A stretch of 64,000 nt of DNA from Hypanus sabinus. Lineage: Eukaryota. The stretch's first letter is position 1; every line of letters begins with the position of its first letter. Both the position numbers and the translations under genes were made by a program. The DNA lies in contig NC_082709.1 of assembly GCF_030144855.1 (NCBI RefSeq), positions 53,196,001 to 53,260,000 of the forward strand, written 5' to 3'. Positions 1 through 64,000 of the stretch are shown piece by piece. The notes under the pieces are model-generated. The model was not told the DNA's origin. It saw only the letters and a program-made list of their open reading frames with translations, and did not search any database.

Positions 1-689
1 TCCTGAATTGCTGAGTGTGTGTTTCTGGGTTCCTCTCTGAAGGCAGTAATGAGAAAAGAGCATGTCCTGTGTAGTGGGGGCCCTTAGTAATGGATGACAG
101 GCTTGAGGAGCTGAGCGGCCTATTCCTGTTTCCATATTCTTGTGTTCTTGTGAGTTGACATAAAAATATTGATCTGAATGATCTGTATGACATAATTACG
201 ATCTTCTGTGAATAAAGAATGTTTTGAATAACTTAAGAGATTGAAATACCCGTATACATGCATCAGATTAAATGTGGCAGTAAACATTGAATTAGCTGAA
301 TTGAAGGATAAATTAGCTTTTAATTCTATCTTTCCTTCCATATCTTTAGTTCACAGTTTGCACACGATGCAGAGGTAATCAGAGCTCCCTGGTTTTGATC
401 CTGAATAGCTTGGTGTGAATATTTTCACCCTGACTTGTTGAAATGGGCACAGCCACTGAAGGGTGCCATACAAGAACAGACACCCGATTTCAGCAAGGCC
501 ATGCAGAGACTATACCAGAAGCACTGTGGGCAGTGGCAGAATCGGGCAAGGAGAAGGTATTCTCTGGCAGTTGAATGGAAAATCTTGGCTGTCCTTATTT
601 TGTCCTTGACAGTAATGTTTCCAAAGTTTCCATGTTTTAGGCTGCCTTTCTACAGAAAAGACAGGTATTGACCATGCCATACAGTGGTG

Positions 690-1460
690 ATAGGAATGTA
701 TTTAGTGTGCCTGTCTTCATTAGATGGGGCATTGGCTGTGGGAGTAGGGACATCATGTTACAGTTGTATAAAATGTTGGTGAAACTGCAGGAAAAGATCC
801 TCAAGGATGTTGCCTAGATCAGAGGGCTTTAATTATGGAGGAAGGCTGAAAAGGCTTTGTCTGCTTTCCCTGTAGTGAAGGAGTTTGAGAGGTGATCTTA
901 CAGTAGTTTATAAAGTTATCAGGTAGATAGTGGGTGTCTCTTTCCTTTGGTAGTGGTATTTAAATCTAGAGGGTACTGTAGCGGTGTGCTACACGCAGCG
1001 CTAAAATTACGACACGGAGTCGGTAACTGCAGTCGAAGGAAAAAACTTTATTCGAAAACTTCAGCCTCACTTTTAAGCCTCTGTCAACCGGCCCCCCATG
1101 GCGCAGAGGCTCCAAAGCTCTGTGCTCGCAAACCCCCGTAGGCTATCTAATTGTGAGTCGGTTCGGATACGCTAGGAAATGGGTCGCCACAGTACGATAT
1201 TAAAGCGACAGGGCACAGAAGAAAGCAGGCAACCATATAAGCATGATAGTTGGGACTGAGGAAGTGGGACAAATGAGCCATTTCTTTCTCTATGCTTAGC
1301 AACTTTATGATTCAAGAATTTCTTTAAGGCTAGTGCAGATGGATACCTGAAAGACAAGTGGCTGAAAGATTATACAGTGTGTGGAGGTGAGGTTATAAAG
1401 AGATCAGCACGATCGCATTGAACGGTGAAGCAAATCTGAGGGGCTGACTGGTCCCAGTGT
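690..1460 (+). mobile_element. Degraded CR1-like LINE 3' fragment, interrupted by a solo LTR
   Basis: Resembles the CR1 ORF2 C-terminus (e.g. 'atgttacagttgtataaaatgttggtgaaac', 'ttgagaggtgatcttacagtagtttataaag'). Boundaries approximate. Confidence 0.55.
977..1191 (-). mobile_element. Solo LTR (215 bp)
   Basis: TGTAGCG...CGCCACA termini; 4-bp target-site duplication GTAC (973-976 and 1192-1195); CpG-rich, so probably young; TTTATT on + gives AATAAA on the minus strand. Confidence 0.75.
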
Positions 1461-1628
1461 CCAGGGCTTGCTTAGAATTTCAGATTCAGATTTACTTGTC
1501 AAGTGTATTTCAAAACATACAGTGAAATGCATCATTTGCATTAACAACCAACACACCCAAAGATGTGCTAGGGACAGCCCACAAGTGTCACCACACATTC
1601 TGGTGCCAACAGATAAAGATAGACATCA

Positions 1629-1976
1629 NNNNNNNNNNNNNNNNNNNNNNNNNNNNNNNNNNNNNNNNNNNNNNNNNNNNNNNNNNNNNNNNNNNNNNNN
1701 NNNNNNNNNNNNNNNNNNNNNNNNNNNNNNNNNNNNNNNNNNNNNNNNNNNNNNNNNNNNNNNNNNNNNNNNNNNNNNNNNNNNNNNNNNNNNNNNNNNN
1801 NNNNNNNNNNNNNNNNNNNNNNNNNNNNNNNNNNNNNNNNNNNNNNNNNNNNNNNNNNNNNNNNNNNNNNNNNNNNNNNNNNNNNNNNNNNNNNNNNNNN
1901 NNNNNNNNNNNNNNNNNNNNNNNNNNNNNNNNNNNNNNNNNNNNNNNNNNNNNNNNNNNNNNNNNNNNNNNNNNNN
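1629..1976. other. Assembly gap (348 N)
   Basis: Run of N. Confidence 1.
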
Positions 1977-2145
1977 GACACACATACAAATGATAAAGGC
2001 ACCTACATAAACAAACACACACACTCATATACATGGAGATACACAAGCACACACAAACATACACAGACATGCATAATGCACATAGATACGTACGCACACA
2101 CATACATACAAACACACACAAATACACACACACAATCACACACGC
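1977..2145. repeat. Degenerate (CA)n-rich microsatellite next to the gap
   Basis: Imperfect CA/CATA repeats. Confidence 0.9.
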
Positions 2146-2829
2146 AGAGGCAATGGGTCAGTTTCTTCATGACTTCTATCAAACTTCACTGAACATTGCT
2201 CAGTTTCGCCATCGTGTGGAAAAACCAGGATGTGGTGAAATGCACATTTCTTGATATAGAAATTCTGATTCCCATAACATCCCAGTGACACAACAGACAA
2301 TTCAGAATGTTATCCCTAAAAATAATTTTGGTTGGAGTAAACAAAAACAGCAAATCTGTGTGTAAACTTAGATGCAAACTTAATTATTTTGCTATCAAAT
2401 GCTGCAGATGCTGGAAATCTGAAACAAAAAAACGAACAAACGGGAAAAACACTATTCTGGAAAGAGCCAAAAGGATGGGGAGCATCGGCTGAGGAATAAT
2501 TGCACTTCAGGTTGAAATCTTTGCATCATAAGAGGAAGGATGTAAAGACGTGGCAGGCTTTGGGGTATAAAAAAGAGGAAGAAGCAAAGATCTGGAGTAA
2601 ATGTCTTTCAAAAGTAAAAAGACGAAGATTAATTGAAGTGAGGGATGCTTGTAGAAAGTTAAAGAGGTGACATTTTGGGACAAGGGAGGGTTAAATGGTC
2701 ATCTCAACAGTCTATTGTAAAACAGAAAATGTCAGCAGGTTAGGGAGCGTGGGATAAACAGATAGAAAGAGAAAAAGTGAGAGCAGTAGGGGAAGAAATT
2801 GCTGAAATGTGAGAACATTTTAGAGCACC

Positions 2830-3090
2830 ACAGTAACACAGGGGTTAGCTGAGTTGGAGTTGCAGTTCAGTTCTGATACTGTCTGTAAGAAGCTTAGACG
2901 TCTGTCCTGTGAGTGCATAGGTTTCCTCTGGGTGCTCTGGTTTCCTCCCACAGTCCAAAGACATACCGGTTAGCAGGTTAATTGGTCATTGTAAATTGTC
3001 CTGTGGTTATGCTAAGATTAAATAGATGGGCTGCTGGGTAATGCAGCTTGTTGGGCTGAAGGGCCTGTTCCATACCATATCTCTAAATAA
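2830..3090 (+). mobile_element. V-SINE/HE1-like SINE
   Basis: Contains the central-domain-like string 'gtttcctctgggtgctctggtttcctcccacagtccaaagac...taattggtcattgtaaattgtcc' and a CR1-like tail 'gggctgaagggcctgttcc'. Confidence 0.6.
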
Positions 3091-6000
3091 AGAACATTAC
3101 ATTGGACCGAGCAGTGTTTGGCTTCTGAAGAAGCATAAGGCCCTCCGGTCAGATATAAGGTGTGTAAAGTCATTATTTAAGGAGAAATGATTAACGGTGG
3201 GACACAGTATATTTCTAAGGAGCCCAAAATGTCAGGAGTGATGTGAATAGTTGATAGAAGATTGACAGCAGAATTGGAAAAGGAGGGAATAAATCTCTTC
3301 CATTTGCTTATCACCCATCCTCATATGGATCCACCTATTGCTCGCTAGCTCCTGCTCCAGCCCTTCCCTTCACCTTTCCTCTCTAGTCTTTCATTCCTGA
3401 CAAAGTGTCCTGGCCTGAAATGTTGACTGTTCAGTTCCTTCCGCAGATACTGCCTGATATGTTAAGTTCCCATAGATCTTGATAATTACTCTGGATTCAA
3501 GCATCTTCAGTTTCTTATATTGACAAGAAATCAGTTCCTCTGAATGCTTTGCTCATGGATTGGTTAGGAGGCAGAGGACTACTTCTGGCCCCCACCACTC
3601 CCTCCCTTCCAATAATGTGAAAACAGCTTAGAGTGATGTAAGAAGATGCAACTGTTCATAAATGCTCAGCAAAAGGCACAAACAGCATTGATTAAATGAT
3701 TAGATTATTTGCTTCCGGTTACCTCGGCCAAGTGTTGACCAACATGTCTGGTTTATCTTCTCCTAAGTCTTCAAAATTCTTCTCTCTTGACCTTAAGCAC
3801 CCCTTCCCTCAAAACATCTTGCCCTCAGTTCCATCAGGGCCGAAAAGCAGGAAACCTCAAGTATGAAGTTCTCCACATGGGTCAACAAACCCCTCGTCCA
3901 AAACAAATCCCTAGTGTATTTCCTACGCATGTGGACTGAATGACCTCTCTTGTCAGGCATACGTTGCTGAGATCACTCTCAAAGGTTTCTTTTCATAACC
4001 TTCTCATATATCAGCTCCACTGAAAATGAATTAAAGGAAACTAATGACTAAATTCATCTCCAATCAATCAGCTGAAATGATGGAACCAGGGTGGCTTTAG
4101 CTAGCAAAATTGAGGTTATATTTAAAATGTAATTTGGGGTTTTATAAATCTGCTGTTTATTTGAGAACAGCAAACTGAAACAGAAAAACATCTTAATGTG
4201 CAAATCTAATTTGGATCTTAAGGTTAAGATTTTAACCGTTGTAAACCAGTTTTTATTCTAAACCTTCTTAAAAATTCAAACTATGTGTGAATCAAGGGAA
4301 GTAAAAAAAAATACAGTTGTGTTTCAGGAACTGTTGCAAATACTGTGGCTGGGTGGGAGATGTAGGCTAATGCTCTTCTGCCTTAACTTGCCACATTATG
4401 AGAACATGCCGAAAATGAATTACATGTCTACCTGTAGAGAGAAAGATACCAAGCTTTGCAGGACCTAATTATAAATATATTCCATGCATATGTATAGTTA
4501 CAGATTCCACAGGCTAGGGAGAGCTTGTTTCGCCCCGCTGGCATATATTGCCAGTTATGCTTCACACAGTTCTCCTCTCACCTCATTCCACTCAATATTC
4601 CCCGTTAATTTTCCATCTCGGTCTCTGCTGCTGTTCTTATCCAGTACTTGTGGAGGGCTTATCACGTTCTTAACATTCTTTGAGTAGAAGAGATATTTCT
4701 GAACTACCTATTGAATTTGATCATGATAATCTTATATTAATTGGGCATTGGTTTCACCCAAGTCTGGGAGCGTCTTCTCCACGCCCGCCATATTGTTACC
4801 TTGAAGACGTTAATCAGGCCACTGGGAACCTCTCTTTTCTTGGGAAAAATAAATAGCCTGTTTGGTCTCCCCGGTCAGAATATCTCCCCAGACCTAATGT
4901 CACCCTTGTGAACTTTCACTGGATCTTCTATGACAGTTTTATAACATAGAGACACAAACAATTTGGAGTACACCAAGTGTGCACTAATCAAAGATCTACA
5001 TGTCTAACTTACCTACTTTATAACATTATCTCATTAAAATAAACAGCAAGATGTTATTTACTATCTTTAATAACTTAATCTGACTTTTGGTCCATGATCT
5101 TACTTAGTCACTTATTTTCCTCATTTTCCTCTAATTTTCTGATGAAATTTACTTTGAACTTTGATATTCAACATGATCATAAGCGACTCATTTGCAGCTG
5201 TCAACATTTTAAGTGTGTTTCACATTTGTTTTACATCCTTTCAGGTCTAAAATCAAGTTTAACAATTTCAGATTATAATGTTACTATTTCCACATACGTT
5301 TCATCCAGTGCCATGATTTATTTCAAATCAAAAATCAAATCAAATCAAATCAAATCCAGTTTAATTATCATTCACGCCATACATAGATACAACTGAACAA
5401 GAGAGTGTTCCTTTGGGGCCAAGGTGCAAAACATTCAAAATAGCAAGCAAACATTCAAAATTAGCAAGTAATATAATTCAAAATAACAAGCAAAGAAGTA
5501 ATGTCACATCCTTTTACACTTTCACATTTTTAATCATTTATCCTCTGCTGCTTTCCACTTCATAAGTGATGTGTTTGTTTCTTCGCCTATCCCTATTCTC
5601 ATCCCACTCTTCACCCTCCATCTCCACTCTCCTTCCTCCTTATTGTAAGATCTATTTTTGTCTCAAACGTTTCCCAGTTTTTGATGATTCATCAAAAAAA
5701 TTAACTGTGTTTCTTTCTGCACATTGGAACTGTCTGATATACTGAAGAACTTCCTGCATATTCTATATTTCTTGTGTAAGTTCCAAGCGATTTGAAACCT
5801 TCCTAGCAAATTCAACATCTCACAAAAAGACAACCTAAGCCGCTGACTTAAAAAAGACCCACCAATGCAAGAGATTTTGATGCAGAGATGTCTCAGCTTG
5901 GACATTGGCAGAGTGAGATTTTCTCTTGTGTAAATAGATGATTGGGCAAGGGAGTTTATGATTGCACTTCTGGCTTTCAACTAGCATTGAAGTAAGCTTG

Positions 6001-6324
6001 CCATTGCTATAAGTGGTAATTGTTCCAATAATTTCAAGTACTAATTGTAATAGATGAAAGTGGCATTGTATAGATACAGATATCAGAACCAATTCTGCTT
6101 ACTAATACACACAAAATGCTGAAGGAACTCAGCAGGTCAGGCAGCATCTATGGCAAGGAATAAAGAGTTGATGTTTCCGGCCGAGACCTTTCATCAGAAC
6201 TCTGCTTACTTTTGTTCCCCTCTCAGGAATAAAGCCTGATCTCTCCCTTTTACCAGTGGATCTTAAAATGATGATGCTATTCGGAAGAAGCACTGCCCAG
6301 ATCACAGCTCACTCAGCAGATTTC

Positions 6325-6395
6325 TGTGCCCACGGTCAACAAGCTGAGCAAATATGAATCAGTGTTTGAATGTGGTGGAGGCACAGTATAAAAAG
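6325..6395 (+). promoter_or_regulatory. Proximal promoter of copy A, TATA box TATAAAA at 6387-6393
   Basis: Block 'cccacggtca-caagctgagcaaa-a-ga-tcagtgtttgaatgtggt...tataaa' is conserved upstream of all three paralogs, about 95-100 nt before the ATG. Confidence 0.75.
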
Positions 6396-6483
6396 ACCAA
6401 AGGCAGTGAGGTGAAGGCAGATCGAGAGAGAGAAGCAGCTCCTTCACACTGAGAACCAGCTGGCTGATCCCGCTCGAGGCAAA

Positions 6484-9400
6484 ATGAAAACCTTCCTGCT
6501 CGCCATCGCTGCCGTGCAGATCCTCCACTGCTCAGGTAGGTACAGGGGAGAGTGGTGATAATCCTGCTAATGAGCTCTAGTTGGCAACACTTCACATGTG
6601 TGCAAGAAGAATTCACTGAGGTTTGTTGGAATGTCTTGTACAACTTTCTCTTTTTCTCTGCAGGAGTGCCAAGCACCAAGAGAGCTCTGAGAGCATCAGT
6701 TATAAAGCTGAATGAAATGACCGAGATCCCCAACCTCTGTGGTGTCACTGACAGAAGAGGGAAGAATGTAAGTTTGCTCTGTTTCCAGATTCTTCACAGG
6801 TGATGCTCTTTTAACAGTGTTACTAAGTGTAGGTAGACCCATCATTGGTAATTGGTTCATTATAGACACAAGTACAGTGAAGTGCTTCTACTTGAATGCC
6901 ATGGAGACAGGTCATTCCATACATAAGTAAGATTATTCCAGTCATATTCACACAGGAGCTGTACATGATGGGCATGTAACTGGCCAGTTTTTGTTCAGAT
7001 GAAAACTGTGTCTATTATTTTGGAGATTTGAATTGGAACTAGGGTTCAGATTAGAAAATGGAAATTTCCAGATGTTGAGATTTGGGGTTTATTTCTGTCT
7101 TGGTTACCTCCAAATCCCATAATAGGATAACCTGTTTGTTAGATTCTTTTCATTATTAACTCCTGCATTTCAAACATCTCTGGCTTAATGGTTAAAGAGG
7201 TGATTTAGTTATTGGACAAATTATATCTCATGCCTTTGCCATTGATGATTCTGAGTACCTCAGGGGGGGCAGACCCTGAAAGTAAAGACCTGTGTTCTGA
7301 GTTTTATCTGTTTGGAAATGGTGACACATTAACTGTATGGTTTCCTATCATTAGGTCTACCGCACGGGGAAACTGTCATACAACGTGGATCTAATATTTT
7401 CAGTGAAAGAAACTGTCTGTTCCAAAAATTCCAGACTGGAATTTGATGATCGCAGATGTCACTTCCGTCCCAAAAAGACTGCGGTAAGACCTGATTTACA
7501 TTATAGCATCCAAACCACTGTTTCTACTGAGGTGTATCACAAAAAGGCTATGAATGTTTGAATGATCGATAGAGGCATGAAAACTGAGCCATTTGATAGA
7601 AAGGGCTAGTTATACTGCAGTTAATCATGGAATATGCCAGTGGTACTGACTTAAATCATAGAAATAGCTGTGAGTGGTGAATTATATCAAAGAAATTACT
7701 GCAGGCACTGAATTATTATCTTACCAAAGGGTCATTAGTATTGAGTTATTTCATAGCAATTGCCTATTAATTACATTGTGCAATAAAGAGCAACACGTAA
7801 CAATAATTTCTCTTTTGCTATCTTCACAGGCAAAAGGAATCTGCAAAAGCAGTGTTGAATACTTTGCTGGCAAGGTTGTTGACATTGATGTGGAGTGTCG
7901 AGGTCTGAGGACAATTGGTAGCAACAGTCATTCATTAGAGTCGAGCGAAAACAGCATAGAGGTAAGTTCCTTGTCATACAAGACAACACTCACAAAATAC
8001 TGAAGGAACTCAGCAGGTCAGGCTGAAATATGGAAATAAATAAACAGTTTTCGGTTAAGACCCATCTTGTGTTTTTGATACAGTTCAGTTTAGTGGGCCT
8101 TTGTGATCTGGATCAGGTTTATAACTTTGCTTACTTTACATGGAGAATGCCGGGAAGCACTGGAGCAGACCTCTGAGCTCTATTTTATTGTTTCATTGGA
8201 TGCACAGATGTCAGGAAACATCAGAATTCTGTCAAAACTTCCTTGTGCAAAGTGTGCTGTACATTAGACAGTAATGGACACAATGCTTCTCTGAAATATG
8301 GTTCTGTTCAAGTCAATAGAATGGAATTTCAGAAGTGTATTGCATGATGCCTACCTTACAAGACTGGGTGTTTAGAGTTTGCAAATGAGGTCCAATTGCA
8401 GTCAGAGCTAAGCAAACAATACCTCTCTATTGATGAAGGAATAAGACAACAGAGTTCATTGCGTGACTGGCTGTATTGCTATTGCTAGGATATCCAAATC
8501 CCGTGCCCTTCCTGAGCCAATTCAACTACAAGTGAATATTAAAGATACAGTATTAGTGTCTCCTCATTTCTTCTTTTATTTTAGGATAAACTTTATCAAC
8601 TTTATTTGCTTTGTGCATTTTCATGTAAGGGAATTAGCAGTGGCGTGTTTGCGTGACATGCAACAAAAGACAATAGTCAATAATTCTCAGTTAGAAGTTT
8701 GACTTTTGAGGTAATACCTTTTGAGGTAATACTTTTGAGGCATTGAATTAAAGAACCTCATCTAGCATTGTTCTAATCCTAATTATATTAATATTTTATA
8801 TAGCTGAAAGCCTGGAGAACACCTGTTCGAGAAGTCTATAAACGTAAGTACTGTTTGCCAGATTATTAATAATGCAGCATCAACACCTGGACTTTACCAG
8901 CTGGATTACAATTTGTCACAACAATGATTCAGAATTAGTTCCCATGGAGTCATTAATAGGACCTTCAGCCCAAATCACCCATGTCAACCAAGTTGGCTAT
9001 CAGAGTTTGTCCTATTTGCCTACATTTTAGCGATATCTCTCTAAACCTCTGCTATCCATGTAACTGTTTAGATTCCATGCATGTTCCCACCACGAACATT
9101 AAGCTGACCTGTCTGTGATTCCCTGGACATGCCCCATTCCCCTTTTCAAATAAAGGCATTTATACTACTTGAGTCCTCCAGTACTCTGCAATTACTTGAA
9201 CATTGCTGAGCACTGGAGAAATCCATTGCCAACCAAAAGATTTTCAATTCAGCCTAAACAACAGAGATATTTTATTATTTTGTTAATGTTAGGTCAAAAT
9301 AAATTAATATCTTGGTTTCATAGGTATAGCTGCTTCCATTGACATCATCTACTAGGTCATCATTGTTAGTTCTTTTGGGTGTAGAGCAGAATATAGGCTA

Positions 9401-9711
9401 ATTAATTTCAGCAATCATGAGCTATCCATTGACTCCACAGTCTCACTCTATCTGGGATATATTGACTGAAGTGGTACTGTAGAATGTGTCATATTTAATA
9501 AGGACTTTCCATTTCACTTAGTCATTGAAGCAACATAGATATTTATAGAGTTAGCACATAAGCATACTTTCATTTAGTTATATGGTATCTGTTGCTTACA
9601 GATTATTATGATAGATTTCAAATATTAAGAATATCCTCTGGTACTTAGATTAAACAGGAGACTTAATATTTCATTACAGGTGTAAAACAAGTCAAACGAA
9701 TCGTTGGTTGA
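6484..9711 (+). CDS. SPP2: SPP2/Spp24-like secreted cystatin-fold protein, copy A (predicted 162 aa, cationic C-terminus)
   Basis: All introns GT-AG. Exons: 6484-6535 (MKTFLLAIAAVQILHCS/G signal peptide), 6664-6767 (VPSTKRALRASVIKLN...GKN), 7355-7483 (VYRTGK...FSVKETVCSKN...CHFRPKKTA), 7830-7961 (AKGICKSSVEYFAGKVVDIDVEC...SSENSIE), 8804-8843 (40 nt), 9680-9724 (stop TGA 9709-9711), last exon from 9854 (predicted UTR). ALRASVIKLN, FSVKETVC, C-x17-C and the following Ser/Glu patch match Spp24 as I recall it (ALSASVVKVN, FSIRETTC, CRSTV...C, SSEE). Exons 1-4 are secure; the tail depends on which acceptor exon 5 uses. The symbol means SPP2-like paralog, not proven orthology. Confidence 0.82.
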
Positions 9712-10092
9712 AGAATCTTCAAATGTAAGTGTACACTGTTTTGTGTAAGACACTTCAATGATCTTGATCACCTTTATCAATAATTATAAAACGCTAAGTT
9801 CAGATGGAAATCATCTAATTAAAAATGACCATTCTGTGATTTCTTTATTCCAGGAGAACAAGAAGATTCAAAAGTCGAAAACCAAAGATGAATGAAATGC
9901 CTGAAAAATCAAGTGTAAACACAAGAAGACCTCATTTAGTTTAAATATTTAATCAATTATACAGTACATGTTCATATTTAGTGGGGGTTCTGGGGATTCC
10001 TGACTGTAAATTTTGCTGTAACTGGAAGATTCCATAGATTGTATATGTTCTGTCATTCAGTTTGTATTGTAATCCTGCATTCTGTGAATCAA

Positions 10093-10098
10093 ATTAAA
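10093..10098 (+). terminator. Putative polyadenylation signal (ATTAAA) of copy A
   Basis: Same position in the 3' UTR as the AATAAA of copies B and C ('gtgaatcaaattaaaag' vs 'gtggatcaaaataaag'). Confidence 0.6.
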
Positions 10099-10319
10099 AG
10101 TATAAAGAAAATATTTACTCATCTTCCAACTGCTGTTTCTCAGTTCACACAAACCATCCATGCATACATTTGGGTGAAGTGTCCTCAATCTATTGACAGC
10201 TGCTGGTAGGTTTGCTTGTGTAGGGCTTGTGTGGGTTGGGGTGGGAGGATGTAGGAGTATTTGGTGGAGAGGCATTGCAGTTTCCAATCATAAACACTCC
10301 TCACCTTCTCTCTTGTTCA

Positions 10320-10815
10320 AGATAAAGGTCTAAGAATAAACTGGGAAATTATAGGCCAGTGAGCCTGACGTCAGTCATGGGTAAATTATTGGAAGGTATT
10401 CTAAAGGACAGGATATATAAGTATTTGGATAGATAAGACCTGATTACAGATAATCAATATGGTTTTGTGCATGGCTTGTCATGTTTCCTGATTATTATAG
10501 AGTTTTTTTGAGATGGGTTCCAAGAAGGTTGATGAAGGAAAGGTGGTGGATGTTATCTATATGGGCTATAGCAAGGCCTTTGACAAAGTTATGCATGGTA
10601 GGGTGCCTGAGAAGTGTTCAATTGGATTAAATATCAACTTAGCAGGAGAAGCCAGAGAGTGGTAGTAGATAGATGTCTCTCTGACTGGAGGTTTGTGACT
10701 AGTAGTATGCTAGTGGAATTGGTGTTGGGTTCAATTGTCATCTATTTTGTATGACTTAGATGATAATGGGGTAAACTGGATCAACAAATTTGAGGATGAC
10801 ATCAAATTTGGAGAC
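10320..10815 (+). mobile_element. CR1 LINE reverse-transcriptase fragment
   Basis: Translates to GNYRPVSLTSVMGKLLEGILKDRIYKYLD...QYGFVHG and ...SKAFDKV..., with frameshifts. Confidence 0.8.
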
Positions 10816-10859
10816 AACTATCACTTGATTGGCGATCCATTCACAATTTGCATGCTATA

Positions 10860-13023
10860 TCCCCGCAATGATGCCATATTAAATTGAATTAAGAAAGATA
10901 CTGGATGATGCCACAGCAGTGCTCAAGAATGTCATTGAAAAACTCAAAAATATCAAAGGTTTTAAATGAAAATGCCACACTCAAATTTTGTAGAGCCCAT
11001 CCGTGATAAAGTACCCAGTGAGCTAGATCGCATGGAGGCTGAAGGAATTCTTTCCAAGGTTGAGTGGAGCCCATGGGCAATGCCAGTGGTCCCAGTAGCC
11101 AAGAAGAATGGATCTGTCAGGATGTGTGATGATTTTAAGATTACCATCCACTCGGTACTGGAAGCAAATCAGTACCCTCTACCCAGGATAGAGGATATCT
11201 TTGCAAACTTTTTTGGAGGAAAACTCTTCAGAAAATTGGACTTAGCCGAGGCCCATTTACAGATGGAAATGGAAGAAGAATATGAAGTGTTTCTCACCAT
11301 AAACATTCTCAATGGGCTTTAACACTATAATAGGCTTCTTTTTGGAGTAGCATCTGCAGCTACACACTGGTAGAAAACTATGGGCCAGGGATTGTTCTGT
11401 TTACCCTTAGGAAAGGAAGTACCAGAAAATTATACTAAAATAGACACTCCCCTTGAAGTATTCTCCCTAACTCTCTATTACAGCAGGGTGATCCATAGGG
11501 AAACTAGAAAAGATGCCACACTGTCTGAGGTCTATATGGCCACCAAAAATGGCTGGAATGTGCAACAGAATATCCAGTTTCCCTTTTTTTAACCAGTGCC
11601 AAAATGAACTTGCCCTTGACAGAGATCGCCTTATGTGGGGATTGAGAGTTGTTGTACTATCCAAGCTGAGAGCTAAATGTTAGATGAGCTACATGCCGGT
11701 CATCTAGGCATGCTTAAAATGAAAGCATTGGCTCAAAGCTTTGTCTGGTGGCCTGGAAGAGATTAGCAGATCGAGCAGCTAGCTGTGTACTGTACAGGAT
11801 GCCAATGGTCTGCATTGCCCTGGTGGAAGAATCATGTGGATTTTGCTGGACTGTCCAAATTTCAGCTGCAAAGTGTCCAGATGTGTTCCCAATAGCCTCC
11901 CTACAGGTTTGACACTGTTAATGTGTTGAGAAGCCTCTTCTCAAGGACTGGTGTTGCAGAAAACGTAGTCAGTGACAATGGAGCACTGTTCGTGTGGGAA
12001 TGGTTTCAATCATTCCTAAAAATGAATGGAATAAGACATAGTATATCTGCACTGTACCACTCAGCTATAAATGGCTTGGTGGAAACGTTTGTCCAGCTTC
12101 TAAAGAATACTGTCAGCAGACTCACTGTACTAACACTGAATCAGAAGCTCATCAGTTTCCTTCCTGCACATTATAATGCCACACACTCCACAAACAATGA
12201 CTCACCAGCGACACTATTCCTTGGTAGTCCCTTGTGGTCATGCTCAGACCGCTGCAAACCCAATCTCAGAATCAAAATGCAGAACAAGCAGTTGAGAGAG
12301 CTCCTCAAAGAGGTTCGATGTTTCGCTCCTGGACAAGGCGTACTGGCAACGGACTACAGGGGTGATTAGAAGAGGGTACTCAGGAGGATTAAGGACAGAA
12401 CTGGACCACTTTCCTATACAATGGAGATTGATATCATCGGGAGGTGACACATCGGTCAGTTGAGGAGAGCAGAGTCAATTGATTGAGTAGAAAGTTGGCT
12501 AACATTATCAGAATCACTTTCTGCAGTCTGAAGTCAACTGCTACAACCACCATGGAGGAGGCCCCAGAACTTAAAATTGTTTCACAGCCACAAGTCTCAC
12601 CTGATAAGCAGAGTGATCCCCCCTTGTCAGGAAAGATATAATCCGACAAGAGTAAGAGATCTTCCACAGCAATTAAATCATTAGGAGTGAGTAGGGCAAT
12701 TTAAAATTTACTATGCTGTGGGTGTTTGAATATAGTAGTTATGTTATGTAATATATTGTGTATATAGTTGAGATGAGTTCTGCATTGAGTTGGAGTTTAT
12801 AGCCAAGCAGGGAGAAGTGTGTGTATTTGTGAGTAATCTTGTATACATATACATCTGTAGTTCAATTAAGCATTCTTGTTCATTTAAATGCATAAGTACA
12901 TCAATTGCATACATTGTCACACTACTATGGGCGTGCCTTACTTAAAGTAAAGACCAAGTTCCACTATATTTAGGACTCCTGTGTCTTTCTTTTGAATTGT
13001 TTAATATTTTGAAGTTACATAAC
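10860..13023 (+). mobile_element. Degenerate Ty3/Gypsy LTR retrotransposon (K02A2.6/Mag-like): RT N-terminus, internal deletion, integrase, PPT and 3' LTR
   Basis: ORF 10966-11322 SPWAMPVVPVAKKNGSVRMCDDFK...YPLPRIEDIF...KLDLAEAHLQ (RT); ELHAGHLG...CTGC near 11690-11800 (integrase zinc finger); ORF 11923-12369 VVSDNG...NGLVETFVQ (integrase core); purine tract near 12805-12817 followed by an LTR-like segment. Many stops. Confidence 0.8.
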
Positions 13024-13261
13024 TTCGCAGGTACACTTCAGAGAAAGAGAAAATATGAAAAGAAGCCGAGAAAGGGAAAGGGGGGGAGTATAAAAGGAAC
13101 ATTTCTGAAAGTGGGGCAAAATTTCATGCTGCAAATGTGCAATGCTGAAACTATCAGTAGAAACCACTGCAGTTGCTGAAAATCTGACATTAAAGAGAAT
13201 GCTGGAATACCCGGCAAGTCAGACAGCTTCCGTGTGTGGTGAGGTAGTTCAATCCCTTTGA

Positions 13262-15290
13262 TATGCAGATCCTAACTCGGGTCACAGCATAGAGATCTTG
13301 AGGTTGGGTTTGCTGGGTGGCAGATGCTTCTCAGGGGTCATCAGGTAGGCATCCTCCTTCTTAGATGTTTCGTCTGTTTAAGCCCACTACATCTTCAGAG
13401 GGCTCAACAGCATGACCCGGTGTCCCAGGTGGAACCCCCTTCACATCTGGCCACCCACGCATCATGTTAGGCCCAACTGCCATCACTCCTCTTCATCCAT
13501 AACCCGTGGCTGCTTCGCTCGGCTGCCTCCGAGAGTTCTTTCATAAATTGCACTGGCCCTGGTCATGGACTTGCAATTCCTCCAGCAATCTGAACATGGA
13601 AGTAGCAACAAACCCTCTGCAACCAACCTCTTCTGGTGAAATCAGTGCCTTCCATCCACGCTGTTTGTCATCTGTGACCATCTCAGTGTACCTTACATGT
13701 TTCCGCTCATTGCCTCACAGACTACATCTTCGCAGGGCATGGTGAGCTCTGAGATTACTACAGCTTCCAAACTACTGGATCTCAAGACCAGATCTGGTCT
13801 GAGGGTTGTAGTTGCTATCTCCAGGGAAAATATCAGCCTTTTGTCAAGGTCAACAGTGTGCCTGACATCAACTATTTCAGTGAGGTTGGCGCTGTCTGTC
13901 CTTGCCAGACAAAGGGGATGGATGGTTCTTCCTGTCTTGTGGGGCTCAGAGCTGTTATTCAGTCTTTGCTTCTCCACAATTAATGCCAAGTGTCTGAGGA
14001 CCTGGTTGTGCTTCCATGTGCATAGTCCTTGAGTGAGGCTTACTTTGCAAGATGAGAGGATGTTCTTGCGTTTTGCTGTTCTTCCACAGAGTGGACAAGC
14101 TGGGTCTTCACCGAGCCACTGGTTCAGATCTTTGCGAGTTGGGAGAGCATCATAAACTGCTCTTATAAAGAAGCTAACTTTTCTTTCTTCCTTTTCCCAT
14201 CAATCTTTCCAGCTGAATTTTCTTTCCTCAATGTCTTCTCACCTTGTCCACTGTCCCCATTTCACCTGAGACACTGCTCTTGCATATCTCATATACTCCT
14301 CCTGTCACTGTATTTGCTCCACCACCATAGTTGCCTTTGTTTTTGTGTTGCCACCTTTTGCCAAATGGGCCTATTTGAACTTGTGTCAAGGCCCCCTCTT
14401 CCAGATTGCACCTGGCCCACCATATCTGCAAACCTGAGTACTGATTTTGCCTGTTTCACTGACTCTGCTGGACACTACTTTCTCCCTGTTAAGGTCCTGG
14501 GTACAGTATCCTGGACAACACCGTCACAAGATCCCAAAGGAGTCATCGCAAGCCTCACCTTGGCACGCTTGAATCTTCAGTCAGCCCCGTGACAGTCAAC
14601 TCCAGAGCTCCTTTGCCATACAGGTAGATGTTACTTCGCGAATTTGGTAGGCCCATCCCTTCTTAATGAAGGAGCGAACTGTCCTCTCCAGCTTTTCAAC
14701 ATGAGTGATGGGGACTTCATACACCCAAGGGAACAATCCAAACTGAAGGCACCAGAGCTTGAGGTTTCCTGGCAGCAAGGTCTTATCAATGGTTTTAAGT
14801 CCTCTGACGATTTATTTTCTCAGCAGATTCATTTGATTTGTATTACTGAGGTTTACATCGTACCAATGCCCCAAGCTTTTAACTGGCATTTCTGACACAG
14901 TAGGAATTACTTTCCCATCCACATGGAACTTAAAGTCCACCAGCCTTCTCTTGACTATAGAAATGCTCCTAGACTTCTTTGGTTTAATTGTCATTCAGGT
15001 CCATTTGATGTTTGAATGGAGCTTCTCAAGCAACCGTTTGGTACATGGGATGGTTAAATCATCCATAAATGCCCAGATTGTTGGTAGGTGTAATCCTAAC
15101 TTCAGTTGTTCTCCTGCTACTACCCACTTAGAAACTCTAATGATGACTTCCATTGCCATGGTAAAGGCCAGCAGAGAGATGCCTTATCTCCACAGGCTGA
15201 CAGTGTTGTACTCTGTGGCTATCAATGAGAACTGGAGACCTCGAAAGTAGGCTTTGACCGAGGTTGTTTATTGCTTAACACTGAAGTTTA
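13262..15290 (-). mobile_element. 5'-truncated non-LTR retrotransposon with restriction-like endonuclease (HERO-like, R2 group)
   Basis: Minus-strand peptides: MDD... and IKPKKSRSISIVK...PVKSLGHWYD (RT), KLWCLQFGLFP, CPLC zinc knuckle, LRPDLVL...ISELTMPCED and EVGCRGFVA (RLE PD-(D/E)xK domain). Confidence 0.75.
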
Positions 15291-16439
15291 TTCTCCAGTG
15301 ACGAGGCTGCTTTCTTGACACATTGAGGTCCAGCTGGACCTACTAAATATTACTTATGGTCCAAACACTCACGTGGCCCTTGGCATCATCTGTGAATTAC
15401 GCTTGAACACCATCATGCAGCGGATTCCTAAAGCAGTAAAGAGCAATGGAGCCAGCAGTATGGGACACCGCGGGAGCCTGATCATCAGAGAGATCCAAAT
15501 CCATCTGTGGCTTTGCCTTCACCTTTCCAGACAGACTATGAGAAGGTCTATGCCACAAAGTAATATGTAAATAGAGAGAGAAATGAGAGTTTGAACTCAG
15601 ACTGGGCAATGCCACAATATTCTGAACCTGAGCTGCAGACTCCTAGAACGAGTGGGCACAGCGGTGGAGTCAGATCAGCGCTGAGGCACGTAAGGCTAGT
15701 TTCTCTCCAGGTCCTCCTGATTCCACCCAGGAACCAAAGACGTATGAGCTTGTAGGTTAACTGCCACAGTGACTTACAGGTGAGTGGTGGAATCCGGCAG
15801 CAATAATTCAATGTCATCAAATACTGTACTAGACACTTGCTTTCTGTACTTACTCTGATCTATATGAATAGGAATATTTTGCTTCAAAAAGCTCATCACC
15901 CATTTCACCCAGCCTTTTCTCTGAATGAAATTTCCACTGAATAAGATGCTTGCTTGGAAACCCCTGCTTTTTCAAGTCCAGGTAAAGCTGCCCATGTGTC
16001 TCTTAAATACAGAAGTGTTGCCTTGGATACTGAAAATGGATGAGCAATTTGAAAGGGGTTCATTGATAATTAAAACAATGTGATTGAGGGGAGAAATGGT
16101 TCATCTCATGAAGAAATACGAACAAGGAGTAAAGCTCGGCCATCACAGAGACCAATCAGGAAACAATTTCCCAAATGTTGCTGGAACCTGGAACCTGGAA
16201 CTGCCTTGCTTAGAAGACTGGAGTTGAAGGAGCAACTTAAGGCTTTATGAAGGGGGCAGATGGATTTCTGTGTTTCTGTCATCTTAAGGTATCAGGATCA
16301 AGTGATTGAGTGCCACAGGTCATCCCCAATCTTACTGACAGGTCAAGGCCCATTCTGGTGATCCAATCCACCTTGTAATAATGTATTGAATGTAAATTTG
16401 CTCACACATTGTTTCCTCTGCCAATGACAATCTCGGCAT

Positions 16440-18610
16440 CCTATTCTGCTTTGAAAGAAGAGTCAGTAGCACTTCCAGCAGCAACTACTGACTGAAGCTT
16501 GCTTCAGTGAGCAACATGAAGATGAAATACCCGCCACAGCCAATGAATTTTTCCATGTAAAGGGTTAACTGAAATGCACTGCGCAGCAAAATCTGGGGAC
16601 AAGTGCTCTTCTCATAAGGCAAATTGATTCAAGTCTTCCGACTTCTAAAATACCTTGCAATTTGTTTTTGTTCAAAAGATGATAACATTATTCTTGTTCA
16701 AAGAACGATTGATATTTTTGTGCAGATGTTGACACTGTTCTTGGCCAGTCAGCCTTCCCCTGAACTATTTATCTCCACTAATTGTTTTGATGTTCTCATT
16801 TCACTCTCCACATCCCGTCCCATACAAACACTGAGGCCAGCATGCAGGCCAGGAGCCAAGAAGCCTGACCACAGGTTTCTTTACAGCTGTCAACAATTAT
16901 CCATCTAAAACAAAGCCCTAGGTGAAGCATACATGCTCGGAGTGCTAAATAGCTTCTGTTATTAGGAACACATTGCAGAGAAATCTTTGTATACAGACAC
17001 AACTCTGCTGTAAACGGAACTCATTGCATGTAGAGGTTTGAGCAAATGGACAGTCTGTGCAACACAGTGAGGATCAATCTGTGACCATGGTCTAAACTGC
17101 CCCAAGGACCGGTGAGTATTAAAAATGGGTTAAATGTGAACATACGGTCATGAGCACGCCAGGTATTCTCTGCACTATTGATTGCTTTGGCATGAATTTA
17201 CTCGAACAGAATGGCACATTCTGACATAACTTTGTCAGAACTCCACTGGGGCTTTGCAGCATCTTGTTTGCCTGTTGCCCTGTGAATGCTTCAATTCCTG
17301 GAAGCCGGAACACTTCCAACTGTTTATCTGCATGTTTTCTCATTTATCTATCAGCAAATTGTGAAGGTGCAATCTTGAGAGTGAACTGGGGAATGTATCT
17401 CACACAATCTTTGCTGGCAGATAAAGTGACTGTTAGTTCATAAACAGCCCATGAAACTATGGTGGTCGTGGCCAACATGAACCCACTGCCCCTGCATCAG
17501 TGAACTGGTACACCCACACACGGCACAGTGGATCACCTCAAAGGTTAGTGCCGTTCAGAAATACTCAACTGTGTAAAATCATCAACATGTGTTTACAGAT
17601 TAGATTAACCAAACACTGCCATGTTTCCTTAAGGGGAAATCAAACATTTGAACCAAACATTTTCTTAAGGGGAAACCTTGCTTGACAAAACTTTTGGACC
17701 TCTTCAAAGAAATAACAGGCAGAATAGAAAAAAAAGGGAGTTAGTGGATGTTGTTTATCTGGATTTTCAGAAGACCTTTAACAAGGTGACTGAGGCCACC
17801 TAACGATAGGAGCTCATGGTTTTATAGGGAAAGCACTACTATGTGTAACTGATTGACTGACTGGCAGGAGGCAAAGAAAGGGAAGAAAAAAGGGCTATTC
17901 TGGTTGTCTGCTGGAGACTAGTGGAATTTAGCAGGGGTTGGTATTGGGACCGCTTCTTTTCACGTCATACGTCAATGATTTGGATGAAGGAATTGATTGC
18001 TTTGTGACGAATTTGGAGGATGAAATGAAGATACGTAAGTGGAGGGACAGGTAGTGTTGAGGAAGCAGGAGGTCACCAGAAGGACATAGACAGATTGGGG
18101 AGATGACCAAGATGATTGCAAAGTGACCAAGTAAGCTCTGGACTGGCCTAGAAATTGTCTCAAAAGCAATTAACCTATTGAACTAGCCACTTGTCACTGG
18201 TTCCTGTAGCATGCTGTAGGCTCTGCTGGTATCAAGGAATCGATCTGCCAGAGTGGGAGGAAGGACAATGAACCCACAACAAGTGGATAGGATGGAATTA
18301 ATGACATATTTGGAAAGATAAGAAACCACTGTTAGGAAAGTTGAGATACTTGGACCATGGCCATTGGTGCAGAGAAGGATTAATTTAATTTAAACTAAAT
18401 TGAAGGATATGGGATTTTGTTGTGGTCAGTGGAGACTATTATTTCCTCAGAATGATGGGCAAGCTGTGAGGGCCATTGATTTACAGTATACTTGTCACCA
18501 AGAAAGTGGGAAAGAAGTGAAAACAGAAAATGTTGGAAAAGGTTAGCAGCCCATGCAGAACCTGTGGAAAATCAATTGGCATTTCAGGTTGATGACCAGT
18601 TGATCAGAAC
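16440..18610 (+). repeat. Duplicated upstream block of the SPP2-like repeat unit (belongs to copy B)
   Basis: Colinear homology with 45420-47710 and 61840-63790. Core 'gcccctgcatcagtgaactggtac.cccacacacggcacagtggatcacc' at about 17488, 46861 and 62940. Confidence 0.85.
17690..18110 (+). mobile_element. CR1 LINE RT fragment inserted in the upstream block of copy B
   Basis: VDVVYLDFQKTFNKV...QGLVLGPLLF...VNDLDEGI motifs; absent from the other two upstream blocks. Confidence 0.75.
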
Positions 18611-19469
18611 ATTTCTGAAGAAGGCACACTTATTTTCCTTTAGAATGGAGATGAGTAGGAATATCTTTAGGCAATGGTGGCTAGTGAATCCAAGGAATTC
18701 ATTGCCACAGACAGCTATGCTGGCCAAGTTATTGAGCATATTTAAAGTGGAGGTTTATAGATTCTTGATTAGTAAGGGCATCAAAGATACAGGGAGAAGG
18801 CAGGAAAATGGGGTTGAGAGGGATAATATACCCACCATGATGGAATGGTGGAGCAGCAGACTGGATGGGCTGAATGGCCTAATTCTGCTCTTATATCTTA
18901 TGGATCTGCAAAATCAGCTGTCTCTGACATGCCCTCTTTCTCCTCTCTCTCTCTCTCTCTCTCTCTGCAGATGCTATCTGATTCACTGAATTTCTCTAAA
19001 TATTTTCTGTTTTTACTTCAGATATCCACTGCCTGCAGATACATTTGTTCCTACATTGTGAGAAGTGAAGGCTGGATAAATTTCTTCATATGGAGCAATT
19101 AGAATATTCATTGCGCTGCCATTTTAAAGATCTGTACATTTTAAAGAAAAGATATAAAAGCTATAAAGCAAAAGAAATAATTCTAATAATGCCAGGCTAT
19201 AGTGTCATACCCTGTCAAATCTTGCTTCACCCCTTTCCTCACTTTATTTCCAGCCCAGATGAAGAGATTTAAATGAAAATCTTGCCCGTCCATTTCCCGT
19301 CATTCCTGCTGCCTGACTTGCAAAGTTACTCCAATGCCTTTGTGTGGTAGTCCAGATTTCTACCAGCCACAGTCTCTTGTGTGAACATAGTACATTAGAG
19401 CACAGTACAGGCTCTTCAGCCAATGATGCTGTGCAGACATTTAACCTACTCTAAGATCAATCTAACCAC

Positions 19470-21162
19470 AAGACCATAAGACATTGGAGCAGAATTAGGC
19501 CATTCAGCCCATCGAGTTTGCTCTGCCATCCCATCGTGACTGATCCCGGATCCCACTCAACTCCATATACTTGCCTTCTCGCCATAACCTTTGATGTCTG
19601 ACCAATCAGGAAATGATCAGCTTTTGCTTTATATATACCTACGGACTTGGCCTCCACAATTGTCTATGGCAGAGCATTCCACAGATACACTGCTGTCTGG
19701 TTAAAAAATTATCTCCTTACCTCTGTTCTAAAAGGTCACCCCTCAATTTTGAGGCTGTGCACTCCAGTTCTGGACATGCCCACCATATGAAACATTCTCT
19801 CTACATCCACCTCATCTAGTCCTTTCAACATTCAGTAGGTTACAATGAGGTCCCCATGCATTCTTATACATTCCAATGAGTATAGGCCCAAAGATCCTGA
19901 TATGTTAACCCCTTAATTCCTAGAATCATCCTTGTGAACCTCCTCTGGACTCTCTCCAATGACAACACATCCATTCTGAGATATGGGGCCCAAAACTGTT
20001 GACAGTACTCCAAGGCAGAGCCTGATTTGGGATAATGTCTTATAAAGCCTTAGCATTATCTCCTTGTTTTTAGATTATATTCTCCTTAGCCCTTCCCTTC
20101 ATTTTTCTATCATCCATGTGCCTTTCTAAGAGTCTCAACTATTGCTTATGTATCTGCCTCTACCTGCCCACCCCTATTCCTAGCAGGGCATTCCATGGAT
20201 CCATCACTCTCTGCATAAAATACTTACTTCTGACACTCCCTCATACTTCCCTCTGATCTCCTGAAATTTATGTCCACTCATATTAGCCATTTCCACCATA
20301 GGAAAAAGTCTCTGGCAAACAGTGCATCTATGCATCTTAACTGTTCACTTTTATCACTTCATTTCTCTTCCCGCTTCACTCCAAAGTAAGATGATAGAGC
20401 TTGCTCAACCTATGCTCTTATGCAGGCAGCATCCGGGTAAATCTCCTCTACACCCTCTCTGAAGGTGGCACATCCGTCCTATATTTTGTAAGGAGGATTA
20501 GAGGTCAGGCCAGAGTTTAAGTCTCCGCTCTGGATTTGATCACCAGTGACACAGATGAGGGACATTTGTGGTTGGATGTCAGATGTTGGATGACAAATCT
20601 GCGGACAGTGAACAAGAACCCTCTCCACCAGGTCAGTGAGTTCGAGTCATGGAGGCATAGAAGCCTACAGCACAGAAACAGGCTCTTTGGCCCATCATTT
20701 AAACTGCCTGGACCCAATGACTTGCACGTGGACTGTAGCCCTCTATACCCCTGCCTTCCATATACCTATCCAGACATCTCTTAAACATTGAAAACAAAAT
20801 CGCATCCACCATTTGTTCCGCACTCTGAACACCCTCTGAGTGAAAAGGTTTTGCCTCAAGAACCCCTTAATCATTTCACCTTTCATCCTTAACCCATGAC
20901 CTCTAGTTGTAGTCTCACATATTTGAAAAAGCCTGCTTGCTTTTATTCTGTCTGTAGTTCTCCAGTCCCTGCTACGTCCTTGTAAATTTTGCCTGTATTC
21001 TTTTAATCAAAATTTACATCTTTCCTATAGGTAAGTGACCAAAGCTGTACACAATACTCCAAATTAGGCCTCACTAACATCATATCAACATTTCAACAGT
21101 TCAACATAACATTTCCTGAACCCAATACTTTGATCTATAAAGATGAATGTGCCGATAACTTT
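19470..21162 (-). mobile_element. Nested CR1 LINE 3' fragments; the last continues at 26641-27010 after the Gmr1 insertion
   Basis: Typical CR1 3' ends in reverse ('cataagacattggagcagaattaggccattcagccc', 'tacagcacagaaacaggctctttggccc'). The sequence reads continuously across the LTR element insertion site. Confidence 0.7.
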
Positions 21163-22026
21163 TGTTACGTACTCGTGACACATGACGGTGGTGCCCTTGT
21201 CATGTGACTGGGGTTGAAGCTGTACTGGACTTGAGGTGATGGTCTTGTGATGGTGGAATGACGTCATTTTCCCGCCAGTAGAGATCATGTGATGGGTTTT
21301 TTACAGGTTATAAAAGGTAGACCCCACCCTGTGAGGAGGGGCAGTTCGTGGCTGGATTTGCCAAGTTGACTTCATGCCACTGCGTGTTTGAAGTGATGAC
21401 GCAGTTTAGTTGAAGGATGAAGTTTTTATTTAATGCTTAAAGTTTAAAAGGTTAATGCCAACAGGTTCTTTATGATTCTGTTAGTTTGAGAATTAAAGGA
21501 GAGTGAAGATTCAAGGTTGGAAGTAAAGATCGAGGAGAATCGCTTTCTACGGTGAAACGGGGGCGACCTTTGTTTGATCCTTATTTGGAAGGATTTCGTT
21601 GACTATCTTCGTGTTAATCCCTAGGTTTACCTAGAAAGGATTGAAGGTAGTGGAGAAGGAAAGGTCAGTGCCTTTAAGCCGTTCTGTTTCGTAAATTCTT
21701 CGTGGGAATTTCGACGTCGGGAATCGAAGCAAGCGACGTGAAAGAGAACTTAAATCGTCCTGTAAAGTCTCTCCTTTTAAATGGACTGTGAGCATATCGA
21801 ACTTTTGGCAATATCACTTTAAGAACTGTTTTGGAATATCATTTTAAGAACTGTTTTGGAATATCACTTTACGAACTGTTTGAACAGCCGCTCAGCAGCT
21901 GTTTCCGGTTACGGTAGTGTTTGTTTACTTTTGGGGGGTTTGTTTTCTGTGTTTAATAAAAGTGTTGTTTTATTATAAGAAACCCTTGCCGAACTCATAT
22001 ATTTATTGTTGCCTGAATACGTAACA
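21163..22026 (+). repeat. 5' LTR (864 bp)
   Basis: Direct repeat of 25802-26640; TATAAAA at 21309-21315, AATAAA at 21955-21960; carries three copies of a 25-bp internal repeat. Confidence 0.95.
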
Positions 22027-22033
22027 TTAAATA

Positions 22034-22051
22034 TGGGGGCTCGTCCGGGAT
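22034..22051 (+). promoter_or_regulatory. Primer-binding site complementary to tRNA-Pro
   Basis: TGGGGGCTCGTCCGGGAT, the known tRNA-Pro PBS sequence (as in MLV), 7 nt after the 5' LTR. Confidence 0.92.
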
Positions 22052-22152
22052 TGAATTTTTTGAGTTTACATGCTTGCTAACTTTTAAATCGGTGTTTTGG
22101 AAACGGGGATTACTCGGTTCTTTTGTTTGGCTTGTTGTGGTATTCGGCAGCA

Positions 22153-25100
22153 ATGAATATTGATGAGTTTCTGGCTTCGCCAGCTGCAGAGGTGTTGGCG
22201 AAGGCGAGAAAAACTGAGGTGTTTGAGATAGCTAGTAGATTGCGACTTAAAGGTATTTTGCAGACTACTTCTAAGGCTGTGATACAGAGAAAAATCGCGT
22301 CACACTATGTGGATTCGGGTGTTTTTGATGAATCGATTTTAGAGTCGTTTCAAATAAGTAATCTGGAGATGCAGTTGCAAATCGAACAAATGAAATTGGA
22401 GAGGTGTAAATTGGAGGCGGAACAAAAGCAGAGAGAGTTTGCATATGCAATGGAGGAATTAAGGACTGGAAATCAGTCTTCTGGTTCTAAAAAAACGTTT
22501 GTTGCTAGTCAAGAAATTAAATTGGTCCCTCCATTTAGTGAAACAGAAGTGGAAAGGTATTTTCAACATTTTGAAACTATTGCTCTGATGTCAGAGTGGC
22601 CGAAAGATAAATGGTCAGTGTTGTTACAGAGTGTAATTAAAGGCAAAGCACAACAAGTTTACACAGCTTTAACAGCTGCACAAGCTCTTGATTATGATAT
22701 TGTAAAGAGTCATATTTTAAACGCATATGAGTTAGTCCCAGAAGCATATAGGGAAAGATTCAGAAGTTTGAAAAAGTCTGTGGAAAAAACTTATGTGGAA
22801 TTTGCCTATGATAAAGCTATGTGTTTTGAGAGATGGGTTTCTTCTAAAAATGTAAATGGGGACTATGATACATTGAGAGAGCTGATTTTAATGGAGGAAT
22901 TTAAAAGAAGCATTCCTGTTGAAGTAAGGACCTACTTAAATGAGAAGGATACTGATAAATTGCAGGACTGTGCTAGATTAGCTGATGAGTATGTTTTGAT
23001 CCATAAGAACAAATTTCCTCAAGGCAGAATTTTTAAGAGGAAAAATAACACGGAGACTCCAGATAAATTTGAAATTAAATCGGAGGTTAATGAGAAAGTT
23101 AATGAGAAAGGAAAGCCTGTGAAGGAAAGACAGTTTGGTCTTACTTGTAACTATTGTAAGAAGCCTGGCCATGTAATAGCTAACTGTTTCAAATTGAAAA
23201 AGAAAGAGAAGGAAGCAGTTCCAGATGCTTGTGTGCAACATACTGAAGCACCTGTAAAGTTACAGGGTTTGATAAAAACAAATGAGGCTTTGTTAGAGTC
23301 TGACCAAGTTAGAAAGGGATATGATCATTTTATAACTGAAGGGTTTGTATCCTTGAAGGAAGGATCTACTTTGGTGCCAATAAAAATCCTTAGGGATACT
23401 GGTGCTTCTCAGTCATTGATGTTAGACAGTGTGTTGAACTTTAATGAAGAGTCTGATACTGGTGAGGTAAATTACATAAGAGGTGTTGGAAGTGATTTTA
23501 TGCCTGTACATTTACATAAAGTAAATTTAAAGTCGGGGTTAGTTACTGGATTTGTTAAAGTAGGATTACAGCATAGCTTACCTGTGAAGGGTATTTCTTT
23601 ATTGTTAGGTAATGACTTGGCAGGTGGACAAGTTTTTCCTGAAGTGCATTTGACAATGGAGTCAGAGGAACCAGAGTTGAATTCTAACACAGATTCTTCC
23701 TGTGTTGTGACTAGAGCTATGGCTGAAAAGATTGATGCGCAGAATGAGGTTATTATTCAGGACTGTTCAACTCAGGATTCGAGTTTTGAGGATGTGTCAG
23801 AGACTTTCTTATCTTCGTTGTTTGAACAAGATTCTGGGAGTAAGTCTAACTATAAACATTTATCTTTGTCTAGGATGAGGATGTTTAAGCCTGGAGATAA
23901 GGTGTTGGTTCTTTTCCCAGTGCAGACAAATCCTTTACAAGCTAGATTTCATGGTCCTTATGAAATTGTGTCTAAAATTAATGATGTGGATTACGTGGTA
24001 AAAACTCCAGATCGTAGAAGGTCAACACAACTTTGCCATATAAATATGTTGAAACCATATTTTGAGAAACAATCTGATACTGTGACTGTTGTGGTTAGTG
24101 AGAATGAGTTTGATTTAACTAGGAACATGATAGATGATTCATCTGACTTTCATTCTAAATCCAACATTGTTTCTGTTAGGTTACCAAATTCAACCATTCT
24201 GGAAAATATTGATGAAAAATTAGCACATTTACAGTTAGAGCAGAGACAACAGATGAAGGAGTTGATTTTTAAATATAGGGAGTTGTTTCCAGATGTTCCG
24301 AGAAGGACTACTATAGCTTCACATGATGTAGATGTTGGCGATGCCAAACCTATTAAACAACATCCATATAGGATGAACAAGGAAAAATGTGAACTTGCTG
24401 AGAAAGAAATTGAATATATGTTAGAGAATAATATCATTAGACATTCTAACTCGAATTGGAGTTCGCCATGTGTTATGGTGCCAAAGCCAGATGGTAGTAT
24501 TAGGTTTTGTACGGATTATAGGAAGGTGAATGCTGTAACGAAAACGGATGCATATCCAATTCCTAGAGTAGATGATTGTGTAGATAAAGTTGGAAAGGCA
24601 AAGTTCCTTACAAAGATTGATTTATTGAAAGGGTATTGGTGTGTTCCATTAACGGACAGAGGTAGAGAGATTTCTGCATTTGTAACTCCATCTGGGTTAT
24701 ATGAGTATAATGTTCTTCCATTTGGGATGAAGAATGCCCCAGGTACTTTCCAGAGGATGATTAACTTTGTGATTCAGGGATTGAAAGATACTGATGCTTA
24801 TATTGATGATTTAGTGACAGGAAATGATACTTGGGAAGCACACATTATTGCGATGGAGAAATTGTTTGAAAGGCTTTCAAAAGCTAACTTAACTATTAAT
24901 TTAGCTAAGAGTGAATTTGGACATGCCACTGTGACTTACCTTGGTTATGTTGTGGGTCAAGGTAAGGTAGCTCCTGTTCAGGCAAAAGTTCAGGCAATTT
25001 TAGAGATTCCCACTCCAACGGGGAAAAAAACTCTCAGAAGGTTTTTGGGAATGGTAGGATATTATCGGAAATTTTGTAAGAATTTTGCTAATGTTGCCCT

Positions 25101-25605
25101 TCCATTAACTAACCTTCTGCGGAAGAATGAGAAGTTTGTATGGACGGTGCCTTGTCAAGAAGCATTTGAAAAATTGAAAACCATGATATGTCAACAACCT
25201 GTGCTTAAGGCACCTGACTTTGGAAAACCTTTTTCATTGGCTGTGGATGCTAGTGATGAGGCTGCAGGAGCAGTATTAATGCAAAGGAATGAGGGGAATG
25301 AGCTTGATCATCCAGTAGCTTACTTTTCTAAGAAATTTAATAAGCATCAAAGAAATTATTCGACAATAGAGAAAGAATTGTTATCTCTTGTTTTAGCTTT
25401 GGAATATTTTGAGGTATATGTTAGTACAACTCAGAAACCACTTATTGTTTACACTGATCATAATCCGTTAGTTTTTCTGAGTAAGATGAAAAACAAAAAC
25501 AGAAGGTTATTAAATTGGAGTTTGATGTTACAAGAGTACAATATTGTGATAACTCATATTAAAGGTAAAGATAATGTGGTTGCTGATTGTCTATCTCGAT
25601 GTTGA
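22153..25605 (+). CDS. Gag-Pol polyprotein of the Gmr1-like element (1150 aa from the first ATG); integrase core missing
   Basis: SCAN-like capsid region (AYELVPEAYRERFR...LILMEEFK...ARLADEY), CCHC knuckle CNYCKKPGHVIANC, protease LRDTGASQS, integrase C-terminal GPY/F module (FKPGDKVLV...FHGPYEI...HINMLKPY), RT (YPIPRVDD, LPFGMKNAP, YIDD), RNase H (VDASD, EKELL, YTDHNPL). The ORF track starts 30 nt earlier at a TTG. Confidence 0.93.
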   Translation: MNIDEFLASPAAEVLAKARKTEVFEIASRLRLKGILQTTSKAVIQRKIASHYVDSGVFDESILESFQISNLEMQLQIEQMKLERCKLEAEQKQREFAYAMEELRTGNQSSGSKKTFVASQEIKLVPPFSETEVERYFQHFETIALMSEWPKDKWSVLLQSVIKGKAQQVYTALTAAQALDYDIVKSHILNAYELVPEAYRERFRSLKKSVEKTYVEFAYDKAMCFERWVSSKNVNGDYDTLRELILMEEFKRSIPVEVRTYLNEKDTDKLQDCARLADEYVLIHKNKFPQGRIFKRKNNTETPDKFEIKSEVNEKVNEKGKPVKERQFGLTCNYCKKPGHVIANCFKLKKKEKEAVPDACVQHTEAPVKLQGLIKTNEALLESDQVRKGYDHFITEGFVSLKEGSTLVPIKILRDTGASQSLMLDSVLNFNEESDTGEVNYIRGVGSDFMPVHLHKVNLKSGLVTGFVKVGLQHSLPVKGISLLLGNDLAGGQVFPEVHLTMESEEPELNSNTDSSCVVTRAMAEKIDAQNEVIIQDCSTQDSSFEDVSETFLSSLFEQDSGSKSNYKHLSLSRMRMFKPGDKVLVLFPVQTNPLQARFHGPYEIVSKINDVDYVVKTPDRRRSTQLCHINMLKPYFEKQSDTVTVVVSENEFDLTRNMIDDSSDFHSKSNIVSVRLPNSTILENIDEKLAHLQLEQRQQMKELIFKYRELFPDVPRRTTIASHDVDVGDAKPIKQHPYRMNKEKCELAEKEIEYMLENNIIRHSNSNWSSPCVMVPKPDGSIRFCTDYRKVNAVTKTDAYPIPRVDDCVDKVGKAKFLTKIDLLKGYWCVPLTDRGREISAFVTPSGLYEYNVLPFGMKNAPGTFQRMINFVIQGLKDTDAYIDDLVTGNDTWEAHIIAMEKLFERLSKANLTINLAKSEFGHATVTYLGYVVGQGKVAPVQAKVQAILEIPTPTGKKTLRRFLGMVGYYRKFCKNFANVALPLTNLLRKNEKFVWTVPCQEAFEKLKTMICQQPVLKAPDFGKPFSLAVDASDEAAGAVLMQRNEGNELDHPVAYFSKKFNKHQRNYSTIEKELLSLVLALEYFEVYVSTTQKPLIVYTDHNPLVFLSKMKNKNRRLLNWSLMLQEYNIVITHIKGKDNVVADCLSRC

Positions 25606-25792
25606 ATGTACACTGTAATTTTTTTTATGGAGGGGTTTTTTTTCAATTGTAACACTCCTACTGTATTGTGACTTATAAGCTGTTATATGATGGTGTTGTG
25701 TATTGTGTATGTTATAAAATTTATACCTTTGTTTTTCTTGTAAGCAATTGTTAAAAATTTTTGTTCTTGTCAGACCAAAAATGTTTTTTTTT

Positions 25793-25801
25793 GGAGGGAG
25801 G
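25793..25801 (+). promoter_or_regulatory. Polypurine tract
   Basis: GGAGGGAGG preceded by a T-run, immediately before the 3' LTR. Confidence 0.8.
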
Positions 25802-26640
25802 TGTTACGTACTCGTGACACATGACGGTGGTGCCCTTGTCATGTGACTGGGGTTGAAGCTGTACTGGACTTGAGGTGATGGTCTTGTGATGGTGGAATGA
25901 CGTCATTTTCCCGCCAGTAGAGATCATGTGATGGGTTTTTTACAGGTTATAAAAGGTAGACCCCACCCTGTGAGGAGGGGCAGTTCGTGGCTGGATTTGC
26001 CAAGTTGACTTCATGCCACTGCGTGTTTGAAGTGATGACGCAGTTTAGTTGAAGGATGAAGTTTTTATTTAATGCTTAAAGTTTAAAAGGTTAATGCCAA
26101 CAGGTTCTTTATGATTCTGTTAGTTTGAGAATTAAAGGAGAGTGAAGATTCAAGGTTGGAAGTAAAGATCGAGGAGAATCGCTTTCTACGGTGAAACGGG
26201 GGCGACCTTTGTTTGATCCTTATTTGGAAGGATTTCGTTGACTATCTTCGTGTTAATCCCTAGGTTTACCTAGAAAGGATTGAAGGTAGTGGAGAAGGAA
26301 AGGTCAGTGCCTTTAAGCCGTTCTGTTTCGTAAATTCTTCGTGGGAATTTCGACGTCGGGAATCGAAGCAAGCGACGTGAAAGAGAACTTAAATCGTCCT
26401 GTAAAGTCTCTCCTTTTAAATGGACTGTGAGCATATCGAACTTTTGGCAATATCACTTTAAGAACTGTTTTGGAATATCACTTTACGAACTGTTTGAACA
26501 GCCGCTCAGCAGCTGTTTCCGGTTACGGTAGTGTTTGTTTACTTTTGGGGGGTTTGTTTTCTGTGTTTAATAAACGTGTTGTTTTATTATAAGAAACCCT
26601 TGCCGAACTCATATATTTATTGTTGCCTGAATACGTAACA
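25802..26640 (+). repeat. 3' LTR (839 bp)
   Basis: Matches the 5' LTR except for one fewer 25-bp repeat unit and one substitution I noticed (aataaaAgtg vs aataaaCgtg). Confidence 0.95.
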
Positions 26641-28035
26641 CTTTCTTTCCGAGCTTATCCACTTTTGATGCAACGTCCAATGAATTATGGACCTGTATTC
26701 CGAGATCATTTTGTTACTGCACTGCTCTAGTGCCCTCCCACCCACAGGGTAAGACCTACCCTGGATGGTTCTCTGAAAGTGCAACACGTCACACTTCTCT
26801 GCACTCAATCCCATCTGCTCAGCCCATTTTCTTCCTCTGCAAGCTTTGATAGGGTTATTTGCTGTCCACTACACCCCCAGCCTGGTGTCATCTGCAAATT
26901 TGCTGATCCAGTTAATCATATTATCATCTAGATCACTGAAATAGTTAACGAACAACAACAAAACCAGCACTGACCCTACAGCACCTCACTAGTCTCAGGC
27001 CTCCAGTCAGAGTTATCAGAGGGAGCTGGGGAATCAGAAGTCTGAGTTTTGATGACCCTCTCCACCCCAATCCCACCAGCGGGTTAATGAGTTGGCAAGA
27101 CCAGAGTTCGAGCCCTTGTATTCAGCATCTTGCTCTCGAGGCCTGGTGTTTGATAATCAGTCTGATTTGGGATCGATGCTGAGGAGCAAGAATTGAAGAT
27201 GAATTAGAAGTCTAGAATGTGAGGTTCATTTCCCTGAACTAAGTCTCTGAATCTCGGCTGGGGAGGTCAAGGCTTGGTGCCTGTACTCGGCTTAAAGGAG
27301 AGTATATGTGCCTGGGTGGGAGAGAGGAACAGGGCTTGTTTTTGCTGTTGTGGTTGTTGTGTTCTGTTTTGCTCTGCTGAGTATTATGGGCCTGCTCAGT
27401 TGGTGCTGGAATGTGTGACAACACTTGTGGGCTGCCCCTAGCAGAACCTCAAGTGTGTTGGTTGTTCACTCAAAAGAAATATGTCATTGTATGTTTTAAT
27501 GTACATGTGACAAATTAACTTAAATCTATTTGAAATCTTTTTGAATCTATATTGGGGCAACCAGAACTGAAAACAAAATTTGAAGAGTGGTCTGGCCAGG
27601 CATTTATAGAGCTGCAACATTATCTCATGGATTTGAACTTAATTCCCCATCTGATGAAGGCCAACAGACCAAGTGCCTTCTTAACAACCCTATCAACTTT
27701 TGCTGCAACTTTGAGGTAATCTATGGACATAGAACCTAGATTCCTCTGTTCCTCCACACTCCAAAGAATCCTGCAATTAACACCGTACTTTGCCTTCAAA
27801 TTCGACTTTCCAAAGTCAATTCAATTGTACTCTCAATTTGAAGATGCTAACTCTGATTGGTGATATTCCTGGAGCAGTCATTGGACATATTCTCCCAATT
27901 GCCCACAAAGCTTATTTACCTCTAATAATATCATCAATATTACTGTAAACATCGATAGAACCTGAAAAGCATACAAGAGTTCTCTCAACATGCTTTGAAT
28001 TTATCACTCAGGTTTCTTCCAGCACGTTCCTCGAA

Positions 28036-28830
28036 GGGCAGAGCAAAGTCAAGATGGTTTTAAACGGTAACTCCTTTGCTTGGATCTTCGGAAACAGTTC
28101 TATTTCTATCTTTGATATCTCTTTTTTCCCTTTTCAAGGTTCTTTTGAAGACCCTGACCTGGAGTTACACATTGACTTCAGTGCTTTGCGAGAATGGGAC
28201 CCGCTCTCAGGATCTCATGAAGGCTGCTTTTTGATATCCCAAGGATGTGGCCTGGAAGACTAGTGTGCTTTCAGGGTGCCGGATTTTCGTGGCTCTGGAG
28301 ACTAGCTGATTTAAGGCCAGTGCCCCTGACAGAGGCGTCACAGGAGAACATGGAACATCAGGAGCGGCAAGTTTGCTGCCAAATGTGTGTCTTGGGGTGC
28401 AGAGCTCAGAAAAAGCGACACAACAGACTTCAAACATCATAAATCAGTGAGCTGTTTTTTATGCCTCCCCTCTCTGTGAAAGAAGGACACTTTTTCCCAT
28501 ATTAGGGAGAGAGAGCCTGTGGTATGTCAAATTACTGGGGAAACGTGTAGTCTTTTGGCTACTGCAAGTCTGTGAATTTATTGATGCTTTGCTGCATGCT
28601 TGAGTGCTCGGTGGGGAGCGCTAATACTGTTATTGCATGTGGGGAGGGGGGTCGTCACATTGCTGCTGCTTGTGGGTGGAGAGGGGGAGCTGGGGAGGGG
28701 CTTTGGGGTTCTAAAATTTAACTGTCATTCATTCTTTGGGACACTCCTCTGTTTTTGTGGATGTTGTCAAAGAAAAAAATTCAGGATGTATATTGTACAC
28801 ATTTCTCTGATATTAAATGTACCTATTGAA
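28036..28830 (+). mobile_element. Unclassified ~800-bp insertion specific to the copy B upstream region
   Basis: The flanks join seamlessly in the copy C upstream region ('catttcttgaa|cattggatgtgcactggagg' near 50870). Possible degenerate TSD tcgaa/ttgaa. Confidence 0.6.
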
Positions 28831-29049
28831 CATTGGAGATGCACTGGAGGTAAATCATCATGGTGCAAAGTGGTTTTGTACAAGTTTGAGATGATTGCTT
28901 CTTCTCCATACATATATTATTTCATTTTCATATGAAAATATGTTTCATATGAAACATAAACAGGCTAAATTTCCCAGAAAATATCAACATGATGACGATA
29001 CTAGGAGGAAGCTTGCCCATAAGTGGAGCCCACCTGTCATCTGGTTCCA

Positions 29050-29120
29050 GTGCCCACGGTCAGCAAGCTGGGCAAATATGAATCAGTGTTTGAATGTGGT
29101 AGAGGTGCAGGATATAAAGG
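29050..29120 (+). promoter_or_regulatory. Proximal promoter of copy B, TATAAA at 29113-29118
   Basis: Conserved with the promoters of A and C. Confidence 0.75.
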
Positions 29121-29212
29121 CTAAAGGCAGCGCGGTGAAGGCAGATCAAGAGAAGGAGAAAAGCTGTTCCTTCAATTTGAAAAACCAGCTGGCTGATCCC
29201 ATACGGGACAGA

Positions 29213-32200
29213 ATGAAAACCTTCCTGCTTGCAATTGCTGCTGTGCAGATCTTCTACTGCTCAGGTAGGTACTAGCAAGAATGGAACTTCAGGGAGCAGT
29301 GAGTTATTTATAATGAGCTTCAGATAGCAACATTTCAGCCATATGTAAGGAGAATCCACTGAGGTCTCTTGAAATGTCTTTTACAACTTTCCCTCTCTTT
29401 CTGCAGGAGTGCCAAGCACTAAGGAAGCTCTGAGAGCCTCGGTTATAAAGCTGAATGAAATCACTGAGATCCCCAACCTCTGTGGTATCACTAGGAGAGG
29501 AGTAACAAATGTAAGTGCATCCTTGGCTAATTGTGTTTCATAAACTATGTCTGAGTGCAAGTTAATTGGCTGCTAAAACTTGCCCTATGATTAGCTTAAC
29601 AGAAAAAAAAATCTATGGAGACATGATGTTATGTGATAGGGACAACTAATGCAACATTATGGAGATTTGACGCGAAGGAGAGTAGGGTTGATGCAATTGG
29701 TCTGCTGGGAGCCAGTGTAGGCCAGATGGGCTGAGTGGCACAAAACTGTATAATTCTAGGTATAAGTTATATAACATAGAAGATAAGATGGTATCTAAGT
29801 ATTCAACAAGAGCTGAATATTACATTGTGTTCAGCAATTTAATTCTTAATCAGTGTTTCAGTTGTGGACCAAAGTTTTGGAATTAAGATTCAAAGATCTA
29901 TAAGACTTTGCTTTGGAAGTTTCTAAATGCTTTTCCAAATTTATTTGTGTTTTTCCTCCAATAATTAAGGGTTCCTTCAAATTGAATATTCCTATCATTA
30001 TGGTTTTTGTAGTAGTTCTACCGTTGTGCAAAGTAATTCTCTTGTCCACTTTGGTTGATTGTTCAGACACGACCAGTGTAACCCTCAGCTGAAAATAAAG
30101 CCCCTAGCAACTCTAACTTTTATCAGCGTGGTGAAAGAATACCAGACACAAGAATTCATCAATAATCTCTTTTTCTTCCTTCAGACATATCGCACGGGTA
30201 AGCTGTCATACAATGTGGATTTAACTTTCTCTGTGAAAGAAACTGTCTGTTCCAAGAATTCTGGACAAGAATTTGATAATCCTAGCTGCTTCTTCCGCCC
30301 TAAAAACATTGCGGTAAAGTCCAGAGTTGTATCAGATCATGCAAGTCCGTGTATGTATTAGCATCAAAACATGAGCTTTAATTACAACATATTTGATAGA
30401 AATGACCATACGTATGCAGTTATATCAAAGTAAAAGCTAAGAATTGAGTTAGATCACATTAATTTATTGTCTTGCTTGGAATAATGAATAATTTCCATTC
30501 ATTATGCTTCATTCCAACAGGAGAAAGGCTTTTGCAAAAGCCATGTGGAATTTTTTGCTGATAAGGTAGCTGACGTTGATGTGGAGTGTGATGGTCTGAA
30601 GACAGTTGACAGCGAGAGTGACTCAACAAAATCGAGTGAAAACAGTATTGAGGTAACTGCATTCATACAATTCAGGACAAAGGAATTTCTAACACAAGAT
30701 CCTTTACTGAACATTTCACTGTTTATGTATGTTGAAGATCTAAAAATAAGTACCTTTATCTTACAGTCACAAAGCAAATCAAAAGAAACATCGCTTGAGG
30801 AAACTTCAAATGTGAGTATTAATCAGTAGTTTATCAGATTCATTTTTCTTGTTGATCTCAATTGTTCATGATGGGGTGATTATAATTGTTTCCAATGAAA
30901 TGTTAAGTTCTCCATTAGGAATAGTGGATGAGACAGCATGTTATCCCAGTCTGATGTGTAGGGAGGGGATCCTAATATTAGATTTCAGTGTGTGATGAGT
31001 TGCTTCTCTGCTGGAGATGAACTGAACATCAGCAGAACAGGACGACAGGAGAAGTGTCTGTCAGACTCTCATCACTGAGATTCACCAAGTACCAATCCTT
31101 CCATGGATTCAATAAAACAGATGGCATGATGCCTGCGCCACTTATTGTTGGAATATCCATTCACTTTGCTCCAGGCACTTTATTTGAATATCAGTGTACT
31201 ATTTAGAGTAGTCTTTTTATTGAAGCTTCTGCAATCTAATGCAGAATCTAATGGGATCATCTTTCAGAAATGTCAGGATTGCTAATCTTGGTCTAATGTT
31301 ATAAATGTTCTTGCTTTTATAGGAGAAAAGTAAATTGGAAGAAACAGCACTGGAAATATCTTCAAATGTAACTTTAATTTGGGATTGATGTTTTTCAATA
31401 GTTTGTGAAAACTAGATTGATCTGTCAGAATAGAGTCTGAGAATCTTACATCATTCTCGGCCAAATTCCAGACAGTGGGTGAGCGAAGATAGAGAGAATA
31501 TTGGATATTAGCTTCCACCTCAATGCATTTTCCTGTAGAACACTGTTAGCCTTGATTCCGTTAATATCCAACAATTCACCAATCCCTGTTTTGAATGAGC
31601 TTGTCATTGAGACTCCACAGCTCCCTGGGGGTAGCAAATTCCAAAAATCACCACCTGAGTTTCACCTCATTGGCAAAGCTCTTATTTTGAGACTGAGCCA
31701 AGCTCTCAACTCCTAAGACAGGTGAAGACCCTTCCCCTGATAACCAATCATGCCCTCTCATAATTTTGCTCATGCTAAAGCACCTCTCAATCTTCCAATC
31801 TGTAATAGATAGTCTATCGTACTTGAACTCTCCTCATAGGGCAGATACACTATTCTGGAAACTATACTTGTATCTCTTTGCTGCATCCTCTTGCTCAGGC
31901 ATATCCTTCTTCAGAAAAGTAGACCAAAACAACACAATCCTCACCAAGGTTTGATACAATTGAAGTATTCTTCTTTTCAAGTCCTCTTGCAATAAAGGCA
32001 ATTTGCCTTCCCAATGGTCAGCTGCAGTTGCTGCTGAAATGCCCAGAGTGAACCAAGACTCCGTTATAGTTCAATATTTAATACTTGAACAAACTGAATT
32101 TTTCAGTTTATATCTTTTCAAAATTCCTCACTGTCCTGTACTAAACATATAAATATTATTTCCATACAGGAAAAAGACAAATCAAAAGAGACATCTCTTG

Positions 32201-45419: not shown

Positions 45420-47710
45420 CTTGGTATCCCATCCTCCTTTGAAAGCAGAGTCTGCAGCACCTCATACAGCTACATTACTGACAGAAACTTTGCTTCAATG
45501 AGCAACATGACGATGGAACACCAGACACATCTAATGAATTTTGTCTTGAAGAGAGTTAACTTAAATGTATTGCCCAGTAAAAACTGAGAATAAATGGGCT
45601 TTTCACAATATAACTGGATTGCACTCTTCCTAGTTTTAAAGCATTTTGTAAGTCTTCATGTTGAAAAGATGAGAGCTTCATTCTGTTCAAAATAGGACTG
45701 ATAATTTCAAGCAAATGTTGACACAGGTTTTCCAGGCAGTTGTTGACTTCCTTCCTTTTCCTGAGCTGTTTACCTGCACTAATTGATTGTGTTTTCTCCT
45801 TCACTCTCCCCTTCCCCTCCCACGTGAATTCTGAGGTCAGCATACAGCCCAGGAGCCAGGAACCCTGACCACAGCTCTCATGACCACTGTCAACAACCCC
45901 CAGTCCAAAAACAAAGCCCTGGGTGAAGTGCCCATACTCGGGTCACTAAATAGCTTCTGTTTATTCTGATACCCTGTCCTTTATTCAGATATGATTCTGT
46001 AGTAATGCTACAATAATATTAACTCAATGTGGGTAGAGGCAGCTGGTAGATATGAAATAGTCTCTTTGTTCAACAACATGAGACACAGCTGGCATCATAT
46101 TGAGACCCTTTCAGAGGAAGAGGCTTGCTTGATCCAACATTACATGACATTTTCTATGCTACAGATCAAAGGACAATTCTATATTTATGATGTATCTACA
46201 ATACTTCCTTTGAATTACATACATCTTTCACACCTCTTTCTTTGTATCCACACTACAGATATCCAAATGAATGTTAAATCATCATTTTCTGATTTTTCAA
46301 TGGGCACTTTGGAACTCATTGACCAGATCTACAGAACATATTCAAATCTGAAGATTGGTGGCTGAAGTTAATAGTTAATATTTTGCCATATATCCTAAAG
46401 AGGTTTGAGCAAGTGCTCCACACATTGAAGATCAATGCATGACCATGGTCAAAACTTTCCCAAAGACCTGTGATTCAAATCTTCGAGCATTAACTCTGGA
46501 GTAAACATGAACATGGGATTATCAATACATTAGGTGTTTACTGCACTATTGCTATTGTTGACACTAGGTGACTGGAACAGAACAACAAATTCTTATATCA
46601 CTACCTCAAAGGCAACACTGGGGCATTGCAGCATCTTGTTGTCTGTTGCAGTGTGAATGCTTCAGCTTCTGGGTGTTGGATTACTCATAATCCTTGATTA
46701 CTGTTTATCAGCACGTTTGTTAAGTTATTTATCAGCAAACTGGATTCTTGGGAGTGAAATGGGGAAGGCATCCCACACAAACTTGGCTGGTAGATAAAGA
46801 GACCATCAGCTTACGAGCTTCCCACAAAACCATGTTGTACGTGCCCAACGTGTGCACACTGCCCCTGCATCAGTGAACTGGTACTCCCACACACGGCACA
46901 GTGGATCACCACGATGGTCAGCGCTGCTCAGAAATACTCAACTGTGGGAAATCTTCATTCTGTTTACAGATCTGATTAACCAAACACTGACATGTTTGCT
47001 CCAAGTTTAACCCATTGAAAATGAATGAGTTAAGGTTAGTGTTACTGGAATGATGCCTGGCAAATTGTGGCAGAGCTAAGAGAAGTGCAGCGCACCACAA
47101 GCCAACTCAGTGTTGGATGTTATTGAATGCTGTTACATCAGAACTTTGCAGATGATGGAGTGGCACGATATTGCTTCAGGTCTCTGTCCTTCACTCAGAC
47201 TTCACCCATGACATTGCCTACTAATTAGTGACCATGTAAAGCACTACATCAATGATGCCAAGAAATGGCCTCAACAGTAATATACCTTTTGAACTGGTCA
47301 TGTCTCACATGCTCCTGTAACATCCTGTGTTGGGCTCTGCTGGTACCAAGGAAACAACCTGCCAGAGTGTTAGAAAGGGCATTGAAATTACAAAATGTGG
47401 ATAGGATGGAAGTACTGGCATGTTACGAGTGATGAGATACTGAAAGCAGGAAATCTGAGATTCCAAGACAATTTTCATCTGTGTAGAGAAGGATTAATAG
47501 GAAGTCAATAGAAGTTTATTGTTGTCACTTGGTGGTCACTTCCTAAGAATAAAGAGCAGGTTGTGAGGGCCATTGATTTAAACCTGTCCCCAAGAGAGTA
47601 AGAGTGAAGTGAAATCAGACAATGCTGGAAATAAATGTCAGGTCAGGCGGTGTTATAGAGAAACTGTGGAGAAACAATTGACATTTCAGGTTGTTGACCC
47701 AGTTGATCAG
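45420..47710 (+). repeat. Duplicated upstream block (copy C unit)
   Basis: Homologous to 16440-18610 and 61840-63790. Confidence 0.85.
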
Positions 47711-50700
47711 AGCAGTTCTTGATCCTCTCTCTTTCTCTCTCTCTCTCTCACACATTCACACTCTCTTTCTCCCTCTCCAGAGCCACTGACTTTCTCTCAT
47801 ATTTTCTGTTTTTATTTCAGTTTTTCAATATCTTCAGGTATTTTTCTTCTCACCTTGTAGGAGTGACAGTTGGAGACATTTTATGTGTAGCTATTAGAAT
47901 AGCTATTGCAATGCTGTTTTAAAGATCTGTACACTTTCAAGTAAAGGTATAAAAACAAAAAAGCCAAGGAAATAACTCTAATGATGATTAAACCAGGTTA
48001 CAGTGTGGTACCCATTCAAATCTTGCTCCTCTTCCCTCTTTTTTTATACAAACCATCTCTTCTCTTTACTTCCAGCTAAAATGAAGAGACTAAATGAAAT
48101 CTTGCCTGTCAATTTCATGCCATTGATGCTGCCTGATTTGCAGAATTCCTCCAACACCTTTGTATGATAGTTCAGATTTCTACCATTCGCAGTCCCTTGT
48201 GTCTTCAAAATTAGATCATAGTACATTAGAGCACGATACAGGCCTTATGGCCCACGGTGTTGTGTTGACCTTTTAACATACTCCAAGATCAATCTCACCC
48301 TTCCGTTTAATTTCCTGTCCATTATTTTTCTATCATCTATGCACCTTTCCAAGTGTCTCTTAAATATCCCAGATGTAACTGCCTCTACCACCAACCCAGG
48401 CTGCACATTTAATGGACAAATCACTCTTTGGTTAAAAAGCTTACCTCTGACATCCTCTTTATACTTTCCTCCAATCACCTTAAACTGATCTCCACTCATA
48501 TTAGCCATTTCTGCCCTGGGAAAGAATATCTGGCTGCCCATTTGATCTGTACCTCTTGGCTTGTTTGTCTATATCACTTCATGTTTGATCCTCCTTCAAT
48601 CCAAACAGAACAGTTCCAGGTTGCTCAACCTATCTTTGGAAGAGATACTCTTCAAACCAGGCAGCATCTGAGTAAATCTCCTCTGCACCCTCTCTAAAGC
48701 TTCCACATCACCCCTATGCTTTCCTAAGTGGCCCTGAGCTGCAGTCTCTGTGAAGTAACAACTCAGCTTTAGTTGTTTTTAATTGTTTAATAGCTTTTTA
48801 TTGGTTTCTGATGATGGTTTTGAATACGGAAAGTACAGTTAGGGGGTCAGGTTAGGGTTTAGGATCAGAGATGTTAGATATTAGAGATCAGGCCAGAGTC
48901 TGAGTCTCCATTCCAGAGTCAAGGACCAATGATGCAGATGAGGGACGTTCATGGTCGCATATTGGATGTTAGATGTCGGACCTGCAGGAAGTGAACATGA
49001 ACCTCCTCCGCTCACCCCAACAAGGCAGCATGTTAGAGTAAAGAGTCATAAGGTCATACTGCACAGAAACAGGTCTTTTGGCCCATCTAGTCCATGCTGA
49101 ACCATTTAGTCTGCTTTGCTCCACCACCCAAACCATAACATTCCAAACTCCTCACATCCCCGTACCGATCCAAACTTGTCTTAAACGTTGAAATGAAAAT
49201 CACATCCATTGCTTCTTCTATGAACACCCTCTGAGTGAAGAATATTCATCTCATATAACCATTAAATATTTCACCTTTTATCTTTAACCCATAATCTCTG
49301 GTTGTAGTCTCACCAACCTCATTGGAAAAAGCCTGCTTGAATTTACCCCATCGATACCCCTCACAATTTTGTATACCTCTAGCTATTCTAATTTATTCAA
49401 TCATTCCTTATATTTCAAGTTCTTCAGTACCAGCAACATACTTGTAAATTTTATCAGTACTCTTTCAATTATACTTTCATCTTTCCTGTAGTAAGTGCAA
49501 ATTAGGCCTCAATAACAACTTCAACATAGCATCCCAACTCCTGTACACAATACTTTGATTTATGAAGGCCAATATGCTAAAACTTTCTTTCCGAGCCCAT
49601 CTTCCTGTGACATCACGTTCAATGTGTTACAGACCTGTATTCCCAGATCATTTTCTTCTACTGCATTCCTCAGGGCCCCACTGCTCACTGTGTAAGATCC
49701 TCCTAAAGCACAAAACGTTACATTTGTGTGCATTGAATTCCATCTGACATTTTGCAACCCATTTTTTTTCAGCTGTTCCAGATTCCACTGGAAGAAGTGG
49801 AACAAGTGGTGGATATGATTTCGATTTCAGCGTTTAAGGGAGGTTTGGATAGGTACATGGATGTGAGGAGTTTGGAGGGCTATGGTCGGGGTGATGGAAC
49901 AAGGTAAATTGAATGGTTCACTATAGACTAGATGGGCCAAAGTGCCTGTATCTTTGAAGTAGTTTTCTTTGATAGTCTTTTTTGCTGTCACTACACTCTC
50001 AAGCTTGTTGTCATCTGCAAATTTGGTGATCCAGTTAACAACTTTTTCATCCAGACCATTGATACAGATGGTAAACATCAAAAGACCCAGCACCGATCCC
50101 TGATAGTCTGTGAACCTCTACTGAGGAGGTCAAAGCCTGGTGCTTGTACTGGGTTTAAAGGAGGGTACATGTGCCTGGGTGGGAGAGGGGAACAGGGCTT
50201 GTTCTTGCTTGCTGTGTTTTGTATTGTTCTGCAGAGTGCTGTGGGCCTGCTAAACTGACGCTGGAATGTGTGGAGAAACTTGGGGGCTGCTCCCAGCAGA
50301 GCCTCAAGTGTGTTGGACAATTTGATGTACACATGTGAAATCAACTTACATGTATTTGAATCTATATTGTGACAACCAGAACTGACAACAATATTTGAAG
50401 TGTGATCGAAGTGTGAGGGGTTTTTTGAGCATTACCTCATGGCTCGTGACTTCAATTCACCAGCTGATAAAGGCCAACACACCAAGAGCTTTCTTAACAA
50501 CTTTGTCAACTTTTACTGCAACTCTGAGGTAATCCTTGGGCATGGATTCAAGATTCCTCTGTTCCACCACACTTCTAAGAATCCTGCCATTATTACTGTA
50601 ATTTGCTTTGAAATTCGCCTTTCCAAAGTCAGTTACTTCTCAATTGTACACTCAGTTTGAAGATATCAACTTTGACTGGTGGATACTTCTGGAGGAGTCA

Positions 50701-51089
50701 TTGCACAACTTCTCCCAACTACGCACAGAGATTCTTTACCTTTAATGATGTCATCAGTATTATATAGAAACATTGATAGAAAATGAAAAAGACAGAAGAT
50801 TTCTCTAAACATACTTCGGATTTTTCACTCAGGTATCTTTCAGCAGTTCGCTGGTAATTCTATCACATTTCTTGAACATTGGATGTGCACTGGAGGTAAA
50901 TCATCACGGAATTTAGTTTAACGGTATGATGATTTTGTACAAGTTTGTGATGGTTGTTTCTCTGTAAATTTATTATTTCATATTCCAAGAAATGAAACAT
51001 GATCTCACCCCGTTTCCCACCAAATCTAAACACGATGACGATACCGGGAGGAAGCTCTGCCCATAACTAGAACCCACCTTTCATCTGGT

Positions 51090-51165
51090 TCCGGTGCCCA
51101 CGGTCAGCGAGCTGAGCAAACACGAGTCAGTGTTTGAATGTGGTGGGGGTGCAGGATATAAAGAC
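51090..51165 (+). promoter_or_regulatory. Proximal promoter of copy C, TATAAA at 51157-51162
   Basis: Conserved with A and B; contains inverted forkhead-like GCAAACA / TGTTTG motifs. Confidence 0.75.
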
Positions 51166-51250
51166 CGGAGGCAGCGAGGTGAAGGCAGATCAAGGGAGAG
51201 AGAAGCAGTTCCTTCACTGTGAGAAACTAGCTGATTCCACGCAAACCAGA

Positions 51251-54200
51251 ATGAAAACATTCCTGCTTGCCTTTGCTGCTGTGCAGATCCTCTGCTGCTC
51301 AGGTAAGTACTGGGGAGAACGGAAAACCAGAAAGCAGAAAGTTGTTGGTACTGAGATTCAAGCAACAACATTTCACCCAGGTGTGAGAAGAATTCACAGT
51401 ATATTTTTGGGATACCTTGTATGACTTCCCCTCTCTTTCTGCAGGAGTGCCAAGCACCAAGGAAGCTCTGAGGGCTTCAGTTATAAAGTTGAATGAAATC
51501 ACCGAGATCACCAACCTCTGTGGAGTCACCAGGGGAGGCGTGACAAATGTAAGTGTGCCTTTGGCTAATTGTGTTTCACAAACTATGGATGTGTCTGAGT
51601 GCAGGTCAGTTGGCTACTAAAACTTAACCTAAGAGTAGTTTAACAGCAAAGAACAAATCAAAGGAAAGACAATGTTATGTGATAGGGAGAATAAGTTGCA
51701 ACATTATGTGGATTTGATGAGAGGGAAAGTGGGATTGATTGGATTGGTTTGCTGGGAGCCAGTATAGGCCTGAAGGCTGAGTGGCCTCAAACTTGATAAT
51801 TCTAAGTAAGAGATATATTTTAAGATGAGATGAAGTCTTAAGTGTTCGACATGAGCTGAATATTATATCATGTACAGAGTGGTCTGCTATTTAACTCGCC
51901 ATCAGTATTTGAGTTGTGGAACTTTGATTGGACCAAAGCTTTGGAATTAAGCTTGGAAGTTCAACCAGTCTTTGATTTGGAAGTCTCTGAATGCTTTCCC
52001 AATTTTGTTTGCTAATTTCCTCCAATAATTAAGTGCTCCTGAAAACTATGTAACTATGTATCCCTATCATGATGGTTTAAATGGTAATTTTATCATTGGG
52101 AAAATTAACTGCTTTGTCCGTCTTGGTTGATTTCTCAGACACTATCCATGTCATCATTTGCTGGAAATAAAGCCCTGTGTAACTCTAAGTTTTATCAATC
52201 ACTGTAAGAACACCAGATGGAATAATTCACCAATAATCTTATTTCCTTTCTTCAGACATATCGCACGGGTAAACTGTCCTACAGCGTGGATTTAATGTTC
52301 TCTGTGAAAGAAACTGTCTGCTCCAAGAATTCTGGACAGGAATTTGATGATCCCAGCTGCTCCTTCCGCCCTAAAAACATTGCGGTGAGTCCAGAGTTAT
52401 ATTAGATCTTGCAAGTCCGTGTATGTTTTAACATCAAAATACAGGCTTTAATTACAACCTTTTTCATAGAAATGACCATACATATGCAGTTATATCAAAG
52501 TAAAGGCTAGGAATTGAGTTAAATCATAATCATGTTGGTTTTGTGTCTTGCTTGGAATCATGAATAATTTCCATTCATTATGCTTCATTCCAACAGGAGA
52601 AAGGCTTTTGCAAAAGCCATGTGGAATTTTTTGCTGATAAGGTAGCTGACGTTGATGTGGAGTGTGATGGTCTGAAGACAGTTGACAGCGAGAGTGACTC
52701 AACAGAATCGAGTGAAAACAGTATTGAGGTAACTGCATTCATACAATTCAGGACAATTGAATTTCTAACACAAGATCCTTTACTGAACATTTCACTGTTT
52801 ATGTATGTTGAAGATCTAAAAATAAATATCTTTATCTTACAGGCACAAAGCAAATCAAAAGAAACATTGCCTGAGGAAACCTCAAATGTGAGTATTAATC
52901 AGTAATTTATCAGTCTTTTTTCTTGTTGATCTCAATTGTTCGTGATGAGGTGATTATAATTGCAATGAAATGTTAAGTTCTCCATTAGGAATAGTGGATG
53001 ATGTTTATTACATTTCAGTGTGTGATGAGATTGTTCTCTACTGAAGATGAACTGAGCATCAGCAGAACAGGACTACAGGAGAAGTGTCTGTCAGACTCTC
53101 ATCACTGAGATTCACCAAGTACCAATCCTTCCATGGATTCAATAAAAAGATGGCATGATGCCTGCCCCACCTACTGTAGAAATATCCATTCACTCTGCTC
53201 CAAGCATTTACTGTAGCCAGGCACTTTTTTTGAATAGCAGTTTACTATTGAGGGTAGTCTTTTTATTGAAGCCTCTGCAATCTAATGCTAAGTAATGGGA
53301 TCATCATTCAGAAATGTCAGGATTAATAATTCCTCATTCATAATTTATCATTCTGGTGTTAATTGCTGGTAATGTGGTCTGGTATCTTCAGTTTCTCAAT
53401 AAGATGTGAAACCTAGGTTGATCTGTCTAGGCCTGTTCCAGACAGCGGGGCTGAGAAGACGGAAAATATTGAATATTAGCTCACGCCCACCTCAAGCTAC
53501 TTTCCTATAGTAAAACAGTAAGCCTTGATTCCCTTAACATCCAACAATCCACCAATCCCTGTCTTGAATGAACTCATGACTGAGCCCTCACAGCTCTCTG
53601 GGATAGAGAATTCCAAAGATTCACCATTTGAGTTTCAACTCATTCCTCACTGGACAAGCACCTATTTTGACACTGTGAGCCAATCTCTCAATGCCTTAGA
53701 CTGACAGAAACATATCTACATTACCAATCAAACCCTCTGATAGTCTTGCTCATGGTCAGGCAATCACCTCTCATTGTTTTAACCTGTAATGATTATCCAA
53801 TTTATCCAACACAATTCATCCAACTTATTCTCTTCTCATGTGGCATATGCATCTTCCCAGGAAACTATACCATTGCTGTATCCACTGCCTCATGCAGATC
53901 CTTTTTCAGAGAGCAGACCAAAACTATACAATACAGGGATCAATGCAATTGTAGTATCCCTCTTTTCAAATCCTCCTGCAATAAATGCAATATGCCTTCG
54001 CAATGGCCTGCTGCATTTGTTGCTGAAATGCCCAGAGAGAACAAAAACTCCTTGATAATTCAATATTTAATACTTTACTTTTATTGTCACCAGACAATTG
54101 ATACTAGAGCATACAATTTGATTCTGCATTTTGAGCTCCCTGAAGTACAAATTGAAGTAAATATAATAAAAATGTAAATTATAAATCATAATTAAAAAAT

Positions 54201-57076
54201 AGAAAAGGGAAAGTAAGGTAGTGCACGTCAGGTCCGGATATTTGGAAGGTACGGCCCAGATCCGGGCCAGGATCCGTTCAGCAGTCTTATCACATTTGGA
54301 AAGAAGCTGTTCCCAAATCTGGCTGTATGAATCTTCAAGCTCCTGAACCTTCTCCTGGAGGGAAGAGGGGCAAAAAGTGTGTTGGCTGGGTGGGTCGTGT
54401 CCTTGATTTTCCTGGCAGCACTGCTCCGACAGCGTGTGGTGTAAAGTGAGTCCAAGGATGGAAGATTGGTTTGTGTGATGTGCTGGGCTATGTTCATGAT
54501 CTTCTGCAGCTTCTTCCAGTCTTGGACAGGACAACTTCCATACCAGGTTGTGATGCATCCTAGAAGAATGCTTTCTACAGTGCACCTATAAAAATTAGTG
54601 AGGGTTTTAGGGGACAGGCCAAATTTCTTCAGCTTTGTCAGGAAGTAAAGGCGAACTGGGGATTTTTACTTGTGCAAACTATGGATTTTTCCATTTATAT
54701 GTTATCAAAATTCTTCACTGTCCTGTACTAAACATAAAAATATTATTTCCATACAGAAAAAAGACAAATCAAAAGAGACATCTCTTGAAGACTCAGCTGA
54801 TGTGAGTATAAATGGAAAAAAATTCAGATGATCTTTTTGACCTATGTCAAAAAGATGCTACGTAAATATGTTAAACATCTTAGATTTAATTGTGCCAGAA
54901 TAGAGGGAGAGTGGGTGATTTAGACTATAAGATATAGGAGTAGAATTAGGACACTTGGCCCATTGAAACTGCCCCACTTACTCTAGGTCAGTGCATTGTG
55001 AAAGGTATTGCGAAGTTTGATTCCTTTGGGGAAGTTTGACAGAGGGGCTCCAATACAGAGAATGAGCTTGCTTCCCCTCAAGGATAAAGTATCAACAAGT
55101 GATATTGACAAGATTGGGTGCTGGATATGAAGGCAATGTTTTACACTCACCAGATACAGGGACCAAGTGTTGACACAGAGCAGCTTCAATATATCCAGTG
55201 CCAATTAATGGATTGAGAGTGACATTTTCCCCAAATTATCTACTGATCCCCACACCTCACATTACCTAGGCAATGCTGATTATTGTACGGAATGTAATCA
55301 TTGTGGTGAACACTTCTCCACTGCAATACTGAAGCACAAATTGTGATAAATCTAGGTTTACATGTAATTAAATCATTAAAGGCTTTGTTCAAAGGTTACT
55401 CTACAAATTTTCATTGATTAACATGCTGAGCATATAAATATTGATATTTTCATGCAGGTAAAGAGCAAGTCAAAAGAGACATCAGCAAAAGAGTCTTCCA
55501 ATGTAAGTCTAATCATGGAATTTTTATCCATTGATTTTCAACCAAAATACATGGTGAAACCTAATTTGGGCAAACATAATTAAATGACTACCTAGAGCAG
55601 GGAGAGGATGGCATATTAATGCACAAATTCTCCAAAACGTTCTCTATTCATTTCCTGAGGATGACCAACTTCACCCTGAATGTGAGTTAGTTCTTCACTT
55701 TATTTTGAAATAGAATTTGAAAGGGCACTGTTACCTGGGGTCAAACATGGTTTGTGGGAAGACATAACTGGTGTTTTCATGAAAGGGGGAACCATTGCAT
55801 TTTCCTAATTTAAATGAATAATTACTGGCTCAGTGTCTATATATGTATGGTGCAGGAAATATCAGAACTGAGGATGTCTGTTGGTCAGGGTTGACTATGA
55901 AAGTTACGTCCCAGTTGTCTATGTGTTAAACAAGCCAATGCACAAGCCAAGGCAGTATGATATGGAGAGCCGACTGTTGTCCATGTAGCAGGCTCATCCT
56001 CCTCATGCAGTTGATGAATCAAAAGAAAAGGACAGCGGAGACTGATTGGCACCATTGGTGTTGCAAGAGTTGCCAGCCAGCTTTGAACTCAACATAGGAT
56101 TTCCTTAGAGACTGCAGCTCCAAAGCTTTCCTTGTGGTTTATTCCCGCACCCTGTCCTGTGAGTCGCTATAACCACAAAGCAGTGGAGGTTTGAGGTCAG
56201 AGATTTCCTTCTCCAAGATATGCTGCCAAGCACAGCTGACATGCCCCATCTGTCCAAAGGACTTATTTCAAGGCACCAGTAAACCATCTTTGCCCCTTCT
56301 CCTGTCAGTAGAAACGGTTCCACTGGGCTTAGTAGCTAAGGCACGCATGAAGGCCAGGAGCTGAACTTGGTTGTCAGAACTATTTGAGATGCACACCATT
56401 AGTAGCATTTAATAGGTAGTGGGAGCTTGTCTCCATTATACACTACATTATCCAGCTATAACAGTCAAAAAGAACCGATGATAGCACATCATGAGCCACT
56501 GAAGGAATAAATCATGTGTCTTAGATTAATAGAGTCACAGAGTTATACAATGCAGAAACAGTTCCTCTTGCACTCCATGGAAACAACACCTCATCTATCC
56601 AGCCTCTCCTTATAACAAACCCTGCAGTACAAGTAATACATTTATAATTTTTATTGGCACCTTCTCCAAGATGATGACGTCCTTTGTAATAATCTATCTT
56701 AGAGTCTTATTATACTAACATTTTGCTGAAATTCAGACTGATTGTATGATAAGGATCTCTCAGTGTTGTGCAATTCTGATTTTAAAGTGGTTCTACTTAA
56801 TAATTTACGAACTAAATCTCATTGAACTGTGCATCTGAAAACGTTCTAAAATGCAAAATTTCTTCTTGTAAAACAGATGAAAAGCAAATCAATGGAATTA
56901 TCACTGGAGGAGCCTTCAAATGTAAGAATAAACTGAAGCTTTGTGTCTGACGTGATCATCATTAAAACTAATGACAGAACATTGACGTCAGAGTGAGCTC
57001 AGTCCAGCTGAAAATTACAAACCTGTTCATCTTTCTATTCCAGGAACAAAATGAGAAATCGAGATCCCGTCACTGA
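51251..57076 (+). CDS. SPP2: SPP2/Spp24-like protein copy C (predicted 209 aa; four 15-aa S-x-E-rich repeats)
   Basis: Exons, all GT-AG: 51251-51302, 51445-51548, 52256-52384, 52597-52728; microexons 52843-52887 (AQSKSKETLPEETSN), 54757-54801 (KKDKSKETSLEDSAD), 55458-55502 (VKSKSKETSAKESSN), 56877-56921 (MKSKSMELSLEEPSN); last exon 57044-57076 (EQNEKSRSRH*). SPP2-like paralog. Confidence 0.88.
54076..54665 (-). mobile_element. Rex1/Babar-like LINE 3' fragment in intron 5 of copy C
   Basis: LPSLDSLYTTRC...HPANTLFAPLPSRRRFRSLK...NSFFPNVIRLLN C-terminal motif; absent from copy B. Confidence 0.8.
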
Positions 57077-57293
57077 CCATGAATGAAACTTCACAGAGTC
57101 TGAACTCAATGTGAACACAAGAAGACCTCATTCAGAATCTACAAGATGTTAACAATTGTACTGTACTCACTCATATTCAATACTGAGGGGCCTGGAGCTC
57201 CTGACTGTACATTTTGTTGTACATTGGGGATTTGATTGTTTGTAAATGTTCTGTCCTTTGCTGTATATTATTGTTTAATATATTGTGGATCAA

Positions 57294-57299
57294 AATAAA
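57294..57299 (+). terminator. Polyadenylation signal of copy C
   Basis: AATAAA at the position equivalent to copy B, with a second AATAAA just downstream. Confidence 0.75.
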
Positions 57300-57428
57300 G
57301 TAATAAATACTGAATGGTATATTCACGGAACTGCTTCAGGAAGTTGTTTTGTTTGTCACTGACCTACGGGAGTTCATCCAGTTATTATGCTCAGGTTCAC
57401 CTGTCCCTTGCTGATAGTGTATCTGCTT

Positions 57429-58332
57429 TGGTGGGACCTCCAGATGTGGGGCCACCTGCTGGTGCAGATACTTTGTCTGGTGAGACCTCCTGATGTGGGG
57501 CCACCTGCTGATGCAGATACTTTGTCTGGTGAGACCTCCTGATGTGGGGCCACCTGCTGATGCAGATACTTTGTCTGGTGAGACCTCCTGATGTGGGGCC
57601 ACCTGCTGATGCAGATACTTTGTCTGGTGAGACCTCCTGATGTGGGGCCACCTGCTGGTGCAGATACTTTGTCTGGTGAGACCTCCAGATATGGCGCCAC
57701 CTGCTGGTGCAGATACTTGTTCTGGTGGGACCTCCAGATATGGGGCCACCTGCTGATGCAGATACTTTGTCTGGTGAGACCTCCAGATGTGGGGCCACCT
57801 GCTGGTGCAGATACTTTGTCTGGTGAGACCTCCAGATATGGCGCCACCTGCTGGTGCAGATACTTTGTCTGGTGAGACCTCCTGATGTGGGGCCACCTGC
57901 TGGTGCAGATACTTTGTCTGGTGAGACCTCCTGATGTGGGGCCACCTGCTGGTGCAGATACTTTGTCTGGTGGGACCTCCTGATGTGGGGCCACCTGCTG
58001 GTGCAGATGCTTTGTCTGGTGAGACCTCCTGATGTGGGGCCACCTGCTGGTGCAGATACTTTGTCTGGTGGTACCTCCTGATGTGGGGCCACCTGCTGGT
58101 GCAGATACTTTATCTGGTGGGACCTCCTGATGTGGGGCCACCTGCTGGTGCAGATACTTTGTCTGGTGGGACCTCCTGATGTGGGGCCACCTGCTGGTGC
58201 AGATACTTTGTCTGGTGAGACCTCCTGATGTGGGGCCACCTGCCGGTGCAGATACTTTGTCTGGTGAGACCTCCTGATGTGGGGCCACCTGCTGGTGCAG
58301 ATACTTTGTCTGGTGAGACCTCAAGATGTGGG
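57429..58332. repeat. 49-bp GC-rich minisatellite, 18 full units
   Basis: Unit GACCTCCTGATGTGGGGCCACCTGCTGGTGCAGATACTTTGTCTGGTGA; 'gccacctgc' recurs every 49 nt from 57451 to 58284; no spacers. Confidence 0.97.
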
Positions 58333-59099
58333 ATCTCCTGGTGATGTATCTCCTTTTTCTGTTGGAATCTCCTGATATGTTGGCTAGTTTGCTGCTTTAA
58401 GATTAAGGTCTGGTACTGAATGAGTTGGTATGCATCCTGGGCTGCTTATTTCAACTGCAACAAATCTGAAATCTTTGGAATGTTCAAATTGTTTTTTGTT
58501 TATTCTGGTTAATTCTCCAATCAAAGGAATGAAACTGTGGGTTCCATGAGATTGTTTAGACATATTTTGAAATGAGATATCATTGAAATGAACTCTTACC
58601 TCATTACAGCAACTCTAATATTAATAAACAAGAAATTCTGCAGATGCTGGAAATCCAAGCAACACACACAAAAATATTAGAGTAACTCAGCAGGTCAGGC
58701 ATCTTCTATGGAAATCATTAATCTGTTGCTGTTTACCAATTACACTGTTTCTGGACTGGAAAGGAAGTGGGAAGATGCTAGAATGAAAGGTGGGGAGGGG
58801 GGAAGGAAGTGATAGGCGAAAGCAGGTGGGTTGGAAAGAGAAGGGCTGGAGAGACAGGAATCTGAAAGGAGAGGAGAGTGTGCCACAAGAGCAAGGGGAA
58901 GGTGTAGGGCACTCAGGGGGAGGTGATAGGCAGGTGAGAAGAGGCATGAGCCAGAGTGGGGAATAGAAGAAAGTGAAGGAAGAGAGCAATTTATTTTTTT
59001 CTTGTTTGGTGGGTAAATATCCAAAAGTGTACAGTTGAGTATATCTCTTCAGGTTCGTGTACCTCCTCCCCAATTTCAGAAATTAAAGGACAGCAGATG

Positions 59100-59585
59100 T
59101 CAGATGATCAGGGTCTTTTTGAAGGATGCCACCATCTTGAGGCCCTGCCTCTTGAAGATGTCCTTGGCAGTGTCCTGTGATGGAGCTTTCTGGGCTTACA
59201 ACTCTATGCAGCATCTTTCAATCCTGTGCCTTGGAGCCCTCATGCCAGGTGCCATTGCAACCATTTCGAAAGCTCATCTTCTAGATCTGTAGAAATTCAC
59301 AAAAATCTTTGGTGACATACCAAATCTTCTCAAACCACTAATGAATTGGAGCTGCTGGAGTGCCTTTCTAATTGCACTAATGTGTTGGGACCAAGATAGA
59401 TCCTCCGAGATGTTGACGCTCAGGACCTTGAATCTGCTCACCTTTTCCACCACTAACACCTGAATGAGGACTAGTGTGTGTTTTCCTGACTTCCCCTTCC
59501 AGAAGTTAACAATCAGTTCCTTGATCCTGATGATGCTGAATGTCAGTTTGTTGTTGTGGGACCATTTAACCAGCTGATCTATCAT
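59100..59585 (-). mobile_element. Rex1/Babar-like LINE fragment
   Basis: IKELIVNFWK...KVLSVNISEDLSWSQHI...LRRFGMSPKIFVNFYR in ORF 59274-59651 (-). Confidence 0.7.
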
Positions 59586-59589
59586 GAAG

Positions 59590-61730
59590 TCACAGAGTCT
59601 TAGAAAAATACAGCATAGAAACAGGCCCTCATCCCATCTAGGCAGAGCCAATCATTTAAACTATGTACTCCCATTGACATACATTGGGACCATAGTACTC
59701 CATATCCCTACTTATCTAATCTTCCCTTGATTGTTGAAATTTAGCTTGCTTGTCCCATTTCTTCTGGCAGCTTGTTCCACACACTGATGACACTCTGAGT
59801 GAAGAAGTTTTCCCTCATGTTCCCCTTAAAATTTTCACCTTTCACCCTTAACTCATGACCTCTGGTTGTTGTCCCACTCAACCTCAGTGGAAAAAGCTTG
59901 TTTTCATTTACTCTATTGATACCCCTCATAATTTTGTATACAGGTGTCCCCTGCTTTATGAATGTTTGCTTTACGCCACTTCGCTTTTACAAAAGACGTA
60001 CATTAGTAACCTGTTTTCACATTACAGAGACGATTTTCACTTTTACAACAATATTTCCCATATAATTTAATGGTTCTTCACTTTACGCCATTTCAGTTTA
60101 AGAAAGGTTTCATAGGAATGCTCTACCTACGTAAAGGGGGGACACCTGTACCTCTATCTAATCTCCTCTCTATCTTTTCCATGCCAAGTAATTAAAACAT
60201 AATCTATACCATCTTTCCTTATAGCTCAGGTCTTCCAGATATTGAAAAATCCTTGTAAATTTTCTTTGTTCTTTTTCAACCTTAATTATATCTTTCCTGT
60301 AGGTTGGTGACCAAAATTGCACACAATACTTCATATCAGGCCTCACAAATATCTTATACAACTTCAACATAATATCCCATCAGTACATTGATATATGAAG
60401 ATCAATGTGCCAAAAGCTTTCTTTATGACCCTATCTAACTGTGATGCCACTTTCAATGAATTATGGACCTGTATTCCCAGATCCCTTTGTTCTATCACAC
60501 TCCTCAGCGCCCTACTGTTCACTGCGTAAGGCCTATCCTGGTTGGTCCTGCTGAAGTACAACACCACACACTTGTTTGCATTAAGCTCCATCTACCATTT
60601 TTCAGCACATTTTCCATCTGGTTCAGATCCCACTGCCAGCCATGACAGCCTTTCTCACTCTTCACTGTACCCCCAAACTTGGCGACATCAGCAAATTTTT
60701 TGATCTAATTAACCACATTATCATCCAGATCATTGATAGAAATGACAAACAATAATGGACCCAGAACTGCTCCCTGTGGCACACCACTAGCCACAGGCCT
60801 TTAGTCAGAGAGGCAATCATCTACTGAACTCTTTGACTTCTCACATAAAGCCAATGTCTAATCCAATTTACTACCTCATCTTGAATGAAAAAGGCTGAAC
60901 ATCCTTGATCATTTTCCTATGTGAGACCTTGCTAAAGCCCATGCAGACAATATCTACTGCCTTGTCTTCATAAACTTTCCTGGTAATTTCCTCAGAAAAC
61001 TTCATAAGGTTAGTTAGATAGTTAGTGTGTTAGATAGTTAGTTAAATTAGATAGATAGCTAGTGTGTGATCTACCACACATGAAGCCATGTTGACTGTCC
61101 TTAATCTATCCAAATACTGATATATCTGGTCCCTCAGACGACCTTCTAATGTCAGGTTTATCGGCCTGAAATTTCCTGGTTTATTTTTACAACCTTTCTT
61201 GAACAGCGGAACCACATTAGCTACCCTCCAATCCTCTGGCATGACACTTGTCACTAAAGATGATTTGAATATGTCTGCTAGGGCTGCAGGTGGGGCCACA
61301 GGGTCTGCAAGAACACCTTGTCACACCCAGCGGATTTATCCACTCTAATTTACCTCCTCCTTTGTAATCCATATAGAGCCCATGAAGTTGATGTTGCATT
61401 CCCTCACTTAGATAGAATCTGTGTCCATCTCCTGAGTAAATATCAATGCAAAAGAAATTATTTAAGATCTCCCTATCTCTTTTGGCTCCACACATGGATT
61501 ACCATTCTGATCTTCCAGAGGACTAATTTTATCCCTTGCAATCCTTTTGATCTTAACATATCTGTAGAATCCCTTAGGATTCCCTTCAACTTGTTGGCTA
61601 GAGCAACTTCACGCCTTCTTTTAGTCCTTCTGCTTTAAGTGTTTTTGTGCATTCTTATTCTCCATAAGTACCCCATTGGTTCCACCTGCCTATACCTGCT
61701 ATGCACCTCCATTTTTTCTTAAACCAGTAT
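59590..61730 (-). mobile_element. CR1 LINE ORF2 fragment (degraded, about 2 kb)
   Basis: PEDWRVANVVPLFKKG...PGNFRPINLT, MELNANKCVVLYF, LYKIFVRPDMKYCVQFWSP peptides. Confidence 0.85.
59941..60148. mobile_element. Tc1/mariner-superfamily (pogo/Tigger-like) MITE, 208 bp, nested in CR1
   Basis: Terminal inverted repeats CAGGTGTCCCC...GGGGACACCTG flanked by TA on both sides. Confidence 0.85.
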
Positions 61731-61839
61731 TTCAGTATTTAAAGAGCACCTGAATGGAGGTTCAGTGCTCAATCACAAACCCAGCTTTGGTTATTGTCTG
61801 GTGTCTTGTTTAATGTTCTTTTTCCACATGAGCTCTGGT

Positions 61840-64000
61840 GTCAGCATGCAGACCAGAAGCCAGGAACCCTGAACACAGCTTCCATGACCACGGTCAGCAA
61901 ATCCCAGTCCAAAACAACATCCTGGGTGAAGTGCCTATGCTCAGAGAACTAAATAGCTTCTGTTATCAGGAACATATTGCAGAGAAATCTTTGTAATGGG
62001 GTTGATCCTTTATTCAGACACTAATCTATAGTAATACTACAATAATATGAATGCAATATGTGTAGAGGCAGCTGGTAGATATGAAGTAGTACCTTTATTC
62101 ACCAAAATGAGACACAGCAGGCATTATATTTACAGCCTTTCAGAGGAGAAGGTCTGCTCGACCCAACATTACATGACATTTTATATGTTAAATATTAAAG
62201 GACAATTGTATATTTATGATGTATCTACAATACTTCCTTTGAATTACATATATCTTCCACACCTCCTTCTCTTCATCCACACTACAGACACCCAAATGAA
62301 AGTTAATTCAGCAATATTTGGTTTTCCAATTAACTGTGGTTCACAGCTCTTTGGAACCCATTGCCCAGCGCTGCATTTTAAGTTTAATTTACAGTTCATA
62401 TACAGATCTGAACTTTGGTGGCTACAGTTAGATGATGAAGTTAGTAGTTAATGTTTTTCCATATTTGTCCTAACCCCAAAAATGCCCAAGCAGTGGTTTG
62501 AGGAACTACTCCACACATTGTGGATCAATGCATGACTACGGTCAGAACTGTCCCACAGACCTGTGATTCAAACTCTGAGGTAAAGTGAACTCAGGACCAT
62601 AAACATATTAGCTGTTTACTGCACTATTGCTATTGTTGACACTAGGTGGCATGAACAGAATGACAGATTCTGATATCACTTTCTCAGGAACTTCATTGGG
62701 GTTTTGCAGCATTTTGTTTGCCTGCCACAGTGTGAATGCTTCAGTTTCTGGGTACTGGATTACTCATAATCCTTGATTACTGTTTATCAGCACATTTGTT
62801 AATTTATTTATTAGCAAAGTGGATTCTTGAGAGTGCAATGGGGAATTTATCCCACACAAACTTGGCCGATAGATAAAGAGACCATCGGTTCATGAGCTTC
62901 CCACAAAACCATGTTGGACGTGCCCAATGTGTGCACACTGCCCCTGCATCAGTGAACTGGTACTCCCACACACGGCACAGTGGATCACCTCAACGGTCAA
63001 CGCTGCTCAGAAATACTCAACTGTGGGAGATCGTCATTCTGGTTATAGATCAGATTAACCAAACACTGACATGTTTGCTCCAAGTTTAACCCATTGAAAA
63101 CGAAAGAGTTAAGGTTAGTGTTACTGGAATGATGCCTGGAAAATTGCAGAAGGGCTAAGAGATGTGCAGCGCACCACAAATTGGAATTGAATGTTATTGA
63201 ATGCTCTTACGTCAGAACTTTGCAGATGATGGAGCGGAACGATATTGCTTCGGGTATGTGTTCTCTCAGACCTCACCCTTGACGTTGCCTTCCAGTTGGT
63301 GACCAGGTAAGCACTGGATTGGTGTTGCCAGGAAATGATCTCAACAGCAATAAACCTATTGAATAGCCACGTGTCACTGGCTCCTGCAAGATCTTGTGTT
63401 GGGCTCTGCTGGTATCAAGAAATCAAACTACCAGAGTGGAAGAAAGGACATTGAAACTATAAAACGTGGATTGAATGGAATTTCTGGCATGTTAGGAATG
63501 TTAAGAAAATGCAGTTAGGAAATTTGAGATTTCAAAACAATTTTCATTGGAGCAGAAAAGGATTACTTTAATAGGAGGTTAACAGATCAATTCAGAAATT
63601 TGTTGTGGTCAAAGGGGAGTATCAGTTTCTAAGAGTGAAGAGAAGGGTGTGGTCCATTGATTTGAACCTGTCACAAAGCAAATGAGAGTGAAGTGAAATC
63701 AGACAATATTGGAAAAAAAATACCAGGTCAGGCTATGGAGAAACAGTTGACATTTCAGTTTGATTACCAGTTAATAAGAGCATTACCAACAAGGGATGTC
63801 CCTTTAGGACATAAATGAGGAATGTTTCTTCAGGCAGAAGATGGTGAATCTGTGGAATTCATTGCTACAGACAAATACGGAGGCCAAATATTGGGTATAT
63901 TTAAAGTGAAGTTTGACCGGTTCTTGATTTGTAACAGTGTCAAAGGTTACTGGGTGAAGGCAGGAGAATGCATTTGAGAAGGATAATGAATCAGCCATGA
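61840..64000 (+). repeat. Third copy of the upstream block; probable 5' region of a fourth SPP2-like gene beyond the window
   Basis: Colinear with 45840-47710 and 16840-18840. Confidence 0.8.

Follow-up and report, generated by a model that had tools for sequence, protein, structure and literature searches.

A basic-tailed secreted phosphoprotein 24 subtype of sharks and rays, seen in the stingray Hypanus sabinus, whose tail derives from an acidic S-x-E repeat translated out of its old frame and which probably acts in mineralising cartilage

Cathelicidins (Pfam PF00666) are precursors in which a signal peptide and a pro-domain of the cathelin/cystatin fold, bearing two disulfides, precede a cationic C-terminal peptide, and their genes have four exons, with the peptide encoded in exon 4. 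Chemerin (RARRES2) shares the cystatin/cathelin-like fold, and its activity is governed by its C-terminal tail. Tails derived from frameshifts are also known, both from the divergence of paralogs and from somatic frameshifts in CALR exon 9, which convert an acidic C-terminus into a basic one. Canonical bony-vertebrate Spp24 (SPP2) has a signal peptide and a cystatin-like domain (PF07448) in which the cysteines are conserved and a C-x17-C loop occurs. Its C-terminus is basic (Arg-rich) and follows a Ser-rich stretch (Debiais-Thibaud et al. 2026, PMC13188829). The catshark Scyliorhinus canicula carries a tandem spp2 cluster, and its Spp2 proteins, spp2.1 excepted, have no Arg-rich C-terminus (Debiais-Thibaud et al. 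2026, PMC13188829). In the same study, the catshark genes spp2.3s1 and spp2.3s2 were grouped with the acidic spp2.3 copies, s2 was placed in Table 1 under "mineralising chondrocytes", and the H. sabinus spp2 cluster was located on chromosome 4 (Debiais-Thibaud et al., BMC Biol 2026, PMC13188829). The study makes no mention of a frameshift, a lysine-rich tail or an antimicrobial function, and a literature search for Spp24 together with frameshift returned nothing relevant.

The window analysed here, 64,000 nucleotides of the H. sabinus genome, holds a secreted phosphoprotein 24-like gene, copy A, in tandem with two acidic paralogs, copies B and C. Copy A has seven exons, with its tail split over exons 5 and 6, and fewer micro-exons than B and C. 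The conserved spp2 tandem cluster is also marked by synteny with sh3bp4, arl4c, nme9 and vps8; what the window shows of it is the tandem arrangement.

6484-9724, + strand: exon span of copy A, one of the three tandem Spp24 (SPP2) genes in the window
6484..6535, + strand: copy A exon 1, with the start codon and a predicted signal peptide (MKTFLLAIAAVQILHCS-), from the exact spliced mapping of P0055; donor gtaggt
6664..6767, + strand: copy A exon 2, encoding the helix at the N-terminus of the cystatin-like domain (residues 22-36 in the AlphaFold2 model, pLDDT ~90)
7355..7483, + strand: copy A exon 3, encoding beta-strands in the cystatin-like domain; Pfam Spp-24 match from this exon alone, E 6.6e-4
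7830..7961, + strand: copy A exon 4, carrying the C-x17-C loop together with the acidic linker ...SLESSENSIE; its end at 7961 is in phase 0
8804..8843, + strand: copy A exon 5, the micro-exon of 40 nt that sets the frame, encoding LKAWRTPVREVYK plus 1 nt
9680-9724, + strand: copy A exon 6, 45 nt
9680..9711, + strand: coding part of exon 6, (R)VKQVKRIVG and then TGA; its frame is the old frame plus two bases
9683..9685, + strand: TAA of the old (acidic) frame, codon 2 of exon 6 in that frame
9712..9724, + strand: remainder of exon 6, 3' UTR in batoids, with ...FK still encoded in most sharks
9854..10115, + strand: copy A last exon, here wholly 3' UTR, with blocks conserved across paralogs and species
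29213..35597, + strand: copy B, a paralog with an acidic tail, five micro-exons of 45 nt and the C-terminus ...EQNEDSRAQH
30767, 31323, 32170, 32859 and 35371, + strand: the 45-nt phase-0 micro-exons of copy B
51251..57076, + strand: copy C, a paralog with an acidic tail and four micro-exons of 45 nt, equal to P0099
52843, 54757, 55458 and 56877, + strand: the 45-nt phase-0 micro-exons of copy C

The exon coordinates agree with the original prediction that exon 5 of copy A (acceptor tatatag, exon CTGAAA...ATAAAC, donor gtaagt) measures 40 nt against the 45 nt of the micro-exons in B and C. Three further details of that prediction, the old-frame TAA, the intact splice sites and a stop codon (TGA, 9709-9711) lying 13 nt upstream of the 9724/9854 junction, were likewise correct. 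The spliced tail, LKAWRTPVREVYKRVKQVKRIVG followed by the stop, is the one predicted: the 162-residue product of copy A matches P0055 over its full length by exact spliced mapping, and P0055 and P0099 are both annotated by NCBI as "secreted phosphoprotein 24-like [Hypanus sabinus]". The signal peptide was judged from the N-terminal hydrophobic helix. Homology extends into the last exon, which in this gene is 3' UTR in batoids: blastn aligned 9676-10115 of copy A with 35367-35805 of B and 57103-57258 of C.

On its sequence, copy A is an Spp24 by domain, with a derived tail. Searches of databases were seeded with copy A exon 3 alone and then with database proteins. P0055 matched the Pfam Spp-24 family (PF07448) with 34.9 bits (cut-off 26, E 1.8e-8) and reached 14.4 bits against Cathelicidins (PF00666), below the cut-off of 21 (E 0.048). 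Thirteen orthologs all keep cysteines C43, C74, C87, C100 and C118. AlphaFold2 predicted a helix and a four-strand sheet for the domain (pLDDT ~90), for which the best structural matches in the Swiss-Prot part of AlphaFold DB were the Spp24 proteins of chicken, mouse, human and salmon (E 1e-8 to 1e-6). In the PDB, Foldseek ranked first 4EYC, the cathelin-like domain of human LL-37 (E 3.1e-4, 23% identity, TM 0.71 when normalised by the PDB chain); with the same normalisation, TM was 0.67-0.72 against human and pig cathelin-like domains. The second-best PDB match was chemerin (8XGM, E 3.5e-4), the tail of which has no sequence relationship to that of copy A. Because the cystatin fold is common to all cystatins, the match to a cathelin-like domain does not discriminate between these families. 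Unlike canonical Spp24, copy A has no Ser-rich or S-x-E tail past its linker: its tail holds 0 S-x-E motifs (SLESSENSIE remains in the linker), compared with 2-12 in the paralogs, and the mature pI is 9.3-11.1 for basic-tail proteins versus 4.5-6.3 for acidic-tail paralogs.

The basic tail does not correspond to the ancestral Arg-rich region of Spp24; it is S-x-E repeat DNA in another frame. Exon 5 of copy A is homologous to a 45-nt S-x-E unit minus 5 nt near its 5' end, and the micro-exons of B and C encode units of the type xxSKSKETSLEESSN. In the shifted frame, such ordinary acidic units already give xKQ[IV]KR...FK (TKQIKRNIA-stop-GNFK, KEQVKRDISKRVFQ and similar in B and C). Exon 6 of copy A reads V-stop-NKSNESLVEESSN in the old frame and VKQVKRIVG-stop in the new one, and in the shark Heptranchias neither frame of exon 6 is interrupted, the old one being a perfect VKSKSKESLVEESSN; the paralogs use two different frames for one homologous stretch of nucleotides, as in overprinting. 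The catshark counterparts spp2.3s1 and s2 belong to the same subtype, with the same signal peptide and cystatin-like domain, a first micro-exon 5 nt shorter and a tail ...KR.TRPGVYKRVKQIKRLV...; a 5-nt gap separates s1 and s2 from s3-s7 in the published transcript alignment (Alignment S7, Debiais-Thibaud et al. 2026, PMC13188829), and in translation s1 and s2 have basic tails and s7 an acidic one. The deletion of about 5 nt, also part of the original prediction, is real, with an ambiguous position: by the catshark transcript alignment and by MAFFT it can be placed anywhere within the first ~13 nt of exon 5. We had considered exon 5 truncated at its 5' end, with an old-frame TGA at 8805-8807 as a sign of decay, and dropped this idea, since a gap free to move over ~13 nt makes that TGA no evidence of decay.

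The reading of the tail as the acidic repeat in another frame held, and so did the accompanying caveat that its cationic look might be a by-product of codon composition: because shifted acidic micro-exons are natively KQ[IV]KR, this look began as such a by-product and was kept later. The codon logic is that of CALR-type shifts, in which acidic runs rich in GAA, GAG and AAA become K/R-rich when read out of frame; unlike those, the shift in copy A is germline, fixed, kept across sharks and rays, and set in a symmetric micro-exon array. Taken together, these alignments and translations establish, at the level of sequence, a frameshift origin from the S-x-E repeat that is older than the shark-batoid split.

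Read from genomic DNA, exon 5 is 40 nt long in five genomes of five, those of three batoids (Hypanus, Pristis and Amblyraja) and two sharks (Rhincodon and Heptranchias); Mustelus, Hemitrygon, Heterodontus and Hemiscyllium stand outside this count. The same length in five independent assemblies means that the frameshift is neither a private deletion nor an assembly error, possibilities that had been raised as potential refutations. Nor is it a recent event in copy A, the shortening being common to sharks and rays and so not specific to this copy or species. The basic tail is present with its frame open in 13 species across both groups, and the new frame has been retained for ~250-300 million years. 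The tails of catshark s1 and s2 extend into the last exon (...TARDFKRTQ), whereas the stingray tail ends after IVG; catshark s2 has a duplicated shifted unit, which the stingray lacks, and the stingray domain is basic. In a tree built on the cystatin-like domain, batoid basic-tail genes form a clade (100/98) and the shark ones cluster with acidic paralogs of the same species, with no single basic-tail clade, so that a single origin needs gene conversion of exons 1-4. Independent origins of the basic tails are disfavoured, as the tail exons have derived states in common, among them the 40-nt length and a VYK where the unit has IFK. Gene conversion is a plausible source of the conflict in the tree, given that catshark spp2 paralogs are 95-99% identical over exons 1-4 (Debiais-Thibaud et al. 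2026, PMC13188829).

Expression data come from the catshark and skate counterparts. For catshark s1 and s2, the data of Debiais-Thibaud et al. 2026 give 373-2692 TPM across Meckel's cartilage, the chondrocranium and the vertebrae; their highest level in a non-cartilage tissue is 11.6 TPM (brain), and in blood, spleen, gill, skin denticles, uterus and liver they stand at ~3 TPM or below. The de novo Raja clavata contig c117360_g7_i1, at TPM 119 in jaw cartilage (Debiais-Thibaud et al. 2026, PMC13188829), ends in ...RQVYKRVKQVKRIVG, the same basic tail. With its counterparts expressed in mineralising cartilage (in chondrocytes and not, as for canonical Spp24, in liver), copy A looks like a skeletal-matrix protein and not a cathelicidin-like antimicrobial. 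Our favoured interpretation, which we consider likely, is that copy A belongs to a basic-tailed elasmobranch Spp24/SPP2 subtype in the spp2.3 clade, with a tail that probably binds anions in the matrix of mineralising cartilage.

The original prediction went further and proposed that cathelicidin architecture had been rebuilt by convergence. As weighed here, this would mean a host-defence precursor with a cystatin-fold pro-piece, the tail being cleaved off, amidated at its C-terminal Gly in batoids, and microbicidal. We regard this as unlikely. Its architectural part stands, with a signal peptide, a cathelin/cystatin fold and a cationic tail of charge +7 to +12; the Gly is kept in 5/5 batoid proteins and in the skate transcript, and a basic pair occupies tail positions 4-5 in 12/13 species, within a candidate cleavage motif [KR]-x-[KR]-R at positions 2-5. 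The family assignment fails, because Spp-24 passes its Pfam cut-off and Cathelicidins does not. The batoid pro-domain is basic (pI 8.6-10.2, charge +3 to +13) where that of a cathelicidin would be anionic, the tail is encoded in two micro-exons of a seven-exon gene and not in the exon 4 usual for cathelicidins, and, where cathelicidins are expressed in myeloid or epithelial defence tissues, the cartilage-specific catshark counterparts stand at ~3 TPM or below in blood, spleen, gill, skin denticles and uterus. The candidate cleavage motif, kept in 12/13 species, is weakened in Hypanus, which has W-R instead of K-R there, and the tail core holds two further KR pairs at which a protease of dibasic sites would cut it to pieces. 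The amphipathic helix claimed for the tail stood in its periodicity, with a hydrophobic moment of 0.55-0.65 that peaks at 95-110 degrees (~1.5-2% of shuffles reach the batoid value). Mean hydrophobicity is low, at 0.13-0.28, and AlphaFold2 returned no confident structure or helix for the tail (pLDDT 33-36), leaving periodicity as the argument for a helix; a PDB search with the tail gave one match, at chance level. The convergent cathelicidin interpretation is thus partly supported, its support being architectural. Since canonical cathelicidins are already present in Chondrichthyes (Kordis & Turk 2009), there is also no obvious gap for such a protein to fill.

A different possibility is that only the removal of the acidic phospho-tail matters, the basic peptide being an incidental product that is tolerated but does nothing itself. 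This would fit the native basicity of ordinary acidic units when shifted, 6/9 of which contain a stop in that frame, mostly at the codon of the batoid tail stop. It would also fit the variability of the first 10 residues, the N-terminal half of the tail, which are nevertheless basic throughout, and the substitution rates over the whole tail: Nei-Gojobori pN/pS for exons 5 and 6 together was 0.65, 0.77 and 0.65 in the three frames, which does not discriminate between them, the new-frame value of 0.65 being no lower than in the other frames (the cystatin-like domain has 0.2-0.4). The 12-residue core VYKRVKQ[VI]KR[LI]V argues otherwise. It is near-invariant in 12/13 species, from sharks to batoids, and R153, K155, Q156 and R159 are invariant in all 13. 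All six of the variable sites in the core of the three batoids are synonymous in the new frame, and over the 12-codon core in seven sequences 10/15 changes are synonymous in the new frame against 4/16 and 0/15 in the other frames, although the counts are small. The frame-specific signal is confined to these 12-13 codons. Between Hypanus and Pristis, the tail exons are 91-93% identical, similar to the domain exons, with introns at 77-82%. A plain stop would suffice for truncation, yet 23-46 codons stay open; the shifted unit has been duplicated in the catshark; and the batoid domain has co-evolved positive charge. Loss of the acidic tail as the whole explanation is thus very unlikely. The conservation of the shifted frame that had been proposed as a check is seen, and, within small counts, supports maintenance of the new frame as coding sequence under purifying selection in the core.

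Micro-exons are often alternative, and exon 5 might accordingly act as a cassette that switches the frame, its inclusion giving the basic tail and its skipping an acidic or short one. The old frame also stays open through exon 6 and the last exon of Heptranchias, and there skipping of exon 5 would yield VKSKSKESLVEESSN, EHSDDSRH and a stop (the last-exon part read by eye). In Hypanus, Pristis, Amblyraja and, read by eye, catshark s1 and s2, the TAA at codon 2 of exon 6 ends the old frame, so that skipping would give only ...SIEV-stop; in Rhincodon, which like Heptranchias lacks the TAA, the old frame is open yet decayed. No exon-5-skipped isoform was found among database proteins for the basic-tail genes, and we find such a switch very improbable. 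An artefact (misassembly or a private allele) or a pseudogene in decay, to which the old-frame stop and the smaller number of micro-exons in copy A might point, is already contradicted and can be practically dismissed in view of the 40-nt exon common to five independent assemblies, the intact splice sites, the tail in a de novo skate transcript, the high TPM of the catshark counterparts and the domain pN/pS.

Under the favoured interpretation of a basic-tailed cartilage Spp24, one tandem copy had the first of its S-x-E micro-exons shortened from 45 to 40 nt before the shark-batoid split, and the repeat units downstream have since been translated two bases on from the old frame, turning the codons for S-K-S-K-E-x-S-L-E-E into K-Q-[V/I]-K-R-[I/L]-V. 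A phosphorylatable acidic tail was exchanged in this way for one of 23-32 residues, of the charge given above and with alternating hydrophobics. Its basic character lay dormant in the repeat's shifted frame before the 5-nt loss, and the core was subsequently held by selection, as was the stop after ...IVG in batoids, where the cystatin-like domain turned basic as well. Mineralising chondrocytes would secrete the basic-tail protein together with its acidic-tail paralogs, a function suggested by the expression of the counterparts. The tail, in which an X-B-B-X-B-X heparin-binding-type motif (YKRVKQ) is conserved, would tether the BMP-binding cystatin-like domain to anionic partners; candidates are sulfated glycosaminoglycans, the phosphate faces of apatite and the phosphorylated acidic tails of the paralogs. 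We do not expect it to act as a released antimicrobial peptide. More tentatively, the polyanionic phospho-tails of the neighbouring paralogs and the polycationic amphipathic tail, two frames of one repeat, might be complementary partners, co-secreted by the same chondrocytes, that tune the mineralisation of elasmobranch tessellated cartilage, whether by electrostatic pairing or by competition between the two tail types for glycosaminoglycan or apatite, or the tail might be released as a bioactive or antimicrobial peptide; these options, taken jointly, seem to us rather doubtful. Were release to occur, the tail, amidated in batoids, would be an Spp24-derived analogue of a cathelicidin.

The locus offers a clean and datable case of a new protein module formed by frameshift following tandem duplication, in which the loss of 5 nt in a symmetric micro-exon array made an acidic phosphorylatable tail basic and amphipathic, and it shows how, through codon composition, a usable peptide can lie ready in another reading frame. 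Basic-tailed Spp2.3 would be an unreported functional class in a family recently tied to the mineralisation of cartilage in cartilaginous fish. The protein, or any peptide released from it, is to be sought in mineralised cartilage rather than in mucus or plasma; in catshark cartilage the basic-tailed genes are among the top-expressed members of the spp2 family.

Three same-strand tandem paralogs of secreted phosphoprotein 24 (Spp24, SPP2) lie within the window; blastn of its first 11 kb against the whole paired copy A (~6.2-10.1 kb) with copy B (~29-35.8 kb) and copy C (~51-57.3 kb). In gene models assembled by eye and by script, exons 1 to 4, which encode the signal peptide and cystatin-like domain, measure 52, 104, 129, and 132 nt in every copy, with phase 0 at the end of exon 4. 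In copies B and C, exon 4 is followed by 45-nt phase-0 micro-exons encoding acidic S-x-E units such as SQSKSKETSLEETSN, and a short last exon provides the C terminus, ...DSRAQH or ...KSRSRH. Copy A has only two micro-exons ahead of its last exon.

Micro-exons of the three copies
8804-8843, + strand: copy A exon 5, 40 nt (acceptor tatatag, exon CTGAAA...ATAAAC, donor gtaagt)
9680-9724, + strand: copy A exon 6, 45 nt (acceptor attacag, exon GTGTAA...TCAAAT, donor gtaagt)
30767, 31323, 32170, 32859, and 35371, + strand: the five copy B micro-exons, 45 nt each
52843, 54757, 55458, and 56877, + strand: the four copy C micro-exons, 45 nt each

Exon 4 of copy A ends at 7961 with ...TCA TTA GAG TCG AGC GAA AAC AGC ATA GAG, and the spliced tail that follows is LKAWRTPVREVYKRVKQVKRIVG, with a stop at 9709-9711, 13 nt ahead of the last junction. 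In the old, acidic frame, exon 6 reads V*NKSNESLVEESSN. Homologs were retrieved with phmmer seeded with exon 3, followed by a family search. One of them, P0055, annotated "secreted phosphoprotein 24-like [Hypanus sabinus]" (162 aa), maps onto exactly the copy A exons by exact spliced mapping, and the exact copy A product is therefore an existing NCBI annotation; copy C is P0099, also from H. sabinus. The 40-nt exon 5, the splicing, and the basic tail of the original prediction are thus borne out by the spliced reading and by identity to P0055. Three + strand copies of an element of ~70 nt (…cacaaaatgctgaaggaactcagcaggtcaggc…), 77-83% identical, lie at 6104-6176, 7976-8049, and 58653-58734, two of these being within and just upstream of copy A; the element is probably a SINE-like interspersed repeat. 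Positions 1629-1976 consist of 348 N (an assembly gap or masked sequence).

The full copy A protein passed the Pfam Spp-24 model (34.9 bits versus a cutoff of 26) and failed Pfam Cathelicidins (14.4 versus 21). AlphaFold2, run with a 60-sequence alignment, gave a confident cystatin-type domain (residues 20-125, pLDDT ~90) and left the tail unstructured (pLDDT 33-36). The top Foldseek match in the PDB was the cathelin-like domain of human LL-37 (4EYC, E 3e-4), followed by chemerin and cystatins F and E/M, and a structural search against Swiss-Prot models returned Spp24 orthologs first (E ~1e-8) and then cathelicidins and chemerin (1e-5 to 1e-4). On the strength of these Pfam and structural matches, the copy A protein is an Spp24 with a fold near the cathelin domain, as known for the Spp24 family.

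Three lines of evidence agree in showing, at the level of sequence, that the copy A tail comes from reading the S-x-E repeat out of its original frame. Exon 6 is a recognizable repeat unit with 60-71% DNA identity to those of B and C, and blastn aligned A 9676-10115 with B 35367-35805. Read in the old frame, exon 6 retains KSNESLVEESSN, and in Heptranchias the same frame reads a perfect VKSKSKESLVEESSN, the new, basic frame giving EKQVKRITGRGIFK; the Heptranchias perlo exon (7034-7078 of L004, the fetched locus) is thus open and sensible in two frames. Exon 5 can be aligned to the unit across its 3' two-thirds, with 5 nt absent somewhere in the first ~13 nt. In the transcript alignment that supplements Debiais-Thibaud et al. 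(2026), the 5-nt gap is also present in spp2.3s1 and spp2.3s2 (s1 and s2), the counterparts of copy A in the catshark Scyliorhinus canicula, relative to the other catshark copies s3 to s7; the s1 transcript translates to EVINKRITRPGVYKRVKQIKRLVTARDFKRTQ*, and s7 to an acidic EVETKSIETSIEESPN... tail. The caution that the cationic look might be partly a by-product of codon composition proved justified, as the B and C acidic micro-exons are K/R-rich in the same shifted frame (TKQIKRNIA*GNFK, KRQIKRDIS*RFS*, KEQVKRDISKRVFQ, and EKQINGIITGGAFK). Six of these nine micro-exons contain stops in that frame, mostly at the same codon that terminates the batoid tail. Since the shifted frame of ordinary acidic units is already basic, the K/R-rich, hydrophobic-alternating character was pre-encoded by codon composition, and exposing the latent basic tail took only a frame-setting change.

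The family search found the same type of tail on short proteins (160-171 aa) across batoids (Pristis, Hemitrygon, Amblyraja, and Narcine) and in sharks (Mustelus, Rhincodon, Hemiscyllium, Cetorhinus, Heterodontus, Pristiophorus, Heptranchias, and Scyliorhinus torazame). Genomic DNA of four orthologs (Pristis, Amblyraja, Rhincodon, and Heptranchias) was fetched, and by exact spliced mapping exon 5 is 40 nt long in these and in Hypanus alike. This exon and the shared tail exclude an assembly error or private allele as its source; nor is the shift an event private to copy A, being ancient, conserved, and common to sharks and batoids. R153, K155, Q156, and R159 are invariant in the aligned basic tails, and R144, V150, Y151, K152, V154, and K158 nearly so; the basic tail is thus conserved to the same degree as the domain. 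It stops after ...IVG in all batoids and after ...LIA in the sawshark, and in most sharks the reading extends past exon 6 into the last exon (...TARDFKRTQ). The shifted unit is present twice in S. torazame and in S. canicula s2.

Selection on the new frame is suggested by the core of the tail. In a 13-codon core compared among three batoids, the six variable sites are split 1:0:5 over the first, second, and third codon positions, and in the new frame every one of them is synonymous, the first-position change being CGA/AGA. When seven sequences from six species were compared over a 12-codon core, the new frame made 10 of 15 codon-state changes synonymous, versus 4/16 and 0/15 for the other two frames. 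These counts are small, and across the whole tail there is no frame-specific signal (pN/pS 0.65); its first ten residues are variable yet always basic. Between Hypanus and Pristis, identity in tail exons (91-93%) resembles that in domain exons (89-94%) and exceeds that in introns (77-82%). The shifted frame is thus conserved across related rays and sharks, the frame-specific signal being confined to the core. The claimed decay of the old frame holds for the three batoids and, as read from sequences, catshark s1 and s2, where a TAA at codon 2 of exon 6 shuts it; in Rhincodon it has decayed without being closed, and among the species read it is intact only in Heptranchias.

Tail charge ranges from +7 to +12. 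For the best window of 15 residues the hydrophobic moment is 0.46-0.65 (Fauchere-Pliska scale), with its peak between 95 and 110 degrees for 10 of 11 species, and in batoid tails the observed moment is matched by at most ~1.5-2% of shuffles; mean hydrophobicity is low (0.13-0.28). The core YKRVKQ matches the X-B-B-X-B-X heparin-binding consensus. The mature pI is 9.3-11.1, versus 4.5-6.3 in acidic-tail paralogs. In batoids the domain of basic-tail genes (6664-7961 in Hypanus) is also positive, at +3 to +13 (+7 and pI 9.3 in copy A), against -7 to 0 in acidic-tail paralogs; in sharks the domains of both gene types are alike. In a maximum-likelihood tree of 48 domain sequences, batoid basic-tail genes form a strong clade (100/98), sister to all batoid acidic-tail genes (96/95), and shark basic-tail genes cluster with acidic paralogs of the same species (e.g., Pristiophorus, 100/96; Mustelus, 99/97), which forces at least three changes of tail label. 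In their 5' region, catshark paralogs share 95-99% identity. The simplest reading is that the tail had one old origin, followed by gene conversion of exons 1 to 4 inside shark clusters; domain charge and tail would then have coevolved only where such conversion had ceased.

An expanded set of spp2 genes has been described in cartilaginous fishes, and the spp2.3 clade, in which the basic-tail genes are placed, has been tied to mineralizing chondrocytes (PMC13188829). In the 31-sample catshark table of that paper, s1 and s2 show cartilage-specific expression.

Expression of s1 and s2 in catshark tissues
Meckel's cartilage: s1 1109 TPM, s2 2692 TPM
Chondrocranium: s1 373 TPM, s2 877 TPM
Vertebrae: s1 1078 TPM, s2 2378 TPM
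Blood, spleen, gill, denticles, uterus, and liver: s1 <=0.4 TPM, s2 <=3.2 TPM

The s2 maximum among the remaining tissues is 11.6 TPM, in brain, and s2 is listed under "mineralising chondrocytes" in Table 1 of the paper. The skate counterpart is likewise a cartilage transcript: the de novo jaw-cartilage transcript c117360_g7_i1 of Raja clavata (TPM 119 in the text of PMC13188829) ends ...NENSIEMRARRM..RQVYKRVKQVKRIVG in the paper's alignment, proving inclusion of the 40-nt exon at the canonical acceptor at the transcript level in one batoid. The 2026 paper states that an Arg-rich C terminus is absent from catshark Spp2 proteins except spp2.1, and never mentions the frameshift, a lysine-rich or basic spp2.3 tail, or an antimicrobial function (PMC13188829).

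Most likely, the copy A tail is a feature of the cartilage matrix rather than a convergent cathelicidin. It may serve as an anion-binding module, with sulfated glycosaminoglycans, apatite, or the phosphorylated acidic tails of paralogs from the same cells as candidate partners, and might localize or modulate the BMP-binding Spp24 domain within mineralizing cartilage. The original prediction, of a rebuilt cathelicidin, was half right: the frameshift tail is real and selected, but it is ancient, and the prediction most likely erred on its nature, given the cartilage-specific catshark counterparts and the failed Cathelicidins model. A cathelicidin-like precursor with a cationic tail retains a modest probability: the architecture, the amphipathicity, and the C-terminal Gly kept in batoids fit, but the tissue distribution of the catshark counterparts, the basic prodomain, the KR pairs inside the tail, and its low hydrophobicity do not, and canonical cathelicidins are reported to be present in Chondrichthyes (Kordis & Turk 2009), which also speaks against it. 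Pure tail loss, leaving a basic peptide without a role of its own, is weakened by the conserved core and the duplication of the shifted unit in catsharks. Exon 5 could act as an alternative, frame-switching cassette in Heptranchias, where skipping its 40 nt would restore a normal acidic tail; such a cassette requires an old frame that is still open. The tail provides a datable example of frameshift neofunctionalization, and basic-tailed Spp2 an overlooked protein class within a known, recently described family.

Frame slippage seems to be recurrent in the Spp24 micro-exon array. In the copy B micro-exon at 32859-32903, an inner AG (32861-32862) is an alternative acceptor 4 nt in, the resulting 41-nt exon giving RANQMRHHLRSLP; P0080, a predicted Hemitrygon isoform, ends ...RANQMRHHLRSLPK, and P0094, a Narcine isoform, ends ...HVKRIIAGGVFQ, also a shifted-frame reading. 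P0078, a 230-aa Hemitrygon akajei protein, has a C terminus of repeated NDKSRGRR-like units, seemingly the last exon (…NEDSRxxH) expanded to an Arg-rich array, which would be a separate route to a basic tail. The last-exon 3' UTR contains blocks (…ATGAATGAAA…, …ACACAAGAAGACCTCA…, and …GGATTCCTGACTGTA.ATTTT..TGTAACTGGAAGATTC…) conserved in all three paralogs (A 9877-10060, B ~35565-35805, and C ~57078-57258). Every catshark spp2.2 and spp2.3 transcript has them too, as do Pristis, Amblyraja, Rhincodon, and Heptranchias, and they look like a shared posttranscriptional element.
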